Source: a virus. From it: a DNA stretch of 64,000 nucleotides. How positions within the stretch are numbered: the first letter of the stretch is position 1; the number at the start of each line of letters is the position of its first letter. A program made the position numbers and the translations under genes. A model generated the notes under the pieces. That model ran no database searches. It was given only the letters and a program-made list of their open reading frames with translations, and was not told where the DNA came from. The stretch spans positions 207,192 to 271,191 of IMG/VR virus record IMGVR_UViG_3300050821_002957; one strand, given 5' to 3'. This document shows positions 1 through 64,000 of this stretch, piece by piece.

Positions 1-104
1 TTTGTAAGCCAGTGCTGCGTTCTGGACGCCGACTGCTCGCACCATGTTGTCTTTGCCCTCAGTGTTCGGAAGAGCCGCCAGTAGCGACAAGGCGTGCATC
101 AGTC

Positions 105-320
105 TCATTTGGTCTTCGCCTCCTTGATTCTTCTCATGCGCTCGATGTACCACAGTGTGCTGGCTTCTCGCTTGATTCGCTTCTTGCAATGCACACAGGT
201 CACCGCATCTTTATCGTTGGTCTTCTCACCTTCGTCCCGTCCACAATAGGCGAACGTCTTGCCTTCAGGATTCGTGATCTCGATGCCGTGGATTTTCATG
301 CCTTCGCCTTTAATGGACAA
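105..320 (-). CDS. small Zn-ribbon protein (CxxC...CxxC), hypothetical
   Basis: 71-aa ORF with two Cys pairs; last gene of a minus-strand block 1134->105 with overlapping stops/starts. Confidence 0.4.
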   Translation of the reverse strand: MSIKGEGMKIHGIEITNPEGKTFAYCGRDEGEKTNDKDAVTCVHCKKRIKREASTLWYIERMRRIKEAKTK

Positions 321-718
321 ATTTCCTTCGCATGGGACAAGCGAAACTCATCGTAGTAATCGCCGATGTAACGCAAACCACAGTTACACATATACGAATG
401 TGTTGGATGCCAACAGCCATAAGGAATTAGATTTCCAAACTGATCGAACTTTTGGTAACTGTGACCGAAAAATTCTTGAGTCGCTGCTTCCTTGCACTTT
501 TCTCCTGATATGCTTGTTTCTGAACAGCGAGGAAGATGTGGTTGTTTGGTAGCTGGGCGGCGGTTATCATACAGATGAGGAAAAATTTTGGTCAGTGGCT
601 TTGTCGAGGCTTCCGGCAATGTTGGTGTCGGCAATGTTGGTGTCATTTGCTGTTGCAGCTTTATCAACAACATTTCGAGATCGGCAAGATCAAATCCGAT
701 TTCCTCCAATTTTGTCAT
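296..718 (-). CDS. hypothetical protein
   Basis: 140-aa ORF, 4-nt overlap with upstream gene, Cys/His-rich C-terminus. Confidence 0.35.
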   Translation of the reverse strand: MTKLEEIGFDLADLEMLLIKLQQQMTPTLPTPTLPEASTKPLTKIFPHLYDNRRPATKQPHLPRCSETSISGEKCKEAATQEFFGHSYQKFDQFGNLIPYGCWHPTHSYMCNCGLRYIGDYYDEFRLSHAKEICPLKAKA

Positions 719-1134
719 GCTGCTGCTACTTTCTGCGCCATTGCTACCGGAACTGCGGTCAGGCGGCGCTCGTATTCATTCAGTTCTGCTCGAAGAAAAA
801 GCTGGTCGTCACTCTGACCATTGAAAGTTGAACGGACCCGAGGAACCGGCTGTTGTGCGATTCCGAGTTTTTTGCAAGCGATATCGACATGCTCTTTGAC
901 GGTCGCATAAGCTGCCGGATCAAAAGGTTTTCCGGCTCGCAGCGACTTTTCTTTCAGGGACGTAAATACTTTGTACTGATCAAGATACCATACAATCTGG
1001 GCCTTGTCCATACCTTTGAAGGCCGATCCACCACAAACCCAGCAGGTCATGTCGATTGGACGGCTGACACCTTCTCCGTCGATGCAAACCGTTCCGGTCC
1101 CTTTGCATCCCTTACAGGTGGGTGTCTTCTTCAT
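715..1134 (-). CDS. hypothetical Zn-finger protein (CKGCKG...CWVCGG)
   Basis: 139-aa ORF, ATG at 1132-1134, ATGA overlap with next gene. Confidence 0.45.
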   Translation of the reverse strand: MKKTPTCKGCKGTGTVCIDGEGVSRPIDMTCWVCGGSAFKGMDKAQIVWYLDQYKVFTSLKEKSLRAGKPFDPAAYATVKEHVDIACKKLGIAQQPVPRVRSTFNGQSDDQLFLRAELNEYERRLTAVPVAMAQKVAAA

Positions 1135-1171
1135 GCTCTAAGAATAGCAAATTGAAATACCCATGTCAATA

Positions 1172-1215
1172 GATACATCTAAAAATTTTGACATTTTTCT
1201 AAGGTCTGGTAAGCT
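1172..1215 (+). promoter_or_regulatory. sigma70-type promoter: GATACATCT motif, -35 TTGACA (1188-1193), extended -10 TGgTAAGCT
   Basis: read directly; 18-nt leader with GAGGAA SD before ATG 1234. Confidence 0.4.
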
Positions 1216-1233
1216 AAGTGAAGCGAGGAATCC

Positions 1234-1692
1234 ATGAAAAAGTCACCGCCGAGTGCATTCGTAGAATTGATTGAAACCCAGAAGGCCGAAGCCGAAAAGG
1301 ACAGGATCAAATGGGAGCACATCCATAGAGAAGAAGACGCTGAAGAAGCCACCTTGTACAAGAAATTCAAAAAGGCACTCCAAGAATACGATGGCGTGAC
1401 GATTGACAAACACGATCTGTCCATAAAAACAATCCCGGAGAAAAATACTGTTCAACTATTCATAGACAAACAATTGTGGATGTCATTCAGAGTCAAGCGA
1501 CATTTTGGAAGTTGTTCGTGTGAAAATGTCTGTGACTGTCCTCGTTCGACTTGGATATCGCTTGAGTCAATTCAACATCGAAAGGCTGGTGAATATGGAG
1601 CGTATTTTTCATGTGGCGAATTTAGCGATGATAAGGCTTTCGCTCATGCAATCAAACAAGTCATGATTGATTATAGTTACGAGCACAGATGA
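1234..1692 (+). CDS. hypothetical protein (Cys-rich C-terminal part)
   Basis: 152-aa ORF with SD; ATGA overlap with coaE. Confidence 0.5.
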   Translation: MKKSPPSAFVELIETQKAEAEKDRIKWEHIHREEDAEEATLYKKFKKALQEYDGVTIDKHDLSIKTIPEKNTVQLFIDKQLWMSFRVKRHFGSCSCENVCDCPRSTWISLESIQHRKAGEYGAYFSCGEFSDDKAFAHAIKQVMIDYSYEHR

Positions 1693-2297
1693 TAGTCGGA
1701 CTTACAGGCGGCATCGGCACCGGCAAGTCAACAGTTGGACGAATGTTCCGTGACCTTGGTGCAACTCTCGTCTCTGCTGACGATTTAGGCCATCAGGCAA
1801 TGCATTCGACTGGCGCTGCTTATCAAGCCATCATTGACCGATTTGCTGATTCCATTCCCGCACTAATCAAACCAGACGGCGAGATTGACCGGCGTGTACT
1901 CGGTTATCACGTCTATTTGAATCCAAGTGAACTGATCGATCTAGAGAAAATTGTACACCCAGCGGTCGAGAAGTTGTTTTTGGATTTCGTCAAGAAACTC
2001 GATTATGATAACACATTGATCGTATATGAGTGTGCCATCCTTTTTGAGCACTGTATCGATCTTCGGCTGAATCCACCTATGGCTTGTACGATTGCAACAT
2101 GGTGCCCGGAAGAAACTCAAATAACTCGGATCATGCAACGAGATAACCTGGACCGATCAGAAGTACTTCAACGAATAGAAAAACAAATGCCAGCCGATGT
2201 TAAACGTGATTTGGCAGACTTCACGATTGACACGAGCACTGACGTAATGGATCAAGTTGCAAACATTTTATTGACAATTATCCAGACCAGCAAATAA
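1689..2297 (+). CDS. coaE: dephospho-CoA kinase
   Basis: N-terminal P-loop GLTGGIGTGKST followed by VSADDLGH, typical CoaE; colinear with E. coli CoaE over about 190 aa. Confidence 0.85.
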   Translation: MIVGLTGGIGTGKSTVGRMFRDLGATLVSADDLGHQAMHSTGAAYQAIIDRFADSIPALIKPDGEIDRRVLGYHVYLNPSELIDLEKIVHPAVEKLFLDFVKKLDYDNTLIVYECAILFEHCIDLRLNPPMACTIATWCPEETQITRIMQRDNLDRSEVLQRIEKQMPADVKRDLADFTIDTSTDVMDQVANILLTIIQTSK

Positions 2298-2528
2298 GGA
2301 AGGCGGCACCACTTGATTTGGTACTGAACGAACTTGACTGAGATGTTCAATTAGCTCGACCGCATTCTTTACAGCCTTGCCAGCCGCTACGTTCTGGCCC
2401 ATATGCATTGCCGAATGAAACGCATTTTCAAACGTTGCCATGACGAGCTTCTGTTGCTCTTCTGACAATGCCTTGTACTTCGGAGATGCAACGAAGTCAA
2501 GTGTCTCATTATAGCGATCTAAGTCCAT
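2268..2528 (-). CDS. hypothetical protein; CTAAATAC box 7 nt upstream of ATG
   Basis: 86-aa ORF; RC motif gtatttag at 2536-2543. Confidence 0.4.
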   Translation of the reverse strand: MDLDRYNETLDFVASPKYKALSEEQQKLVMATFENAFHSAMHMGQNVAAGKAVKNAVELIEHLSQVRSVPNQVVPPSLFAGLDNCQ

Positions 2529-2539
2529 AGTGAGAGTAT

Positions 2540-2830
2540 TTAGATTTCAGCGTAGGCTTTCGCAAACATTATTTCATTGGGTTTGTATCGAAATCTGGTT
2601 GCAGAGCGAGCCATTGCTTCCGACTTGTAGACCTTCGCCCCAGCAGTATAGGCTCCAGAGGTCGCCTTGTTATTTTTAAGGACAATGGCGACATAGCCCA
2701 GTTCAAGTCGTTTTGTTTTTTCTACTGGTGTCGGCGGGGCCGGTGGAATTGCCTCTAATTCTTGTGCCGAAATTTTCAAAATTGCATTGAGACCGAGTGG
2801 GTCCTCTGGATCGATTTTTTTCTTTTTCAT
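2540..2830 (-). CDS. hypothetical protein
   Basis: 96-aa ORF starting MKKKK, in operon. Confidence 0.4.
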   Translation of the reverse strand: MKKKKIDPEDPLGLNAILKISAQELEAIPPAPPTPVEKTKRLELGYVAIVLKNNKATSGAYTAGAKVYKSEAMARSATRFRYKPNEIMFAKAYAEI

Positions 2831-3042
2831 TCAGTCCACTTATTTTCTATTGCTTCTTCTACCAATGCCTTGGATGTCGATCCCCATACTTTGGTCGGCA
2901 ATAATTGACATGCTCGACGAATCCAGTCCAACAACCTGACATTTTCTTGTTGCAGCATCGCCATATCAGCAGGTAACTCATCAAGTTCGATTGCTACCTG
3001 TTCAAAAATCAAATTGCGGAGATCGAAGGGATCATCTATCAT
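2827..3042 (-). CDS. hypothetical protein
   Basis: 71-aa ORF, ATGA overlaps both neighbours. Confidence 0.35.
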   Translation of the reverse strand: MIDDPFDLRNLIFEQVAIELDELPADMAMLQQENVRLLDWIRRACQLLPTKVWGSTSKALVEEAIENKWTE

Positions 3043-3518
3043 TTACAAATAAAATTTTCCTTGATATGACTCACTGCTTTAGTCAGAGACGTGAATTGTT
3101 TGATGCCATAACGGTTACAGACAATATCGACATTTCCTTTACGCCAGAAGCCAGAAGGACATACTACATGCAGTTTGTCAGTACCAGCATATAGACCAAG
3201 TTCAAGAAGGCTGATCGGACTTTTCGTCGCCGGATCAAAGTACATAATGATTGCATCGGCAGCTTCAAGAGCATCCAATTCCCATTCGACTTGCTGACGA
3301 AATTGCCTACTTGATGCCACGTTCCGCCAATCAGAATTCCATTGTTCACGTCGTGGATTGAGCAAGATCACATCGTACTTTTTAAACATTGACACGACAT
3401 GCTTCTGCCACGGCTTTGCTCTATTCTGTTCGATGGAGCCGCCCAGAAAAATACGAAATCCGTCTGAAGGGTAGCTGTTTGGTGCTTTGAATTCTTGGGC
3501 CACAACTGAAGATAACAC
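3039..3518 (-). CDS. nucleoside 2-deoxyribosyltransferase / DNPH1(Rcl)-like protein
   Basis: IFLGGSIE...LLNPRRE...ADAIIMYFDPATKSPISLLELGLYAG matches CGSIRGG...SLGVGYELG pattern of the NDT/DNPH1 fold. Confidence 0.55.
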   Translation of the reverse strand: MLSSVVAQEFKAPNSYPSDGFRIFLGGSIEQNRAKPWQKHVVSMFKKYDVILLNPRREQWNSDWRNVASSRQFRQQVEWELDALEAADAIIMYFDPATKSPISLLELGLYAGTDKLHVVCPSGFWRKGNVDIVCNRYGIKQFTSLTKAVSHIKENFICK

Positions 3519-3596
3519 GCATGTTGAGACCTGTCAAACTTGGAAATTTGACAACTCTTAAATTCGTGCGATGATGACTCCACAAGGACAGAAACA

Positions 3597-4268
3597 TTGG
3601 AACCCTCAACAGCAACAGCACCTATGAACACACGAGAAGAGTATTTATTGGCAGCGGTCGAAAAGCTCAGGCCGATCTTCGTCAAGGCAAAATTAGAAAT
3701 CCAACCGATCAAAGTATCGTGTGGACTCCCATCAAAGAAAAAGGCGCTCGGCGAATGTTGGAGTAGTGAATGCACCTTCGACGGCACCCGGCATATTTTT
3801 GTCACACCAGAACATCCTGACGCTGTGAGTACGCTTGGAACATTGGCACACGAACTCGTTCATGCATGTCTGCCGGATGATGCTAAACATGGTCCAAAAT
3901 TCAAAGACGCCATGAAGCTCATCGGTCTCGAAGGCAAAGCGATTCATGCAGGTCCAGGACCAGAACTGCAACTCATCATCGAAAAGATCGTCGAAGAATT
4001 GGGCGATTATCCGAATCCGACATTGAAGCCCAAACCAAAGTCGAAAAAAGAACGTGCCGAAGGAAAGAAGACATTCAAACTTTTCTGCCCACGAAAGCGC
4101 AACGGTGATAAATCTTGTCTGCTTACGGAAAAGACGAACGGCGGCGACTACAGTGTAACCGTAAGTCGTAAGATGCTTAAGATGGCATTTCCGATTTGTG
4201 TCTGCGGCGCTGAAATGGAAATGGAAACGGAAGATTATGAACTCTACAAGCTCGGAGAAGCCGCCTGA
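3597..4268 (+). CDS. SprT-like Zn metalloprotease (HExxH) with C-terminal Zn ribbon
   Basis: LAHELVHA motif followed by HGPKF; N-terminal YLL..VEKLRP..F...SCG pattern of SprT-like domain; probable true start at 3624. Confidence 0.5.
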   Translation: MEPSTATAPMNTREEYLLAAVEKLRPIFVKAKLEIQPIKVSCGLPSKKKALGECWSSECTFDGTRHIFVTPEHPDAVSTLGTLAHELVHACLPDDAKHGPKFKDAMKLIGLEGKAIHAGPGPELQLIIEKIVEELGDYPNPTLKPKPKSKKERAEGKKTFKLFCPRKRNGDKSCLLTEKTNGGDYSVTVSRKMLKMAFPICVCGAEMEMETEDYELYKLGEAA

Positions 4269-4743
4269 TTATTTGGGTGGTATACTTTCCTCTCTACGGG
4301 AAAAAATAGCACAAAATCTTTTGGATGAAATGAGTCAGTTATTGTTCAAGATTCATCATCCTGATTCTGGCAGGGTCATTGAATCTGTTGTCCAAATGTT
4401 GTCGGATAACAAGTTGACCATCCTGGCGGCGTTGTGTACAAATAGTCAGGACAGCGAAAGCATCCAAGTTATCGCCACGACCATAATAATGCGACTGGCG
4501 TCAAAACAAAACATTGAGATCACCAGTACCGAGATGTTTGTCGATGCTACGAACAATTTTTTGCTGTTAGTAAATTTCGAGAACCTTCGGCGCAGAGGAT
4601 ATTTGGAATACCTCTGGCAGCGAGACATGTTCTCTACAGCAGAAGATCCAATGGCATTTAACAAGATCACTCCAGAAGGCGCAGTGTACACTCAACAAGA
4701 ATTTCTGAAGCGGTACGAAGGGACGGGTAAAACGGTTCAGTAA
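4198..4743 (+). CDS. hypothetical protein (start uncertain, overlaps previous)
   Basis: 181-aa ORF, frame differs from 3597-4268. Confidence 0.3.
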   Translation: MSAALKWKWKRKIMNSTSSEKPPDYLGGILSSLREKIAQNLLDEMSQLLFKIHHPDSGRVIESVVQMLSDNKLTILAALCTNSQDSESIQVIATTIIMRLASKQNIEITSTEMFVDATNNFLLLVNFENLRRRGYLEYLWQRDMFSTAEDPMAFNKITPEGAVYTQQEFLKRYEGTGKTVQ

Positions 4744-5169
4744 ATGGCAGCAATCACGCATTATCATGGGTGTCCTAGATTTTGGCACGCCCCACCAAAC
4801 AACTTGGCGTGTATCTGCTCGGACATTAGTCGTAAACTGGACGGAGTGATCTATGACACTTTCATCGATCCAATTTATAACAAATACCATAGCTTCCATC
4901 CAGACGTGGCCTATGAGCGAGAACCGGAACCGAATGCAGTGGACCAGTTGCCTGTTATAATGAAAGCCATGATCGACCCAGAAGAAGTGATTCGTGTCTG
5001 TGCTCAGGAAGCCAAAGAGGATTTTCATCAGTCTGCGGTTGAACAACTTTTGCAAAAATTTAATGGATCAGAACCAGATTTTGGTAACCGGGCTGCGGAA
5101 CTAGCTGAAGAGTTGCGACGAGTACAAAAAGAAAAAGATACTCTTACATTTTGGTCCTGCGCCGGTTAA
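4744..5169 (+). CDS. hypothetical protein
   Basis: 141-aa ORF immediately after previous stop. Confidence 0.4.
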   Translation: MAAITHYHGCPRFWHAPPNNLACICSDISRKLDGVIYDTFIDPIYNKYHSFHPDVAYEREPEPNAVDQLPVIMKAMIDPEEVIRVCAQEAKEDFHQSAVEQLLQKFNGSEPDFGNRAAELAEELRRVQKEKDTLTFWSCAG

Positions 5170-5319
5170 GGTTCCTATTGATAAGATTCCTATTGATCAT
5201 GTGCCTGTCAAAATACCACAACGAAAAGCACGTCCGATCCGAGATGAATCTGTTTATGAAAATGCAAGACGACTTGGTATCGAAGATATCGTCGATGATC
5301 TATTGGACAATTTATTCAA

Positions 5320-5619
5320 ATGATTGGAACATGTGACCTCTGTAAACGAAGAGAAGTCGATGTCACCCGACACCATCTGATTCCTCGAACGACACACAAA
5401 AACAAAAAGACCAAAAAAGAAACCAAATTTGAAGATCGCATCAAAACGGTTCCTCTCTGCCGACCGTGCCATAATCAGATCCACCACATCTTTACAGAAA
5501 AGGAACTGGAACGACAATGGAACACGGTCGAGCATTTGTTGACCCATCCAGAAGTCATCAAATTTGTAACATGGATTTCCAAACGTGCGGTCGGAGCACG
5601 TCTAAAAGTTAGAGCTTAA
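5320..5619 (+). CDS. HNH endonuclease
   Basis: CDLC...RHHLIPR...N...LCRPCHNQIHH: canonical HNH motif with two Cys pairs. Confidence 0.75.
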   Translation: MIGTCDLCKRREVDVTRHHLIPRTTHKNKKTKKETKFEDRIKTVPLCRPCHNQIHHIFTEKELERQWNTVEHLLTHPEVIKFVTWISKRAVGARLKVRA

Positions 5620-5637
5620 AAATTGAATGAGAGTAAA

Positions 5638-5817
5638 TTACCGTCTCAAGAGATTTTCTGTATGTTTCAAAAACATCTCGTGCGACTGCATCAGAGCATA
5701 CAAGGCAAGCTGATCACGTTCGTCGGGAGTTGCTTCGAGCTTCATGAAGAGGCTCGGAATGATTACGAGTGTTTGGTAGGCTCCCAACACTGTGCAGGAC
5801 GTTCCGTCAAGTTTCAT
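5638..5817 (-). CDS. small protein, paralog A of tandem pair
   Basis: 59-aa ORF MKLDGTSCTVLGAYQTLVIIPSLFMKLEATPDERDQLALYALMQSHEMFLKHTENLLRR; not in ORF track (<60 aa). Confidence 0.35.
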   Translation of the reverse strand: MKLDGTSCTVLGAYQTLVIIPSLFMKLEATPDERDQLALYALMQSHEMFLKHTENLLRR

Positions 5818-6180
5818 TTGAGAATCACCCTTTTGTGATTAGTAGTTCTTTGGGTTAAAAGTTCTCGGCCATCCCTTTTTGCTGTTCATCCATACACAGC
5901 AAAGTGAAAGTAACTGTTTTTCACAGTTTTGTGGGTAACTCAAAGAATTTAAAGGATTGTGAGCAATTTTGATCATCTCTGAGACCTTGTGATGTTCTCA
6001 GTGTGGCGCAAAAACATCTGATGGCATTGCATTAGCGCATACAAAGCAAGCTGATTTCGTTCGTCTTCGGTCGCTTCTAGCGTCATAAACAAAGAAGGAA
6101 TGATCACCAAAGTATGGTAAGCATTCCGAATCGTACACAGTTTTCCATCGAGCTTCATTTGGGGAGCCTTTCAAGCCTTC
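5640..6180. repeat. tandem duplication (two ~190-bp copies, about 5640-5830 and 5990-6180)
   Basis: gcatacaaggcaagctgatcacgttcgtc vs gcatacaaagcaagctgatttcgttcgtc and flanking similarity. Confidence 0.6.
5973..6158 (-). CDS. small protein, paralog B of tandem pair
   Basis: 61-aa ORF about 75% identical to paralog A. Confidence 0.4.
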   Translation of the reverse strand: MKLDGKLCTIRNAYHTLVIIPSLFMTLEATEDERNQLALYALMQCHQMFLRHTENITRSQR

Positions 6181-6238
6181 TTTCAAGCCTCTATTAAAGT
6201 GTCCTTAATCACACCACGACCGGCGTGTTTTGTAACGA

Positions 6239-6265
6239 ACGTAATAGTACGTAAACGATACGTAA
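6239..6265. repeat. three ACGTAA iterons spaced 10 and 11 bp
   Basis: acgtaatagtacgtaaacgatacgtaa read directly. Confidence 0.4.
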
Positions 6266-6272
6266 TTTGACC

Positions 6273-6302
6273 CAGAATAAAGCAAGTGTACTAAGGTGTC
6301 AA
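6273..6302 (-). promoter_or_regulatory. minus-strand promoter -35 TTGACA / 17 nt / -10 TATTCT upstream of the iterons and tandem small genes
   Basis: RC of 6273-6302 read directly. Confidence 0.35.
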
Positions 6303-6355
6303 GTTAATTTTTCATAAACATGCAGAAATGTTTTAGGTTACCCAAAAGATAGGAT

Positions 6356-6871
6356 CTAGTGACCATCTGACGACCAATGAGGAGGATCGGATAACAATTT
6401 GATGACACCGAATTTCGCACCGGCTGCATGAAGAGTAATAGGACCGTCGATCAGTGTACCATCGGCCAACGTGATGGATGCGCCTGGATAATGAATGTCC
6501 ATGTCTACAGCAAGACGTTGGGTATGTCGAGAAGTAAGTGCCGGTGGATAGACAATCCCATAGCCCACAGTCATCTGTTTCGCCGCAACAATAGATGCTG
6601 AGAGGTTTCCATGATCCCACTGAATGTTCACGCCTGCCATCACTGGAACAGCACTGGGCGCAATCTGGCTGGCAGCAATCATAGCGGAGTAATGCATCAG
6701 AAAGGCACGCTCTGCTGGTCGATAGGTCGCAGAGATAGTTACTGTAGCACCCGCAGTTTGTAATGCAGAGATGAACGTCTTGCAGTTAGTCTTGAAAGGA
6801 TCGATCAAATCGTCAAGAGAGACGGAGGTAGGAAAAAGTTCGCACCAATTTGGTCCAGATAAAATAGTCAC
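6356..6871 (-). CDS. putative peptidase M15-like cell-wall hydrolase (GTG start)
   Basis: SATYRP, H-x3-LAVDMD and PHWSSD loosely fit SGYR / HxxGxAxD / xWHxD of LAS-family Zn peptidases; weak. Confidence 0.3.
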   Translation of the reverse strand: MTILSGPNWCELFPTSVSLDDLIDPFKTNCKTFISALQTAGATVTISATYRPAERAFLMHYSAMIAASQIAPSAVPVMAGVNIQWDHGNLSASIVAAKQMTVGYGIVYPPALTSRHTQRLAVDMDIHYPGASITLADGTLIDGPITLHAAGAKFGVIKLLSDPPHWSSDGH

Positions 6872-6899
6872 ATCTTTATTTATCTGGACACAATAAGAA

Positions 6900-6922
6900 G
6901 CCCCGACTTTTTAGATCGGGGC
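6900..6922 (-). terminator. GC hairpin (GCCCCGA/TCGGGGC, 9-nt loop) followed on minus strand by ttcttatt
   Basis: between convergent-ordered minus genes; read directly. Confidence 0.35.
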
Positions 6923-6980
6923 TTCGGATACTGACCTTGGAAAGGTCGGGAGAATTACGTCTCCATCGATAGTGAAATAA

Positions 6981-8063
6981 TTACTGCGCTGATGCCGTTT
7001 CTTCGGGAGCAGCTACCGAAACCACCTGATGACCATTCATTGCAGCTTCGCCGATAGCCGTCGCAGTGGATGCCAGATCCTTCTTGGATACGGTTTGCTT
7101 GACGGTTGCGCCGATGAAGGGCTTCCATTTGGTTTTGATCACGTCGGCACGCAACGCATCGAATGCGAGTAACATGGCACGACGAATGAAGATCGGACGA
7201 GTTTTGTCACGCTGGCCGGTTGCGAACGTCTCGACCAATTCCGACCGCAGAGCATCAACAGGATTGCCCTTGGGCAGCGAATTCTCCAACGGATTGAAGA
7301 AGGCTTCCATGAACAACATGCCCTTTTCACGGTCGATGTCGAACATCTTCAGGGCGGCGGCGGCGTAAATCGGAATGCGCTTCGTGCCCAGTTCGTCGTT
7401 CACGCTGCCGTGCGAGCGAAACAGAGTTGCGATGGTTTCGTAGACCGAATCGAAATACTCACGCTTGGTCTTGTACTCGTCGTTGATTTCGAGACGAGAC
7501 ATTGCCTTGTTGATGCTGCCCGGTTTGATGTTCTCTGGGAGCATGTAGTATTCGACCATCTCCCACTTGTGAGTGTCCACGTTTGCAAAATGGGCGAGGT
7601 TGGTCTTGGTGCGCTTTGCAACGCCCATGACGAGAAGATTGTCGATCAGAGCTTCGATGTTATCCACATGAATGCCGGTCAGCACTGTGGTTTCATAGCT
7701 CACTTCTGGATTGATCTCTGCTGCTTTCAGCACTGCGTTGCACCGATGTTGCAAATCGATGCCGTCTGCGGTGTCCGTAAACAACAGAGGTTCTCCAGTG
7801 TTGCGAAAATGTCCATTAAGCATCTGCCGTGCCATCGATTCGACCACCGACCAGTTGATCGGGCGATTCGTGACCTTGGGGTCCTTAAGGTTGAACTTCA
7901 GCAAAAATTCGGCAAGCTGCTTGTTTAGGCACACCGTGAACACTTTCACTTTGCTGTCTTTGCTGGATGCTTCGAGCGTCTTATTGAGAAGTGCCAGGGC
8001 TTTGCCTGACCCTTTCAACGTTTGGATCTGTTGATCGTCAATCGTTTGAAGATTGGTAGTCAT
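6981..8063 (-). CDS. ParB/Srx-fold protein with DGQHR-like motif (DGIDLQHR)
   Basis: 360 aa from ATG 8061-8063 (track ORF extends to GTG at 8192); motif ...EPLLFTDTADGIDLQHR resembles DGQHR/DndB-like ParB domain. Confidence 0.4.
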   Translation of the reverse strand: MTTNLQTIDDQQIQTLKGSGKALALLNKTLEASSKDSKVKVFTVCLNKQLAEFLLKFNLKDPKVTNRPINWSVVESMARQMLNGHFRNTGEPLLFTDTADGIDLQHRCNAVLKAAEINPEVSYETTVLTGIHVDNIEALIDNLLVMGVAKRTKTNLAHFANVDTHKWEMVEYYMLPENIKPGSINKAMSRLEINDEYKTKREYFDSVYETIATLFRSHGSVNDELGTKRIPIYAAAALKMFDIDREKGMLFMEAFFNPLENSLPKGNPVDALRSELVETFATGQRDKTRPIFIRRAMLLAFDALRADVIKTKWKPFIGATVKQTVSKKDLASTATAIGEAAMNGHQVVSVAAPEETASAQ

Positions 8064-8713
8064 AGAAGTCTTTCTTAGTTCTGAATTGAAAACGATTGGC
8101 TCAACACGCCGAGAATTTTTGACGTTTGTCCTTTCGTCTGCCTTCTCTTGTAGCAACGTTGATGCCAAACCTGTCTCACACACGAAAACCACGCTTTTTC
8201 AACATACGAAATTCTGTCTTCGCTGTTGTTTCACTTTTTGGATGCAAAATTTTCTGCAAAAGATGCACGAAACTTTGGTTGTGATGAAAAAACTGCAATT
8301 TTTGTATACCACCAGTGACGACATATGGACACTAGGTGACGGCCATTAGACATCATTGGCGCAGGTAACATATGTTAAATGGCGACACATGACCCATAAA
8401 GTAAAAGGGAGCAAAGTCTATGCGACTCGGCTCCCTGGACTACAAGCATTTGCGAACTATTCAATCAAGTATATAATGAGACCAGTGCTATTGCCTGTTG
8501 GTAATCATCCGCACACCCGGCAACTACCAAGTCCCCGTTGAAGTCGATGCGACGGACGTGAACATTTCTAGTTCTTTCGACCCGGCCCCGAAATGGTCAA
8601 CCGTGAGTTTCAGGTCTAGCACTCAACGTTCGCTCGTCACTAATGGCTGAGTACACTATTAATGTACCACCTGGAGTGATCCTTGTCAAACTTGGTACAT
8701 ACATATTTACGAG

Positions 8714-8743
8714 TTGACAAAGTTACATCTAATATGCTAGGCT
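8714..8743 (+). promoter_or_regulatory. promoter -35 TTGACA / 18 nt / extended -10 TGcTAGGCT; ATG 8 nt downstream (near-leaderless)
   Basis: read directly. Confidence 0.4.
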
Positions 8744-8751
8744 AAATCCGC

Positions 8752-9030
8752 ATGATAAAAGTCACGAAAATCATTGAAACGTGCGGAGCCTGTCCTTCGC
8801 AGTGGAGTGGAAGAACTGACGACGACAAATACCTCTACATTCGTTATCGTTGGGGATTTTTACGGATCGAATTAGAGGGTGATACAATATTTGAAGGTAC
8901 GTTCGGCGACAGCCTTGATGGTGTCATGACCTTTGAAGAGCTTGTCGAGCATACCGCACAAGAAATCGATTTTTCTGAAGCAAAATGGGTCGCCAGCAGA
9001 GAGGAAGTCCATGAATTACACTACTTTTGA
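8752..9030 (+). CDS. hypothetical protein
   Basis: 92-aa ORF first in long plus-strand block. Confidence 0.45.
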   Translation: MIKVTKIIETCGACPSQWSGRTDDDKYLYIRYRWGFLRIELEGDTIFEGTFGDSLDGVMTFEELVEHTAQEIDFSEAKWVASREEVHELHYF

Positions 9031-9220
9031 AAAATTTTTGGAAGAAAAACGTCAAAAAGCTCCAAAAATGAAGAAAATAAACAAGTTTTACTGGTTTTTG
9101 GCAATCGGGACAGCGTTTTTTTGCATTCTCGTCCAGCTTTATGGCATCTATGCAGAAGCGCAGATGCAAGAAAACTACTGTCAAGGAAAAGCCTTCATCG
9201 AACGCCTCTATAGCGAATAA
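9011..9220 (+). CDS. small membrane protein
   Basis: 69 aa from ATG 9011 with GAGGAAG SD; one TM helix (FYWFLAIGTAFFCILVQLYGIY). Confidence 0.4.
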   Translation: MNYTTFEKFLEEKRQKAPKMKKINKFYWFLAIGTAFFCILVQLYGIYAEAQMQENYCQGKAFIERLYSE

Positions 9221-9225
9221 TTTTT

Positions 9226-9264
9226 GATACATCTATTGACTTCGGTCGGCATTTTTGCTAAGAT
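9226..9264 (+). promoter_or_regulatory. promoter: GATACATCT-A-TTGACT / 17 nt / extended -10 TGcTAAGAT
   Basis: read directly; nearly identical to promoter at 27647. Confidence 0.5.
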
Positions 9265-9272
9265 GGACTCAT

Positions 9273-9917
9273 ATGAAACGTGAGATTGCCTACGAAGGAA
9301 TGAAAACGCCGTGGGGTAAAGCGCAAAGTGCTCAGGAAGTCATCACTGGCATGTACTTCGTCACCACCGCTGGTCATGGCGGCATGAAGCTCAGTATCAA
9401 GTTGAACAAACTGATCCCGGACTACATGCGGAACCAGGGTGGATGGTACGAAGAGGACATCGACTGGTGCATTCCTTACGTAATTCTGGCAACTCACGAT
9501 CTCTTGACCAATCCCAAGTTTGGTGAAGACGTAGACAAGGCTGTTGCCCTACTTCGGAATTGGAAGCCGATGATGTACGAGCGCTTTTTCGATGTCGTCC
9601 TCAAACCCGGCGAGTCCATGAAGAAGGACGAAATGACATGGCAGTCGTACAACGCCGACAAGTTGCAAGTGCTCGCCGCCTGGGGTTCCGGCCAAAATGT
9701 TCGTCTTTCCCCGCCAGCATACGGTGACGGTCCTCTTGTCGAATACGTAGTCAAGCCGGGTTTCGTTCTCGTAGTCGCTGCTGTCGGCGGTCGCACCAAT
9801 CACATCACAGAACACGAAGAGGCATATTATCTTGTGCCCGACGCCGAATATCAGGCTCATGGTCCTCATGGCTTCATCGTCGATCCAACCCATCATCAAA
9901 AGGTGAGTCATGTTTGA
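9273..9917 (+). CDS. hypothetical protein (leaderless ATG 9273 or SD-preceded ATG 9300)
   Basis: ORF to 9917. Confidence 0.5.
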   Translation: MKREIAYEGMKTPWGKAQSAQEVITGMYFVTTAGHGGMKLSIKLNKLIPDYMRNQGGWYEEDIDWCIPYVILATHDLLTNPKFGEDVDKAVALLRNWKPMMYERFFDVVLKPGESMKKDEMTWQSYNADKLQVLAAWGSGQNVRLSPPAYGDGPLVEYVVKPGFVLVVAAVGGRTNHITEHEEAYYLVPDAEYQAHGPHGFIVDPTHHQKVSHV

Positions 9918-10088
9918 AAATTTGAAACACATCTTAGAAGTTTCGGAGCTTGACATCAAGACCGAATTGAATCGTGTCGAAGCACACCTAGAAACGATTC
10001 GAGGAAAAGCTGATGGTCCGATTCTCCGAGTGTACGAAAATTATCGAGATAAATTGAAGCAACTTTTGAAACAAGAAGGGAAGTAGTC

Positions 10089-10874
10089 ATGCAATTTCAA
10101 TCACCAGACGGCAAGATTGTTGAAGGTTGGATGCAAGCACACCGACCGACCAAGGGTGACATCCTCTACTACAACCAAGAGGGTTTCTTGCAGGCTGTCC
10201 GAAACAAAGAGATGTTGATCACGACGTTCGGTTGGAGTATGCCGGTGACCCATCGTGACACTGGCAAGCTCACTGGTTTCGTCTACGCCAACCGAGACCC
10301 TTCAGCCTCTCTGATCGACACCTGGATTCGCATCATCTACAACGGTGACGAAATTTATCCGGTCATCCAAACCGAGAAGTGCTCTATCTGTGGCCGGATC
10401 GCCAAAGGCATTCATCCCAGAGAAGGCTGCATCTTCGGTCGCATGGAAAAGGAACGTGCTGAAGAAGCAATTCGTCTCGCAAAATGGCGTGATGATCGTG
10501 TCAAAAATCTTGTTAGTGGATTCTTCGGATATCGAGAAGAGCATCCGACCGTCAACACCATCGTGAAGTGCGCCACCGACATCACACAATACACCGCAGA
10601 GGGTGCGTATGGCGAGTACCGTATGCATCTCCACCATGTCCTGTCCTTCCACGGCAAAGGCTACATGCCAGCGCTGTATCGAAAGCTGGCACAAGGTGGT
10701 ATCGAATGGGAAGGCAACGATAAAGTGTACAAGACTTACGACGAAGCCATCGAAGCCGGAAAGAAATATCTGACAGATCGTGTCAAGCGGGACAACGAAT
10801 CCTGGGCCAATTTTGAAGCACAGCAGGCCGATATCAAGCGCCGGAAAGAAGCAGGAGAATTTGACAACAAATGA
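10089..10874 (+). CDS. hypothetical protein with CxxC...C Zn motif
   Basis: 261-aa ORF, SD GAAGGGAAG. Confidence 0.5.
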   Translation: MQFQSPDGKIVEGWMQAHRPTKGDILYYNQEGFLQAVRNKEMLITTFGWSMPVTHRDTGKLTGFVYANRDPSASLIDTWIRIIYNGDEIYPVIQTEKCSICGRIAKGIHPREGCIFGRMEKERAEEAIRLAKWRDDRVKNLVSGFFGYREEHPTVNTIVKCATDITQYTAEGAYGEYRMHLHHVLSFHGKGYMPALYRKLAQGGIEWEGNDKVYKTYDEAIEAGKKYLTDRVKRDNESWANFEAQQADIKRRKEAGEFDNK

Positions 10875-11236
10875 TGTTGCCAATGTCTCTCTTTGTTGCT
10901 CTCATTGCCTTCTATTTTGCAGTGCGACCGGCATTCAACATCCAAAAGCTGCGAGACGAAGCCTGGGCGACAATTTTGAAGCAACAGGGAAGAACGTTGA
11001 TTCTCAGACAGGAAGTTTGGAATGATTTTAAAGAAAATTTCTGAACGAGCAATGGGCACGCCGGTCGAAGGCATCGAGATTCGCCTGACCACTGCCGAAG
11101 CCAAGTTAGTCCACAAAATTTTGTGTCATGGTGCAGCGAATCCACCAAGAGATCGAAGCGGAAACTCCAACTATGAAGAGCAGGAAACGGCTCGACAATT
11201 AGCTATCAAGATGGAAGAGACCTGGAAGATTCAACT

Positions 11237-11521
11237 ATGAAGAGCAACTATCCACCAGGAATGACAACTGGTCGCAGCGGAACTGACTGGAAAGTGCCTC
11301 AGATGTGCGACAAAGGTCATGTCTGGACGACACCAATGTTCAACGAGCTTGGTGGCGCTTTCTACGTCGATGAAGACAGTGGGCCGATGTGTCCGCAATG
11401 CAAAGGTCTGGAAACTGGTAACGTTGACCTTGCGGAGCGCACGTACAAAGTCATTTGTGAAGCAGGACAAGCTGACAAGGTTTTGCATGTCGGCCCGGAG
11501 GAACCCAGCTATGCCTTTTAA
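11237..11521 (+). CDS. hypothetical Zn-binding protein
   Basis: 94-aa ORF, CDKGH...CPQC. Confidence 0.4.
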   Translation: MKSNYPPGMTTGRSGTDWKVPQMCDKGHVWTTPMFNELGGAFYVDEDSGPMCPQCKGLETGNVDLAERTYKVICEAGQADKVLHVGPEEPSYAF

Positions 11522-11768
11522 GGAAGACAATTCGCTTTGCCACTGTGGATGCGGCCAGCTTGCTCGTCTGGTCAAGAATCCCATCAATCGCTTCGAGCAG
11601 TTTTGCAAGGAAATCGAAGCAGGACCATTTTCGATTTTATCCGCCAAAGATGAAATCAAGCAGTACATTCGTCTCTCGATGGAAGATGGTCATCGTCGTG
11701 GCTTCCATTCAGGATATCAAAAAGCTGCGACCGAAGCTGCCGAAGATGCAGCCGGTGAGAGCATATGA
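11511..11768 (+). CDS. hypothetical protein (CHCGCG motif)
   Basis: 85 aa from ATG 11511. Confidence 0.4.
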   Translation: MPFKEDNSLCHCGCGQLARLVKNPINRFEQFCKEIEAGPFSILSAKDEIKQYIRLSMEDGHRRGFHSGYQKAATEAAEDAAGESI

Positions 11769-11944
11769 AAAGAGGCCGAAAACCAAAGTTCACACAAGAA
11801 GAGATTGATCACATGAAAGAACTCTATCACCGCAAAGAAGGAACTCGGTGGGGCATTGGTGACATCGCTCGTCTGTATCGCACTACGTCGGCGACAGTGA
11901 ACCGGGCTATCGATGGAAAATTGCCTGCGAAAGACGCTGTATGA
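11765..11944 (+). CDS. small HTH DNA-binding protein
   Basis: 59 aa MKRGRKPKFTQEEIDHMKELYHRKEGTRWGIGDIARLYRTTSATVNRAI: basic N-term + helix-turn-helix pattern. Confidence 0.45.
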   Translation: MKRGRKPKFTQEEIDHMKELYHRKEGTRWGIGDIARLYRTTSATVNRAIDGKLPAKDAV

Positions 11945-12558
11945 TTCATCAGGACCAGATTTATCACATGTTCGCCGACACTCGAATGTTTTTCGGCATT
12001 CCTAATTTTTGGAATGTCGTGACGAATCTTCCATTCATTGTCGTTGCGATTTACGGTCTATGTCGTCTCAAAAAAATCAATGACGTGAACGAGATGACAA
12101 ACAAATACGTCATCCTGATCGCAACTCTGATGATTGGCCTCGGCTCCAGCTATTATCATTGGAACCCAAATGACAACACTCTGCTGTGGGATCGTCTTCC
12201 AATGGCTATCGTCTTCATGGGAATTGTTGCCGCCACTCTGAAGAGATTTTATGGTAGTTTGGTCTGCCTCGGAATTGGAAGTGTCTTGTGGTGGCACTTT
12301 ACCGGCGAGCTTCTGCCGTATGTCATTGTCCAATTTGGAGCCTTGCTGTTAGTGACCATATTCGACTGGAAACGTCTGTGGGCCGTGATTATGATGTACG
12401 CCATAGCAAAGGTACATGAACACTTCGACCATCAAATCTATCAAGCCTTTCCGCTCAGTGGTCACTCGATGAAACATCTCTTCGCTGCGGCTGCGATCCT
12501 GACGTACATAAATTTGACGATGGTAGCGAGAAAATATGACGATCTACGACACGAGTAA
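11941..12558 (+). CDS. polytopic membrane protein, ceramidase-like (CREST/PAQR-type) family
   Basis: 5-6 TM helices; YYHWNPNDNTLLWDRLPM and HEHFDHQ His clusters. Confidence 0.4.
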   Translation: MIHQDQIYHMFADTRMFFGIPNFWNVVTNLPFIVVAIYGLCRLKKINDVNEMTNKYVILIATLMIGLGSSYYHWNPNDNTLLWDRLPMAIVFMGIVAATLKRFYGSLVCLGIGSVLWWHFTGELLPYVIVQFGALLLVTIFDWKRLWAVIMMYAIAKVHEHFDHQIYQAFPLSGHSMKHLFAAAAILTYINLTMVARKYDDLRHE

Positions 12559-12775
12559 GACCACGAAAAAACCCGGCGAACCAGTCTACGGCAATCAAGT
12601 GGAAGCAGACCTCGCTCGACTGAATAAAGGTCTGGCGCACGCTGTAAAGAACGACGACAAGACGCTGATCGAATTTTACGGGAAGAAGATCGCTCAACTG
12701 AAAGCCGCCGACCTGATTCAGAAAACAGTGAAAGTGCCGAAGAACCAAAAGAAGAAGGGTAAGAAAAAGAAATGA
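12536..12775 (+). CDS. hypothetical Lys-rich protein
   Basis: 79-aa ORF. Confidence 0.35.
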   Translation: MTIYDTSKTTKKPGEPVYGNQVEADLARLNKGLAHAVKNDDKTLIEFYGKKIAQLKAADLIQKTVKVPKNQKKKGKKKK

Positions 12776-13056
12776 GCTACTTGAACAAAATGATCGCCAC
12801 GTTCCTGTGGATGATTTTCATCTTGATGTACCTCGCCACCGTTTGTTCGGCGGTTGGTATGGGTGCCTTGATCTACATTGGCATTCCATTTAAATGGTGG
12901 CATCTTGCACCTTGGTGGCATCTTCTTTATGGTGTGATCGTCACTTGTGCATTGGTGCCGCCTATTGTCAAATATGCAGATGTGGTCGGCGTTCCAATAG
13001 AAAACTTTTTGGATGCGATCTGGCAAACAATGAACAACTTTTGGGACAAAGAATGA
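12772..13056 (+). CDS. small membrane protein
   Basis: 94 aa, 2-3 TM. Confidence 0.4.
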   Translation: MSYLNKMIATFLWMIFILMYLATVCSAVGMGALIYIGIPFKWWHLAPWWHLLYGVIVTCALVPPIVKYADVVGVPIENFLDAIWQTMNNFWDKE

Positions 13057-13250
13057 TGGACATTACACTTCCACACTACGTCACTCGGGAAGATGCCGAA
13101 ATGCTTTTGCGAGGTTTAGGAGTCAAAGCATTTCGTTGTGTTTGGGATGGTGACTATCGAACCTTGTCGATCAAACCTTACGTACCAGACGAAGTGGACC
13201 GGCTGCGATTTCAAGCAATGCTCAGAAAGGAAAACTGCCAATGTCAATGA
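13054..13250 (+). CDS. hypothetical protein
   Basis: 65 aa from ATG 13054. Confidence 0.3.
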
Positions 13251-13431
13251 CACTACTTGGATATGTAATGAACGAAGCTGGGATCGAAGATCAGGTGATG
13301 ATGATCAGTCCCTTTTCGGTCATTCAGATATTCCCGGATGGTTCGGCAATGTTGTATAAAAACAACATGGTCTCCATCGATAAGATCAATCTCTCGCCGA
13401 CCGACATCAAATTCATCAAAGAGAGACTTTA

Positions 13432-13812
13432 ATGCCAGTGCCGCTGCCGTACAGAAAACCAAATCCGAATCATACGCAAGAGCAGGCCGATGCCAGAGAG
13501 CGCAAGCGTCAGCGCCGGATCGAAGACCAAAAGCGTAAAGGAACCTACGTCCCGACTCGTGAAGAAGCTCTGTACGATGCATTGGTCCCGGCGTTCAGAG
13601 CAGGTATGACAAAGGATGAAGTTCGCAATCTGGTCATGGCGGCTCGTATAGTCACCAACATGGGCACTTCTTTTACGCTTGACATGTTTGAGAAAATGTT
13701 GGAAGACCTAATGCAGCAAAACCTTTTCGTCAATGATATCCTGGAAGTGACCGCATTGGAAAAGGAAGGAATCTCGACGCCCATTGTGATCGAGACCGGA
13801 ATCAAAAAATGA
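13432..13812 (+). CDS. hypothetical protein
   Basis: 126-aa ORF. Confidence 0.4.
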   Translation: MPVPLPYRKPNPNHTQEQADARERKRQRRIEDQKRKGTYVPTREEALYDALVPAFRAGMTKDEVRNLVMAARIVTNMGTSFTLDMFEKMLEDLMQQNLFVNDILEVTALEKEGISTPIVIETGIKK

Positions 13813-13955
13813 TCCAGATCCGATTCAGTAATTTTGTTTGTTTTCTCGCCGGATGGCTTGCGGGATGGATCGTCCTTGGGTTTTCGTACTTGGCAGCGAG
13901 AGCCGTGGTCGCTTCAAAACGTCTGAAAAAGTTGGAGGAAAAATATCGTGATTGA
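13809..13955 (+). CDS. small membrane protein (48 aa)
   Basis: ATGA overlap; one TM helix. Confidence 0.3.
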   Translation: MIQIRFSNFVCFLAGWLAGWIVLGFSYLAARAVVASKRLKKLEEKYRD

Positions 13956-14126
13956 TCAACTGATTCGTACTCTCAAAGGGGTTCTCCCGGAATCGACCTG
14001 GGATTTCATCTTTGACCAATTTGAAATGAAGAAGGTTCGTTTTACAGAGCCGGTATATGAAGCTGTCATGCTCAACAGGCGTTACATGCTTGTTCGTGTG
14101 ACCCAAAAGGAAAAAGAAGAAAAACC

Positions 14127-14390
14127 ATGAAGACCATTTATGAAGCTACAAAAAATTCTGATCAAACCGAAGGCCGGGGACAGACCGTTCGCATCGCAGC
14201 CTTCTCAAAAGTAAACGATGCTCGACGTGCCGCCAAAGGCCAAGGTGTAATGGGCTACGGCGATGGTGACGTACAGAGCCTCGAAGTCTACGATTCCTTT
14301 GAAGAGTATGAAGGCGTCAACAAAAAGACTCTTCGTAAACGTGCATTGGCGAAACTTACACCAGAAGAAAAAGAGGCTCTCGAACTCTAA
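14127..14390 (+). CDS. hypothetical protein
   Basis: 87-aa ORF. Confidence 0.4.
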   Translation: MKTIYEATKNSDQTEGRGQTVRIAAFSKVNDARRAAKGQGVMGYGDGDVQSLEVYDSFEEYEGVNKKTLRKRALAKLTPEEKEALEL

Positions 14391-14503
14391 TGTACATTCC
14401 TGACATGCATAACGTTCCGTGGCCGACGCAGCTTGCCTACTGCGCTGTTGTTGTCTTGGTACTGGCAATCGTGCGGATGATCTTCAAAACGAAAGGATAA
14501 GTC

Positions 14504-15016
14504 ATGAACGAACTTACAAAAAAAAGAGAAGAAGGAAAATTATATTCCGGTAAGATTCCGACCGATTACATTCCACTAATTTCGGACGAACGACTACAAG
14601 AACTTGCTCGTATCCGGCCACTCATTGTTCGCAACGGAAAACGGGTCTATGTGACGAATACAAGCCTCGATGACCTTAAAGGAATAGCCTTCACCTGGGC
14701 AGAAGGAAAGTCTGTCGGTAACGTTGCGAAAGACCTCGAATCGTTTCATACCATCATTACCTATCATACCTGGGCCTATTATGGTTTCTTCAAGCCGACA
14801 CAGGCCGAAGTGCTGGCAAAGCTCAATCAAGAATTCACCAACGAGGCTCTTCAAAACGTCGTGGCATACTCGACGCAGGGTCCTGAAACGTCAGACGACT
14901 TGAACAAAAATCCAGACGTGTTGAACGATGGATACCACGAAGCAGTCACGACTCTCTATCGACAAAAATTTCAGCCTTTACAACCGAAATTGATTTGTGC
15001 TAAAATTGACGCATGA
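14504..15016 (+). CDS. hypothetical protein
   Basis: 170-aa ORF. Confidence 0.45.
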   Translation: MNELTKKREEGKLYSGKIPTDYIPLISDERLQELARIRPLIVRNGKRVYVTNTSLDDLKGIAFTWAEGKSVGNVAKDLESFHTIITYHTWAYYGFFKPTQAEVLAKLNQEFTNEALQNVVAYSTQGPETSDDLNKNPDVLNDGYHEAVTTLYRQKFQPLQPKLICAKIDA

Positions 15017-15188
15017 CCGCTGCAAAACAAATTCGCACAATCACACCGCCAACTCATGAAGAAATCGCAGTTCTTGCCTATGAACTGTGGGAAATTCGTG
15101 GTTGCCCGGAAGGGTCCTCTGAAGAGGATTGGTTCTCAGCCGAACGCCAGTTGACCGAAACTGCGTCGTAACCAAAACAAAGGAAATT

Positions 15189-16046
15189 ATGGGACGTACT
15201 GTCAAGCGAGTGCCTCTGGATTTCGACTGGGAACTGAATGAGCCGTGGGAAGGGTTTTTGAATCCTCTCTACAAGGCTCGCAAATGTGAATGTGAACATG
15301 GCCTGTCCCCAGAAGGCGAATTCATGCATAAGCAATGGTATGGATACGTCCCATTTTTTCCGAAAAAACCATTCGGCCCGGATCATCCTGCCGTCGTTCG
15401 TTTCGCCCAAAGACAACTGACTAATTCGCCGGAATATTATGGAAAGGGTGACTCTGCTCTACGCCGGGAATGTCAGCGTCTTGCCGGTCTGTTCGACACT
15501 CGGTGGTGCCATCATTTGGACGCCGAAGACGTAAAGGCCCTGGTAGATGGAGGACGCCTCCGCAACTTCACCAGCAGCGCAGAAACGCCACCAGAAGGCA
15601 CTCTAGTAAAGTACCCGACACCAGATGCGGTCAACGAATGGAGCATTGGCGGTTTCGGACATGATGCTCTTAATTGTTACATGGTCATCGAAGCCAAATG
15701 CCTGCGGCTAGGTTACCCGTACCAATGTGCTTTGTGCAACGGTCATGCGGCAATTTGGGATAATCCAGAGGAAAAGGCAGCATACGAAGCCTGGGAACCG
15801 ACCGAACCGCCGACCGGCCCTGGATACCAATTATGGGAAACGGTTTCCGAAGGCTCGCCGATCTCTCCGGTCTTTGCAACCGAAGAAGATTTTACTCGAT
15901 ATTTGCTCCAGAGCGGTTATTCTCGTCGAGCCATCCGAAATTTCATCAAATCCGGCTGGGCACCTTCGGCGACGATTGTAGACGGCGAATTGAAGCCGAA
16001 CATTCACGCTGCCGAAGATTTTGGGCAACTGAGCATTCAAGCCTAA
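15189..16046 (+). CDS. hypothetical protein
   Basis: 285 aa from ATG 15189 with AAAGGAAA SD; GC-richer than neighbours. Confidence 0.5.
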   Translation: MGRTVKRVPLDFDWELNEPWEGFLNPLYKARKCECEHGLSPEGEFMHKQWYGYVPFFPKKPFGPDHPAVVRFAQRQLTNSPEYYGKGDSALRRECQRLAGLFDTRWCHHLDAEDVKALVDGGRLRNFTSSAETPPEGTLVKYPTPDAVNEWSIGGFGHDALNCYMVIEAKCLRLGYPYQCALCNGHAAIWDNPEEKAAYEAWEPTEPPTGPGYQLWETVSEGSPISPVFATEEDFTRYLLQSGYSRRAIRNFIKSGWAPSATIVDGELKPNIHAAEDFGQLSIQA

Positions 16047-16114
16047 ATTTCCAGACTTCCTAAATAGTATAGCCGACGCACGCCGAAACCCGTTAGAATA
16101 ACTTCCAATGGGGT

Positions 16115-16140
16115 CACGGCGAAGCCGTGCGCCGAAGGCG
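16115..16140. terminator. two adjacent GNA-loop hairpins (CACGGCgaaGCCGTG, CGCCgaaGGCG) in convergent intergenic region
   Basis: read directly; no U-tract, so may be RNA-stability hairpins rather than a terminator. Confidence 0.3.
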
Positions 16141-16702
16141 CAAGCGGTTGACACTTTTGGATATCGTTATTCTACTGGTGGAACCTCGATTTGATCTTTG
16201 TGGATGAGTGTAGGGAAGCTCAGATGTGGGAACTGGACGGCGATTGCGTTCGATGCCATCCGATTTTGAATTCCCGGCCAGACGTTCTGAACTCGTTCAT
16301 CCATCGCATCCAACGTCTCAAGTACAGTCCCCTTAGGAACAAAGTGACCGGCAATGTTGCAGCCAAACTTGAGAACAACAGTCTTCATTTTTAAAATCCA
16401 TCGACAAACACTGCTTGGATCTGCTGCCAGGAAAGCTCAGTCCATCTCCCTTCTTCTTCAATCCACATCCGTACATTTTCAAATCCCTCGTTGAATACTA
16501 CCGTTCTGTATTCTTCGGCGTGGCTGAAAGTAACGTCTGGGCGAGATGGCAATCGGAGCTTGTAGCGCAACATCGAGACTATTTACACGCTCATGCAATT
16601 CTTTTGGAACCTGAACTGTGATGTCAGATAGGATTATATCCAATCTTGCAATTATTTCGGATCTCGTCGGAACAGGATATTGCTGATTGACGTAAGTAAC
16701 AC

Positions 16703-16954
16703 TCATGTCAAATCGTGCATGAACCGAATCGCAGCGGCGGCGATCTGCATTGCTTCTTCTCGCATCAATTGAGGATTACGAACTTTCTTTTTCTTCTTGA
16801 CTTCATCCCATAGCTCATCGACTTCTTCGTACAGGATGCCCCAGCCTTCATGTGGAGAACTAAAGGGATCATTTTTACTCGCCACTCGACGGACTTCTGC
16901 ATCGACCAGCGCATTCATCTCGGCCAACTTCGTTTCGTTAAGCTCTCGTGCCAT
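16703..16954 (-). CDS. possible MazG-like all-alpha NTP pyrophosphohydrolase
   Basis: HEGWGILYEEVDELWDEV resembles EExGE/E..D metal-binding helix pair; weak. Confidence 0.3.
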   Translation of the reverse strand: MARELNETKLAEMNALVDAEVRRVASKNDPFSSPHEGWGILYEEVDELWDEVKKKKKVRNPQLMREEAMQIAAAAIRFMHDLT

Positions 16955-17531
16955 TATTTCTCCAGGAACTCATTGTGATTCGTTTGCCACATACTCCACA
17001 CTTCTGACAGCAAGGTCTCACATGCTTTCCTCCTGTTCTGTGACATGAACAGTGGCACGTCGCTGCATTTTCTCGATGATTGCACCCGGAACCTTGACTT
17101 CGACCTTCTTTTCTTTCTTCCAAAAACTCATCCATCCTATCCAGGCGCACGTAGCGTACTGCCCTTTGATTTCCCAACAATTCCCACTGTGCCAATAAAT
17201 CCGACAGACGTATTCTCCATCAGCGTCTTCTGTAAGAGTGACGCCAGCCACAGCTTCAACTTCCACACCATGTTTTGGAGAAAGTCGGAGGATCATGCAA
17301 ATGCGCTCTCGACTAACGTCATGATTCTGTCTGGAACCTTAACTACAATCTTAGACCGTTTTTGCGGAGTGTCAAATCGGTAAAGCGTCCCATCTGTATT
17401 CATCAACTTCCGTGTTTCCGAATCAAAAATCAATTTGTGAAATGATCCGTCAAATTTCTTTATCCCTGTTTCGTATAGCATTGCGTTGCTCCCGAACTTC
17501 AAAATAAGACATCACGAACATGTACTTCAAT

Positions 17532-18134
17532 TTATGATTCAGGCACAATGTCCACTGGACCGGCAGCAGAAGGAAGGGCGGGAATAGACTCTTTGAAGAG
17601 GATAGGTTGAGCTACTTCGTCATAAGGCATCGAAACGATAGAAGCAGCAAGTCTTTGGACACATTCTTTGAGCATCCTGTTGTGCTGCTCGACCGCTTCA
17701 TCCCATGTCGAACAACGCTCACAAGGTTCATAATCTTCTTCGCCACCAAAAACCATCGTCTCGAAAAGAATAGGCTCGTTGCTGTCGCCGAAGTTGTGAT
17801 CGAGAACCAAGAAAACCGTGCTGACGGTATAGGGACCAACCTTCGTAAAAGCAACCCTGCATTCTTCACGAGACGGCCAGAAGCAATCCAAGTCAAATTC
17901 GACCGGGACACGATTAATAAGCTGGTAGGTTTTCTTCATAAAATGCTGCCTTACCCGTTCGTCTTGTCGTCTCCAGCCTTCTGATTTGTAATAACACGCA
18001 TCTCGATTAAAGTCTGGTCGTTTTTGTGCAGCAACATAATCTTCCCAAGATTCGATATCAACCTCTGTCAGAAGGGAAGGACGAAACCAAAAATCAAAAT
18101 CCTGTGGAAGTACATGATAATACCTGATGATCAC
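17532..18134 (-). CDS. hypothetical protein
   Basis: 200-aa ORF. Confidence 0.45.
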   Translation of the reverse strand: MIIRYYHVLPQDFDFWFRPSLLTEVDIESWEDYVAAQKRPDFNRDACYYKSEGWRRQDERVRQHFMKKTYQLINRVPVEFDLDCFWPSREECRVAFTKVGPYTVSTVFLVLDHNFGDSNEPILFETMVFGGEEDYEPCERCSTWDEAVEQHNRMLKECVQRLAASIVSMPYDEVAQPILFKESIPALPSAAGPVDIVPES

Positions 18135-18502
18135 AACAGCTTCAAGGTTCCTGTGATTTTGTCAACCTCGTCGGCGTAATCCGGCCCAATTGCCAGACAC
18201 GTCTTCGTTGGGACACCACCAAATTCCGTATGGCCTGCGTCTGTGATCACATAGGCCGTCAAATTTGCTGCTCGTGCCTTGGCTTCGATCTCCAGCAATT
18301 GTGCTTCAGAATCGACACGAACACAGATTTTTGTCTGACCCTGAATCATCCATTTCGTCTCAATGGATCGGGGACCAGAATCACCCAAAACACAATCGAT
18401 CAAAAATGCAATCGAAGCGTGTGCTCCCTGTGCGACCATCTTGCCCTTTCGCATGTTCAGGTCGTTCCGCATTACGATTACTTGTTTGATCTCTTTGCTC
18501 AT
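18131..18502 (-). CDS. pth2: peptidyl-tRNA hydrolase, PTH2 family
   Basis: KQVIVMRNDLNMRKGKMVAQGAHAS...W..GQTKI.V...SE..L......A....L.AYVITDAGHTEF...TKTCLAIGP....VDKITGTLKLL colinear with archaeal/eukaryotic PTH2. Confidence 0.8.
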   Translation of the reverse strand: MSKEIKQVIVMRNDLNMRKGKMVAQGAHASIAFLIDCVLGDSGPRSIETKWMIQGQTKICVRVDSEAQLLEIEAKARAANLTAYVITDAGHTEFGGVPTKTCLAIGPDYADEVDKITGTLKLL

Positions 18503-19086
18503 CGTTCTATACCATCACAACCATTCGTATGTGTGTCACCGTGGGTTGAACCGCACGCACATGTCTTTAGTCTCTTGTTGTTTTGTCCCCTTCCATCCTT
18601 CCATTCTATCCCAAAAGGACTCTCTTCCCAAGCTGGCTGATGCTGCTTCACTAGGCGTTCGTATTCCTTGATGGGCAAGTAGACGCCAATAGGAGTTTTC
18701 TCTCGTCCTGACACCAGCAGCGTCGGACCCTTCCCCGCCCACTTCTTGAACTTCTCGACACTCTGCGCTGAGATGTGTTTCAGTTCCGACATTAAAGCTG
18801 TTTTCATTGCTTTCTCTTTTCTTAAGCCATTCAGTTTCGACATTATTATTGGAAATGATTCTTCGTATGCCATCAATAAAAAAGACGGCTGTGAACGTAC
18901 CATCTTCAAAGTAGTCGATGCCGTATTCAGTACAACAATAATCGGCGTAATATCCGATAGGTACAACCTCTTTACGTCCTCTGTCCAAATTGGATCTTTA
19001 TGAGCACAGAATGTCTCATAGACACGCCGGTCATTGATTACGCAAGACTCGTTAACACCGTTGTACGTTATCCAAGTGTCTGTCAT
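18499..19086 (-). CDS. hypothetical protein
   Basis: 195-aa ORF. Confidence 0.45.
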   Translation of the reverse strand: MTDTWITYNGVNESCVINDRRVYETFCAHKDPIWTEDVKRLYLSDITPIIVVLNTASTTLKMVRSQPSFLLMAYEESFPIIMSKLNGLRKEKAMKTALMSELKHISAQSVEKFKKWAGKGPTLLVSGREKTPIGVYLPIKEYERLVKQHQPAWEESPFGIEWKDGRGQNNKRLKTCACGSTHGDTHTNGCDGIER

Positions 19087-19937
19087 AACGTCGAGATGTC
19101 ATGTTCGGCAACCGCTTGATGCAATTCGTCTACGTTGATAACCGGAGGCGTCTGAATTGCCAGATCAGAAACTAGGGTCGCTCTTTTGCTGTCGGCGACG
19201 AGTTTTTTCATTTCTGCCTTGGCCTTTTCAATGGCTGCTTCTGGAATCTCTTCGGCAACGTCACCAAATTCGTCATTGGTCCATTTACTGTCGTTCGATA
19301 TCGGAGTCCCATTGACATCGACCAGTACCCATTCGGCGTGACCTTCTTCTGTTTCGATGCCGACATCGGTGCCCATGACAAACCATTCGATGCTGCTGGT
19401 GATCTCTTCCATCATCTTGACAACTTGCTTGATGGTGTTGATCATGTCTACATTGTCATCATCTGCGGTGGACCATGCACTGATCGAAACTGGTTCACGA
19501 TTGGGAATGTTGACAGTGACCTTGCCGTCCTCTTCGATGACGACCTTTACCTTTTCGATAGGGGTGTCTTCCATTTCGACACAAAAGTCGCAGGTACATT
19601 TTTCTTCTTCGTCAACCTGCTGTTGCTCGGCTTGGACAAAACTGCCGGGATCGATTCCTACGTCAAAATTTTCGTTTTGCTGCTCGCTCATAACTTTTTG
19701 CTCCTTCGCATGTGCTGCCTCACAACGACAGCAACAGAATGAGTTTTCCATCCGAACCTCTGCACACCGCTTACAATAACGAACGTCTGTACAACAGGTA
19801 TTCCCATCATTGTTTGGCGTCTTCAAAATTTGACAGACTGGACAGCTATCGTCACCACTACACAAGATGTAAGGCAAACCGTTCCTTTCCACGTCTTCTT
19901 TCCACTCGTCAAGTTCTAGTTCGCTTTCAAACCACAA
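19083..19937 (-). CDS. acidic protein with N-terminal multi-Cys Zn-finger cluster
   Basis: 284-aa ORF. Confidence 0.45.
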   Translation of the reverse strand: MWFESELELDEWKEDVERNGLPYILCSGDDSCPVCQILKTPNNDGNTCCTDVRYCKRCAEVRMENSFCCCRCEAAHAKEQKVMSEQQNENFDVGIDPGSFVQAEQQQVDEEEKCTCDFCVEMEDTPIEKVKVVIEEDGKVTVNIPNREPVSISAWSTADDDNVDMINTIKQVVKMMEEITSSIEWFVMGTDVGIETEEGHAEWVLVDVNGTPISNDSKWTNDEFGDVAEEIPEAAIEKAKAEMKKLVADSKRATLVSDLAIQTPPVINVDELHQAVAEHDISTL

Positions 19938-20259
19938 TCCGTCATAATTTGCGATATGAAAAATGACGCTCAGATTGCCTCCGCACCCTTTGGGACTTCC
20001 TTGACGACGGTAAATTTCAATGCGTTTCGTGGGACCTCGGCGATCACGTCACAAATGCGCTCATAGGCAAACTCCTGACTATCCGCCTTCACGTACAGTG
20101 TTGCCTTCTGTCCCTCGACTTTGTAGATTGCCATTTTTCAATTGTACCAGAATGTGTGTCGGAACTTCTACTGTCACTTCGACCAACGGAGGCTCGCCAA
20201 AAATACTTCGGAGTAACTCTTCTTTCCATCGCCATTGTAGCTCATCGAATAACTGCCTC

Positions 20260-20526
20260 TTAGTAGGTCGGGCGTCCATCAATTAACCAAATGACGTAAG
20301 GAATCACGAAAGTCCACATGAAGACTGCCATTGCACCAAAAACAAAACCGCCAGATTGAAAGGCGTATTCGATCATAATGCACGCCATAATGACAGCCAT
20401 TGCAATGTGACCTTCATAGCGTTTCTTTGTGTCGAAGAAATTTTTCCAAATTGAAATAATGTTCATTATAATGCTCCAATGTCCTCGCCGGGTTCTTCCA
20501 TGTGCTCTCGCATGAAACCGTTCCAA
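20260..20526 (-). CDS. small membrane protein
   Basis: 88 aa, 2 TM. Confidence 0.35.
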   Translation of the reverse strand: MERFHARAHGRTRRGHWSIIMNIISIWKNFFDTKKRYEGHIAMAVIMACIMIEYAFQSGGFVFGAMAVFMWTFVIPYVIWLIDGRPTY

Positions 20527-20678
20527 TATTGGATGTCGGCCCCACGAGTCGCACAGGATTCACAACCTGCCAGATGTGCCTTTACTGCTTCTTGTTCTCC
20601 GAGAGTCAGACGGCAGTTATGAAAGTCTAGCAACGTCTCGTCGCTCATGTGTTCATATGCTTGTTGTGCTGTGTTCAT
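20466..20678 (-). CDS. ZAS-like (anti-sigma-factor-type) zinc-finger protein
   Basis: 70 aa; H-x3-C-x2-C (AHLAGCESC) preceded by His, as in ChrR/RsrA N-domains. Confidence 0.35.
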   Translation of the reverse strand: MNTAQQAYEHMSDETLLDFHNCRLTLGEQEAVKAHLAGCESCATRGADIQYWNGFMREHMEEPGEDIGAL

Positions 20679-21301
20679 GATTTTTGTCTCAACTGAATTA
20701 TACGATAGTACGGTGCATCTTTAAAAAGACCGTGGATTGAATCAGGTTTTGACGGAGTGTACGGTGAAGATGCTCCATGTCGATTCTTGATTATGTATCG
20801 TTTACCGTCACAGATTGCAACGATAACTTCCGCTTTGCACAGATCGTTAAAATTTCTGATGTTTATGGGGACGTTGTAGTTTGTTGCTTCACAATTAGGC
20901 CAATGACGACCTAGGTTGAGATCGGAATGACAACTAGGACAAATGTCATCTTGAAGTCGCCGATCTAAAATTTTTTGATAAAAACGTTGAAAATGTGAAA
21001 TTAACCAAGCGGAATGAGGTTTGGGTCGCAAATATTCGATCCAATACGAGTACCATTCATCCCATGTTTCTTCTAAAAAGAATGCCCTATTGTCGAATTG
21101 TTCTCTAGCAATTCTTAGGACTTTTATCGCACCAACTACATCCCAGTCTTTTTCATCTGCGGTCGTCTTCTCCGTAGATGTCGTCAAGGGAATCAAAATC
21201 GCCATTTGGTTGTCCCCATCGACGCCAGGGATGACTGACCGGCAATTCGTCTTCAGTTTTTCTTGCTGCGTCTGTTGGATCTTGATATTGCTGTTCGTCA
21301 C
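20675..21301 (-). CDS. hypothetical protein
   Basis: 208-aa ORF. Confidence 0.45.
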   Translation of the reverse strand: MTNSNIKIQQTQQEKLKTNCRSVIPGVDGDNQMAILIPLTTSTEKTTADEKDWDVVGAIKVLRIAREQFDNRAFFLEETWDEWYSYWIEYLRPKPHSAWLISHFQRFYQKILDRRLQDDICPSCHSDLNLGRHWPNCEATNYNVPINIRNFNDLCKAEVIVAICDGKRYIIKNRHGASSPYTPSKPDSIHGLFKDAPYYRIIQLRQKS

Positions 21302-21639
21302 TACTGTTCTCCCTGATCATGTTTTTCTTCCTTTTTTAAAACGAAAATCTTACAGGAACAATTCTTGCAGGTAGGCTTGTGATCCTGTCGGGTATGTCCA
21401 CATGTACAGGGATCGTACTTGGTGCAAGAAACATACTGCATTACTTTTTCTTTGGTGTTTTTGCCGGGGTGCCGTATTCTTTCGTCCAGACTACAAGACC
21501 GTCTTGAAAGGTTTTGTATGGGCCAAGCGTATTGTGGTTTGCCGCTACGAAAAACCAGCCGGTTGGATATTGCGTAGCAGTCCAGATTCCATTTTGGAAG
21601 GAGCCGGATTTGAGGGTCTCCCAGCCTGCCGGATTCGAT

Positions 21640-21900
21640 TTATTGTTGTTGCTGGGCATCTTCTTCATCTTGGGTTTTGCTGAAGAGACTCTCTAATTCG
21701 GCTACCTCTTCGACTTGCTTCATTAGTTCGTCAAGTTCTGGAACATCCAATCCCAAAGCATAGACTAAGTTCTGATTCATTTGGTAAATCTGAACCAGAG
21801 CTTGCATCTGATACGGGTTCAAACCCATATGCTGCAATGAAAGAATGAAACAGCGCTGGGCTTTCAAGGAATCTGCAATATATGATTTCGGATTTTGCAT
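21640..21900 (-). CDS. hypothetical protein
   Basis: ATG 21898-21900 with AGGAAG SD. Confidence 0.4.
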   Translation of the reverse strand: MQNPKSYIADSLKAQRCFILSLQHMGLNPYQMQALVQIYQMNQNLVYALGLDVPELDELMKQVEEVAELESLFSKTQDEEDAQQQQ

Positions 21901-23188
21901 TACTTCCTGCACAACATGATCTCCTTATATTTACACGAATTGTCAATCTGTCAAGCGAGGGATCGACCTGACTTTGTACAACAGGGTTTGTTGGGTCTTT
22001 CGGCGTCGATGAGCGAAGCGAAAATGACCGACCCTCCCCTTTCCTTTACCGAAGCTCGCAGCCCGTCCGAGACGGCCTGCGCTTTCGTCCAGGTTTCTTC
22101 GACCAAGGTCAGTAGCCTCGGTTCGTTTTGCGGAGTTAATTCTACTATGATGATGCGATACGACATTTGAAATAGTGAATAATGTGCTCGGGGACCAAAA
22201 CGTTTATTACTACCGGAACAGGATCATAACCATCAGAAGGGACTCTACCATAGACCGTTCGGAACATGTCCATGATGTCTTTCAAATATCGTCTGGCAAG
22301 CTCTTCTCGCTCGTCATCGTCCATTTCGTCGAATTCAAAACTCAAAACATCAAACTCCGCTCGGCCTCTTCTTTCGCCTGTGCTTTCGTCTTCCAAAAAG
22401 TTCTGGGAAGGTTCTCGACTACACAACACCACGTACCATCATACGAATAGACTTTGGCAACTTCTTTTCCGAGACCATCGTAAAGTCTTTCCGTGTTCGA
22501 CCACCAATGAGCTTTTTCCCAACGTGCCGCAGCGAGAGTCGTCATTGTTTCATCCAAACCATTCGACGAAGATGTAGTTTGCTTCGTCGAGACCATATTT
22601 ATCTTGTAAGCCATACGATTCACTCTCTTCTCCGATACAGAACGTCTCCAGTTCTTCGTCAGACAGTTGGGCAAGCTGGGCTTCGGCAATCGCAAGTTCG
22701 TCCGGGCGCTCGGCAGTCTCGAATGAATGCTTCTGAGGCTCGTGGCGATTGATTGCGCCGCTGTCAAGTTGAATCATCAACCAGCCTTTGTACAACAGCG
22801 GATAGGTTTCTTTACTAATTGTCGTCGTCTTCATTTTGTCTTTCCGCTTTGGCGCAGCCTTTCAATTCGCCTTGATCCACCCAATGCTGCAATTCTTGGA
22901 TCAGCCACTTGACCTGTTCGAGATCAAGATGCATTCGAGTCGTAAGCAGAACGTCGTCAGAAATTGGAAAGGGAATCCAGCCGGTCGTCTCTGTAGTCTT
23001 GACGCCCAATCTCGCTGCATCGTGCGCCATGATCTGAGGATTTGCATCACGAGGACCAAGCCAGACTGCCGAAGTACCCGGCTGGTCGAAATCGGCAAGA
23101 CTCGACTGCTGTAATTCGCAGAGAACGCCGTAACGATCACTGAATTCAATTACATGAAATCCCCGACAAGTCTTCGTTCGTTTTATTT

Positions 23189-23401
23189 TCATTTTTTTCC
23201 TCGACGTAATTCCAGGCCAACTAGAAACAGAGACAGAAGGAGAAAGAAGATAGCAGAGAGGATGATACCCGACACTTCGTCAATTTCCATAGTTGTACCA
23301 ACACTGTGTACCAACACTGTATACCATACTGTCGAGAAGGAAGAGATCCAACCGTCTGACCTATGTTCCCAAAGGGCATCTTTTTTACTACCCTTTGGCA
23401 T
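23189..23401 (-). CDS. small membrane protein
   Basis: 70 aa, TM at C-term. Confidence 0.4.
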   Translation of the reverse strand: MPKGSKKDALWEHRSDGWISSFSTVWYTVLVHSVGTTMEIDEVSGIILSAIFFLLLSLFLVGLELRRGKK

Positions 23402-23422
23402 ATAATCTTTGAAAGTGTCAAT

Positions 23423-23459
23423 AGCATATCACTAGGATTATTCCCTGTCAATAGGTATC
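23423..23459 (-). promoter_or_regulatory. minus-strand promoter GATACCT-A-TTGACA / 17 nt / extended -10 TGaTATGCT
   Basis: RC read directly; second TTGACA copy at 23416-23421. Confidence 0.45.
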
Positions 23460-23465
23460 AAAAAA

Positions 23466-23723
23466 TTAATTTATTTCTTCAGCCGTCTGAGAGAAATCGA
23501 CCTGAATATCTAACCGGAGATCGGGAAGTCGGTCGTAAAGCTCCAGTTCCTTTTGAATGATCGGCTCAAAGTCTTCATAATTCAGCGTTCTAATCGAAGC
23601 GACTACGAGAACCTTCGCCGGAATGACTTTTTCTGGGATGAATTCGATTGTTGCCCCAAGAACGTTCGGAAGTGCAGCAAATTCCGCTCGAAGTGCTTCA
23701 AGTTCTTCTGAATTTGGAGTCAT
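23466..23723 (-). CDS. hypothetical protein
   Basis: 85-aa ORF. Confidence 0.4.
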   Translation of the reverse strand: MTPNSEELEALRAEFAALPNVLGATIEFIPEKVIPAKVLVVASIRTLNYEDFEPIIQKELELYDRLPDLRLDIQVDFSQTAEEIN

Positions 23724-24521
23724 TTATTCGTCCGGGGATTGAGAATCGACAAATAAATGAGGCCAGCAGCGCCCAAATCGATAATTCCACTGATTCCGTT
23801 GCCTCTGAAGAATTGTCCGAGACCCAGAAATACCAGAATTGCGAAGAAAATCCAACAAAAAACTTGTATTATTCTCATAAATCAGTCCAGTGAGACGATT
23901 CTTTCGTTCGCTCCGACACAACCTCGGTGAATCCGTCCGTCCCGGCCCATGTAGCGGACCATCGTCACCGCATGAGGCCGATGAGACCTGTTTGATTCCT
24001 TCTTTTTCATGAACCGCTTCAATGCCTTTTTCAAAATGTTCTTCATGGAACTCTCCGTATTCATGATAACACAAACTTATTCGTGGATTGTGATCTTTAA
24101 AATCCTGTGCGGCGGAATCCATGTCATCCCGTCGTCAATCCAGACACCGACCGTAGAAATAACGGCATTGACTTTCTCTCGTGTCGCTGCAATCTCAGCC
24201 GTTTTTACTTCATTCGAGTTGTTCATATACCACAGAATCATTTCTTTTCCTTATAATCGCCCCAAGGACGCTTCTTATTTCTGTTGATCAAGATTCCCAG
24301 ACCTATCGGAACCGCAAACATGAAAAGGACCCAGACGGTGGCAGGCAGGTAGATCATATAGTCGTCCCTACAAACCCCTCACCAGTCCACCGCTGCCATA
24401 GTTCAACATCGTTTCGTCTTTCCGCAAAGGACGTTTCTGTCCTGCATCCACAACGACGCATTTGCCACAGGTCGAGCAGTGGAGCTTGGTTCCATCGAGG
24501 AGGTCTTTAGCTTCCATTTCG

Positions 24522-24941
24522 TTAATTCTTCATCAGATGATCGTGAATCTTGGTAAAGACTTCCTGAACTTTTTTGACAAAGAACTCGTCCAGTGCAATG
24601 ATGTCGGCAGTTACGATCTGACCCTGCGTCGTAGACAGGAAATTGAAGAGGGCGGCTGCTGCGTCAAATCCTGCGGTTACCGGATCAAGAGCGACCGGAG
24701 CCAGAGATGCGACATTCAAATTTGGAATCACTTCTTTGATCGGCTCTCCTGCAATGACAGCAGCGGCTCCAGTGATGACTGCTTCATGCGGATCGACCAG
24801 GGTGTCAGTGAGAGCTTTCGCAACACCTTCTGGACTGATGTCGTGAACTCGGTCAGGAACACAGAGAGGCTCGGCGGCTTTTTCCAAAGTCTTCAGAACA
24901 TTGTCAGAAATCTTGGATGCTTGATTAGTTTGATATTTCAT
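24522..24941 (-). CDS. hypothetical protein
   Basis: 139-aa ORF. Confidence 0.45.
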   Translation of the reverse strand: MKYQTNQASKISDNVLKTLEKAAEPLCVPDRVHDISPEGVAKALTDTLVDPHEAVITGAAAVIAGEPIKEVIPNLNVASLAPVALDPVTAGFDAAAALFNFLSTTQGQIVTADIIALDEFFVKKVQEVFTKIHDHLMKN

Positions 24942-24964
24942 ATACTACACTCATATAGCATCGA

Positions 24965-25186
24965 TCAATAAGGCTTCTCAAATACGACGGAACATCTGGG
25001 GCAACGCATGTCTTTGTAATTCAGTTCGACATTGCAGGACGGACAGAAATAGGCTCCAGAAATACTCTGCATGTCCGGGATGAAGCGACAGACAGGACAA
25101 TAGCCGCCTTGCAATCGTTCTTTACAGCCGTCGTCGTGGAAAGTTACAAAATTAGCTTTCATTTTTTCATCTTCCTTTTTTGTCAT
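24965..25186 (-). CDS. Zn-ribbon protein (4 CxxC pairs)
   Basis: 73-aa ORF. Confidence 0.4.
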   Translation of the reverse strand: MTKKEDEKMKANFVTFHDDGCKERLQGGYCPVCRFIPDMQSISGAYFCPSCNVELNYKDMRCPRCSVVFEKPY

Positions 25187-25413
25187 GGCGACTGTCGTAG
25201 TGACTCAGACCCGGCTTTCGCTTGCTTCCCAGATGTTGGACGTGCTCGGGTTTGGATCGCTTCAGAATGTCCGGGAACATCTTCAGAATCGCTGCGGCCT
25301 TCTGTTGCTGTTCTTCTGTCAGAACAAACTTCTCACGGCGAGTTGTCTGGGCGGCTTGTTCGTACAAATCGTCCATGTATGCCTTGGCTTTGGCTTCTTC
25401 GGCAATGAATTCT

Positions 25414-25854
25414 TTAAACGTCAGCACTGATTTTTTTGTTCCGTAAAAACAGAGGGTTTCCTAAGGCTTTGGAATTGTGATAGGTGCGAAGATAATCTTG
25501 TATTTCGCTCAGATGCTTTTTTGGAGCCTCCCAATCAAGCCGCTTCATCGTATAGTAAGAGAAGGAGAACCTTTCGCCTATCAAAGATTCTCGAAAGACC
25601 ATTACCTTTTCCCAATTGTCAGGTCCATAATAGCCATCGAAGTAGTTTGTAAGATACTCGATCTCTTCTTCGGTCAAAGGCAATTCTTGTTCTTGTTCAT
25701 GCTTGAGAAGAATAGGCAAAGAAAAAGAAGAAGAGGAGTCCCCGTCAGAAGAAAGTTTCTTATTGATGTGTTGTTCGAGTTGGACGAGAATTTGTGGTGT
25801 GATCATTGGTAGTCTTGTTCTGTGATGGTATGGCGGATCGTCCCAGTGGCACAT
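25414..25854 (-). CDS. hypothetical protein
   Basis: 146-aa ORF. Confidence 0.4.
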   Translation of the reverse strand: MCHWDDPPYHHRTRLPMITPQILVQLEQHINKKLSSDGDSSSSFSLPILLKHEQEQELPLTEEEIEYLTNYFDGYYGPDNWEKVMVFRESLIGERFSFSYYTMKRLDWEAPKKHLSEIQDYLRTYHNSKALGNPLFLRNKKISADV

Positions 25855-26339
25855 TGACTTGATACTGCGATTGTGATGGTGTCCCCAGGCTTGAGCATGT
25901 GCAGCATCGACTTGTACGAATGCATGGGAACAGGTTCAAATTGCTGGCCGGTACGTTCCAGGATCTTTGCAATTTCGTAACAGGTAGGTGCGCCGCCGTG
26001 TGACAAAATATCTTGAATCTCTGTCACTGGGATGTCGTTGAGCTTCTCTTTCCAATGACAGTTAATCCTAGTTCCACAGGTCGCCAGCCGCTTCTGCTCT
26101 TTTGCGTCGAAGGGAGAGTCGGGTCCTAGTTGACAATCTTCGCATTGCCGGTTTGCTTTTTTGTTCATGGGGTGGGTAGCTCGGAAATTGCGATCCAGGA
26201 ATAAGTCAAGAATGCCGTCAGGCCGATCACTGCGAAACACTGAATGAAATATGTGATCGGATCGAAGACATATAGATGCTGAAAGAAGATGATATCGAAG
26301 TGATAGACAGCCTGCGAATGAAACCCAGGCACGACCCAA
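25803..26339 (-). CDS. hypothetical protein
   Basis: 178-aa ORF. Confidence 0.4.
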   Translation of the reverse strand: MGRAWVSFAGCLSLRYHLLSASICLRSDHIFHSVFRSDRPDGILDLFLDRNFRATHPMNKKANRQCEDCQLGPDSPFDAKEQKRLATCGTRINCHWKEKLNDIPVTEIQDILSHGGAPTCYEIAKILERTGQQFEPVPMHSYKSMLHMLKPGDTITIAVSSQCATGTIRHTITEQDYQ

Positions 26340-26575
26340 TCCCGCCAGTCATACTTGTCAACTTGTCCTAGTCCAGTCAGCCAGACAAGCACAAAGGCCG
26401 TCCAGTGCGAGAAACAGTAGGGACAAGAAAACAAACGAATTCCCTTGGTCCACTCCCGGAATTTCTCGAACATGACCGACCGAGTGACTGTGATTGTCAG
26501 GGCCATGTTCGCCAGCGATATCACCAGTAGAGCTTTGAGTCCCATTGTGTTATGCCGGAACGAAGACACCTTCAT
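26165..26575 (-). CDS. membrane protein
   Basis: 136 aa, 3-4 TM. Confidence 0.4.
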   Translation of the reverse strand: MKVSSFRHNTMGLKALLVISLANMALTITVTRSVMFEKFREWTKGIRLFSCPYCFSHWTAFVLVWLTGLGQVDKYDWRDWVVPGFHSQAVYHFDIIFFQHLYVFDPITYFIQCFAVIGLTAFLTYSWIAISELPTP

Positions 26576-27158
26576 TGGCGATGATGTTCTTCATGATTGC
26601 CCGGAGACGATCTGCCGCTGCGCCATACTTCTTTCCGAATGTGATGGCGGCTTGGCGAGATGATTCCCAGATTTCGATTTGCTTTTCGTTGACATGAGGA
26701 TCGAGGTTCCAGACATTGGACGGCTGGAAATATCCTCTTCCTCGCTCAAAGGCATTTTCGATCAGGTACATTTGATGCATACTGAAGACAGCTTTGAGGC
26801 GGCGTACCATATCGTCGGTTTCGATCATGTTGTTGTATTGTCCGTCCAGGCCGGAAAACTTGAACTTGTTTTCGAGAGTGACGACCGACATCAGACAGGC
26901 TCCCAGGCCACAGACTTCACAATATGGCTGGAGTTTCTTGGCGGTAGCCTTTGAGTCTTTCTTGTTTGCTTCGATGATCTTTTCGACTTCGGTGTCTTCG
27001 TACTTCCCGTCTTTGTACTTGGTTTTGGGAGAGTACATTTTGACGAAGGCTTTCCCGGTTCGGATGGCTTTATATCTTTTGATCGACTTCAGCACATCTT
27101 TGGCGACGGCGATTGCACGTTCTTGTTTTGGGGTCAAAGTTTCATTAGTAGTAGGCAT
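26550..27158 (-). CDS. hypothetical protein
   Basis: 202-aa ORF, first gene of long minus block. Confidence 0.5.
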   Translation of the reverse strand: MPTTNETLTPKQERAIAVAKDVLKSIKRYKAIRTGKAFVKMYSPKTKYKDGKYEDTEVEKIIEANKKDSKATAKKLQPYCEVCGLGACLMSVVTLENKFKFSGLDGQYNNMIETDDMVRRLKAVFSMHQMYLIENAFERGRGYFQPSNVWNLDPHVNEKQIEIWESSRQAAITFGKKYGAAADRLRAIMKNIIANEGVFVPA

Positions 27159-27220
27159 ATCGGGAAGGATACCTTAGTATTTTCTAGGTGTCAAGTTTTT
27201 GCGGCTGGCTCCGAACAAAA

Positions 27221-27455
27221 GGGACCCAATGAAGAAGGCAATGAAGAACTTTCCGATGGTTTTCATATTCTTGGAGTATAGCACTACCGGAGTCCCAAAG
27301 GCAGGGACCCTTTTCAGGATTTCTATAGGGTCAAATTTTTGGTCCGGGAAAATTTTGAGATTTTTGGGGGATGGGACCCTTTTCGGAAATTTTGCTGGGA
27401 CTTTTTTCTGGTACGTCCTCGGAAACGGTAGGGTGGGGTTGTATAACGCCTGCGG
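27221..27455. repeat. GGGACCC iterons (27221, 27304, 27373, degenerate 27448) interleaved with A/T tracts
   Basis: GGGACCCTTTTC exact 12-mer at 27304 and 27373. Confidence 0.45.
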
Positions 27456-27646
27456 ATGGGAACCCTAACCCGGAAAACACTGTGTATTCGACCCCGTACC
27501 CCATGTGTTCTCAAGCACTTGCGTCGATGCGGCTCGGCGAGTCTACATATATTCAGGGTGATGTTCGTCTCTACCCATCCTCATGAGCGTGGCTGCTAAC
27601 ACGACGAGCGACAAGGCCACGCTCTAAAAAATCCTCAAAAATTATT

Positions 27647-27686
27647 GATACATCTGTTGACATTGGATAGATGCATCTGCTAATCT
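27647..27686 (+). promoter_or_regulatory. promoter GATACATCT-G-TTGACA / 18 nt / extended -10 TGcTAATCT with 10-bp palindrome AGATGCATCT (27669-27678) in the spacer
   Basis: read directly. Confidence 0.5.
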
Positions 27687-27690
27687 AGTC

Positions 27691-28189
27691 ATGTAGTCAA
27701 GAGGTTCAAGACAAATAAACGAAAGGCGGCGAGATTGCAAAGCATGAGGAGGACATAGGCGCTCACTTGAGTATGCTGGTTTCAAATGATCGGCAACGAG
27801 AGCGACAAGAGCATTTGATGCAAGCCGTATGATGCTGGTGCGGCCCAAGCTGAAATCTAATCCGTGTTGCTCGGGTCATATGGCGAGACACGTCGGAAAG
27901 AATCCCAGCGTCATACACTCCAGCGACCAATGGTGTATGATTGGTTGATTGACGGATGATCGACGGCGAAGAGCGGACAAGTGCTGAGAGACGCCCTGAA
28001 TCAGTAGCCGTAGATGTCACGAGGATTGCACAGCTTTTCATCCGGCTTGTGCGACTGCGACGAAAGAACGAGAGACGATATGCGCTAACTTGAATAACAT
28101 ACCCTGCTCGGGTTTAAGAGCCTTAAAATTTACTCCTTTCCTGAGGCGCTTTGCAGAGAAACACTGCGGAGCGCCTTATGTGTTTTGGG
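27691..28189 (+). ncRNA. candidate ~490-nt non-coding transcript (promoter to terminator, begins AUG-UAG, no ORF >45 codons)
   Basis: inferred from promoter/terminator; GC-richer than flanks. Confidence 0.3.
28145..28189 (+). terminator. hairpin GGCGCT...AGCGCC followed by TTATGTGTTTT
   Basis: read directly. Confidence 0.4.
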
Positions 28190-28208
28190 CCTGCTATATA
28201 TTTGAAAC

Positions 28209-28433
28209 ATGCTGTACTGCGCCCGGTGTGACAGAAACTTTTTTGACGGCGAGGATATAACAATTCGCTCGGTGGCCGGAACTGAGCAAGCATATCATCA
28301 CGGCTGTCACGTTGACCTCTGCGACGAACTCAGAGAAGTTGCAAAGTCATTCGGCCCGACTTTTGACCAGGACGCCTACGTGCCTGTGATGTTTTTCTCC
28401 CGGACCTTTCGTGATTCGCAAATTGTTCACTAA
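28209..28433 (+). CDS. small Cys/His protein
   Basis: 74-aa ORF C..C....HHGCH..C. Confidence 0.35.
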   Translation: MLYCARCDRNFFDGEDITIRSVAGTEQAYHHGCHVDLCDELREVAKSFGPTFDQDAYVPVMFFSRTFRDSQIVH

Positions 28434-28569
28434 CGAACACACCACTACAGGTTGCGCTTTGTGATATAAAGTTGACAGGTTTCTTGTAAGTTGTTCATAA
28501 ATGCCTCAAAACAGTTGCCATATGATGTGTTATCAGCAATTGGTTAGAAGTTGTGATAAACTGGGTTTC

Positions 28570-29253
28570 ATGAAGAACGCCTATCGAATCGTCGGGACGG
28601 TCGTCTACATCACGGTCGAAACCACCGGCAAGACAAAATTGAAAAAAGAAACGTTGATCGATGTCGCCGACCTGGACATGCTTCTCCATCATCCTGTGAA
28701 AACTTGGTACGCTCATCTTGCAAAAGCTCCAGCCGGAAAATTTTATGTACTCGGCAAAGAATATTCTGCGGAGACACGAAGCTCGACAACACAAATGCTG
28801 CATCGTGTTCTCATGGGCGATCCCCGAAAAAAGTCTGGCAGAGCAATCGAGATTCATCACGTAGACAATGACGGCTTGAACAATCGGCACGAGAATATGG
28901 AGCGCAAATCACATCGGGGAAACATTCGAGCGCATTGGCCAGAAAGAAACTGGGTGCCTTACGATGAGTCGCTTGATCGAATTGTCGTCTTCAAAAAACT
29001 TGTCCAGATCGGCAAAGATATTCAGGCGACATATGAACTGACTCGCCAACAGCTATGGAAGATTCGCACAGGAAAAACATTGGAGTCAGCAGCGGCAAAG
29101 GCTTTTTGGTTCGCTGTGCTCGATGCATATCCTCAGTTGTTTCATAAAGAATGGAGAAGTGCGCCCTGGAAAGTCGGAGCGGCTGCAATCAAACAGTTTT
29201 GTGTTTCAAAAGAAAAAGGTGTGACGGCTGAAAAGTTGTCTGTTTCTTGGTAA
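28570..29253 (+). CDS. HNH homing endonuclease (HNH_3 type), freestanding
   Basis: LHRVLMG...IEIHHVDNDGLNNRHENM; ORF in track begins 28501. Confidence 0.7.
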   Translation: MKNAYRIVGTVVYITVETTGKTKLKKETLIDVADLDMLLHHPVKTWYAHLAKAPAGKFYVLGKEYSAETRSSTTQMLHRVLMGDPRKKSGRAIEIHHVDNDGLNNRHENMERKSHRGNIRAHWPERNWVPYDESLDRIVVFKKLVQIGKDIQATYELTRQQLWKIRTGKTLESAAAKAFWFAVLDAYPQLFHKEWRSAPWKVGAAAIKQFCVSKEKGVTAEKLSVSW

Positions 29254-29578
29254 ATTGTTGAAATAGCTGGGGATTGGTCTGGGCGATGTAATGGGGCTGG
29301 TGTGGAACTGCCCCGGCACACAGGCAGTTAGGACCAGCACGTTTCCCTCTTACCGTACACACGACCACGCTGTTTGACCACTTTGCTCCATTCCACTCCC
29401 CATTTGGCTATCAAGTCGTTTTCAGAGTATCAAAATATAAATTGCAACATTTCAGCATCGATTCATCGGTCGTCAGATTCCACGGCACGGCCAAACTCTC
29501 TGCCTGTTACGATGCGGTTTGCTGCCAATTAGACGAAGCTGGAGCGGTCGGTTCGTGGTGGCTGATATCTGAAGGCAC

Positions 29579-30022
29579 TTGACAGAACAGCCACGCCGTG
29601 TGACGATCAAAAAGAACATGAATCTCTGCATCCAAAAACAAAAAGCCGCTGCGTCTCTTCTATTGACGGCGGCTGCGGCATCTCACCACCAACAGCAGCA
29701 GCAACACCACGACGATCTATTTGAATGCGTCACAGACGAACAGCGAGCAGAAGCGGCGAAGTTGCAAAAATTGGTCGAAGAGAAGGCAGAATCGATGCAA
29801 AGGCAATTTGATGATATTGCAATGAATCATAATTGGAACAGATGGACCTGTGCCTATGTGTTTCTTCATCCCGATACCAAAGACGGAATATATTGCTGGT
29901 CAATGATGTCGGACAAAATGATTCCAAGTCGAGGAGCAGCGGTCGAGCGCATGGCAAAGATCGGCTTCGATTTTCAAAATTCGCCGCACTACTTGTTCAT
30001 GAATCAGAGAAGAGAAAAATGA
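29579..30022 (+). CDS. hypothetical protein, Gln/His-rich
   Basis: 147-aa ORF, start uncertain. Confidence 0.35.
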   Translation: MTEQPRRVTIKKNMNLCIQKQKAAASLLLTAAAASHHQQQQQHHDDLFECVTDEQRAEAAKLQKLVEEKAESMQRQFDDIAMNHNWNRWTCAYVFLHPDTKDGIYCWSMMSDKMIPSRGAAVERMAKIGFDFQNSPHYLFMNQRREK

Positions 30023-30507
30023 CAGAAAAAGTGCATGGCTTCAGACTGCTTCAATGGACTGACTGCAACAATTACATCTACGCCAAACCATACGACATAG
30101 AGGACAATGGTCAATATCGTTGGATGATCAGACAGAACATCAACAATGAAGACAACGAATTTTTGTATGATGGACTGCCATACCTCTACTGGAGAAAATG
30201 GAATCCGCAAGAGGCAAGACGATTTTTGGCGTTCTACACAGAAGAAAATGCAGTGGCTTTTTTCAATCGGTGGGTCGCATCAGAAGAAGAGCAGCAGCAA
30301 CAACAAGAAGAGATAGACCCACAAATCAAACTTGAATTGCGAAAGGCGTTGGTGTACAATCTATCACATGATGACTCCACAAGAGATTCACAGCTTGGCG
30401 ATCCAGCATTTGGCCGGGAACATCGTCTTCGCACAGAATGTTCCGCCCGACATGGTTCCGAGTGTGTTCATGCCTTTGATTTTCATGACGGAAGAACAAA
30501 AGACTGA
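30019..30507 (+). CDS. paralog-family protein B
   Basis: 162 aa; shares W.I.Q...FLYD...W.W+KW...F.TEE.A..F.N and QQQEEIDPxxKLxLRKA with 31622-32317 and 32326-32751. Confidence 0.45.
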   Translation: MTEKVHGFRLLQWTDCNNYIYAKPYDIEDNGQYRWMIRQNINNEDNEFLYDGLPYLYWRKWNPQEARRFLAFYTEENAVAFFNRWVASEEEQQQQQEEIDPQIKLELRKALVYNLSHDDSTRDSQLGDPAFGREHRLRTECSARHGSECVHAFDFHDGRTKD

Positions 30508-30684
30508 GCTAGAAAACAAGCTGGTGTCCGGTGATGTTGCCGATATTTACGAGCATATCTCTGAAGCCGGTCCACAGTCGGTCAATGGATTTCCGATCTT
30601 CATGTCGTACAAAACCATTTCAAAAGACGATTTGGCTGCATTGGGAGCGAAAGTTGAATTGTTGAAAGGTCCTGGAGATCAGAT

Positions 30685-30951
30685 ATGAAGTTCGCTTGGC
30701 GTTGTAAAATCTGCTCGAACGGTGAAATCATTTCGGTCAAGAACGGTGACAGCTTTCTAAAGACGATTGAAACAATGGCCTTCGATGTCATGGCGGCGCA
30801 CAAAGCACTCGACCTGACTGGCTGTCCTGCGACTGAAAATGACATCGAAGCCAAAATTGTAGCCGAAGAAGAAGGATTTGTATCGAAGCAAGGACTGCGG
30901 CTCCGTAGTGCAGCGGTCTATTCGACTTACAAACGATTGACAATGAAGTGA
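30685..30951 (+). CDS. small Zn-ribbon protein
   Basis: 88-aa ORF, CKIC. Confidence 0.35.
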   Translation: MKFAWRCKICSNGEIISVKNGDSFLKTIETMAFDVMAAHKALDLTGCPATENDIEAKIVAEEEGFVSKQGLRLRSAAVYSTYKRLTMK

Positions 30952-31019
30952 ATCCATGCGATCCTGGATGACACACACGCATACACAAATGAAATTTCTC
31001 AAAAAAGGAATATGAAGAG

Positions 31020-31634
31020 ATGAGTAGCAAAGCAGCAGCGACGATCAATAACAACAAGACAAAGCCTTCCGACGCACATGCAACGCTCGGAATGGTCATA
31101 GGGCCAGAGTACAAGCGTGATGCAGTCCACAGCGCCGTAGAGCCTGTTGTAGCCGGTTGTCTGCTTCGACCGGGCACACATGTCGGTTTTGTCGGTGACA
31201 TGAACAATCCGAAAGAGGTTGGTCCGTCAGCAAATCCTGTCGGGGTGATCGATCCATATCTGAAATCTGACGTTCGTCCTGGTGAATGGGTCTGGATGTT
31301 CGTCTATCCTCGGACCATTACATCATTGCGGCACGTCTGGTCGCATCCTGCAATTCCTGACGAAAAAGAAATTGCTGCTGCTGTGTCGTCTGTCGATCCT
31401 GACGTTGCTGAATCTGAAGCATGGATTAAGAACTATGCGAGAGGCATCGGTGTGGACTACAACGAATTACTTCAGCACGCTCACGCCAAGGTAGACAATG
31501 ACGACTACTGGTGCGAAGGTGGACGTTTTGAAGGTGAATATACTCCTGACGATTTCTGGGAGCACTTTGAAAAGGTGACCGGGCGTAGCGTCGATGAAAA
31601 TAATCGAGGAAACTTCTTCTCATGCAGTTGCTAG
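31020..31634 (+). CDS. hypothetical protein
   Basis: 204-aa ORF. Confidence 0.45.
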   Translation: MSSKAAATINNNKTKPSDAHATLGMVIGPEYKRDAVHSAVEPVVAGCLLRPGTHVGFVGDMNNPKEVGPSANPVGVIDPYLKSDVRPGEWVWMFVYPRTITSLRHVWSHPAIPDEKEIAAAVSSVDPDVAESEAWIKNYARGIGVDYNELLQHAHAKVDNDDYWCEGGRFEGEYTPDDFWEHFEKVTGRSVDENNRGNFFSCSC

Positions 31635-32317
31635 TCAAGACGTTTCAGACACCAATAACAAAATTGTGGGGACTCTCTACGGACGCTATTGTCGGCGCTC
31701 AACCCCATGTGATGGTGATGTGTGAAGACCCTGTTGTGCCGTGGCGTTGGCGTGATCGATCAGACATTTGTAAATATCCTGATATGTTGTTTTTAAGTGA
31801 ACTAGAGGCCATTCAATTTGCTCTTAATCATCGAATGGTTGTGATGACAAGCACCAATGTAACCATCACAAGCATTCAGGATTCTTTCGACATTGGGCCT
31901 GCCTTGGTCAAACAAGTGGATCAGATGTTTACCGATGGTGCTGATTTTGATCCTGAGACGGTGAACAGAATGCAACTACGTCAAGAGATGAAAGAAAAGC
32001 TCGCCGATTTGTTGTGGGATCATGCGGTTGATTCGATAACCACGCCATCTGAATCACACCAATGGAAAGGTTGTTCTGTTTGTCAAGAAATCGAGGAGCT
32101 TTGGCTGAGGGTCTATGGTGCTGCGGTTCGGGACCAACAACAAGAAGAGAAGATCGACCCAGCCGTCAAGTTGCAATTACGCAAAGCTGTGTTAGATTTG
32201 AGTCAGACCGATAAAAAATGCCACTACGTCACCAAAGAATGCCCAGACGTGATCGGCGGCGACAACAAAGACGTGAGCGACAGCATGAAAAATGTGGTGC
32301 ATGATGTTGGTATGTAG
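31622..32317 (+). CDS. paralog-family protein C
   Basis: C-terminus ...QQQEEKIDPAVKLQLRKAVLDLS. Confidence 0.45.
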   Translation: MQLLVKTFQTPITKLWGLSTDAIVGAQPHVMVMCEDPVVPWRWRDRSDICKYPDMLFLSELEAIQFALNHRMVVMTSTNVTITSIQDSFDIGPALVKQVDQMFTDGADFDPETVNRMQLRQEMKEKLADLLWDHAVDSITTPSESHQWKGCSVCQEIEELWLRVYGAAVRDQQQEEKIDPAVKLQLRKAVLDLSQTDKKCHYVTKECPDVIGGDNKDVSDSMKNVVHDVGM

Positions 32318-32325
32318 GTGAACGA

Positions 32326-32751
32326 ATGTTTTATGTATTAGACGAAAACGTTAGTACTGATTTGTACATCTTAACTAGGCACACACCCACCGTGAAGACA
32401 GGCTGGCTGATTTATCAGGAAGACTCGATTTGGAATAAGTTTTTGGCTTACGATCCAGTAGACAATAATTGGGTCTGGAAGAAATGGTCGTATGAAGATC
32501 CCAATTTCATTCACTTTCAAACAAAAGAATCGGCAGAACAGTTCTACAATGCCATCAAACGTAAATGGGATTTTCAGAAACAGGTCGATCAACAAGTCTT
32601 AGATAAGAGCGTCTCGGCGATCCTTCGCAAGGCCACACTGGAAATCAAAAAGGTAAATCATGTTACATCTCAAGAGCAATTCATGGATCATTCGCCTGTA
32701 CAAGTTTTCGGAACGGATGAAGAGCGGCTTTCACGGTTGGTCTCACACTAG
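32326..32751 (+). CDS. paralog-family protein D
   Basis: aligns to B over about 110 aa. Confidence 0.45.
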   Translation: MFYVLDENVSTDLYILTRHTPTVKTGWLIYQEDSIWNKFLAYDPVDNNWVWKKWSYEDPNFIHFQTKESAEQFYNAIKRKWDFQKQVDQQVLDKSVSAILRKATLEIKKVNHVTSQEQFMDHSPVQVFGTDEERLSRLVSH

Positions 32752-33141
32752 GACAAGCTACATCGAGACAGACGATACTACCAATCTTTGTTACATGGTC
32801 AGGTCGATTGTTATTTATTTGCCCTTCATGATCTTTATGCGGGTGGCTGCGATTTGGGCAATACTTGAAGCAGCAGCACTTTATCCCATGTCGAAAGTTG
32901 GCTGGCGCTGGTGGATTGTGCCGGGATGGATCGTCGGCACCATTGTAGTACTAGTGATTTTTGTCGTCGGCTGCATCTTACTCTATGAGTTTCTTGACGA
33001 ATATTTCAAGAAAAGATTCAAAGAAAGATCCGCCAAGCCTCCATCAGATTGGACCAAAGTCGTCGGCGAGTTCATTGTTGCTCGACACAACGACATCTGC
33101 CCAGAAATTGTGATTGACCCGACAAAAAAAGAGAGATAATA

Positions 33142-33537
33142 ATGAAAGCTGTTCTGAAAAACTCGCTGCTGCCGTACATATTCAATTTTGTCAAGGCTGC
33201 TCTGAAAGACCTTTTCAATTTTATCAAAGAAGAAGTGTTTCCGTTTCGCATGTACGTCTGTGTCTGGATCTTGATTATCTGTGGCATCGTCATCGGTATC
33301 GAAAAATTGTCTTACGAACAAACTGTCTGGAATGGACCTGCGAAAGTGATAGGTGCGAATCTTACGAGTGCAGATCACGTTGAGTTGACTTTAGTGACGA
33401 CTGATGGCACGAACAAAAAATTCACGACAGAAGACAACACTATTGTCTTTGCGTACATGACGGGCACGACAACATTTCAATGTGCAATCGCTGAAATGGG
33501 TTCGGCGTCTTGTAAGGCACCCATCATAAAAAAATGA
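33142..33537 (+). CDS. membrane protein
   Basis: 131 aa, 1-2 TM. Confidence 0.4.
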   Translation: MKAVLKNSLLPYIFNFVKAALKDLFNFIKEEVFPFRMYVCVWILIICGIVIGIEKLSYEQTVWNGPAKVIGANLTSADHVELTLVTTDGTNKKFTTEDNTIVFAYMTGTTTFQCAIAEMGSASCKAPIIKK

Positions 33538-34049
33538 ATTTCTGGGTTAAAATTTTCAACATTACTCGGCCTGAAGATTGGCTTGGTAAAATTATTGAAA
33601 GAGAGAACAACATGCTCCTCAAAGCCTCAATTACGCTTTTCGACAGTCATGGACATGCTAGAGCAACGAAAGAATTTGCATTTGAAGACCGAGACTACAC
33701 CGATTATTGGGATAGACTAGACTTTGACCCGGCACCCTGCGACTATGGAACAATCACTAAAGTCAGAGTTGTGATTGGCAATCAAGAGCGTTGGATTGAT
33801 TGTTTCACCAAAATCCCTAAAAATGATACCCTTTACATTTTGATGTACAGCATTCCCTGGAAAGAAATGATGATCGACGTTAGAGCTTCACTGCTCGCAT
33901 CGGTCACTAAGAATTTTTCGTCGTTGAAATCCCTGTTGTACGAGCGTTCTCCTCTTCCATCGTCCTTGTCTTTATCTTGCCGACAAAAAGCAAAGGCGGA
34001 AAACGTCGAGACACAGGTTGTTCCGGCGCAAAATCCTCAATTGTTTTAA
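33534..34049 (+). CDS. hypothetical protein
   Basis: 171-aa ORF. Confidence 0.4.
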   Translation: MNFWVKIFNITRPEDWLGKIIERENNMLLKASITLFDSHGHARATKEFAFEDRDYTDYWDRLDFDPAPCDYGTITKVRVVIGNQERWIDCFTKIPKNDTLYILMYSIPWKEMMIDVRASLLASVTKNFSSLKSLLYERSPLPSSLSLSCRQKAKAENVETQVVPAQNPQLF

Positions 34050-34168
34050 GATCGGCTGACCACATGAAGTGCGGCCACCAGCCATAGTGAGACTTTCGGA
34101 CTATCAAATAGCCTCCACGAGTCAACCAACGGCCTATGGAAAATATAAGGCAATTCGACATTAGTGAT

Positions 34169-35056
34169 TCAATAGCGGTTATGATGATCGTATCTGTTTC
34201 TGGTGGCTTTTTGATACGCCTTAGCTACATCCGTACTAAATCCATGATCACGAGCAACAATGTGTTGAGAACCGTCTGGATGCTCAAAGACGCCTAAGTT
34301 TTTCTTCTGGTGATAGTCGTTCGGTGAGTGCCCAGTATTGCCGTGATAGTCCTGAAATTTCTGAACAAGTGGATGCTGATTCAGACGATGATGTTCTGCT
34401 TCTTGCTCAGACGTTCCTGAGTAATGTCTACCGTTGTTCTGGTCGTGGTTGTGGACCAAGGTATTGACAAACTGTTTGTGATTGATACCTTTTGGAAACT
34501 CTTTGTTCTTGGTCAGCTTTTGAAACTCTCCAGGCTTGATGTCTCGCACATGGCCGACGTGAGACCATTCATGTTTTTCGTGGTCATGATCAATCAATGG
34601 AGGAAAGATGCCGCTTTCTTTGTTTGAACTGTAATGATTTGATCCTTTCTCCGGTTCGTAGCGAAGAATACGATAGTTTCCGTTCACCCAATGATCGCCA
34701 CCTTCTGCGTGGTTTTGCATGGCACCCAGGCTCATTCCGTCGTGTTCTGAGGCTTTGTGATGCTTGTCGAGTGCGGCTCTGATGGCAACTTTTGTTCCAG
34801 AATGGATGTGTGCATCTTTGCCGTCAAGAACAATGTGATGCGGTGTGTCATGTTTCAAATAGGCTCTGGACGAACCTTTGGGCATGTTACCTTCGATGCC
34901 AGTCTTCTGTCCGCTGTTGGTCAATTGTTTGATCTTTTTTGCGAGCAGGCTTTGCTTTGGCGCATACGAATTTGAAGACGTAACAATCGACCGGAGTTCA
35001 GGATGAAGCTCTTCGACGATTACATTGTGGATGAAGTCTTTAAAATTGACCAGCAT
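34169..35056 (-). CDS. histidine-rich protein with CTS-like N-terminus (MLVNFKDFIHNVIVEE); candidate packaged internal protein
   Basis: 295 aa, about 14% His; CTAAATAC box 5 nt upstream of ATG. Confidence 0.5.
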   Translation of the reverse strand: MLVNFKDFIHNVIVEELHPELRSIVTSSNSYAPKQSLLAKKIKQLTNSGQKTGIEGNMPKGSSRAYLKHDTPHHIVLDGKDAHIHSGTKVAIRAALDKHHKASEHDGMSLGAMQNHAEGGDHWVNGNYRILRYEPEKGSNHYSSNKESGIFPPLIDHDHEKHEWSHVGHVRDIKPGEFQKLTKNKEFPKGINHKQFVNTLVHNHDQNNGRHYSGTSEQEAEHHRLNQHPLVQKFQDYHGNTGHSPNDYHQKKNLGVFEHPDGSQHIVARDHGFSTDVAKAYQKATRNRYDHHNRY

Positions 35057-35065
35057 GTCCAGTAT

Positions 35066-35320
35066 TTAGTCGAACAAACTGGCCTGATGAATCTTGGACA
35101 AATGCTTTTCTAAATTGGTGGGAGTCTTGCCGCCTTTCTTCTTCGCTGAGTGTGTCCATCCTGCGTCAGAGACGGTCGCTGTGTGGTCGAGACGAGGATG
35201 GGTATACTTGGTGACCCCGGACTCATTCGACGCCTTCTGATAGCCGTAATTGCGGAGCACAGCCTGGACTTTCTTGCTCGATTTGGACTCGGCGATCAGA
35301 AATTCGCTGAAGGATTGCAT
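35066..35320 (-). CDS. small basic protein with T4-IP-like N-terminus MQSFSEFLIAE
   Basis: 84 aa; compare T4 internal-protein CTS MKTYQEFIAE; CTAAATAC box 4 nt upstream. Confidence 0.5.
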   Translation of the reverse strand: MQSFSEFLIAESKSSKKVQAVLRNYGYQKASNESGVTKYTHPRLDHTATVSDAGWTHSAKKKGGKTPTNLEKHLSKIHQASLFD

Positions 35321-35348
35321 GACTGTATTTAGCTGTATAGATATCCAT

Positions 35349-35567
35349 ATGAAGATTACACATCAAACAGAATTCGACCTCTTCGTGGCGCTCCTGCCTA
35401 GGGTGGTTGCTCAGAATCCGATTACAGAGCCAGCCGAAGTCATGGCAAAGACACAAGAGCTTATGGAGAAAGCCATTGAACATCTGGAAGAGAAAGGCAT
35501 CGTTAAAGACAGCACGCCTAACAAAAAGTTGAGCATTCGTCCACCAAACCGTTACGCTGAACTGTAA
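35349..35567 (+). CDS. hypothetical protein (leaderless from TGtATAGAT -10)
   Basis: 72 aa from ATG 35349. Confidence 0.35.
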   Translation: MKITHQTEFDLFVALLPRVVAQNPITEPAEVMAKTQELMEKAIEHLEEKGIVKDSTPNKKLSIRPPNRYAEL

Positions 35568-35571
35568 TATT

Positions 35572-35787
35572 TCAGCCTTTAATAAAACTCAAGAGTTGGC
35601 GTGGACTGATTTTTTCACATTCGGCTTCGATCTCAACGATGCGGCGTTTGGGAATATCATAATGAGGGAATCGGCCACCGTGAAACCAGCAACGTTTGAT
35701 GTTGAGCCGGTCTGCCATCGTATGCAAATTTGGAATGCTGTACGGGACGCAGATCAGGTGTCGAGCGCCATCGGTATAGTAAATCAT
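35572..35787 (-). CDS. hypothetical protein
   Basis: 71-aa ORF. Confidence 0.4.
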   Translation of the reverse strand: MIYYTDGARHLICVPYSIPNLHTMADRLNIKRCWFHGGRFPHYDIPKRRIVEIEAECEKISPRQLLSFIKG

Positions 35788-35797
35788 TGAAATATTT

Positions 35798-36340
35798 ATG
35801 AGCTATTCGTACAAATTCAAAACCAACATCTATTATGACAAAATTGCAAAGGACTTGGCCGGAAGCGAGATTGGCGATGTCACGCAATTTCTGAACGAAC
35901 TTGCAGAGGCATTGAAAGCTCGCCATACGCCGGAAGAAGATCAGGTGATTGTGATGCTGCCTGAAGATGCATTCTTTGGAACACTGGCGTTAGGTATTCA
36001 GGATGCAATCACAAATGCCCAAGAGAAGGTCAAAGAGAACACTCGTATTGCCTTTGCCCAGCCGACACATGAACAAATTGAAGAGAAGATCAAAGAACTG
36101 CTTAACGGTGGTACTGATACATCGGTCGATATTCCATTTGATCCTGATTTGGTGGCGCTTCCTCTTGAAATGCGACGGGCTGAACAGATGAGTGGCATTA
36201 AGAGCAATCCAATTGAATGCCGATCTGATCTTTCAAGAGAAGAGCACATCAAACGAACCACCGATACGCTTCTTAGGAATACAGAAATAATGCTAGGCGA
36301 CAAACAATACAGAAAGCAAATGGGTGATCCTACCGTTTAG
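35798..36340 (+). CDS. hypothetical protein
   Basis: 180-aa ORF. Confidence 0.45.
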   Translation: MSYSYKFKTNIYYDKIAKDLAGSEIGDVTQFLNELAEALKARHTPEEDQVIVMLPEDAFFGTLALGIQDAITNAQEKVKENTRIAFAQPTHEQIEEKIKELLNGGTDTSVDIPFDPDLVALPLEMRRAEQMSGIKSNPIECRSDLSREEHIKRTTDTLLRNTEIMLGDKQYRKQMGDPTV

Positions 36341-36744
36341 CGGTTTTTAAGGGTGTTTCTAGGATCAAACGAACCAACATTCTGAGCTTCAGCTTTCTCT
36401 CGCACACGGAGGCGTTTTGAACTTTGAATACCTAATAGTTCTTCGAGCTTCAGTTTTCCGCCTCCTCCCTTTTTGATCCATTCGCTATTGTCACTTTCAA
36501 ATTCTAACGAGTCGATCTCAGTGTCGGTGTCAAAATAGGTTTCGTCAGCCTCACTGTCCAACAAAGCGAAGATGGGCCGCTTGGTGTTCTTGTCATAGAA
36601 TTCATCTTTGGCTGGATCGTATTCGAGTTCTACTTCAGTGGTCCAACGTTTTGGCTTTGCTGCGATGTTCGAGGCCGGGAGTGGCAATGGTTTCTTTGAT
36701 ACTGCTTCTTCTAATTCTTTCTTCTTTGTCAATTCGATATTCAT
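36337..36744 (-). CDS. hypothetical acidic protein
   Basis: 135-aa ORF. Confidence 0.4.
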   Translation of the reverse strand: MNIELTKKKELEEAVSKKPLPLPASNIAAKPKRWTTEVELEYDPAKDEFYDKNTKRPIFALLDSEADETYFDTDTEIDSLEFESDNSEWIKKGGGGKLKLEELLGIQSSKRLRVREKAEAQNVGSFDPRNTLKNR

Positions 36745-37074
36745 AACGTATTTGTCTGACTATGTATCACGTTGAAGTCACAGATTGGGCACAAATAATG
36801 TGGGAGTCGTTTCACCGATCCCAATCGGAAATTGTACGCCACTAGGATGTGGGCGCAACGGAGACATTTCAATTTTATTTTGTCCATATTTGGCACGTCG
36901 AGCAATGACGAAATCCCATCTCAGCTATCCATCGATGTCCTCGCACAAAGCATTTCGATTCACGGACAAAAAATTCTTTGTAGTGTCGATAGGCTTGAGG
37001 CATATGAAGTGTCCACCAAATCAGCCGCACCAAATCGTTCTTCGGTCGCCATGTGTACCACCAAAGACCAATAT

Positions 37075-37542
37075 TCATTGCTGTAATTTTTTGTATGCAT
37101 CTCGTGCAGGCATGATACCTTCCCGACCGAGTTCTTTCATGGCTCGTGCGTTCTTATAAGATTTACCACCGTTCTTTGGGCGCTTGTAGACACCTGCGCT
37201 ACCTGAGACAGTCACTTCATCATTGTGGTCTGGTTTCATGAAATGTAGAGCTTTGAGTGCTGTCGCTTTGCCCTTTGGATGAGTAGCATCATAATGGACA
37301 AAGTGATGAAAACCGTGAATGCTGCTTACGTTCGCTCCGAATCTTGTGAAACCCTTTGCTTGAGCATCTTGAACAGAATCACCCTGTTTGCCGCCAGCTT
37401 TTATATAATCGGGATGATGATTGGCATAGTGTTCTCCATGATGACTGAACAAATGTGCTTCACCAGACGGACTCATCCATCCTCTCATGGCTTTTTCTGG
37501 TTGCCACGATTCGTTGATGAATTGGATAAAGGTCAGTAGCAT
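37075..37542 (-). CDS. histidine-rich protein, CTS-like N-terminus MLLTFIQFINE
   Basis: 155 aa; paralog of 37542-38120. Confidence 0.5.
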   Translation of the reverse strand: MLLTFIQFINESWQPEKAMRGWMSPSGEAHLFSHHGEHYANHHPDYIKAGGKQGDSVQDAQAKGFTRFGANVSSIHGFHHFVHYDATHPKGKATALKALHFMKPDHNDEVTVSGSAGVYKRPKNGGKSYKNARAMKELGREGIMPARDAYKKLQQ

Positions 37543-38120
37543 TACTCTTCCGGTTTATAGTCTTCCTTCGGATGCGTTGCGTGGAAGACCGGCGCTTTCT
37601 TTGTTCCCATGCCTTTCACACGCTCGACATGATGAAAACGCTTTGCCAATTCGTGATGAACATGATCGGCATCGATGTCATGAGCTTTGCGTGGAGACTC
37701 GGGGAAGTTGCCGGTGAATGCGCCACCTTTGTGAGTCGCCTTGTGAATTTGATCCAGCGTGTGACCCATCATCTTTTTGTTCGACTGGACGTTCAGAACA
37801 TTAGATGCGTACACATGATGATACTTCTTGTCTAGTGCATGAGGATCGTGAACGCCGGGTTTCTGGTTGCTTCCAAATTCGTGTGCTGTGACGTTGTGAC
37901 CTTTTTCACGAAGGCGCTTTGCGTGCGCTGCTTCGTGGCCTGCACCGAAATCGAGAAGATGGCGACCTGCCTTGTCGTTGTGTTTAGCTTCGACAGCTTC
38001 GACGTGACGAGGCACCAGGGCCTTTGCGCCGACTGCACCAGCCGCACGAGAAGTGCTGTTGGCGATTTTCTTTTCTTCGTCGCTAAATTCGAGCAGCCAG
38101 TTGGTAAAGGACTTCATCAT
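37542..38120 (-). CDS. histidine-rich protein, CTS-like N-terminus MMKSFTNWLLEF
   Basis: 192 aa; CTAAATAC box 4 nt upstream. Confidence 0.5.
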   Translation of the reverse strand: MMKSFTNWLLEFSDEEKKIANSTSRAAGAVGAKALVPRHVEAVEAKHNDKAGRHLLDFGAGHEAAHAKRLREKGHNVTAHEFGSNQKPGVHDPHALDKKYHHVYASNVLNVQSNKKMMGHTLDQIHKATHKGGAFTGNFPESPRKAHDIDADHVHHELAKRFHHVERVKGMGTKKAPVFHATHPKEDYKPEE

Positions 38121-38128
38121 GCCAGTAT

Positions 38129-38427
38129 TTAGCTGGCTTTGACTCCTACTTCCTTCAACTTACGAGGACGGCCTGCTTTGCGTCCCTTTACACGGTCGTA
38201 CACACTGCGCTTGTGACTGTATCTGCGGCTACGAAAGATTTTATAGGCACGCTGAGTCAAAGTTTCGTCTTCTTTCATTTTAACACTCTCGATTGGAGTA
38301 GCGAAAATATTGACCGGGCCGCAGCCTGTAAATTCGTATCCACAGTGTTCGCAGCCGAGACACGGTTCATTCACACAAACACCCGGCGAAAGTTTCTTTG
38401 GTTTATCGTTTGAAAGTTGAAATGCCA
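38129..38427 (-). CDS. Zn-finger protein with C-terminal AT-hook (GRKAGRPRK)
   Basis: 99 aa from ATG 38425-38427. Confidence 0.4.
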
Positions 38428-38436
38428 TGACGGTAT

Positions 38437-38976
38437 CTATGTCACATGTAAATGCATGTGCTGTTGCAAATCCTTTGGTGTCTGACCAGCGAAGCGAATC
38501 ATACCCGAGATGTAATGAGTCCAGCCATCTGGTGTGATTTCGATTTGATGATCGTACATTCCAGGCCGGTCGGAAACGAACATCAAACTTTGAGGACGGC
38601 GTTCGATTCTCCATCCAAATTTGCGAAGCACGGTCATGTACTGATCGGAGACAGGTTTCGGGGCAGGTTGTGCCGCTGCTCCTGGAGATGGCTGTGGAAT
38701 GGGCGCTGGATCGGGCTGTAACGTCGCCAGATCGATTCCATGCTTCTCGGCAAGGCGTTCGGCCTGCTGACGTGCATTGATGCCTTCCGCAGCCGTTCCA
38801 GGCCGGGAAGCCAACGCCATCAAATTTCTGATTGTGGCAACGTGATCTCGTTCTGGACCTGATTTGATCTCTTCGTAATAGAGATGAATCACATTGTCGC
38901 CGATGCCTACACCATGAATGCCATTTTCACCCAGGAACTCATCTCGAATTTTTGCTTTGGTTTCAAGAAGTGTCAT
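38437..38976 (-). CDS. hypothetical protein with Pro-rich linker
   Basis: start MTLLETKAK. Confidence 0.4.
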   Translation of the reverse strand: MTLLETKAKIRDEFLGENGIHGVGIGDNVIHLYYEEIKSGPERDHVATIRNLMALASRPGTAAEGINARQQAERLAEKHGIDLATLQPDPAPIPQPSPGAAAQPAPKPVSDQYMTVLRKFGWRIERRPQSLMFVSDRPGMYDHQIEITPDGWTHYISGMIRFAGQTPKDLQQHMHLHVT

Positions 38977-39191
38977 GTGGTGAAGACTAGTGTTCAGGTT
39001 CCTCCGAAAACACAAAGTCAGCTAGTTTGTCGGCGGTCAACAGTACATCAGAGATCCTGACTGTTGAGCCATTGGAATTCGCAGCAGTTGATTCAAGCTC
39101 CGCTGCGAGTTGCAGAATTTCAAGTTTCAAAAAGCGTGCGTCCGGTTTCTGATCGACTGCTTGGACGGTGATGTTAGTAAGGTTCTTCTCG

Positions 39192-39521
39192 TCACTCATT
39201 GGTTGTGGCGGCTCCTACCATTACATAGCGATTCAGCTTTTCTGCGGTTGCCATTACCTTCTCAAGGCTGACTCGACCGGGCGAGCAAACCAATTCAGTC
39301 CCACGTCCACCTTCTCGGCGAGGTAACCAATAGTTGCCGCCATCCTTTGTGTCTCTGAATTTTTCCATCAATGTGGCGATGTATTCTTCTGCTTTGACCT
39401 TGGGAAGATTGCCCACGTCGATGTAGAAGATTCTTGATTGTGTGCTGCTTTCCTCAATTTGAAATGCCATCTTGAGCGTTTCGAGGCGCAGGAGTTGTTC
39501 GTGTTGCATGTAGTCACTCAT
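39192..39521 (-). CDS. hypothetical protein
   Basis: 109-aa ORF. Confidence 0.35.
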   Translation of the reverse strand: MSDYMQHEQLLRLETLKMAFQIEESSTQSRIFYIDVGNLPKVKAEEYIATLMEKFRDTKDGGNYWLPRREGGRGTELVCSPGRVSLEKVMATAEKLNRYVMVGAATTNE

Positions 39522-39557
39522 GCAACTATATATACGTTCAAGCTCTTGGAAACAGGA

Positions 39558-39842
39558 TCAATTCTCTTGGACTCGTATTCCTATTTCTTCGGCTTCTTGA
39601 GCACAAACCTCAAGCACCACTGCCGGATGCATCCACTGCATTAGCATCGCAGTGGTTCGGCATGTGTCGCAATTTCTAATGTGCTCTTCGATGCCCACCA
39701 TCTTGATAGAATTTGTTACGACGATTTCCACTGCATCAAACGTATTGTCCTGAGCACTAGTAAATGGAAATTGCCGGAAGGGATCTTCATTAAGGAGATC
39801 CAGAATCTGTTCTTCCGTTGCATGAAAACTTAATTTGGCCAT
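39558..39842 (-). CDS. hypothetical protein
   Basis: start MAKLSF. Confidence 0.35.
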   Translation of the reverse strand: MAKLSFHATEEQILDLLNEDPFRQFPFTSAQDNTFDAVEIVVTNSIKMVGIEEHIRNCDTCRTTAMLMQWMHPAVVLEVCAQEAEEIGIRVQEN

Positions 39843-39844
39843 GT

Positions 39845-40144
39845 TCAAAGTTCTGTGGCGACCACTTTCAAAATTGAACGTAAGCGCCACTCGTCGTCGC
39901 CCTCGCACGAAATCAGGCGCAGTGAGAAATATGGAAATCCCATTTGGTTCTTCTCTTCGATCACTTCAAACTCCATACGATCAGGCCGCAGATGCTCTTC
40001 CCACGCTTTGACAATGTGAAGGCGCAACTGCGGAGCAAGATGGCTGAACGCACTATCAGGATTGTCGTATTGGCCGGGAGTGAAAACAATCACTCCCGGC
40101 TTCATTTCAGTTGGCTGATACGCCGTTGGTTTCTTCTTCGCCAT
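39845..40144 (-). CDS. hypothetical protein
   Basis: start MAKKKPTAY. Confidence 0.35.
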   Translation of the reverse strand: MAKKKPTAYQPTEMKPGVIVFTPGQYDNPDSAFSHLAPQLRLHIVKAWEEHLRPDRMEFEVIEEKNQMGFPYFSLRLISCEGDDEWRLRSILKVVATEL

Positions 40145-40748
40145 CTTCGTCTTCTTCCGGCTCGTCGGCGAGCGTTTGCATGAAGGCTTCTTTGGCGGCG
40201 GCATCCATTCCAATCAATTGTAAAAGAGGCGTAGCAGAGACTAACGTGACGCCGTAGTAAGTGCTGTCGGGATTACGAGGTGGACGATCAGGAAGTTGTG
40301 AACCATAGCGGCCTTTCCCAGGTGCTTCTTGAAAGCCACGATAGAACTCGAATGTCTCATCATCGAGATTCACGATGTAGGCGTACTCACAGAACAAACT
40401 ATCGAGTAGGAAGCCGTGAGAATCGATCATGACACCAAGCTCTTCGTCGAGCCACGGAGCGAGACTGCCCTGAGCTTCACGCAACAGGCAATACCAATCC
40501 TCAAGTTTCTGTTTGCTCACTTCGAGGTTGGCCCACTTCTCGTTTGCGGCGATTTGTTCTGCGGTCGGCGGTTCATCGCTGTCGATCAAGACGATGGCTC
40601 GTGCGACCTTTTTCATCTGTTCGATTGACGATCCGATAATGTCGTCAATCAAGTCTGATCCAAGCCCGTCTGGATAGGAGTCGAAATGGTTGTATGTAAC
40701 CTTGTCGAGTCCGTCAATTCTGAATCCGAATGCGCCTCGTGTTCCCAT
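40107..40748 (-). CDS. hypothetical acidic protein
   Basis: 213-aa ORF. Confidence 0.45.
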   Translation of the reverse strand: MGTRGAFGFRIDGLDKVTYNHFDSYPDGLGSDLIDDIIGSSIEQMKKVARAIVLIDSDEPPTAEQIAANEKWANLEVSKQKLEDWYCLLREAQGSLAPWLDEELGVMIDSHGFLLDSLFCEYAYIVNLDDETFEFYRGFQEAPGKGRYGSQLPDRPPRNPDSTYYGVTLVSATPLLQLIGMDAAAKEAFMQTLADEPEEDEDGEEETNGVSAN

Positions 40749-41247
40749 TGTTGGGTCCTTTCGTACTGAATGCTTCTTTCAAAAATGCTGTTTGAATCTT
40801 GAACGCAAGTTGTCGTGGTTCTGTGAATATTGTAACACCCTGCGTCTCTTCGTTGCTGAATGTAAAGTCCACGGCGCTCTGCTGAATGTCCTCAGAAACG
40901 CCAAAAACGGCCAAGAAGCCGTCGATGGACACGATGCTATGGAAAGTGACCTCTTTGATCACGACGCCCGTCTCTTCATACGTCTCACGAATTCCGGCCT
41001 CTTGCCATGACTCATGACGTTCGATGTAACCACCGGGCATACAAAACTCTCCCCGGCCCGGATCGATGTTGCGTTGAAGGCCAAGGATGCCGATGTCGCC
41101 GCCATTTTCATCGACGATGGGCACAGCAATTATGATGATGGGGAATGGATTCAACCAGACATTCCTACCGCAGTTCTCACAATGAAAAGGATAGGCGTTC
41201 GATGCGTACTTGGTTCCGCAGTAATGACAATGATCGTTTGCTTTCAC
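40714..41247 (-). CDS. Nudix hydrolase with N-terminal C4 zinc ribbon (NudC-like)
   Basis: Nudix box GEFCMPGGYIERHESWQEAGIRETYEETG; CHYCG...CENCG upstream. Confidence 0.75.
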   Translation of the reverse strand: MKANDHCHYCGTKYASNAYPFHCENCGRNVWLNPFPIIIIAVPIVDENGGDIGILGLQRNIDPGRGEFCMPGGYIERHESWQEAGIRETYEETGVVIKEVTFHSIVSIDGFLAVFGVSEDIQQSAVDFTFSNEETQGVTIFTEPRQLAFKIQTAFLKEAFSTKGPNNGNTRRIRIQN

Positions 41248-41334
41248 ATTCCGAAGTGTACCACAAAAGAAAGGCCAGCCGAAACAACTGGCTGGCCGTA
41301 GAGAGGAGAAGGAGGAAATTTAGGCGTTGACGAC

Positions 41335-42126
41335 CTAAACAGGCTCGACCGGATAATTCGGCAGACCGAGACCGGCGATATGCTTGCATGAGCCATGAAC
41401 ACGATGGGCCATGCAAGAACACTGCCAGCGATGATTGGTCTTGTGCTGACCGATGGTGTACTCGCTCGTGCTGTCCGTGAATGATTTGACCGTGAAGCGA
41501 TTGGTGTAGAAGGCAGTGTCCTCCAAGCGAGTCGAGGTACGGGGTATCAGTACCTTCGGCAACACAGCGGGAAGCGGTTGGCGCTTCGGAGCACCAGGAA
41601 TATGAACTTCCTCGCACGAGATGTCATTGCCGTCATCGTCGATGCTGACCTTGAAGCAAAAGACCATCGGCAGACCATTGACCATTTTGCCGGTGTCCAC
41701 GACGTAGCGATACTCGATGTCGCAGGGATCTTTCATCATGATGCCACATGAAATGAAATCGAGGCGTTCCTTTTTCGGAACAGAAGTGAACTCACGCTTT
41801 TCGTTCGGGTCCTTTGGATTGTGCGAATGCTCGTGCAGCTTGCCTGCGGCATCTTTGAATTTGTAATCGACGGCGAACATCTCACCGAGGAACACGACGT
41901 ATCGGGCAGCGAGAAAAGCATCGTCATCCAGACGATTGTCCTTGAGCTTCTTGCAACGGCGAAGGAACTTGTACAGATCGACGCCAGCGCCCTTGGGATA
42001 GCCGTCGCTGTGACGATAAACGATGGCGCTAAGATAGGGCTTGTTCGTTACTGGATCGATGTATGTGCTGTCGATGAAGTGTGTCGTTGACCGTGTGCTC
42101 ATGTATCTAAGATAGCAAAGATACAT
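41335..42126 (-). CDS. hypothetical protein with C-terminal SWIM-type Zn finger
   Basis: CSCMAHRVHGSCKH. Confidence 0.45.
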   Translation of the reverse strand: MYLCYLRYMSTRSTTHFIDSTYIDPVTNKPYLSAIVYRHSDGYPKGAGVDLYKFLRRCKKLKDNRLDDDAFLAARYVVFLGEMFAVDYKFKDAAGKLHEHSHNPKDPNEKREFTSVPKKERLDFISCGIMMKDPCDIEYRYVVDTGKMVNGLPMVFCFKVSIDDDGNDISCEEVHIPGAPKRQPLPAVLPKVLIPRTSTRLEDTAFYTNRFTVKSFTDSTSEYTIGQHKTNHRWQCSCMAHRVHGSCKHIAGLGLPNYPVEPV

Positions 42127-42133
42127 CTAAAAG

Positions 42134-42472
42134 TCAACCACAGAGAGGAACTTTATTCTCTTCCTTTTCAACAACTTGAATCCACTTTCTCAGGTAGTAA
42201 CGAGCGTCGTATTTTGTGCTCGTTTCTGCTTGAACAAATGGCGTTGGTTTGCTTTCAAGAATGAGTGGCATCGGCGTGGCTTTCAACATTGCGAGTTTGA
42301 AACGAACGTCGGGCCGTCTATCGAATCGCACGATCATTTCAGGAGCGTATTGAATCGCTGTACCGCCCGGTGTGGATCGTTGTTTAAGAATTTCGATTTT
42401 GAGCGAGTCGTTCATTCTGCTCCAGCATGTACATTTCAAAATACACTGACGACGTGACATCGTTCTCCGCAC
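42134..42472 (-). CDS. hypothetical protein
   Basis: 112-aa ORF. Confidence 0.35.
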   Translation of the reverse strand: MRRTMSRRQCILKCTCWSRMNDSLKIEILKQRSTPGGTAIQYAPEMIVRFDRRPDVRFKLAMLKATPMPLILESKPTPFVQAETSTKYDARYYLRKWIQVVEKEENKVPLCG

Positions 42473-42992
42473 ACGCCAATGCGAGTTTGAAAAACTTTTC
42501 GTCAGTCTTCATGTACTCTTGAAGTTCTGTGATTGCTTGTGCTGCACTCTTAAAAAGAATGCCAATGCCGCCAGCTTCACGCCATGCTTTGATGTTCGCT
42601 TCAAAGTCGTCAATGAGGATGTCGCCGGTCTTTGCGTACTGAGCTTTTTCTTTTTTGTGTGCGACGATCTTTACGAGATCCGGTGTCCACATCAACTCTG
42701 GAAGTTCATTGTCAAGCCAGATGCGTTTGTGCTCATCACTCTTTTCAATGTGCGAAGACGCAGCAGAAAGAATGCCGGGTGTTGCGACTCGGCTGTATCG
42801 CACAAAATTGAACAGTGCTCGTGCGCCATCGACCCACGGAAGATCCCGAAAGAAATATGGATGATCGTTCAACATCGCCCACTTTTCTTCATTGGACCAC
42901 TTCATATTGTGATCCCAAGCCTTGCCGGTTCGACGAGTATAATCACCATCAAATTCGCACAACACGCCATCCATATCAAACCAGACTATCAT
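42384..42992 (-). CDS. 5'(3')-deoxyribonucleotidase-like HAD phosphatase
   Basis: motif I FDMDGVLCEF at N-terminus, GDILIDD near residue 135. Confidence 0.6.
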   Translation of the reverse strand: MIVWFDMDGVLCEFDGDYTRRTGKAWDHNMKWSNEEKWAMLNDHPYFFRDLPWVDGARALFNFVRYSRVATPGILSAASSHIEKSDEHKRIWLDNELPELMWTPDLVKIVAHKKEKAQYAKTGDILIDDFEANIKAWREAGGIGILFKSAAQAITELQEYMKTDEKFFKLALACAENDVTSSVYFEMYMLEQNERLAQNRNS

Positions 42993-43115
42993 TTTTTATC
43001 CCCTCGGAAAGAATCTATCGACGACCCACGCCAATAGACCTAAATAAATCGACCACAAACCCCACAAAAATTCCATACGTTTATTATAACCTGGGAATGT
43101 GGTTTTGACAACTTT

Positions 43116-43172
43116 GGGGAGTTTTTTTGGGACTTAAGAGGCTGGAACGGAGAGTTTTTGGGAGTTAAGAGA
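43116..43172. repeat. imperfect 25-bp direct repeat x2 (GGGGAGTTTTTTTGGGACTTAAGAG / GGAGAGTTTTTGGGAGTTAAGAG)
   Basis: in divergent intergenic region 42993-43383. Confidence 0.4.
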
Positions 43173-43404
43173 GATAAGAAATTTCACTGGAGGCGGCGTA
43201 AGTTTTTGTTTCGATGTGAATCATTTGCCGCAGATTATCGAATTCTAACTTAATGAATTCTCGCTGACATTCCAACGAATCCAGGCATAGCTGTTGCGGG
43301 GTGTTAGTGTCCACGGCGATCTCCATTAAAGAAAGTTCTCTTGGATATATATAGCGTCCCGCATAACTGTCTTAATAACTGGTTTGTCTATGGTAAGATG
43401 GAGC

Positions 43405-43728
43405 ATGTCCAAAACCTTTGAAGTTCCAGATAGGCCAAATAGCAAGACACTGAAAAACATCCACAATGACATGCATGATTGGTTCGGTGTCGATTTGACG
43501 GACGATCAGATTATTCATTATGGCAGGCAGAATCGTCACTTGTGGGCTGACATGCTTAATGGTGAATTTGATACAGTATGTCGAGAACAACTGGCAGATG
43601 AAATGGTTCGAGCAGTTCTCGGCTCTGGTAATGAATGGCCCAGGTATGGCGCTGGCTCACCTGTATTTGAGAAATTTATTGAACGGTTTCGGCCAGCAGC
43701 ACGAGCGGCAGGCATCAAAACCGACTAA
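43405..43728 (+). CDS. hypothetical protein (near-leaderless after TGgTAAGAT)
   Basis: start MSKTFEV. Confidence 0.4.
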   Translation: MSKTFEVPDRPNSKTLKNIHNDMHDWFGVDLTDDQIIHYGRQNRHLWADMLNGEFDTVCREQLADEMVRAVLGSGNEWPRYGAGSPVFEKFIERFRPAARAAGIKTD

Positions 43729-44300
43729 GGATTTGGTGGGATGTCGAGAAATATTCCGCTGTTCCAAAGTTCACATGTGTTGTGGAAGATTGTCGTCGAA
43801 GGCACGATTGCAAAGAGACCATTCATCATTGTCACAGTTACTAACGGTTGCACCATAAAAGTTCCGTTTAATGACATTGCCCATCCGCCGCTGTTAAATG
43901 AAATGTTGCTGTACGCTGTGGTCGGATCTCCTATCAAATTTATGTTCGGTGTCCACATACCAAAACGTACTTCAAGAGTTCTCGCCATTAAAACATTTGT
44001 TGTTATCTTCCATGACAAATCCCAATTTTTAATTAGAATGAATGTCTGATCCTGAGAGACAGCAACACCATAGTTGCTGATCTGAGAATAGCGAAGGTAA
44101 GTAGACGGTATCTTTGCGCTCGACGTTAAAGCGTGTCCTGGGTTAGCGAAGTATGCGTAAGCATGAGCATAGCTGCCGTCCGCATTGAAAATGCACTGAC
44201 GAAAGAATGAATCGTCTGTCTGATTCCACGGCACCTGCGAGACCGCTACACGAGTCTGCGCCGAAGCGACAAGAGCAAAAAACAAAATTAGAAATTTCAT
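43725..44300 (-). CDS. secreted protein with Sec signal peptide
   Basis: MKFLILFFALVASAQT signal; ATG 13 nt downstream of tRNA 3' end. Confidence 0.5.
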   Translation of the reverse strand: MKFLILFFALVASAQTRVAVSQVPWNQTDDSFFRQCIFNADGSYAHAYAYFANPGHALTSSAKIPSTYLRYSQISNYGVAVSQDQTFILIKNWDLSWKITTNVLMARTLEVRFGMWTPNINLIGDPTTAYSNISFNSGGWAMSLNGTFMVQPLVTVTMMNGLFAIVPSTTIFHNTCELWNSGIFLDIPPNP

Positions 44301-44313
44301 GATGTCAGATGTT

Positions 44314-44389
44314 TGGTAGACCCGGTAGGATTCGCACCTACGACCTCATCGATGTCAACGATGCGCTCTAACTACTGAGCTACGGGTCT
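44314..44389 (-). tRNA. tRNA-Val (anticodon GAC), CCA encoded
   Basis: manual cloverleaf: acceptor AGACCCG/CGGGTCT, D stem GCTC/GAGC, anticodon stem CATCG/CGATG loop TTGACAT, T stem GTAGG/CCTAC; D-loop lacks GG, T-loop TGCGAAT. Confidence 0.8.
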
Positions 44390-44785
44390 ATGTGGCTGGA
44401 CAACTATTTACAATTCTCGCAAAGCTCGGATTCGTTTGATTTGATCGGCTGCATACTCTTCTCGATTTTCATCCAAATAGATTGCAGCGAGCTTTCGTAA
44501 TGCTTCCATCAATACTTGCTTGGCTTCGCTAATTTCGTCTCGGCAATCACGTACCTTTTTGGAGTACTTGTCGTGAGCCGTCATTGGTGTGCTTGGTCTC
44601 ATAATCCTCGTCTCCAATCCTTCACCCATTCTAACGCAATCCACTCATGCATTCTTCGATCCAGGTCGCCGTTTCCCACCATCGTGTTTCTGTACCAATG
44701 GTCTTCGGAAAAAATAAGAACTTGGTTACCTCTCGACGATCATTTGCCCTAGGCCAGGAACGTGTCGATGCTGTCCAACGCATTC

Positions 44786-45103
44786 CTATTCTTCTTTCTT
44801 TGCCGGGGTCAGTAACTTCATCGATGTGTTGGAACAGAGGATAGCCTTTTGTCCTTGGATCGGCTCATCAAGTAATACGATGTACGTCTTGATGATGTGA
44901 TCGAGTGCTAGACCAAGTACGGTTCCGGTGCCCCTGATCTGATTCGTGATGTTGAACTGAATGTGATCATCAACATTGAACGTAACTCGAAACGCCGGGT
45001 TATCCAATGAATCTGATTTCACAGTTGGAACGACGAGCTTTTGGCCTTCTGGTGACTCGATAAAATCTTCGGCGGTGATGTTAATTATTTCCTGATTCTT
45101 CAT
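44786..45103 (-). CDS. hypothetical protein
   Basis: 105-aa ORF, AGGAAACA SD. Confidence 0.4.
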   Translation of the reverse strand: MKNQEIINITAEDFIESPEGQKLVVPTVKSDSLDNPAFRVTFNVDDHIQFNITNQIRGTGTVLGLALDHIIKTYIVLLDEPIQGQKAILCSNTSMKLLTPAKKEE

Positions 45104-45689
45104 TGTTTCCTGCTATGTACTGAATACCGTAATTCTGTCCTCGCTTTCCGAAGATCCAACGACCGGCGACCACACCCTTATAGATGTTCGCATTCATTAT
45201 CATGTTGGTCATGTCTGTCATCATCATAACAGATTTCATACCTGTGGTCATCGACTCCAATTCCAAATAGGCAGCGGAACGACCTCGACCATATCCAAGA
45301 ATCTTCATGGTATCATCAAACTCTGCTGGGACACGCCACTGATAGTCGTAATGTCTGATCTGCCAACCAATCCAATTGAGCCAATCCGCTTCGTCTTTCC
45401 ACGTTGGTTTCCCGTCGTAACGCATCGGATTCTGAAAGCCTGCATCACGAACCGCTTTCCATTCTGCCAGTTTGGTGATACAAACTGATTGCCTATCTGC
45501 CCAATGAGGAACATCGCCCGTCTGATTGTGAAACGGAATTTGTATGGTGCTCTTCCTCTTTTTTGTCGGCATAGAACTTTCTCCAAGAATACCACAAAAA
45601 TTTTGGTTGTCAAAAGAATCGGATGTGGTAGGATACGTAAAGAGGCTTCCCTTACAATATGAATTTGAGTTATGAAAATTTGATGGCAA
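45081..45689 (-). CDS. hypothetical protein
   Basis: 202-aa ORF. Confidence 0.45.
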   Translation of the reverse strand: MPSNFHNSNSYCKGSLFTYPTTSDSFDNQNFCGILGESSMPTKKRKSTIQIPFHNQTGDVPHWADRQSVCITKLAEWKAVRDAGFQNPMRYDGKPTWKDEADWLNWIGWQIRHYDYQWRVPAEFDDTMKILGYGRGRSAAYLELESMTTGMKSVMMMTDMTNMIMNANIYKGVVAGRWIFGKRGQNYGIQYIAGNNEESGNN

Positions 45690-46177
45690 GCTGTATCATG
45701 GCAGCAGTAGATATAGCTTTACAAGAAGCAAAGACAACCCCATTGACACCGGGCGCTCATGTCGGTCATGTGGATCTGGAGAAGTACGGCCCAAGGTGGG
45801 GAATACTTCAGACCATCACACCAACCGAAGCAACTGTCGAGATGAAAGACGGTGAAATCATGACTTGGGAAACTGAGGGAATGGTCGATATCGAACGTGT
45901 CGATTCACTCATCAAAGAAAACCAAGAAAAAGTGATGAAGGAAATCATGTTGCTTAATTCCCTGGACGAAAACAACAATGGTGTAGCATTAGAATCCAAT
46001 CCAATGATGATCGGTGGCGCTGACTTGCCGACTCCTGGTTGTGACTGTGATCACTGTGCTACGTTCACACCAGAACAACACGAACAAGCTCGGTTGGTGG
46101 CAGAACAGATGGGGCTGGACATTGATCCGAAATCTTCGACCTATCTTCAATTGAAAGCCGCTGCTGATCTCAACTAG
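45659..46177 (+). CDS. hypothetical protein
   Basis: 172-aa ORF. Confidence 0.45.
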   Translation: MNLSYENLMASCIMAAVDIALQEAKTTPLTPGAHVGHVDLEKYGPRWGILQTITPTEATVEMKDGEIMTWETEGMVDIERVDSLIKENQEKVMKEIMLLNSLDENNNGVALESNPMMIGGADLPTPGCDCDHCATFTPEQHEQARLVAEQMGLDIDPKSSTYLQLKAAADLN

Positions 46178-46542
46178 TCGTTCCAATCTGGAAGTTCCAC
46201 AGTTTGTCCTTTGAGACTGTGGAACGAGTCTGATAGGAATTGAATTTTGCCATCGGTTACATACGAATGGCAACGTTTTGTAGGATCATCACGCCAAACC
46301 ATAATGCTTGGTGTGAAGGTCGGCCTGACGATATCGTTATTCCATCCCCAGACAGGCTCTTGGCCTTTCACTCGTACACCGTGCAGGTATTCGCAGCCGG
46401 GACAGTGAAAGGCCATTTGAATGTCATCTGCTTCTTTGCCGTCGATGGCATTGTCGAAGCGATAAATTTTGTCGCCCACTACTGAATGCTCCAACCACAA
46501 GAATTTTTTAATCCTGTTTTGGTAGGAGTATTCTTCGGCCAA
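46174..46542 (-). CDS. hypothetical Zn-binding protein (CPGC...RCHS)
   Basis: 122-aa ORF. Confidence 0.45.
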   Translation of the reverse strand: MAEEYSYQNRIKKFLWLEHSVVGDKIYRFDNAIDGKEADDIQMAFHCPGCEYLHGVRVKGQEPVWGWNNDIVRPTFTPSIMVWRDDPTKRCHSYVTDGKIQFLSDSFHSLKGQTVELPDWND

Positions 46543-46884
46543 ATGAAATAACTACCGTCCGGGGAGACGGCGGCTTTCAGATCGTAAAGATCATAATAGT
46601 GACCATTGAATTCCTTATCACTGGAATAGGTAGTTGCATCAACATATGCCCACCATGTGTGGTTTGCGAACCTGACGTGTTTTAAGACCATCCCCATTGA
46701 TATCGCTACGTGTTCCTCGATGACCTCTATTGGTAGTCCCACTCCAGGTGACATGTTATGTCTCGTTACTGCGTTGCAAAGTTCTATAAACTTATCTTGT
46801 GTATGAGTCAGTTTCATTTTGTTGATGTCCTTGTGTAGCCATTTGCAAGTTCCCGGATTCGTATCCTCTTGTGTTGTAGACATC

Positions 46885-47262
46885 TTATTTCTTGTCTGCG
46901 TCAGCGACCACTTTGAATTCACCTGAAGGATCACGACATACAAGGACTTCATGCTTCTTGCCTTCGGAGTCTTTCAATTTTTCTTTTTTGCAAGGACTGG
47001 TCGGCTCGACATTATAGCCAGCATAGATCGGGAAGCCCCAATAGCTGTACGGATACCAACCATACCCTAAGCCGAAATTGAATCCATAATAACCACCATA
47101 GTAACCACGAACAACCACTGGAGGACGGTAGACTGGCCCATGATAAACCGGCGAAGAATGAAATGCAGGCGCAGGGTGTGAGTAACCACCGCCGCCACGA
47201 TGTTGTGCAAATACAAATGACGAACAAAGTAGAAGTGTGAGTGAAAGAATAAAGGTCTTCAT
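46885..47262 (-). CDS. secreted Gly/Tyr-rich protein with signal peptide
   Basis: MKTFILSLTLLLCSSFVFAQH then GGGGY...YYGGYYGFNFGLGYGWYPYSYWGF; CTAAATAG box 4 nt upstream. Confidence 0.5.
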   Translation of the reverse strand: MKTFILSLTLLLCSSFVFAQHRGGGGYSHPAPAFHSSPVYHGPVYRPPVVVRGYYGGYYGFNFGLGYGWYPYSYWGFPIYAGYNVEPTSPCKKEKLKDSEGKKHEVLVCRDPSGEFKVVADADKK

Positions 47263-47352
47263 ATGCCTATTTAGACGGATCTTCCAAGTAAATATTTGAG
47301 TGGTGCTATTGAAGCAAGTGGTTGTTTTGAATCACTTTTCATTTACCATGAT

Positions 47353-48108
47353 TCATGATCCATTGCAATTTTCACAGTTGACCGCTGGAATAGGATACTC
47401 GCCGCAGACGCACAAACGCTCTCTACGCTGTTCAAATGCTTCCTGAAGGTTCGGAGTGCCTGGAAGCGCCGCAAGCTCTTGGAACGCTTCTCTTACGTTT
47501 TTTATCACGTCCGAATTTTGTGTCCCTTCTTGAATGTGCTTGTGCAGCAGTTCGGTCGGCTGATAGTTGTGCAAAAAATGCCACAGTTCCATTGCACCCG
47601 ACATCAGAGCCAGATCACGATAGAAATGTGGAGCCTGCTTGAAACGGTTCGCCTTCTTGCTTCCCTTTTCGTCGGGATCGCCACCAAGCGCACGATAAGC
47701 TGTGTCGTAGTCGGCCATGACACCATCAAGATCGACATAGACAACACCAGTCGTTTTGGACCAGTCGATTTCTTTTAATTTACGGATGCAGCTTTCGGCG
47801 TCTTTGTAGATGATTGCGATTCCCCCGGCATTGATCCACTCAGAGCAATTCTTGGTGTTGTCGTCGATCAGCACATCACCCTTTTTGCAGAGCTTTTGTT
47901 TGTCCTGAGGATAGGCGACGACATGAACCTTCGGCCCTGTCATGTGCAGATGCAGGGCGACCCACTCGATTTTGTCATCGTAGCTGGTCTTTAGGTAATT
48001 CGATTTTGCGCTTAAGATTCTGATGTCTAGCATACCAGTATCTATCGTAGCATACATAGCACTGTCAGCACAACATACACCAATGAAGAAACGTGATGCC
48101 ATCCTCAA
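47353..48108 (-). CDS. circularly permuted deoxyribonucleotidase-like HAD paralog with C-terminal Zn finger
   Basis: N-half aligns to residues ~70-160 of 42384-42992 (KGDVLIDD...AGGIAIIY), C-half to residues ~1-70 (VYVDLDGVMADYD...FYRDL). Confidence 0.5.
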   Translation of the reverse strand: MRMASRFFIGVCCADSAMYATIDTGMLDIRILSAKSNYLKTSYDDKIEWVALHLHMTGPKVHVVAYPQDKQKLCKKGDVLIDDNTKNCSEWINAGGIAIIYKDAESCIRKLKEIDWSKTTGVVYVDLDGVMADYDTAYRALGGDPDEKGSKKANRFKQAPHFYRDLALMSGAMELWHFLHNYQPTELLHKHIQEGTQNSDVIKNVREAFQELAALPGTPNLQEAFEQRRERLCVCGEYPIPAVNCENCNGS

Positions 48109-48261
48109 ACTCGATTCGCTAGAGTGGGCGTTCGAGTGTCATCTGAAATCAAAACTTCCAAGTGATCTGAATTTGACAGACGAGTTTATGACTCTGTTCT
48201 ACGAGCGGACGAAGGAATTGAAAGATGCAATCCAGGCTCTACCGGGCGACAAGAATCACGG

Positions 48262-48852
48262 CTAGTTGTTTTTGTAGCTGCGATTGAAGACGCTTACAAT
48301 TTCTTCGGTGAATGAAAGCCTGAACGACGGCGGCTGGACGGCTGTATAATCCCATCCCATAGCAACGGCATAACTCAGTGAGATGTGCGGAACGAACCTA
48401 TGATACACCATGTCTACACCGTGCTCAACTGCAAAATTCCATTGCCGGTCCAGTTCGTTGCATTCAAAAAATAGAGCGAAGGCAGGTCCAATGGTTCCAA
48501 GAATGTAAGTTTCTGGGGCGATGTGAATTTGGCGACGGTCTGGAATGTATTCAGGAGGGAGTTGATTGCAGGCACAGACAACACTACAGTGGAGCTTTTC
48601 TTTTGCAAGAGGACTCGGAATGTGTTGATCCGAAAGCCATTCGTACAAAAGGTTGCGTGATTGAGTTTCTAGCGCCCGAAGTGAATAAACAGCCTCTTCG
48701 TGGTTTGCCTTTCGGTCTGATGCAACTTGGACCAGCACTTGATTATTTAGCTTTCTGTGAAGAGAGTTGCAGGCGGTGGAATGAACTGGAAATGTGGGCC
48801 TTTGTAATGAAAGCCGTGGACGTAACTCATGGTTTGGCAGGAATTGTACCAT
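48262..48852 (-). CDS. 2H phosphoesterase superfamily protein (LigT / Acb1-like fold)
   Basis: two H-x-S-x motifs (HCSV, HISL) about 75 aa apart. Confidence 0.45.
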   Translation of the reverse strand: MVQFLPNHELRPRLSLQRPTFPVHSTACNSLHRKLNNQVLVQVASDRKANHEEAVYSLRALETQSRNLLYEWLSDQHIPSPLAKEKLHCSVVCACNQLPPEYIPDRRQIHIAPETYILGTIGPAFALFFECNELDRQWNFAVEHGVDMVYHRFVPHISLSYAVAMGWDYTAVQPPSFRLSFTEEIVSVFNRSYKNN

Positions 48853-49205
48853 TCGACAATTTGCCTTGCATCGTCGCCTTCTGCAATGTCTTGAGAGCCA
48901 TCGTCATAACGGATGTTGATGTAAATTGCTTTATTCTGTTCGGGCACATTTTGAGTATAGCACCGTCGCCACAGGCGTCAAATTTTCTTCTTTGCCCATC
49001 CTTCTGGTGACGTTATTTCGGTGCCGAGAAAATACATGGGATCGAAGTCCAGATCACCGATACCTCGTTTCAACACCTTTTCGGGACTGACAATTTTTGA
49101 AGCCTGGACACCCTCTACAAAGCCGGGTTCCCGTTCGGCCTTATAGTCAAGGAATTCCAATGTGTGCGCCAGGGCTATGATCTCTTTGCTCTTGTCCATT
49201 GTGTG

Positions 49206-49556
49206 TCAGACTTCCTTCAGAACGGTTTCAGCTTCATCTGCGGTGAAGTATCCGACTTTTCCTTTGCCGCACAACCATACTAGCGAATTGCAACAGTGAC
49301 GGGCAACATGGCTTCCATATCCGGCGTCCTTCAGGCGTTGGATCAGATCGTCGCTGATGTATTTGTTGCCATCGCTGTACGGTTCGGTGAAGGCTTCGAG
49401 TGCCTTGCGAATGGTGCTAAGTGCGGTGCGATACTTGTCGGTATGCTCGTCGATTTCTTTCCAGCCTTCATCGGTGAGATTAAACATCATCGAACGATAG
49501 CTGGCAAGCAAACCGTCTTCGAGTTCACTGAATGCTTCTTCAAGTTCGGGCGTCAT
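49206..49556 (-). CDS. hypothetical protein
   Basis: 116-aa ORF. Confidence 0.4.
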   Translation of the reverse strand: MTPELEEAFSELEDGLLASYRSMMFNLTDEGWKEIDEHTDKYRTALSTIRKALEAFTEPYSDGNKYISDDLIQRLKDAGYGSHVARHCCNSLVWLCGKGKVGYFTADEAETVLKEV

Positions 49557-50496
49557 AGTCCTCCGGTCAGCTTCTTGATTGCTTCGTCATCAAGGCCATA
49601 CTTCTCGGCGACCAATGCGGCGTGGTCTGGCTTCAGTGGCAATGGTACGGCCCGGTAATAGCGCCAGAGGCCGTTATGACGCTCTTCGATACGCATGGTC
49701 TTCGGACAAATCTTCATCCGCACGTCGGGCACAGTAAGATGCATGAACCACATTAGCGTTCAATCCCAGACTTGTTGTACCAGTCGTAAAAGTTCGGCCC
49801 ATGGAACGCCGTAAACGAATCAAGAACACGCCTCCTCCGCAGCTTGCCAAACCGGATTTTTCGGAAGTGATCAAGATGATCCAGGATGGCTTGCAGGCTG
49901 CTCTGGATCACACAAGAGACGACCGAATGCCGGTGACTCATGATGACTTCAGCCACTACCTTGAAGAGGAAGTTTTCAAGGCGATCTGGGACCATCGTCT
50001 ATTTTCCGACCGTCCAGTACATTGAAGAGGAAAACTAATATGCCAATGCCGAAACTTCATACTCTTTCCGATGCCGAACTCGAAGCGGAACTAAGACCTA
50101 ATGAATCGCTGGCGACAGACTTTGGATATTTGACAATTTGATGATCGTCGGCATCCATGTTGTTTTCGGCTATGGTGCGACCGAGTTCGAGCATGAATTG
50201 AAGATCACTTATGCCTTCAGGCTTGACGGCGAGACAGGTTTTGCCATACATACCCCGACCCGAATAAGAACGGGTTTCATGCCCCATATCGTTAATCAAT
50301 TCTTGAAGTGTCATTTTAATTCTCCTGGAGGCGACGGTAGTATTCTTTCTTGGTACATCTCATAAGTGGTTCCCGGCGACGTGCAGCCAATACCTCTGCT
50401 GCAATGCTGTTTCCGACATCGGCACAACGTTGTAATTCGGCGTCAGAAAATTCGCTGTAGTTGGTGACAGCGTTCGCCAAATGTTCGGGCGACAAT

Positions 50497-50835
50497 TTAT
50501 CGTTCATGTTGTGCCTTGATTTCGCTGAGGGGCGTCGGTTTGAACCACAGATCACGCTCGATCTTGAGGCCCAGCGGGAGACGAACGCTTTCGAGTTCGT
50601 GAAGATTGAAATAGCCGAGTTCGTTATCGAAGCCGACGACATAACCAAAAAACAGCCACGTCTTGATTTCCTTGCCGTTTTCGTCTTCGATGACTTCTTC
50701 CTGGCCTTCGGTGGCGTACCAAGTCCAGCTACCGACCGGCGAGAAAAATTTGACGTGAACGGTGGGATTGGGGTTCTTTTCTTGAGAGTACAATTTCGGG
50801 AGCCGATTCTTGATCTCTGCTGTCATCATCTTCAT
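50497..50835 (-). CDS. DUF2958-family protein
   Basis: FFSPVGSWTWYATEG...LFFGYVVGFDNELGYFNLHELE. Confidence 0.5.
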   Translation of the reverse strand: MKMMTAEIKNRLPKLYSQEKNPNPTVHVKFFSPVGSWTWYATEGQEEVIEDENGKEIKTWLFFGYVVGFDNELGYFNLHELESVRLPLGLKIERDLWFKPTPLSEIKAQHER

Positions 50836-50841
50836 AATCTA

Positions 50842-50881
50842 ATCCTAACAGGTTCGAGGGCGAATGTCAATAGACGTATCT
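50842..50881 (-). promoter_or_regulatory. promoter AGATACGTCT-A-TTGACA / 17 nt / extended -10 TGtTAGGAT, leaderless (ATG 6 nt after -10)
   Basis: RC read directly. Confidence 0.45.
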
Positions 50882-51155
50882 ACTTTTTATCACCAATCAG
50901 TTCGTCAATAATGGCTTCTAGACCGACATGAATAATGGTGAATCCGTCCGCATCATTCATGGTTTTGGGGTAGCTGACATTAAGATCATGGCGGGAATGT
51001 TTGAAAATGTACGTCAACAGTGAGCCGTCCCGTTTGGCGTCCAAATACAGCACTAATCCCATCTCTCCGAAGTGCTTTAAAAACAAGCGCTTGAGATCCT
51101 CAGGAAACGCCAGATCATCGGCCAGCTTTAACTGCTCCAACGTGTAGGCTTTCAT
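50880..51155 (-). CDS. hypothetical protein
   Basis: 91-aa ORF. Confidence 0.4.
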   Translation of the reverse strand: MKAYTLEQLKLADDLAFPEDLKRLFLKHFGEMGLVLYLDAKRDGSLLTYIFKHSRHDLNVSYPKTMNDADGFTIIHVGLEAIIDELIGDKK

Positions 51156-51162
51156 ACTTCCA

Positions 51163-51203
51163 ATCCTATCAGGTTCAAGGGTTAAAAGTCAACTAGATGT
51201 ATC
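51163..51203 (-). promoter_or_regulatory. paralogous promoter GATACATCT-AG-TTGACT / 18 nt / TGaTAGGAT, leaderless
   Basis: shares GAACCTGWTAGGATT with promoter at 50842. Confidence 0.45.
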
Positions 51204-51788
51204 AGTTTTTTCGTACCAATTTGGCGGCATCGGGGTCCAGCTTTTCGTGTCCCGAATGTCGCAAGGCACGTCGGCGTCTTGTGGCCGTAGATGCTTGTGG
51301 TATGCGTGTAGGCGACGTTGAAATTTGGAAGTGCTCAGATAGTCCCCAAGCGTCATCGGTGCGTCTACGTGCGCCGGATTGAGTTCACCGCAGGTTGTAC
51401 AACGACGCAGCAGAAAATCGTGATCGCATTCGGTAGTGGCAGACGATGCATTCACAGTAGTGATGTCGTACCGTGTGAATGTTTCATTCGAGTCCCAACA
51501 AAGCGTGAGCGGTTCGATTTCCCTTATTGTTGCGGTGACAAAACGTGTTCCCTTCTCCTTGGACTCGACAAAAATTTTGAAGGATTCTTGCGTCATTAAC
51601 AGACGTTCAATCACATCACGATAGGTCAAATCTTCATCATCTAAAATACGAATTTTCCACTCACCTTCGCCCGGAAGTTCCCATGCGCCAGCAAGACATT
51701 CTTTCAATCCAGGATGAAGCAGTCGTACCCGAAGATTTGGTCGTTCGATTGGATTGAATTTACCGAAGTTAACGATGCTGAATGCCAT
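51189..51788 (-). CDS. hypothetical protein
   Basis: 199-aa ORF. Confidence 0.45.
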   Translation of the reverse strand: MAFSIVNFGKFNPIERPNLRVRLLHPGLKECLAGAWELPGEGEWKIRILDDEDLTYRDVIERLLMTQESFKIFVESKEKGTRFVTATIREIEPLTLCWDSNETFTRYDITTVNASSATTECDHDFLLRRCTTCGELNPAHVDAPMTLGDYLSTSKFQRRLHAYHKHLRPQDADVPCDIRDTKSWTPMPPNWYEKTDTSS

Positions 51789-51794
51789 GACGCT

Positions 51795-52358
51795 TTATTT
51801 AGTGGCCTCTTCCAAATTTAAATGGGCCTTCACTTCGTACTTGTCGTAAAAATATGGAGTGTGGTAGATCGGTTTTCGTTCGTTGAATGCGGCTAGAATT
51901 TTTTTGCGTTCGATCTTGAAGATAGCATCTGGAACGAACGCATATTCTTTGCGAATCAGTTCGGTGTTCGCAGCAAAATGATCGACGGCCAGTGAAGTGA
52001 GATCAATGTCGCAAATCAATTTTTCGTCGTTGGTTTCTGGTTTGAATCTATCAATATGCTTGGTCACCAGGATATAACGTTTGACACGTTGTGCGAATGC
52101 TTCGTCGTATCCTTCTCGCAAGGCAGCTTCATAAGCAGAATCCGCCGACCGTTCTTCGTTATCAGTGAATTCGCCTTCGTAGATGTAGTCATGAAACCAC
52201 CATGCAAATCGAAATGCTTCTTCGTCGTCAACATGCACCCCGGCCTGAAGTGCCTCACGGAGTTCTTTGAAACCGTCAGCAATGTGATCTAGATTGTGAA
52301 AAAAGCGATTCGGACGCCTGTATCCGTAATACAGTTGAACAAGGGTTTGTTGATTCAT
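51795..52358 (-). CDS. HD-domain metal-dependent phosphohydrolase (COG4339-like)
   Basis: FHNLDH ... WWFHDYIY. Confidence 0.45.
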   Translation of the reverse strand: MNQQTLVQLYYGYRRPNRFFHNLDHIADGFKELREALQAGVHVDDEEAFRFAWWFHDYIYEGEFTDNEERSADSAYEAALREGYDEAFAQRVKRYILVTKHIDRFKPETNDEKLICDIDLTSLAVDHFAANTELIRKEYAFVPDAIFKIERKKILAAFNERKPIYHTPYFYDKYEVKAHLNLEEATK

Positions 52359-52581
52359 GAAACGTGGAAGGTGACCACTGGCTTAACTTTATGTACAGTC
52401 ACCATCGTTTCCTTTCCGGTATAACCATACACCAATTCTATAGCACCGAATTTGAGGTCATAATGCCATCCAGCGAGCCAATAGCGTTCTAAGCTATAGG
52501 TGCCGCATTGCATCACAACCTCATGTCCGATTACTATGTGGTGGCCTTCAAAAGACATCATAACATGAATCGTATGGATGT

Positions 52582-54135
52582 CTACTTCAGAACGTGGAAA
52601 GGATTGTGGTGTGGTTGTTCGCCGCCCGGTTTCGGATGATTAATGCGAATGATACCGTCAGGATCTACCTTGTTTGCGAATTTACCAGCAGCATCGTTGG
52701 TTACGCCTTTGAGACGAAGACCCGAAACGACTCCGCTGTGTTCATCATGGCCGTGACCGTTGGTGTGCTTGATGCCCAATTGTTGATGACGGTCGAATGT
52801 ATTATCGTCTTCGTCACCGTTTGCAATTGGATAACGATGGCCGCTCGATACATCTTCTACGTGTGTCGGATGAGGAGTATCCTTACCACGGTGGTGAACC
52901 ATTGCGACGACGTGACCATTCTTCAATGCATGAACAACGTCTTTATCGTTGCTTTCGGAGTGGCCTGTACCAGTATGAGACAAACTCAAATGGTAATTTT
53001 CTGGTTTGTTCGGATTGTGAAGACGGCCCGGAATTTTGGTATAATCATAAAATTGCGAACCATGATGACGCTCGAAAAATTTCTTCGGCATCAAGTGTTC
53101 GTAAGGGATGTCAGACGTAACATTTAGACGCACACCGGATTGGTGAGGATTTGGCGTAACTTTGTCGATCTTTCCGCCATGCTCTTTAATGTGGGCTTGT
53201 GCTTCTTGTTTGGTGTTAAACTGGTGTTCGCCAACATGATGAGTCTTTACGTTCGCAGCTTCTTTTTCGTTGCGTGAAATTTCGTGGGACAACAAACGTG
53301 CGGCATGTTCAGGATGCTCATGGACGTAATGTGTACGCAGAACCTTTGCTCGTAATGCTGCTTCAGGATATTGACGATTTCCACCAGCAGTCAGGCCGAG
53401 ACAATTCTTGCGGCATTCACCAGACGCCTTCGGGCATAGATCGTGCTTGTATCCAGAGTGTGTGCTTGGAGCCATTGCGAGACCAACTGTCTTTACGCCA
53501 GCACCGCTGCTCTTACGAGTCTTGCCATTTTCACCCATCAAATTTGCTTGACCGTTCTTTGCGTGACCACCACGTTCGTGCATGAATTGACGGAAATGCT
53601 TTTGTGCTTCTTTGGCCTTTTGTTCGGTGACCTTTGGGTGTTCGCCTTCTGGAAATGCAGCATGGAAGCCTGCCTTCATATGCTGGAATGGATTGCCGCC
53701 TTGCTTGTCCAGCGCTTCACGACCCTTTGCCTGAATGTCTTTGACCGGAAATGCATCTTCCGTCATAGAACTTTTCTGCGATTTTCCTGGTTTGCCGGAA
53801 CGAGTCATGTTCATCCAGGGCGAAGACAGGTGATGCAAGAAGTTATGAACGATAGGATAGTCGAGGAGAGTCTTCTTGGTGCCTTTCTTTTCGATGAGTA
53901 TTTGCGGCTGTTCGTACAGAAATTCGATCTCTGCTTTGTCAAGTTCAAGAGTTTCATCAAGCAGGAGGGCAGCTTGGGTATCGAAAGATTCTACAACTTC
54001 TTTGGTTTCGATCTTTGCTTTGTACTCTTCTGCAAGCTCTTTGTCCATTTTGATGATGTCGGTCAAAAGGTTCTTACCAAAGAACTTGGCGTAATTTTTT
54101 TCGGTTAGGTCGGCCATTATTATCCCTCGACCCAT
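52582..54135 (-). CDS. large histidine-rich protein (alternative ATG 54117 with GAGGG SD)
   Basis: 517 aa; His-rich C-terminal half; GCTAAATAT box overlaps first ATG. Confidence 0.5.
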   Translation of the reverse strand: MGRGIIMADLTEKNYAKFFGKNLLTDIIKMDKELAEEYKAKIETKEVVESFDTQAALLLDETLELDKAEIEFLYEQPQILIEKKGTKKTLLDYPIVHNFLHHLSSPWMNMTRSGKPGKSQKSSMTEDAFPVKDIQAKGREALDKQGGNPFQHMKAGFHAAFPEGEHPKVTEQKAKEAQKHFRQFMHERGGHAKNGQANLMGENGKTRKSSGAGVKTVGLAMAPSTHSGYKHDLCPKASGECRKNCLGLTAGGNRQYPEAALRAKVLRTHYVHEHPEHAARLLSHEISRNEKEAANVKTHHVGEHQFNTKQEAQAHIKEHGGKIDKVTPNPHQSGVRLNVTSDIPYEHLMPKKFFERHHGSQFYDYTKIPGRLHNPNKPENYHLSLSHTGTGHSESNDKDVVHALKNGHVVAMVHHRGKDTPHPTHVEDVSSGHRYPIANGDEDDNTFDRHQQLGIKHTNGHGHDEHSGVVSGLRLKGVTNDAAGKFANKVDPDGIIRINHPKPGGEQPHHNPFHVLK

Positions 54136-54157
54136 ATTTAGCGTTATAGATACCCTT

Positions 54158-54514
54158 GTGGATTTGCTACCTTTTCATTCTATCTTTCACATAAACAACG
54201 AGAAGTTACAGAATTTAGACCCGGCGACAAGGCAGAGATATCTCTTGCTTCTGGACGAAGTGCCGGAACCCAACTGGATCGAGACCGTAATCAGAGTTAT
54301 TACGTTCTTGAAAAATGTACGAGAGGGTCTGTCTGAGAAGGACCCAGGCGATGCTGTAATGCTAGTCTCGAACGTAGTTGATCTAATAGATCAGGTGTTA
54401 GAAAGTCCAAATGTGGCTGGTCCAGCATTTGAGTTTGTCGAGCATAATCGACGTGCCATTGACATAATTGCTTTGGAACAGATGATGGCCGACTTGCCCG
54501 ATACAACAGCGTGA
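54158..54514 (+). CDS. hypothetical protein (antiparallel overlap with 54300-54851)
   Basis: 118 aa, normal composition. Confidence 0.3.
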   Translation: MDLLPFHSIFHINNEKLQNLDPATRQRYLLLLDEVPEPNWIETVIRVITFLKNVREGLSEKDPGDAVMLVSNVVDLIDQVLESPNVAGPAFEFVEHNRRAIDIIALEQMMADLPDTTA

Positions 54515-54851
54515 GTGTCAGGTCGGGTGAATCCAAAAGAGTGTACTCGTCGCCTTCGTTCAAGTTAACTGTAAAATTCCAATCCAACCAGACATCACCA
54601 GAAGTGTTGGTTGTAATTGTCGTCGGATGGTTGTGTCCAAGGTCTGCTGAATAGATGTTTGAGACTAATAATGCTTCTTGAGTGATGCCATTCACACCAA
54701 ACTCATTTTGAACATCTAATGGATGAGGAACGGCAAACTCATGGACCATGCTTTCGTTCACTCGGACCACCAGATGATCATTCGCCCATCGGATACGAAT
54801 TTGATTGGTATCTTTAGCTTCAAATACTGCTTCCATTTTTGTACCTCTCAA
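54300..54851 (-). CDS. hypothetical protein; real 3' end uncertain
   Basis: N-terminal ~110 aa look coding, C-terminal part looks like antisense of plus ORF. Confidence 0.3.
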   Translation of the reverse strand: MRGTKMEAVFEAKDTNQIRIRWANDHLVVRVNESMVHEFAVPHPLDVQNEFGVNGITQEALLVSNIYSADLGHNHPTTITTNTSGDVWLDWNFTVNLNEGDEYTLLDSPDLTLTLLYRASRPSSVPKQLCQWHVDYARQTQMLDQPHLDFLTPDLLDQLRSRLALQHRLGPSQTDPLVHFSRT

Positions 54852-55676
54852 TTGCCTCTTCGGGCGTCAACGATGTGGTGCGACACTCGACAAAGCGGTC
54901 GCAGTTTTTCATCATGACATCTTTTGGTAAGAGACGTAAATCAACATACTGCGGAGAGATGCCTTCAGGCAATACTTCGTACAATTCGTAATCGTCCATC
55001 CAACATCGATCATCAAGACGCTGGTCACGATGTTTGCGAATTGCTTCACGCAGGCGAATAATCTCGTAGATGGCATCTTTACCCGAGAATCCTTCAAGGT
55101 CGTCATTATCGTTCATTTTTTGAAGTCTCGAAATAAATCGATTCCTTTGCTGAATGGTGTATCAATGCCGAAAAAGGGTAGAACACAAAACCCTACCATC
55201 AAAATCCAGGCAAAGCAGAACAAAATAAAAATGATGTCTTGATTTTCGTTAAGGAATGATTTCGTTTCGTCTTCTTTGTCGGGCATGGAATTCCTCTTCC
55301 GTCTCGCAGATGTAGTCCCGGCTGTCTATGAAACGATCCGGTCTACAGTGAACGCATCCGGCTCGACTTGAGATGTGTGTATGACAGACGCAGAAACCTT
55401 TAATATGGGAGTTCGGTGGCGGTGGGAGGGAAGTTGTTTCCGTTTTCGTAGAGCCACTCGTGGTCCACCCATACCTCTCGCACACTGATTCCCAAAGCTC
55501 TAAAAATTTCATCTTCAGTGAGGACATGGTTTTCGATTATCTTTCTACCATCAACATACATCGCAGTCCAGTCGTCCGCTTTAGCAATTATAACATCTCG
55601 TGGATCTGCTTTGGCGACTTCTTTAATGGCCTGTACTTGATGGAAAGCAGCAATGTTCTTTTGTGCTGTGCTCATG

Positions 55677-56060
55677 TTACCACTTTGGGCGAGGAATGTT
55701 GTCGAGGTCGATGTCGTCATCTTTCAATTCCTCTTCGGTTAACTGTAATGATTCACGTAGATTTTTGAAATAGTCTTCCATATGCTTTTCACGTTCCGGC
55801 GTCATGGCAACATTTCCACCCCACTTGTTAATGACGCTGACCGGACGATCCCACTCAGAAGGACAGGGAATCAAACTCTTTGAGACTCGCTTGCCTTCAA
55901 AATTTGTATAGGTAACTAGTTCGTCAGAGTGGCCGGTAAAGGCGATGCCCCACATCTTGCGAAGCTCTTGCCAATCTGGATGAACATCACAGTATTTGCA
56001 TTCACCAGGAGCGTGCAACACTTTCGCATCGCAATGTGGATATTGTTCAATATGTTTCAT
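55677..56060 (-). CDS. hypothetical protein
   Basis: 127-aa ORF. Confidence 0.4.
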   Translation of the reverse strand: MKHIEQYPHCDAKVLHAPGECKYCDVHPDWQELRKMWGIAFTGHSDELVTYTNFEGKRVSKSLIPCPSEWDRPVSVINKWGGNVAMTPEREKHMEDYFKNLRESLQLTEEELKDDDIDLDNIPRPKW

Positions 56061-56601
56061 TTAATACTATTGACCGCCATCTGAATATTGTCTCGCAATT
56101 CACGAAATAGAGACAAAGGCATTTCATCAGGCATTTCGTCACTTAATGCCCAACCACCAATGTGTTGCTCGACGATATTCATAATTTGTTCTTCGTGTTT
56201 ACGACAACATTCGTTCATTGTTCTTCGCTTTTCCAATACGCTGCCATGTGCATACGCTCTAGCAGGCGACCCAAGTCTTCGATGGTGCATTTTGCGTCAT
56301 CAATCGTGTCGAGATCGATGTCCATTGGTCCAGGGATACCAAGCACATATACTGCTTCGTTTAGCCATTCAATTGACTTTAGAACTGCCTTGTATTGGCG
56401 CTTGGTAGCCTTGTAGCGCTGCTCAAAATCATGCTCATCGAGTGAGTCAAGATCCTGTTTCGCTATTTCAATTTCGTCTGTGTGTTCAATCATATTTTAG
56501 TGGTTGCACATGAAACAGTTACAACCATACGTATGGCCGGTCTTAGGATCGGTCGCCCTAGCGTAAATTTTTTCTTCCAAATCCTTGTGTAACATGTTTC
56601 C

Positions 56602-57645
56602 TTAGTCGTCAGACGGAGGAGGCCGAAGCTCCCCAGTCTGTTGTCCTGCACCTTCTTCTTCGGCGTCTGCTTCTTCGGTCATAAAACCAGAAGCCTTCTT
56701 GCCATATCCACTTTCAAACGTCTTCGGTTTCTCGGACATCTTTCTGAGACGTTTAAGAACAATCGGATAGGACTGATCAAGACAGAAAGATGCAGCAACC
56801 AATTCACGCAAGTGGGCAATGCTGAAATCCTGTGTGTCCTTTGTCCAACGAGCCAAAGTTTCTTCGTTAAGACCTTCGGTCGTGCTGCCGTCTTCATTCT
56901 TTGTAGTCGTTGCAAATTTCAAGTAAGCCTTGCGAGCAACTGCCGAGGGCATTCCAACATAAATGCGTTCGTCAAAACGTGACGGTCTATTGACGATACG
57001 TGCGCCCAGTTTATCGGGGTAGTTTGTGGTAGCCAAGTATACTACATTGGCGATTTGGTTTTCACCGTCCAGCATCGAAAGGATGGCGTGCTCACCATGC
57101 TTGTCAATGATTTCGTCGATATCTTCCAAAACCACAATGATCGGCCTGTCTGGTTCCATCCCACGTACTCTCTGGAGCATATGAGACAGTAAATCTGGAT
57201 GACCGCACAGGAGAACAATACCATTCAAGCTGATCAATTCTTTCATGAGCAGGTTGATTGTTACGCTCTTTCCTGAACCCGGAGGACCCCACAGCAACAC
57301 ACCACGTTTATAGACCAGACCAAATTGATTGTAACGTTCCTGACTCTGCCAAAATTTCTTCATACCAGCAAGAACTTTTACGTTAGCAGTTTCGGGAAGC
57401 TCAACAATGTTGTCTGAGATGACGGTCTGTAACTGAAGGTACGGACCCATGTCGTCTTGATCAATTTTGTAAACACCTGGATGAAGATGCGGAATGGTTT
57501 TTGCAGCCGCACGAAACTTGCCGTTCGTGCCGACTTGCCATTGCGAATAGTCCATATCAGTGTCGGTTTTCTGACTGATTTTTGACATTCTTTTTGCTAT
57601 CGATGGTACGGGACTTTCGTCCTCGTCTTCGTCGTGATCATACAT
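56602..57645 (-). CDS. AAA+ ATPase (classical AAA clade)
   Basis: Walker A GPPGSGKS, Walker B IIVVLEDIDE, sensor/Arg finger NRPSRFDERIY; acidic tails. Confidence 0.8.
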   Translation of the reverse strand: MYDHDEDEDESPVPSIAKRMSKISQKTDTDMDYSQWQVGTNGKFRAAAKTIPHLHPGVYKIDQDDMGPYLQLQTVISDNIVELPETANVKVLAGMKKFWQSQERYNQFGLVYKRGVLLWGPPGSGKSVTINLLMKELISLNGIVLLCGHPDLLSHMLQRVRGMEPDRPIIVVLEDIDEIIDKHGEHAILSMLDGENQIANVVYLATTNYPDKLGARIVNRPSRFDERIYVGMPSAVARKAYLKFATTTKNEDGSTTEGLNEETLARWTKDTQDFSIAHLRELVAASFCLDQSYPIVLKRLRKMSEKPKTFESGYGKKASGFMTEEADAEEEGAGQQTGELRPPPSDD

Positions 57646-57719
57646 GCTTTATCAAGGTATCATGGATCGCCAATCTGTCAAATTTGGGATTGTCAATAGC
57701 CTGTGTTGTATATAAACTC

Positions 57720-58115
57720 ATGAAACAACGAGGCGTCATCAAGCCGATCATGCAGTCGAAGAAAGAAGAAGTTACAGAGTCGAAGACCACGAGCCTGCCA
57801 CAACCACCTTATGCCATTTCGACCATGACCCGGCATTTTTTAGAGAACGAACTTGCATCGAACAAGATCGTCGAAGATGACCTAAACTTCATTTATGATC
57901 TGGGAAGAAGAGTGGCAGGATTTTTGAATCACGAACGACCATTGTTTTACGATCTGGCGGCTGCGGTACAGATGAAATCAGTCGAAGAGGTACGAGATGT
58001 TGCAGAAGGTAGGAAGGAGATTCTGATTGTGCTTCCAGAATTCGGGACTCGCAAGATGCAGACACACGAATTCCGAGTGGCTTTGTGGAAACGAATTGCT
58101 GAGGCTATGTTATAG
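57720..58115 (+). CDS. hypothetical protein, leaderless from TTGTCA/TATAAA promoter
   Basis: start MKQRGVIKP. Confidence 0.4.
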   Translation: MKQRGVIKPIMQSKKEEVTESKTTSLPQPPYAISTMTRHFLENELASNKIVEDDLNFIYDLGRRVAGFLNHERPLFYDLAAAVQMKSVEEVRDVAEGRKEILIVLPEFGTRKMQTHEFRVALWKRIAEAML

Positions 58116-58406
58116 CCGGTCAAAAACGGACAAACTAAGAAATTGGGGATCATTCATGTACGTCAGTCGTGGACCATAGATTTTTACGTCACCATGAACT
58201 GGACAATGGATATGAATGTGCTGGCCCGGTGGAATACAAATCATCAGCGGCTTCCTACAAATGCACTTGTTTGGTTTAGGTCGTTGATATTCTTCACCAC
58301 ACTCTGGACAGTGATCATTGTCACAATGATGCCGTTTTTGTGGCGTGATCAAATCCCACGGTTCTTCGTTTTTGAATGGTGTTACTCGCCTTCTTTTTTC
58401 AATCAT
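58110..58406 (-). CDS. Cys/His-rich Zn-finger protein
   Basis: 98-aa ORF. Confidence 0.4.
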   Translation of the reverse strand: MIEKRRRVTPFKNEEPWDLITPQKRHHCDNDHCPECGEEYQRPKPNKCICRKPLMICIPPGQHIHIHCPVHGDVKIYGPRLTYMNDPQFLSLSVFDRL

Positions 58407-58682
58407 AATACCTCGATAAAGTAGTCGTAAAGTTGACTACGTTTTTGATAGTCATGGTCATGGATCGCCGCTACAAGCTCGCCGATCTTTCCAATAAAAA
58501 TTCGTTTGAACGTCTTGTACTTTTTGAAGAAGTCATCGTCCGAAATGTTCATAATGTCGTGGAACAATACCAGGGCATCTTCTGTGTATGTAGCAAAGGC
58601 AACTCGTTTTTCAAACTGAGCATCCTTTCGGAGAGATTCTTGAATTTCTTCGTCTTCAGTGATCATTCGTGTCTTCTCTCCA

Positions 58683-59105
58683 TCACATGTAACGGATTGC
58701 ATCTTGTAACGGCAGGCTCGGACTCTCAGCTATCGTTGCATTGTAGCTCTCTGCATTTTCATCGTACTGATGAAAGATTTCATGCAATCCACCGCCTACG
58801 TTCGCTTCTTCCGTGCCAGCCGGTGCCATTGCAAAGTAGCGTCTTCCTCGTTCGATGCAATAAGGTTTGTCTTCTGGCGAGGGATTGGCAATTAATATAA
58901 ATTCTGGCAAATCCATACTGGAGCCGTCCAACATCGCCAAAATGCTGAAGACACACCCTTCCATTCGGTCGCTTTGTGGATCAGGGTGTGTCTTCCAGTA
59001 ATGAATGATCGCCCAAATTTTCTTCATCAAAGCGTGGCGTATTTCGTCCCGAGTGTACTCCCGAGGCTCCAGACGTTCAGTACCCAGTAGTTTTATGGAT
59101 GGCAC
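58683..59105 (-). CDS. hypothetical protein
   Basis: 140-aa ORF. Confidence 0.4.
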   Translation of the reverse strand: MPSIKLLGTERLEPREYTRDEIRHALMKKIWAIIHYWKTHPDPQSDRMEGCVFSILAMLDGSSMDLPEFILIANPSPEDKPYCIERGRRYFAMAPAGTEEANVGGGLHEIFHQYDENAESYNATIAESPSLPLQDAIRYM

Positions 59106-59511
59106 GTTCGAGTTCTCCTATGGCTTCACGTATTGTATCGTACCTATCTGCCGGAAGTGTCATGAGCCGATAATGAACAATTGGACGATGGAGTTCGACC
59201 AACAATGCATTACCAGCTTTGATCAAATGATCTTTCATCAATCGAAGATTTTCTTCTTCGTCAAACGGCATCATGTTCCTCATTTGCGCTCGTGATTTCA
59301 GCATTCACATCACGATTGATCTTTTCGACCTGGGTAATTTGTTCTCGCAAAATTCGTTCACGCAGCGTGTTCAGCTTGGCGCACAGTAGGGCCTCTTGAC
59401 GTTCTTCTGTCCCTTTGGTCTTCCCACTGAGCGCTCTACCGATGACTTTAAATTCTCTGTCATCGATAGTGAGCATGAAATGCATTTGAACCCGCAAATC
59501 CGGCATACAAC

Positions 59512-59913
59512 TTATCCGTGAACGAGGAACGCCACGAAAAGATCGCTATTGACGCTATAAAGGGAATGGCAAATCGTGTAGCCTGAAATTGCATCTTCCC
59601 CGGCGTTGACTTGAGCGTCAATCTGGTGAATTAAGGTTTGTCCGTCAGCCAGCGCAATTCCTACGCTCTCAATACTGACTGGATAGGCTGCTTCATCGCT
59701 GCGATAACCGATGCTTGCAATGAACTGGCCGCAGAAAAACAAAATCGAAAGGCTCTTTGCTGCTACCTTGTTCGTCACTACGTAGTCGGCTACAATTTTC
59801 GACAGTTCGGAAATCGATGCGCCCTGAAAAGACACGAAGTCTTCATGAATCTGATGTTTGACCATTTCTAGTCTCCTTAGGTGCATCTTCGCATATTCCC
59901 TAAAAGATGTCAA
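59512..59913 (-). CDS. hypothetical protein
   Basis: 133-aa ORF. Confidence 0.4.
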   Translation of the reverse strand: MTSFREYAKMHLRRLEMVKHQIHEDFVSFQGASISELSKIVADYVVTNKVAAKSLSILFFCGQFIASIGYRSDEAAYPVSIESVGIALADGQTLIHQIDAQVNAGEDAISGYTICHSLYSVNSDLFVAFLVHG

Positions 59914-59925
59914 CTAAATACCGAC

Positions 59926-60474
59926 ATGATCCCGTACTTTGAAAAATTTCCGACCATTGGCTACGACATCAACGGTTCGGGTGAAAAACAAATCGCTATT
60001 GATATCCTAGAGCGCATCAAGATTAGGGACGTTCTCAAACAGAATTGGCTCATCTTCTACAAATACGCAGTGAAGGACGGCGAGACTCCAGAAATGCTCG
60101 CCAGCAAATTGTACGGTGATCCTCGTTACCATTGGATAATTTTGTTGGCAAATAACATCGTAGATCCGTATTATGATTGGCCGATGAGCAACGACAATCT
60201 GATTGCAACCATCCGCAAAAAGTACGGGACGCCTCAGATGGATGGCCTAATCTACGCTTACCAAAACATCTACCATTACATTGATTCTTACGGAAATGTG
60301 ATAGATTTAGAGACGTACACCAGTCTTCCGGCAAATCAAAGAACTGCCGTCACCGTATACGATTGGGAAGTTTCGCAAAATGAAGCAAAGCGGGAAATTA
60401 CATTGCTCGATCCTTCTTACGTCGAACAGATTGACACGGAAGCAGATAAGATCCTAGCACAGATACTCGTGTAA
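59926..60474 (+). CDS. hypothetical protein; CTAAATAC box 4 nt upstream
   Basis: start MIPYFEKFPTIGYD. Confidence 0.45.
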   Translation: MIPYFEKFPTIGYDINGSGEKQIAIDILERIKIRDVLKQNWLIFYKYAVKDGETPEMLASKLYGDPRYHWIILLANNIVDPYYDWPMSNDNLIATIRKKYGTPQMDGLIYAYQNIYHYIDSYGNVIDLETYTSLPANQRTAVTVYDWEVSQNEAKREITLLDPSYVEQIDTEADKILAQILV

Positions 60475-61075
60475 ATATATCTACCTTTATGACCCCTAGT
60501 GGTACTCGAATGGTTCCGGCGCTTGTGGGCGAACCGGAAATAACCTTAACCCCAGCCCATCTTTCTCTTGACGATGTTTTGACCGTCGCCGGAAAGTATG
60601 AAACCGATCCTCTTTGCCTTAGCCTTGGACCACTGAAAGGTTCGACCAACAGACATGTCTTTGCTGCGCTTGTGGCGGCGCTGGACACGTCGGGAACCGT
60701 TCAGGCACTATGGACATCCGAACCGATGTTCAGTAGCGCAGAAGCCGCCCAGGAACATGCAGAAGATGTCATTGGAACAGAACTGTGGCCGTTGCTGTTT
60801 TGTGGTGCCGAATCGAGCCTTTGACAAATCCTGATTTTCGGCTACCATGACCACATGAATCAAGACACATTCGATCAATTTGTAATTGAAATGGTCAATC
60901 TGGACGAGCCGACGTACAAAGAAATTTTAAACATCATTGAACAAGGGCGTCATAACATCGAAAAGGCACAAATCATTAGTGTGCAGAATCAATACATGGT
61001 CCGACGATTGAAAGAACTAGCTCAAGAAGAAGTTGCTGTCGAAGAGCTTTCGAGAATGTTTGACCTACCAACGTC

Positions 61076-61723
61076 TTAAGCGACCGCCGTAATCACACAT
61101 TCAATACCCAACAATTTCAAAATTTTTTCTGGTGTCATCTTGGCTGCTCTGAAATATGCACCGACCCATTTAATTTGGGCATCCATCAGTTGCTTTTCTG
61201 AAAAATAGTCGCCCTTTGCAGCATTGATCCAGAATGGAACGACTCTGGTATTCTCTTCGGTATAGCTAAGGCGGGGTACACTTTGGTCGAGTGAAGGAGC
61301 ATATGGATTCGTCTTGTTATGAATGTCACCATCGAGGCCCATTTGAATATCATGTTTTGCGTAATATTCAATGGCTTTTTGTACCTTGTCGATCACCCAT
61401 TCTGGTGTCAATGTAACCTCAGGCAAATTCTTCTTTCGTGCTCTGGTCTTGGCATTATGAAGTAAATCTTTTGCCTTTCCCTCCAGAGTCAATCGAAGAA
61501 GGCGACGAGCTACTTTACCCTTCTCACTTTTTTCCTTCAATTCTTCAGGGGATAATTTTGCTATAGATTTGGCGTAATTGTCATTGGTACATTGGACACA
61601 TTGCCTGCTTCGTTCAAAGCGCAGTGTAGTGTTGCATTTCTTACAAGGTGGTGCTTCAAATGTCTTTGTCGAGCGACGTAAACCCTTCATGCGTACATTT
61701 AGCACGCTCGCATTTGTTGTCAA
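61076..61723 (-). CDS. Zn-ribbon + degenerate HNH (His-Me finger) nuclease-like protein
   Basis: CKKCN...CVQC; C-terminal YAPSLDQSVPRLSYTEENTRVVPFWINAAKGD resembles S.DRID...GY...N.....N..K HNH variant. Confidence 0.35.
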   Translation of the reverse strand: MTTNASVLNVRMKGLRRSTKTFEAPPCKKCNTTLRFERSRQCVQCTNDNYAKSIAKLSPEELKEKSEKGKVARRLLRLTLEGKAKDLLHNAKTRARKKNLPEVTLTPEWVIDKVQKAIEYYAKHDIQMGLDGDIHNKTNPYAPSLDQSVPRLSYTEENTRVVPFWINAAKGDYFSEKQLMDAQIKWVGAYFRAAKMTPEKILKLLGIECVITAVA

Positions 61724-61954
61724 CCGGATGGCCGATATGATAGAACGAACACCAAGGGCAATGGTACGGTTCTAATGTCTCTCCCGGCGACTTTACTTCC
61801 AAATTGTACGCCGCTTTCGTTGCCTTTAAAGGCGTGTCGTATTTGATCTTCTGGCCACAAGAACGTTCTTCACCAGATGCCAAAGCAACAGCGTGGTCTT
61901 GCTCAAATTTTTCGACGATTTCCTTAGGCCACATTTCAACTAAATATTTCCACT

Positions 61955-62239
61955 ATGACAGCTTCATTTCTCTCCATTTTGAAATCAGTCGGTAAAGATC
62001 TTGGTCACGTCGGCAGTTGGATTGACGATGGTTTAAAGATCGCACAACCAATCATCGGCGTAATTGATCCTCCGTTGGCACCAATCTTTTTGGCTGTCGA
62101 AGCTGCCCTTGGTGCAATCCCAGCAGGCACCCCGATTACTGCCGACACCGTTCAGAAGTTTGTCACAGCCTCAGCTACCACTCAGGGCGTCAAAAGTATC
62201 TGTTGCCCCGGCGCAGCTTGTCCGACTTGCGGCTGCTAA
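61955..62239 (+). CDS. small protein with C-terminal Cys cluster CCPGAACPTCGC
   Basis: 94-aa ORF. Confidence 0.4.
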   Translation: MTASFLSILKSVGKDLGHVGSWIDDGLKIAQPIIGVIDPPLAPIFLAVEAALGAIPAGTPITADTVQKFVTASATTQGVKSICCPGAACPTCGC

Positions 62240-63553
62240 TTATTTCAACGCAGTCATTGCTGCATTGATTTTGGAATTGATAGCGTCGGCTCCACAAGTA
62301 CAAGAACTATAGCCATCTTCTGCACCACACGCCATTTTGTGTGATACATAGGCACCTTCCAGGGCGACCTTTGCTCGAATGAATCAAAACTTTTGAGACC
62401 GGCGCTGGCAACAAACTATCAGCAGTAGGTTTTGTTTCTCTCATTGCCCAGAACTGTGTATCGTAGACACGAGCGAACAGCGGTAACGGCGGTGTTAGAT
62501 TACGGAGAACCACTTCGGTCGGCAGGATGATTTGCTCAAAGCGCATCCGAAGAAAATCCATCGGCGGTGCGGCGTAAATTTCGTAGAGCTTCATTTCTTG
62601 ATCGCCGCTTTCTTCTTTTTCATCTTTGTTCCGGCCATGCACAAACCAACTGTGATTCCAAACCAGACGTTCATGATTGCAATCTGGCCCACTGTATAGG
62701 TGGTAGCATTCAGCATTGGTTCGACCTTATCGTTGATCCGAGAGTCTTCCATTAAATTTAATCGTTCGAGAATGTCTTTTACTATGTCGGCTCCGGTCGG
62801 CTGCGCCATGTACATGATCTTTGGTCCGAGAAATTCGTAAAGACGTTTGCGGTCTTCGGGCGGCAAAGAGTCGGCTCCGATCAAATCGTAAGCGTCTGCA
62901 AATTCTGGCTTCATGATGAAGTCAAGAACTTTTTTGAAGTATAATTGGCCTTCTTCAGGCGTTCCATCAAACATTGGCATTATGCAGCCTTCTTTCCGAG
63001 AATTGCAATGATTGCCCACTTCTCAAGTTCTTTTTTCGGCCAACGAGCAGCAGGCCACGGATCACCAAGAGAAACCCATTCCCCGGCGTGCATCACAAAG
63101 GCCCAGGTGTAGCAAATGCCTTTACCATACCAGCGGCGGTCGAAAGAGAATTCCATGTTAGTTCTGTCCTTTCGTCTGGACTCGAACCCAGGCAGTTGCT
63201 TTCTCTGTGCGCCAATAGCAGCCGTAGGCCATGAAGCGAATACGATTTCCTGTCATGCTTGCAAGGCCCTCGATCTTGGCGGCGACCGGCTTGCGTGCGT
63301 GATTGTCGAACATAATCACATCACCGACCTGAACGTCTGAGGCGGCTTTGTAATCGCTGTTGCTTTCGTTCAGAGGCAGGGTGCTCATTTAGTTGACTCC
63401 CAACCAGAGTAAAAATATATGATACAACCGAACAATCTTATCTTCACGTTCACGACGCCGAATCAGTATTGAACGTCGGTGACCAGCTTCAATGTGAGAC
63501 TGTGTTATGCCCATGAATCAATAATAGCAAAACGGACACGCCAAGTCAAGTAG

Positions 63554-63793
63554 CTACATCTTTTTTCTTCGGGCCTTTTTTGCGGCTCTTTTGTCGGCTC
63601 GGATCTTCTCAACTTCAGCCATTACAGCACGTTCGTAGGCGGCGGCGATGTCAAGCTGAAAGACCTTGCGACGGCCCTTGAGACGAAGCGCCAGCCATGT
63701 AGGATGGATCGTGACGGCAATTTGACGAGACTTGCTACCTTCTCGAAAAGTGCTGTACGTCAATCGAGTTGTAGGCTTGTTGGCCTTGGTCAT
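63554..63793 (-). CDS. small basic protein, possible ribbon-helix-helix DNA binder
   Basis: 79 aa, Lys/Arg-rich C-terminus. Confidence 0.3.
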   Translation of the reverse strand: MTKANKPTTRLTYSTFREGSKSRQIAVTIHPTWLALRLKGRRKVFQLDIAAAYERAVMAEVEKIRADKRAAKKARRKKM

Positions 63794-64000
63794 TTTATGC
63801 GGTCGCTTCCTTCAGACTTTTTTCGGTCATGTTCATCTGTTGGATCAAATGATTTGTGATGGCGGCTTGATCGGGACCTTCACCAGTGAATTCAAACTGG
63901 ACGTTCGGCTGTGAAGCAAAATATACAGAAACCTGATTCACCTTGACACTAGCAAACTTCTCGAATACTTTGAGGATCTTGCGGACCCCGGCTTCTTCAT

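Follow-up and report, generated by a model that had tools for sequence, protein, structure and literature searches.

Residues G18 and U55, with the pseudouridine formed at the latter, are taught as invariant in cytoplasmic tRNA. The only tRNA gene that ARAGORN found in the window (the whole 64,000-nt stretch of viral DNA that was analysed), a tRNA-Val with anticodon GAC at 44314–44389 on the minus strand, has neither of them. Is it a working tRNA with an unusual elbow, a tRNA-like element with some other task, or a gene in decay? The parts of the gene referred to below are as follows.

44314–44389, minus strand: tRNA-Val(GAC) gene, 76 nt with the encoded CCA (ARAGORN, Rfam RF00005, cloverleaf energy).
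44369–44376, minus strand: D-loop AGTAGTTA, read as A14 G15 U16 A18 G19 U20 U20a A21 (Rfam and tRNA-Val alignments, position table).
44330–44336, minus strand: T-loop TGCGAAT, read as U54 G55 C56 G57 A58 A59 U60 (Rfam and tRNA-Val alignments, position table).
44354–44356, minus strand: anticodon GAC, in the loop UUGACAU with U33 and A37 (ARAGORN, position table).
44314–44316, minus strand: genome-encoded 3' CCA after discriminator A73 (sequence, position table).

The feature is a genuine tRNA-Val(GAC) gene. Its sequence, AGACCCGTAGCTCAGTAGTTAGAGCGCATCGTTGACATCGATGAGGTCGTAGGTGCGAATCCTACCGGGTCTACCA, matched Rfam RF00005 over the full model (1–71) with 69.3 bits (E=4.7e-13; gathering threshold 29). 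All four stems are perfect, and their lengths follow the 7/4/5/5-bp layout of class I elongator tRNAs. The energy of the cloverleaf was −27.0 kcal/mol, 0.6 kcal/mol above the minimum free energy; the minimum-energy fold of the tRNA by itself is a different structure, as is common for unmodified tRNA sequences. The first-pass annotation of this DNA had described the cloverleaf as sound and the CCA as encoded and had proposed an ARAGORN run as a check; the program called tRNA-Val(GAC) at the same coordinates and strand, and the Rfam score and the CCA at 44316–44314 bear the description out.

The core of the molecule is equally regular. According to the position table, the contacts U8:A14, G15:C48, G26/A44, G10:C25/G45 and C13:G22/G46 are canonical, as are U54:A58, G53:C61, G19:C56, G57, A21, U33 and A37. 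The anticodon loop is an ordinary one and showed no difference from other tRNA-Val(GAC) genes in an alignment with three of them. In E. coli, the identity set of tRNA-Val consists mainly of A35, C36 and A73, with G45 and G20 in addition. The window tRNA has A35, C36, A73 and G45 and carries U instead of G at position 20, although this set is that of E. coli and may not be that of the host.

Two residues of the elbow depart from this regularity. In the Rfam alignment, UGGU of the model stood opposite UAGU, and GGUUCgA of the model stood opposite GGUGCGA. The alignment with tRNA-Val(GAC) of the Caulobacter phages CcrSC and CcrBL9 and of a gut phage contig gave the same two replacements, TGG to TAG and TTC to TGC. 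Position 18 is thus A (44373) in place of G18, followed by the retained G19 (44372), and position 55 is G (44335) in place of U/Psi55, followed by the retained C56 (44334), G57, and A58. Canonical tRNA-Val(GAC), as in CcrSC and CcrBL9, shares with the window tRNA the anticodon arm, D-stem, variable loop, and T-stem (83–87% identity across some 60 nt); in the case of CcrSC, the T-stem matches at every base. Where the Caulobacter phage tRNAs have G18G19 and T54-T55-C56, the window tRNA shows A18 and G55, and it also has another acceptor stem, which begins with A1:U72. The G18 and U55 regarded as universal in tRNA are lacking, while every other tertiary position is canonical.

These assignments change part of what had been read from the sequence at first. 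The T-loop had been given as TGCGAAT with G55, and this is what stands at 44336–44330. The D-loop had been said to lack G18-G19; G18 is indeed absent, being replaced by A18, but G19 is present at 44372. Since G18 and U55 are replaced by A and G and yet G19 and C56 are intact, the earlier claim of changes in two pairs, G18-Psi55 and G19-C56, was wrong: only the 18:55 contact is changed, and it is changed on both sides. On the sequence comparison, the 18:55 pair of the elbow is best described as swapped as a unit, from G18-Psi55 to A18-G55, and not as damaged.

The occurrence of this pair in other viral DNA was followed in IMG/VR by a scan with a pattern combining the D-arm type of the window tRNA with a G55 T-loop (GCTCAGTAG N1-3 AGAGC ... 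GGTGCRANNCC). An A18-type D-loop together with G55 was found at at least 120 loci, and the matches listed for the G55 pattern all (121/121) read TAG and then A, C or T, which corresponds to A18-G19 without GG. When the same D-arm pattern was combined with GGTTC (U55), 119 of the 120 matches listed from IMG/VR read TAGG, the ordinary A17-G18-G19 loop. The mixed combinations were scarce. The full IMG/VR count gave at most 23 loci with an A18-type loop and U55, several of which keep GG further along the loop, and 3 loci with TGG (G18G19) and G55 in the same D-arm context.

Covariation was tabulated for unique tRNA sequences that ARAGORN found on the fetched loci and that had not been picked by any search pattern; the D-loop classes used for this ("GG present" and "AG without GG") are heuristic and do not come from a numbered alignment. 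In the order A18-type with G55, A18-type with U55, GG with G55, and GG with U55, the counts were 13/1/2/218 in the first viral set (Fisher p=2e-18), 5/3/0/505 in the second viral set (p=2e-10), and 31/0/4/172 among bystander tRNAs of the genome loci described below (p=7e-33); these p values overstate independence because the sequences are related and many viral matches come from one sample (3300045988). Among bystander phage tRNAs in the U55-ascertained viral set, about 1% carry A18-G55, and they do so in D-stem contexts unlike that of the search pattern. Most phage tRNA arrays contain a single A18-G55 tRNA among canonical ones. Covariation had been one of the checks suggested with the first reading, and across hundreds of other tRNAs in IMG/VR and in genomes positions 18 and 55 covary strongly, each being rare without the other. 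The window tRNA fits this class, with A18-G19 and no GG in the D-loop, U54-G55-C56-R57-A58 in the T-loop, and canonical features otherwise.

The class is broad with regard to decoding and uniform with regard to structure. After pooling, it comprised 212 unique variant tRNAs of 43 anticodon classes and 18 amino acids. The profile of T-loop positions 54, 56, 57, 58, and 60 was the same in the variants as in 997 canonical tRNAs (U54 97%, C56 100%, R57 100%, A58 99%), and the Rfam scores of those variants that were checked were approximately 45–70 bits. Related variant and canonical tRNAs differing by exactly the double switch were found in separate lineages, namely Leu(CAG) of locus L374 and locus L311 (86% identity), Gly(GCC) of L014 and L173, and Ala(GGC) of Woesearchaeota in L281 and L352. 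A few loci of phage-like or mobile-element-like character contained only G55 tRNAs: L329 (6/6), where they adjoin a GOLLD RNA and an HNH gene, and L303 (6/6), where they adjoin DUF3150, DUF1257, and AAA genes. BLAST with four variant tRNAs, aimed at cultured phages, returned only canonical relatives of about 80% identity or unannotated metagenomic records. In the literature searched, outside of which lie most subscription journals, no natural tRNA with A18 or G55 was described except for G55 in tRNA-Pyl. A 2021 review devoted to the T-loop counts G18 and U55 with the most conserved residues of tRNA, regards Psi55 as more universally conserved than any other tRNA modification, and makes no mention of G55 or A18 (PMC7912444).

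This strong conservation of the two residues is a point in favor of a decaying tRNA pseudogene that has acquired two chance substitutions, or of a sequencing error, and the location of the gene in a variable island missing from the sole relative found points the same way. Nevertheless, such an origin is highly improbable, the least probable of the explanations weighed here. The stems are without a flaw, the Rfam score reaches 69.3 bits, and nothing but positions 18 and 55 differs, so that broken stems, a low score, and the loss of several invariant residues, which would mark a pseudogene, are not seen. Moreover, the changes fall precisely on the two positions that covary in other tRNAs, a coincidence that neither random decay nor an error in sequencing would produce.

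Cellular genomes were scanned with the same pattern, using one genome per GTDB species; the counts obtained are lower bounds, and some of the "cellular" matches are MAG contigs that possibly represent phage or mobile-element DNA. Among the matches listed, A18-G55 was present in tRNA-Ala with anticodons GGC, CGC, and TGC, all with G3:U70, in dozens of Micrarchaeota, and tRNA-Ala of several Woesearchaeota genomes carried it as well. The carriers of such tRNA-Ala include a complete chromosome, NZ_CP060530.1 of Ca. Micrarchaeum A_DKE; a locus at 840–848 kb of Segatella copri HDD04 is a further candidate carrier of the variant elbow. In bacteria, A18-G55 was found in tRNA-Arg across Patescibacteria (CCT, also TCT and TCG), in tRNA-Phe(GAA) and tRNA-His(GTG) of Pelagibacteraceae single-cell genomes, and in tRNA-Phe of Verrucomicrobiota.

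A metagenome scan for tRNA-Val(GAC) resembling that of the window gave four CPR-like contigs, one of them 585 kb long, in which the variant tRNA-Val is flanked by canonical tRNA-Ile and tRNA-Leu. One of these tRNA-Val copies has compensated changes in the acceptor and anticodon stems and has kept both A18 and G55. At a locus of Patescibacteria (CPR), one of the five tRNAs was variant and the other four were canonical. Variant tRNAs stand beside canonical ones in one locus, and the elbow is therefore a trait of tRNA lineages and not of whole organisms. A CPR host for the window phage was considered on the basis of 91% core identity to the CPR-like tRNA-Val(GAC) and was not adopted, because the cores of tRNA-Val(GAC) are alike across bacteria.

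How could an elbow with A18 and G55 be held together? Residue 18 of a canonical tRNA is inserted into the T-loop, between its positions 4 and 5 (57 and 58), and contacts Psi55 through a single hydrogen bond. As is established in enzymology, U55 is the target of TruB and Pus10, and G18 is the target of TrmH. T-loops outside tRNA have been analyzed in a survey combined with a mutational screen, which gave the consensus UGNRA, with an adenosine as the intercalating nucleotide in >99.9% of cases and two hydrogen bonds from it to the sugar edge of the position-2 G; the tRNA-type T-loop, UUCRA, was the exception in this survey (bioRxiv 10.1101/2022.12.26.521914). The pentaloop of the window tRNA, UGCGA, agrees with the U-G-N-R-A consensus, and the closing U54 and A58 are present. 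By analogy, we infer that the T-loop may have switched from the tRNA-type UUCRA with intercalating G18 to the generic UGNRA with adenosine. A18 would then be the candidate intercalator between positions 4 and 5, hydrogen-bonded to the sugar edge of G55, and the three-dimensional geometry of the A18-G55 contact would resemble that of the non-tRNA loops. Partners of tRNA stack on G19:C56 (PMC4810234), and the L-shape with a flat G19:C56 face for the ribosome, RNase P, and other partners would probably be kept. The sites of Psi55 and Gm18 would be lost, which deprives TruB and Pus10 of U55 and TrmH of G18.

The closest likeness is to the T-loop modules of FMN and cobalamin riboswitches, which combine UGNRA with an adenosine partner, as the window tRNA combines UGCGA with A18 (bioRxiv 10.1101/2022.12.26.521914). 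Unlike those modules, the window loop lies inside a tRNA, is a 7-nt T-loop, and is accompanied by G19:C56; the likeness would be one of working, not of family. The geometry of an A-G contact has, within tRNA, no precedent that we have seen.

Among tRNAs, three known cases with deviating tertiary positions can be compared. The tRNA-Pyl of Desulfitobacterium hafniense is translationally active although it has no G18G19 and no T-Psi-C; it carries G55 and keeps U54:A58 and R57 (PMC1851642). Its D-loop is 5 nt long, the anticodon stem has 6 bp, the variable loop has 3 nt, and a single base separates the acceptor and D stems, whereas the window tRNA has an 8-nt D-loop, a 5-bp anticodon stem, a 5-nt variable loop, and two linker nucleotides. 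In tRNA-Pyl there is no contact between 18/19 and 55/56, while the window tRNA keeps G19:C56. The second case is the non-proteinogenic tRNA-Gly of Staphylococcus aureus, which donates glycine to the cell wall and whose D-loop is devoid of G18G19 (PMC4574755). These tRNAs have U18U19 or C18U19, have lost G19:C56, and are kept off the ribosome, whereas the window tRNA retains that pair. The analogy with cell-wall tRNAs was rejected because G19 is kept, and no link of the window tRNA to a Fem-type transferase was found. In the third case, eukaryotic tRNA-Ala and initiator tRNA, covarying A54-A58 and R15-A48 replace "universal" pairs in defined lineages (PMC7566577). This precedent concerns other positions (54:58 and 15:48) and another domain of life, and residues 18 and 55 are unchanged in it.

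Taken together, these data favor a functional phage elongator tRNA-Val(GAC) that would supplement the decoding of GUC and, by wobble, GUU and has an alternative A18-G55 elbow, a reading to which we assign a probability of about 0.8. A functional tRNA with an unusual elbow was also one of the possibilities named in the first-pass annotation, and it is the one that gained support: apart from the elbow pair, the gene encodes a class I tRNA of textbook form, and A18 and G55 are conserved in tRNAs on which cells depend. Among 121 ORFs of the window, obtained by a crude ORF call, GTC accounted for 38% and GTT for 24% of valine codons. Together they make up 62%, a majority, which fits a decoding role. 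The window tRNA would accordingly be expected to be aminoacylated and used in translation.

The neighborhood of the gene bears on how the tRNA is made and on whether it might serve another purpose. The surrounding features are given below.

44301–44313, minus strand: spacer of 13 nt, AACATCTGACATC, from the CCA to the following start codon (sequence).
43725–44300, minus strand: downstream ORF of 191 aa with the signal-peptide-like N-terminus MKFLILFFALVASAQ (ORF translation).
44408–44644, minus strand: upstream ORF of 78 aa, its stop codon 18 nt before position 1 of the tRNA (ORF translation).
38121–52581, no strand assigned: variable segment of about 14.5 kb holding the tRNA (tblastx of the window against the related contig L393).

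The distance of 13 nt from the 3' end of the tRNA to the ATG at 44300 (44313–44301), which had been noted at the outset, is exact, and the start of the downstream protein does look like a signal peptide, as had also been proposed. This ORF had no Pfam or PHROG match, and the upstream ORF had a weak match to a PHROG transcriptional regulator (phrog_639, E=4e-4). The spacer contains no Shine-Dalgarno-like purine run. A separate impression, and not more than that, is that two signal peptides look Bacteroidota-like and that Shine-Dalgarno sequences are missing. No terminator-like sites were detected in 42900–46300, no promoter-like site lies between the ORFs, the gap from the tRNA to the downstream ORF is too short for one, and no TAnnTTTG promoter motif was found upstream of the tRNA. 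With the same strand, a 13-nt gap, and neither a terminator nor room for a promoter, co-transcription of the tRNA with the downstream secreted-protein gene is plausible. Most likely, the transcript would be polycistronic, and RNase P together with 3' processing would release the tRNA from it.

The same arrangement invites a different reading, in which the tRNA-like structure is a processing, stabilizing, or decoy element: a cut by RNase P or a 3' nuclease would separate the upstream ORF from the mRNA of the secreted protein or set the 5' end of that mRNA, and decoding would be secondary or absent. Such a role would suit the crowded position of the element, which is 18 nt from the preceding stop codon and 13 nt from the following ATG, shares the strand of both ORFs, and is not separated from them by any terminator- or promoter-like site. 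Tight packing of genes is, however, usual in phage genomes. Furthermore, a processing signal needs no intact anticodon arm, valine identity nucleotides, CCA, or full set of core tertiary pairs, and the anticodon suits the preferred valine codons of the phage. We consider this role, which had been raised in the first-pass annotation and which none of the results supports, very improbable.

On a larger scale, the window seems to belong to the accessory part of a phage that is novel and probably large. Small ORFs abound in it, and there are also two NT5C-like genes, a Nudix gene, a GP88-like protein, and an AAA ATPase. The only match in tblastn against phages was to a Xanthomonas jumbo phage, at 34% identity. 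L393 was the only related contig for which DNA was recovered; its GP88-like protein is 66% identical, the window tRNA is absent from it, and its seven tRNAs all have canonical elbows. In tblastx, 52.6–54.1 kb of the window corresponded to 10.0–11.5 kb of L393, and 37.1–38.1 kb of the window to 11.5–12.5 kb. The flanks of the 38.1–52.6 kb region thus adjoin each other in L393, and the tRNA therefore sits in a variable segment of about 14.5 kb. No relative carrying the window tRNA was found by blastn against 50,697 phage records, by scans with the exact 23-mer of the T-arm (in IMG/VR) or with neighboring proteins, by exact-protein lookup, or by the metagenome pattern scan.

It could also be asked whether the elbow was selected in phages as a means of counter-defense. 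According to this explanation, A18-G55 would shield tRNAs of phages or mobile elements from T-loop tRNases, TruB, or TrmH, or would mark own versus host tRNAs; it would be a selected alternative architecture without Psi55 and Gm18 sites, whole islands such as L329 and L303 would escape, or be independent of, host enzymes and toxins directed at the canonical T-loop, and the tRNA-Val of the window would be one such tRNA. We regard this explanation as unlikely, both in general and for the window tRNA, though less so than the alternatives weighed above. To our knowledge, a part in phage defense is not established for any T-loop nuclease. A toxin that cleaves in the T-loop does exist, CdiA-CT E479, which cuts between T and Psi (PMC9086364), and G55 together with A18 removes the substrates for Psi55 and Gm18 formation (PMC7912444). 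The all-G55 loci (6/6 in both L329 and L303) are also unlikely to have arisen by chance at a background of about 1%. However, several cellular phyla have A18-G55 fixed in essential tRNAs, which argues against a phage-specific trick without excluding one. Moreover, most phage arrays carry one variant only, the CPR locus has 1/5, and the window has a single tRNA with no identifiable nuclease or tRNA-modifying gene close by.

Evasion of host tRNA nucleases, suggested in the first-pass annotation as a reason for the unusual elbow, has a precedent in phage tRNAs whose loop mutations were proposed as a way around anticodon nucleases (PMC10264068). There the changes are in the anticodon loop and are seen against a known host, whereas in the window tRNA the change is in the elbow. 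None of the results obtained here supports evasion, the anticodon loop being ordinary and the pair being found in essential cellular tRNAs as well.

The preferred reading, a functional elongator tRNA with an A18-G55 elbow, places the window tRNA in an otherwise canonical class that makes up about 1% of the phage tRNAs sampled and that also occurs lineage-wide in cellular tRNAs of DPANN archaea, Patescibacteria, SAR11, and Verrucomicrobiota. In annotation, A18-G55 tRNAs should not be counted as pseudogenes. If the proposed geometry is true, the tRNA elbow would be linked to the generic T-loop module that riboswitches and ribozymes contain, and the variant tRNAs would constitute a natural experiment on the need for Psi55, Gm18, and TruB. 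They may, in that case, also offer a modification-independent elbow for engineered or orthogonal tRNAs.

The A18-G55 elbow, as carried by the tRNA-Val(GAC) of the window, appeared to extend to the whole tRNA set at loci on the Verrucomicrobia MAG scaffold JAJNBN010000124.1 (L329) and on the Akkermansiaceae UBA2381 contig DDSV01000036.1 (L303), where the following features were located:

L329, 2694–3164, plus strand: GOLLD RNA (Rfam match of 152.6 bits; threshold 150)
L329, 2757–2831: tRNA-Met(CAT) with A18-G55, inside the GOLLD RNA match
L303, 6925–7782: cluster of six tRNA genes (Thr, Leu, Cys, His, Ile, and Asn)

ARAGORN analysis of the 8-kb L329 locus revealed G55 in all six tRNAs. Interspersed with the tRNA genes were ORFs for an HNH endonuclease and for a beta-lactamase-like protein. 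This locus looks like a phage tRNA island with the variant elbow throughout its tRNA set. All six tRNAs of the L303 cluster combined the TGC T-loop with an A18-type D-loop, and the cluster adjoined DUF3150, DUF1257, and AAA-ATPase ORFs; these surroundings look like a mobile element.

G55 was also detected in part of the tRNAs of larger arrays, one in the viral contig IMGVR_UViG_3300033233_000014 (L115) and one in a Chloroflexia chromosome (L332):

L115, 5050–5423, minus strand: tmRNA (Rfam, 66 bits)
L332, 1–4700: dense array of 36 tRNA genes on chromosome OY969916.1

The tmRNA sits within a viral array of 40 tRNAs, 10 of which had G55. The Chloroflexia array contained G55 in 9/36 tRNAs, and several others had different T-loop starts (ATC, GTC, and CTC).

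Other covarying elbow changes were observed in phage tRNA arrays from sample 3300045988 (L005, L007, L008, L047, L048, L053, and further IMG/VR contigs of 60–170 kb). G19:C56 was replaced either by A19:U56 (D-loop AGTTGAATA, T-loop TTTGAGC) or by C19:G56 (D-loop AACTGCATA, T-loop TTGGAGT), and C55 occurred alongside G18G19 (T-loop TCCGAAT).

In the window, tRNA-Val was surrounded by the following ORFs:

40714–41247, minus strand: Nudix hydrolase (Pfam, E=4e-11)
41335–42126, minus strand: 263-aa ORF with the C-terminal end WQCSCMAHRVHGSCKHIAGLG
42384–42992, minus strand: NT5C-type 5'-deoxyribonucleotidase homologue
46885–47262, minus strand: small secreted-looking protein, the second such in the window (MKTFILSLTLLLCSSFVFAQ...)
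47353–48108, minus strand: the other NT5C-type homologue

The NT5C-type homologues flank tRNA-Val, one per side, at most 5 kb apart. The Cys-rich N-terminal segment of the Nudix ORF (CHYC...CENC) looks like a zinc ribbon, recalling NudC-type enzymes. The 263-aa ORF had no Pfam or PHROG match at the thresholds used; its C-terminal end resembles a SWIM-type zinc finger. The small protein, with a low-complexity core rich in Gly, Tyr, and Pro, had no family match.

The relative of the window phage (L393) had the following feature:

L393, 1–887 and 1495–7203: Ro60/TROVE + vWA protein gene beside tRNA genes

Its tRNA genes occurred as same-anticodon pairs (Ala/Ala, Phe/Phe, and Asn/Asn), and ADP-ribosylglycohydrolase, SET-domain, and integrase genes were also present.

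An A18-G55 tRNA to which ARAGORN assigned an 8-nt anticodon loop and the label 'Pro|Thr, tggt' was present in many copies: in L019, L021, L022, and about 30 more IMG/VR contigs of 63–134 kb among the matches listed, as well as in Segatella copri (L280 and L328). The same group of loci contained a related tRNA family with A34 anticodons (Leu-aag, Thr-agt, and Pro-agg). Both kinds might act as frameshift or suppressor tRNAs, or might contain an intron.

Follow-up and report, generated by a model that had tools for sequence, protein, structure and literature searches.

Circular permutation in an apparently functional NT5C-like HAD phosphatase gene of a viral genome

Does a viral reading frame that carries the two halves of a HAD phosphatase in reversed order encode an enzyme with a rotated catalytic domain, or is it a scar left by rearrangement, decay or faulty assembly? 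The HAD phosphatases form one of the largest and most thoroughly studied enzyme superfamilies, for which the motif order I-II-III-IV is treated as defining. The frame in question lies in a 64,000 nt stretch of viral DNA (positions 1-64000, here called the window). Its recurrence, conservation and pattern of substitution indicate a genuine, selected natural circular permutation in an apparently functional gene, and we hold with good confidence that the gene at 47353-48033 (minus strand) encodes a functional Mg2+-dependent NT5C-family HAD phosphomonoesterase with a circularly permuted catalytic domain. It is a topological variant new within a known enzyme family, NT5C.

Reversed order of the catalytic segments in one reading frame

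A mechanical ORF listing of the window places an uninterrupted frame of 251 aa with a TTG start at 47353..48108 on the minus strand. The parts of this frame, and the second NT5C gene of the window, are as follows.

42384..42992, minus strand: NT5C paralogue of normal order (202 aa; Pfam NT5C E 1.3e-10, residues 1-152)
47353..48033, minus strand: probable permuted NT5C-family HAD phosphatase gene (226 codons, ATG at 48033, stop at 47353-47355)
48034..48108, minus strand: upstream 25 codons of the mechanical ORF, including its TTG start; not conserved as protein in L003, L006 and L009
47767..48033, minus strand: C-half of the HAD core, now N-terminal (aa 1-89), with strands S2-S5, helix α5 and motifs II-IV
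47746..47766, minus strand: 7-aa linker DWSKTTG leading from helix α5 to strand S1, absent from all normal-order relatives
47548..47745, minus strand: N-half of the HAD core, now internal (aa 97-162), with S1, flap, helical C1 cap and core helix α1
47356..47547, minus strand: family-specific tail (aa 163-226), [HN][VL]xEAF repeats followed by CxC-x10-CxxC

Residues of the permuted protein are counted from M26 of the mechanical ORF (226 aa) unless stated otherwise. This methionine, encoded by the ATG at 48033 and lying 75 nt downstream of the TTG, is most likely the translation start, judging from the orthologues, all of which have MLDIRILSAKS as their N-terminus (P0001, L006 and P0002 start with MLDIR). 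The 25 codons upstream of it run into the beginning of a conserved small gene on the opposite strand, and 48034..48108 is probably an untranslated promoter or leader. A clear Shine-Dalgarno sequence is absent before most genes of the window, the permuted gene included, which makes its absence here uninformative.

BLASTP of the mechanical ORF (in its own numbering) against the in-window paralogue yields two HSPs, which come in swapped order: residues 31-113 correspond to paralogue residues 74-159 (38% identity, E 1e-14), and residues 122-~190 match paralogue residues 2-~70 (31% identity in the N-half, E 2e-9). Closer normal-order relatives give far stronger swapped HSPs (P0003: E 1.7e-41 and 5.6e-29), and the swap is far beyond chance. 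In all normal-order relatives, query residues 3-89 correspond to subject residues ~63-150 and query residues 97-162 to subject residues ~2-70, again as swapped HSPs, and the tail (query 163-225) corresponds to subject residues ~150-203. The C-half is 70% identical to residues 63-149 of P0003 (E 1.7e-41), and the N-half is 57% identical to residues 2-62 of the same protein (E 1.5e-21). Overall, an arrangement N-C-tail has become C-N-tail, the cut falling in the loop that connects core helix α1 (...ELWHFLHNYQP) to strand S2 (ILSAKS); the HAD core is rotated and the tail stays C-terminal, making the change formally a swap of two adjacent segments rather than a rotation of the whole protein.

All four HAD motifs are present: I (DxDx[TV]) as D101-x-D103 in the N-half (47725-47733, within V-D101-L-D103-G-V), II (S/T after S2) as S8, III (K) as K45, and IV (DD) as D57 and D58 (47860-47865), the last three in the C-half. 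Their order along the chain is II-III-IV-I, with S1 as the fifth strand, instead of I-II-III-IV; we read this departure as a variant in topology and not as another fold. If the normal-order relatives are rotated in silico to the permuted order, they align with the window protein from one end to the other, and D101, D103, K45, D57, D58 and the AGG motif are invariant in that alignment, with S or T at S8; D101 and D103 are kept in all permuted and normal-order relatives. The linker varies among the permuted orthologues (DWSTLTG, DWSQMTG, DWTKLTG, DHHKIG). Its codons (47746-47765) contain a 7-bp direct repeat, GACTGGT-CCAAAAC-GACTGGT, also flagged as a weak hairpin, which could be chance or a footprint of rearrangement.

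The tail is homologous, CxC...CxxC included, to the tails of the normal-order proteins P0003 and P0004, and the closest normal-order relatives carry the same one (HVQEAF...TPNLQEAFEQR...LCYCSEFPIPAEECTNCKAG). It matches no Pfam family. Tails in this NT5C subfamily (P0003-P0021) hold 2-4 copies of [HN][VL]xE[AT]F spaced ~12 residues apart, and a CxC-x10-CxxC knuckle follows the repeats in some members only. The window protein and L006 share an additional 13-aa repeat-like insertion in the tail. We considered whether this insertion could be what remained of a second C-half after its deletion, and rejected the idea in favor of an extra degenerate [HN]VxEAF copy, the copy number varying from 2 to 4.

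A preliminary description of this DNA had assigned the normal NT5C-like order to 42384-42992 and the reversed order to a single frame at 47353-48108. Both assignments hold, the former through a Pfam NT5C match above the gathering score over residues 1-152 and the latter through the swapped HSPs with no stop between them. The in-window paralogue on which that description relied is sufficient to expose the swap, but the positional orthologues P0003, P0004 and P0006 are better comparators. The cysteine-bearing tail that it noted is likewise present, though not as an addition peculiar to the permuted form. Two details require correction: the TTG start gives way to the ATG at 48033, where the orthologues begin, and the count of codons from the in-frame stop to the TTG is 10, where 9 had been given.

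Family membership and predicted structure of the permuted protein

The Pfam profile NT5C (PF06941) matches the protein at 29.0 bits (cutoff 24.8) over profile positions 84-145 only (62/180), and the N-half searched alone gives a weak match to profile positions 3-20 (E 0.14). PHROG 2643 (5'-3' deoxyribonucleotidase) matches with E 4.5e-26 in two stretches. Profile and fold searches thus detect only half of such a protein, and annotation pipelines will under-call or mis-split genes of this kind.

An AlphaFold2 (AF2) model of the 226-aa protein, built from an alignment of 24 real sequences of which five cover the N-half, has a mean pLDDT of 89.3 and a pTM of 0.72. The local confidence of residues 1-160 is 92-98, with only those five sequences behind its N-half part (strand 97-101 and helices 109-156, pLDDT 92-96). 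Five strands are predicted (3-9, 36-39, 54-57, 72-75 and 97-101, the first four at pLDDT 96-98), together with flap-like bridges and alternating helices (17-29, 42-48, 60-68, 79-88, 109-115, 124-132, 137-140 and 147-156). This matches, element for element, the model of the normal-order control P0003 (pLDDT 88.7, pTM 0.73), in which the chain runs S1, three cap helices, α1, S2-α-S3-α-S4-α-S5-α5, tail. The flap and a helical C1 cap follow S1 in the permuted protein, where helices 109-115, 124-132 and 137-140 precede α1 (147-156), as helices 14-20, 29-37 and 42-45 precede α1 (52-62) in the control. The tail is modeled at pLDDT 59-81 as helices plus a small hairpin at the cysteine cluster. S1 and the cap are predicted to dock onto the C-half of the same chain, a reading of the model that rests on the high local confidence, the assignment of 97-101 to the sheet and a pTM equal to that of the control. 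The check by structure prediction proposed in the preliminary description is favorable, in that the core model is confident and reassembly within one chain is predicted.

The four HAD motifs and the C1 cap are common to the permuted protein and the family defined by PF06941 and PHROG 2643 (human cytosolic and mitochondrial 5'(3')-deoxyribonucleotidases, cdN 6g2n; bacterial/phage 3bwv), and the C-half superposes on NT5C structures at 1.9-2.1 Å over ~80 residues, but only half of the protein aligns sequentially (TMq ~0.33) and the permuted protein has an extra tail. A Foldseek search of the PDB gave no match at E<1e-3, a result that is expected for a permutant and is not positive evidence of one. 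In BFVD, phage NT5C proteins match over 88-98 columns (TMq ~0.33-0.35). No protein of the same topology appeared in the PDB or BFVD fold searches, in which sequential matching covers one half, and phmmer against PDB sequences found no match.

By established HAD chemistry, the chain would present its active site in the order S2 (S8), S3, K45, S4 (D57/D58), S5, α5, linker, S1 (D101, D103), flap, C1 cap, α1, tail. D101 would be the nucleophile that forms the aspartyl-phosphate, and D103 the general acid/base that protonates the leaving nucleoside; S8 and K45 would bind the phosphoryl group, D57 and D58 would bind Mg2+, and the choice of nucleoside would fall to the cap helices. A (deoxy)nucleoside monophosphate is the probable substrate, as presumed from family membership only.

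Natural circular permutation is documented for other enzymes, including DNA methyltransferases of jumbo phages (PMC7824862) and the barrels of GH70 relative to GH13 (PMC11046441). In these cases, as here, catalytic motifs are kept in rotated order within a conserved fold. They concern other folds and families, whereas here both topologies persist as positional orthologues of ~60-68% identity. We found no report of a permuted HAD protein in the literature searched, though an earlier mention may exist. A natural pair of topologies offers material for studying the tolerance of the Rossmannoid core to new termini, the effects of permutation on folding, cap dynamics and specificity, and the DNA-level origin of circular permutation; we rate its interest for protein evolution, structural biology and annotation practice as moderate to good.

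Recurrence, selection and genomic neighborhood

A homologue search of 5.8 billion proteins returned 18 relatives, among which P0001, P0002 and the fragment P0005 have the permuted order and P0003, P0004, P0006 and the rest the normal one. P0001 occurs on three ENA contigs from three samples (L003-L005) and P0002 on a JGI contig (L009); another JGI contig, L006, the one extra locus from a JGI metagenome scan, carries a permuted copy with 85% identity. An exhaustive HMMER search of 1.84 billion representatives added P0022, a divergent permuted fragment (55% identity) with the linker DHHKIG and a cysteine-free tail. In total, the permuted arrangement is found in at least 5 other independent metagenome assemblies from two data providers, at 55-85% amino acid identity; other permuted loci are 73-76% identical to the window at the nucleotide level. 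The set is small, and two of its members (P0005, P0022) are fragments.

Among the best 150 of 1924 HMMER matches, an unbroken match across the C-to-N junction is seen in P0001 and P0022 alone; other matches that appeared to span it proved to be normal-order proteins with N-terminal extensions, or tandem fusions. The loci compared comprise 78 of normal order and 6 permuted (the window plus five), in a set that includes 80 NT5C loci from IMG/VR. A homologue search seeded with P0022 gave no further permuted members, and scans of IMG/VR and GTDB genomes with permuted-clade patterns gave nothing. A neighbor-joining tree of the re-permuted core places the permuted sequences in a single clade inside the normal-order diversity; bootstrap support is 100% for the four close members alone and 61% once P0022 is added.

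No full-length permuted copy has a broken reading frame, and both halves are under purifying selection. For the window compared with L003, dN/dS (Nei-Gojobori) is 0.116 for the whole gene (dS ~0.9), 0.047 for the C-half (dS ~1.0), 0.121 for the linker plus N-half (dS ~1.0 in the N-half) and 0.30 for the tail.

The neighborhood of the gene, in minus-strand order, consists of the Acb1-like gene, the small divergent gene, permuted NT5C, two small ORFs and DUF6527/BubE:

48262..48852, minus strand: Acb1-like 2H phosphoesterase gene (Pfam PF23474 Acb1, E 1.6e-13)
48083..48265, plus strand: small divergent gene (60 aa, MKKRDAILKLDSLEWAFECHL...), antisense and upstream of the permuted gene
46174..46542, minus strand: DUF6527/BubE gene (PF20137, E 8e-15; phrog_3362, E 7e-35)

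The small divergent gene matches nothing in Pfam or PHROG; L003, L004, L005, L009 and L002 each have an orthologue of it, likewise antisense and upstream of NT5C. Acb1 upstream of NT5C is conserved in L009, L002, L010 and the P0003 contig, and DUF6527 downstream of NT5C in L002, L003 and the P0003 contig. Normal-order P0004 (L002) lies among the same neighbors on a 370-kb ENA contig of jumbo-phage scale, with flanking DNA 69-75% identical to that of the window on both sides, and the P0003 contig and L010 (P0006) have the same Acb1-NT5C arrangement. Because neighbors and flanks match those of normal-order loci, the permuted gene is, on this evidence, the positional orthologue of the normal-order gene. 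P0003, P0004 and P0006, from related giant phages, share with it the locus, the EAF-repeat tail and 58-68% identity in both halves, but differ in having the order N-C-tail with motifs I-II-III-IV rather than C-N-tail with II-III-IV-I. The second NT5C paralogue is retained beside the permuted gene, as it is in normal-order genomes.

That the window's closest relative lies on a metagenomic contig of 370 kb is consistent with an uncultivated jumbo phage. Small ORFs with neither PHROG nor Pfam annotation crowd the window, which has no DNA match in INPHARED; blastn of the locus against INPHARED phages likewise gave no match. One ORF of the neighborhood (46885-47262, minus strand, 125 aa) begins like a signal peptide and is rich in Gly, Tyr and Pro in its middle (HRGGGGYSHPAP...GYYGGYYGFNFGLGYGWYPY), with no family match. 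The Acb1-like gene is of the anti-CBASS type and lies upstream of NT5C in every locus of this phage group, in both orders.

These observations bear on four other accounts of the gene. That the window contains an assembly, chimera or sequencing artefact is effectively refuted and deserves practically no credence, given that the same junctions occur in contigs of at least 5 separate samples and two data providers at the nucleotide divergence given above. Another possibility is that two partial genes were fused and the product is decaying or neutral, a duplication remnant or recombination scar without phosphatase function: a truncated tandem pair would leave just this arrangement, and the lineage is rare, with 0/78 other phage NT5C loci permuted. 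Yet both halves evolve at dN/dS 0.05-0.12 at a dS of ~1, all catalytic residues are kept across orthologues 55-85% identical, no full-length copy has lost its frame, and the gene persists alongside a second NT5C paralogue just as its normal-order counterpart does; we regard decay as very improbable. The preliminary description had likewise argued against a mis-called tandem pair, and the same C-half/N-half order in independent assemblies, with purifying selection on both halves, bears this out. Its proposal that an NT5C-like HAD phosphatase has undergone natural circular permutation is supported by recurrence, selection, conservation of the catalytic residues and the confident AF2 model.

The two remaining accounts accept the permutation and question what the chain forms or does. 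With a linker of only 7 residues, the HAD core might reassemble between chains, the short connection forcing a domain-swapped dimer or oligomer; the AF2 model is a monomer prediction, and many permutants and HAD enzymes are generally known to be oligomeric. Against this, the monomer model is as confident as that of the control (pTM 0.72 vs 0.73, core pLDDT 92-98), and by textbook geometry the end of α5 and the start of S1 would lie at the same sheet edge, about two strands apart, a distance that 7 residues should suffice to bridge, which leaves obligate swapping a rather unlikely outcome. Somewhat less unlikely, though still improbable in our judgment, is that the protein is permuted and active but not a dNMP nucleotidase, and instead trims terminal phosphates from the linear products that Acb1 makes of cyclic-oligonucleotide immune signals, or acts on another phosphoester. 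NT5C-type enzymes accept 5' and 3' phosphates, and Acb1 is immediately upstream in all loci of the phage group, normal-order and permuted. This adjacency is, however, confined to one phage clade and may be plain synteny: none of 80 more distant IMG/VR loci has Acb1 beside NT5C, and we found no paper linking the two. We have downgraded it as evidence of functional coupling for that reason, and an intrachain NT5C-type phosphomonoesterase is the reading we prefer.

Origin of the permuted arrangement

The permuted gene probably arose in place from the normal-order N-C-tail gene of the same locus in related giant phages. Both halves are about equally close (58-68%) to the same normal-order relatives, and this similar relatedness, with the paralogue distant from both (31-38%), points to one in-place event and not to a chimera; the in-window paralogue was rejected as the source of either half on the same identities. 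The most likely route would be an in-frame tandem duplication to N-C-N-C-tail followed by loss of the first N and the second C, a single event in the ancestor of a small phage clade, the product then being kept by purifying selection. Two observations support duplication and truncation. The stretch around the cut is present twice: the new N-terminus has it as a degenerate MLDIR, and the N-half ends with it as NYQP. A fused tandem NT5C (P0125, N-C-N-C) also exists elsewhere in the family. P0125 (362 aa) and P0066 (736 aa, two copies) are duplicated intermediates of the type that this route needs, but they are ~30% identical, lie outside the permuted lineage and keep both full copies; within the permuted lineage itself, no N-C-N-C-tail intermediate was found. 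In the second copy within P0125, motif I reads GPNG, a degenerate form.

The linker DWSKTTG was compared with the 5' UTR of the normal-order gene as a possible translated remnant, and no convincing similarity was seen in L002, L010 or L011; its origin is not traceable to 5' UTR or tail sequence.

A different impulse for the rearrangement might lie in endonuclease genes at the 5' end of NT5C in two normal-order loci. L002 has, at 1027-1683, a free-standing endonuclease gene encoding a 218-aa protein with HTH plus HNH/EndoVII-like regions (phrog_3322, E 1.9e-20), and the P0003 contig has, at 1598-2527, a gene for an unrelated 309-aa protein with faint LAGLIDADG_3/HTH matches. Both are wedged between the small gene and NT5C and overlap the NT5C start codon, whereas all permuted loci, and also normal-order L010, have no endonuclease gene at this position. 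Two unrelated endonuclease genes at the same spot suggest a hot spot of cleavage or insertion at the NT5C 5' end, near the motif-I codons. The rearrangement might then have come from aberrant repair of a break at that end; alternatively, it might have been favored by selection, since moving the motif-I segment ~300 bp inside the gene would have destroyed the target-site context and made the allele refractory to invasion. We regard a tie between the permutation and homing-endonuclease traffic as speculative and of low probability. If true, it would make this a change of protein topology driven by selfish-element conflict, and it would also mark the first natural circular permutation on record for a HAD protein. 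The normal-order protein whose gene adjoins the HNH gene, P0004, has an unusual motif I, WCDQDG.
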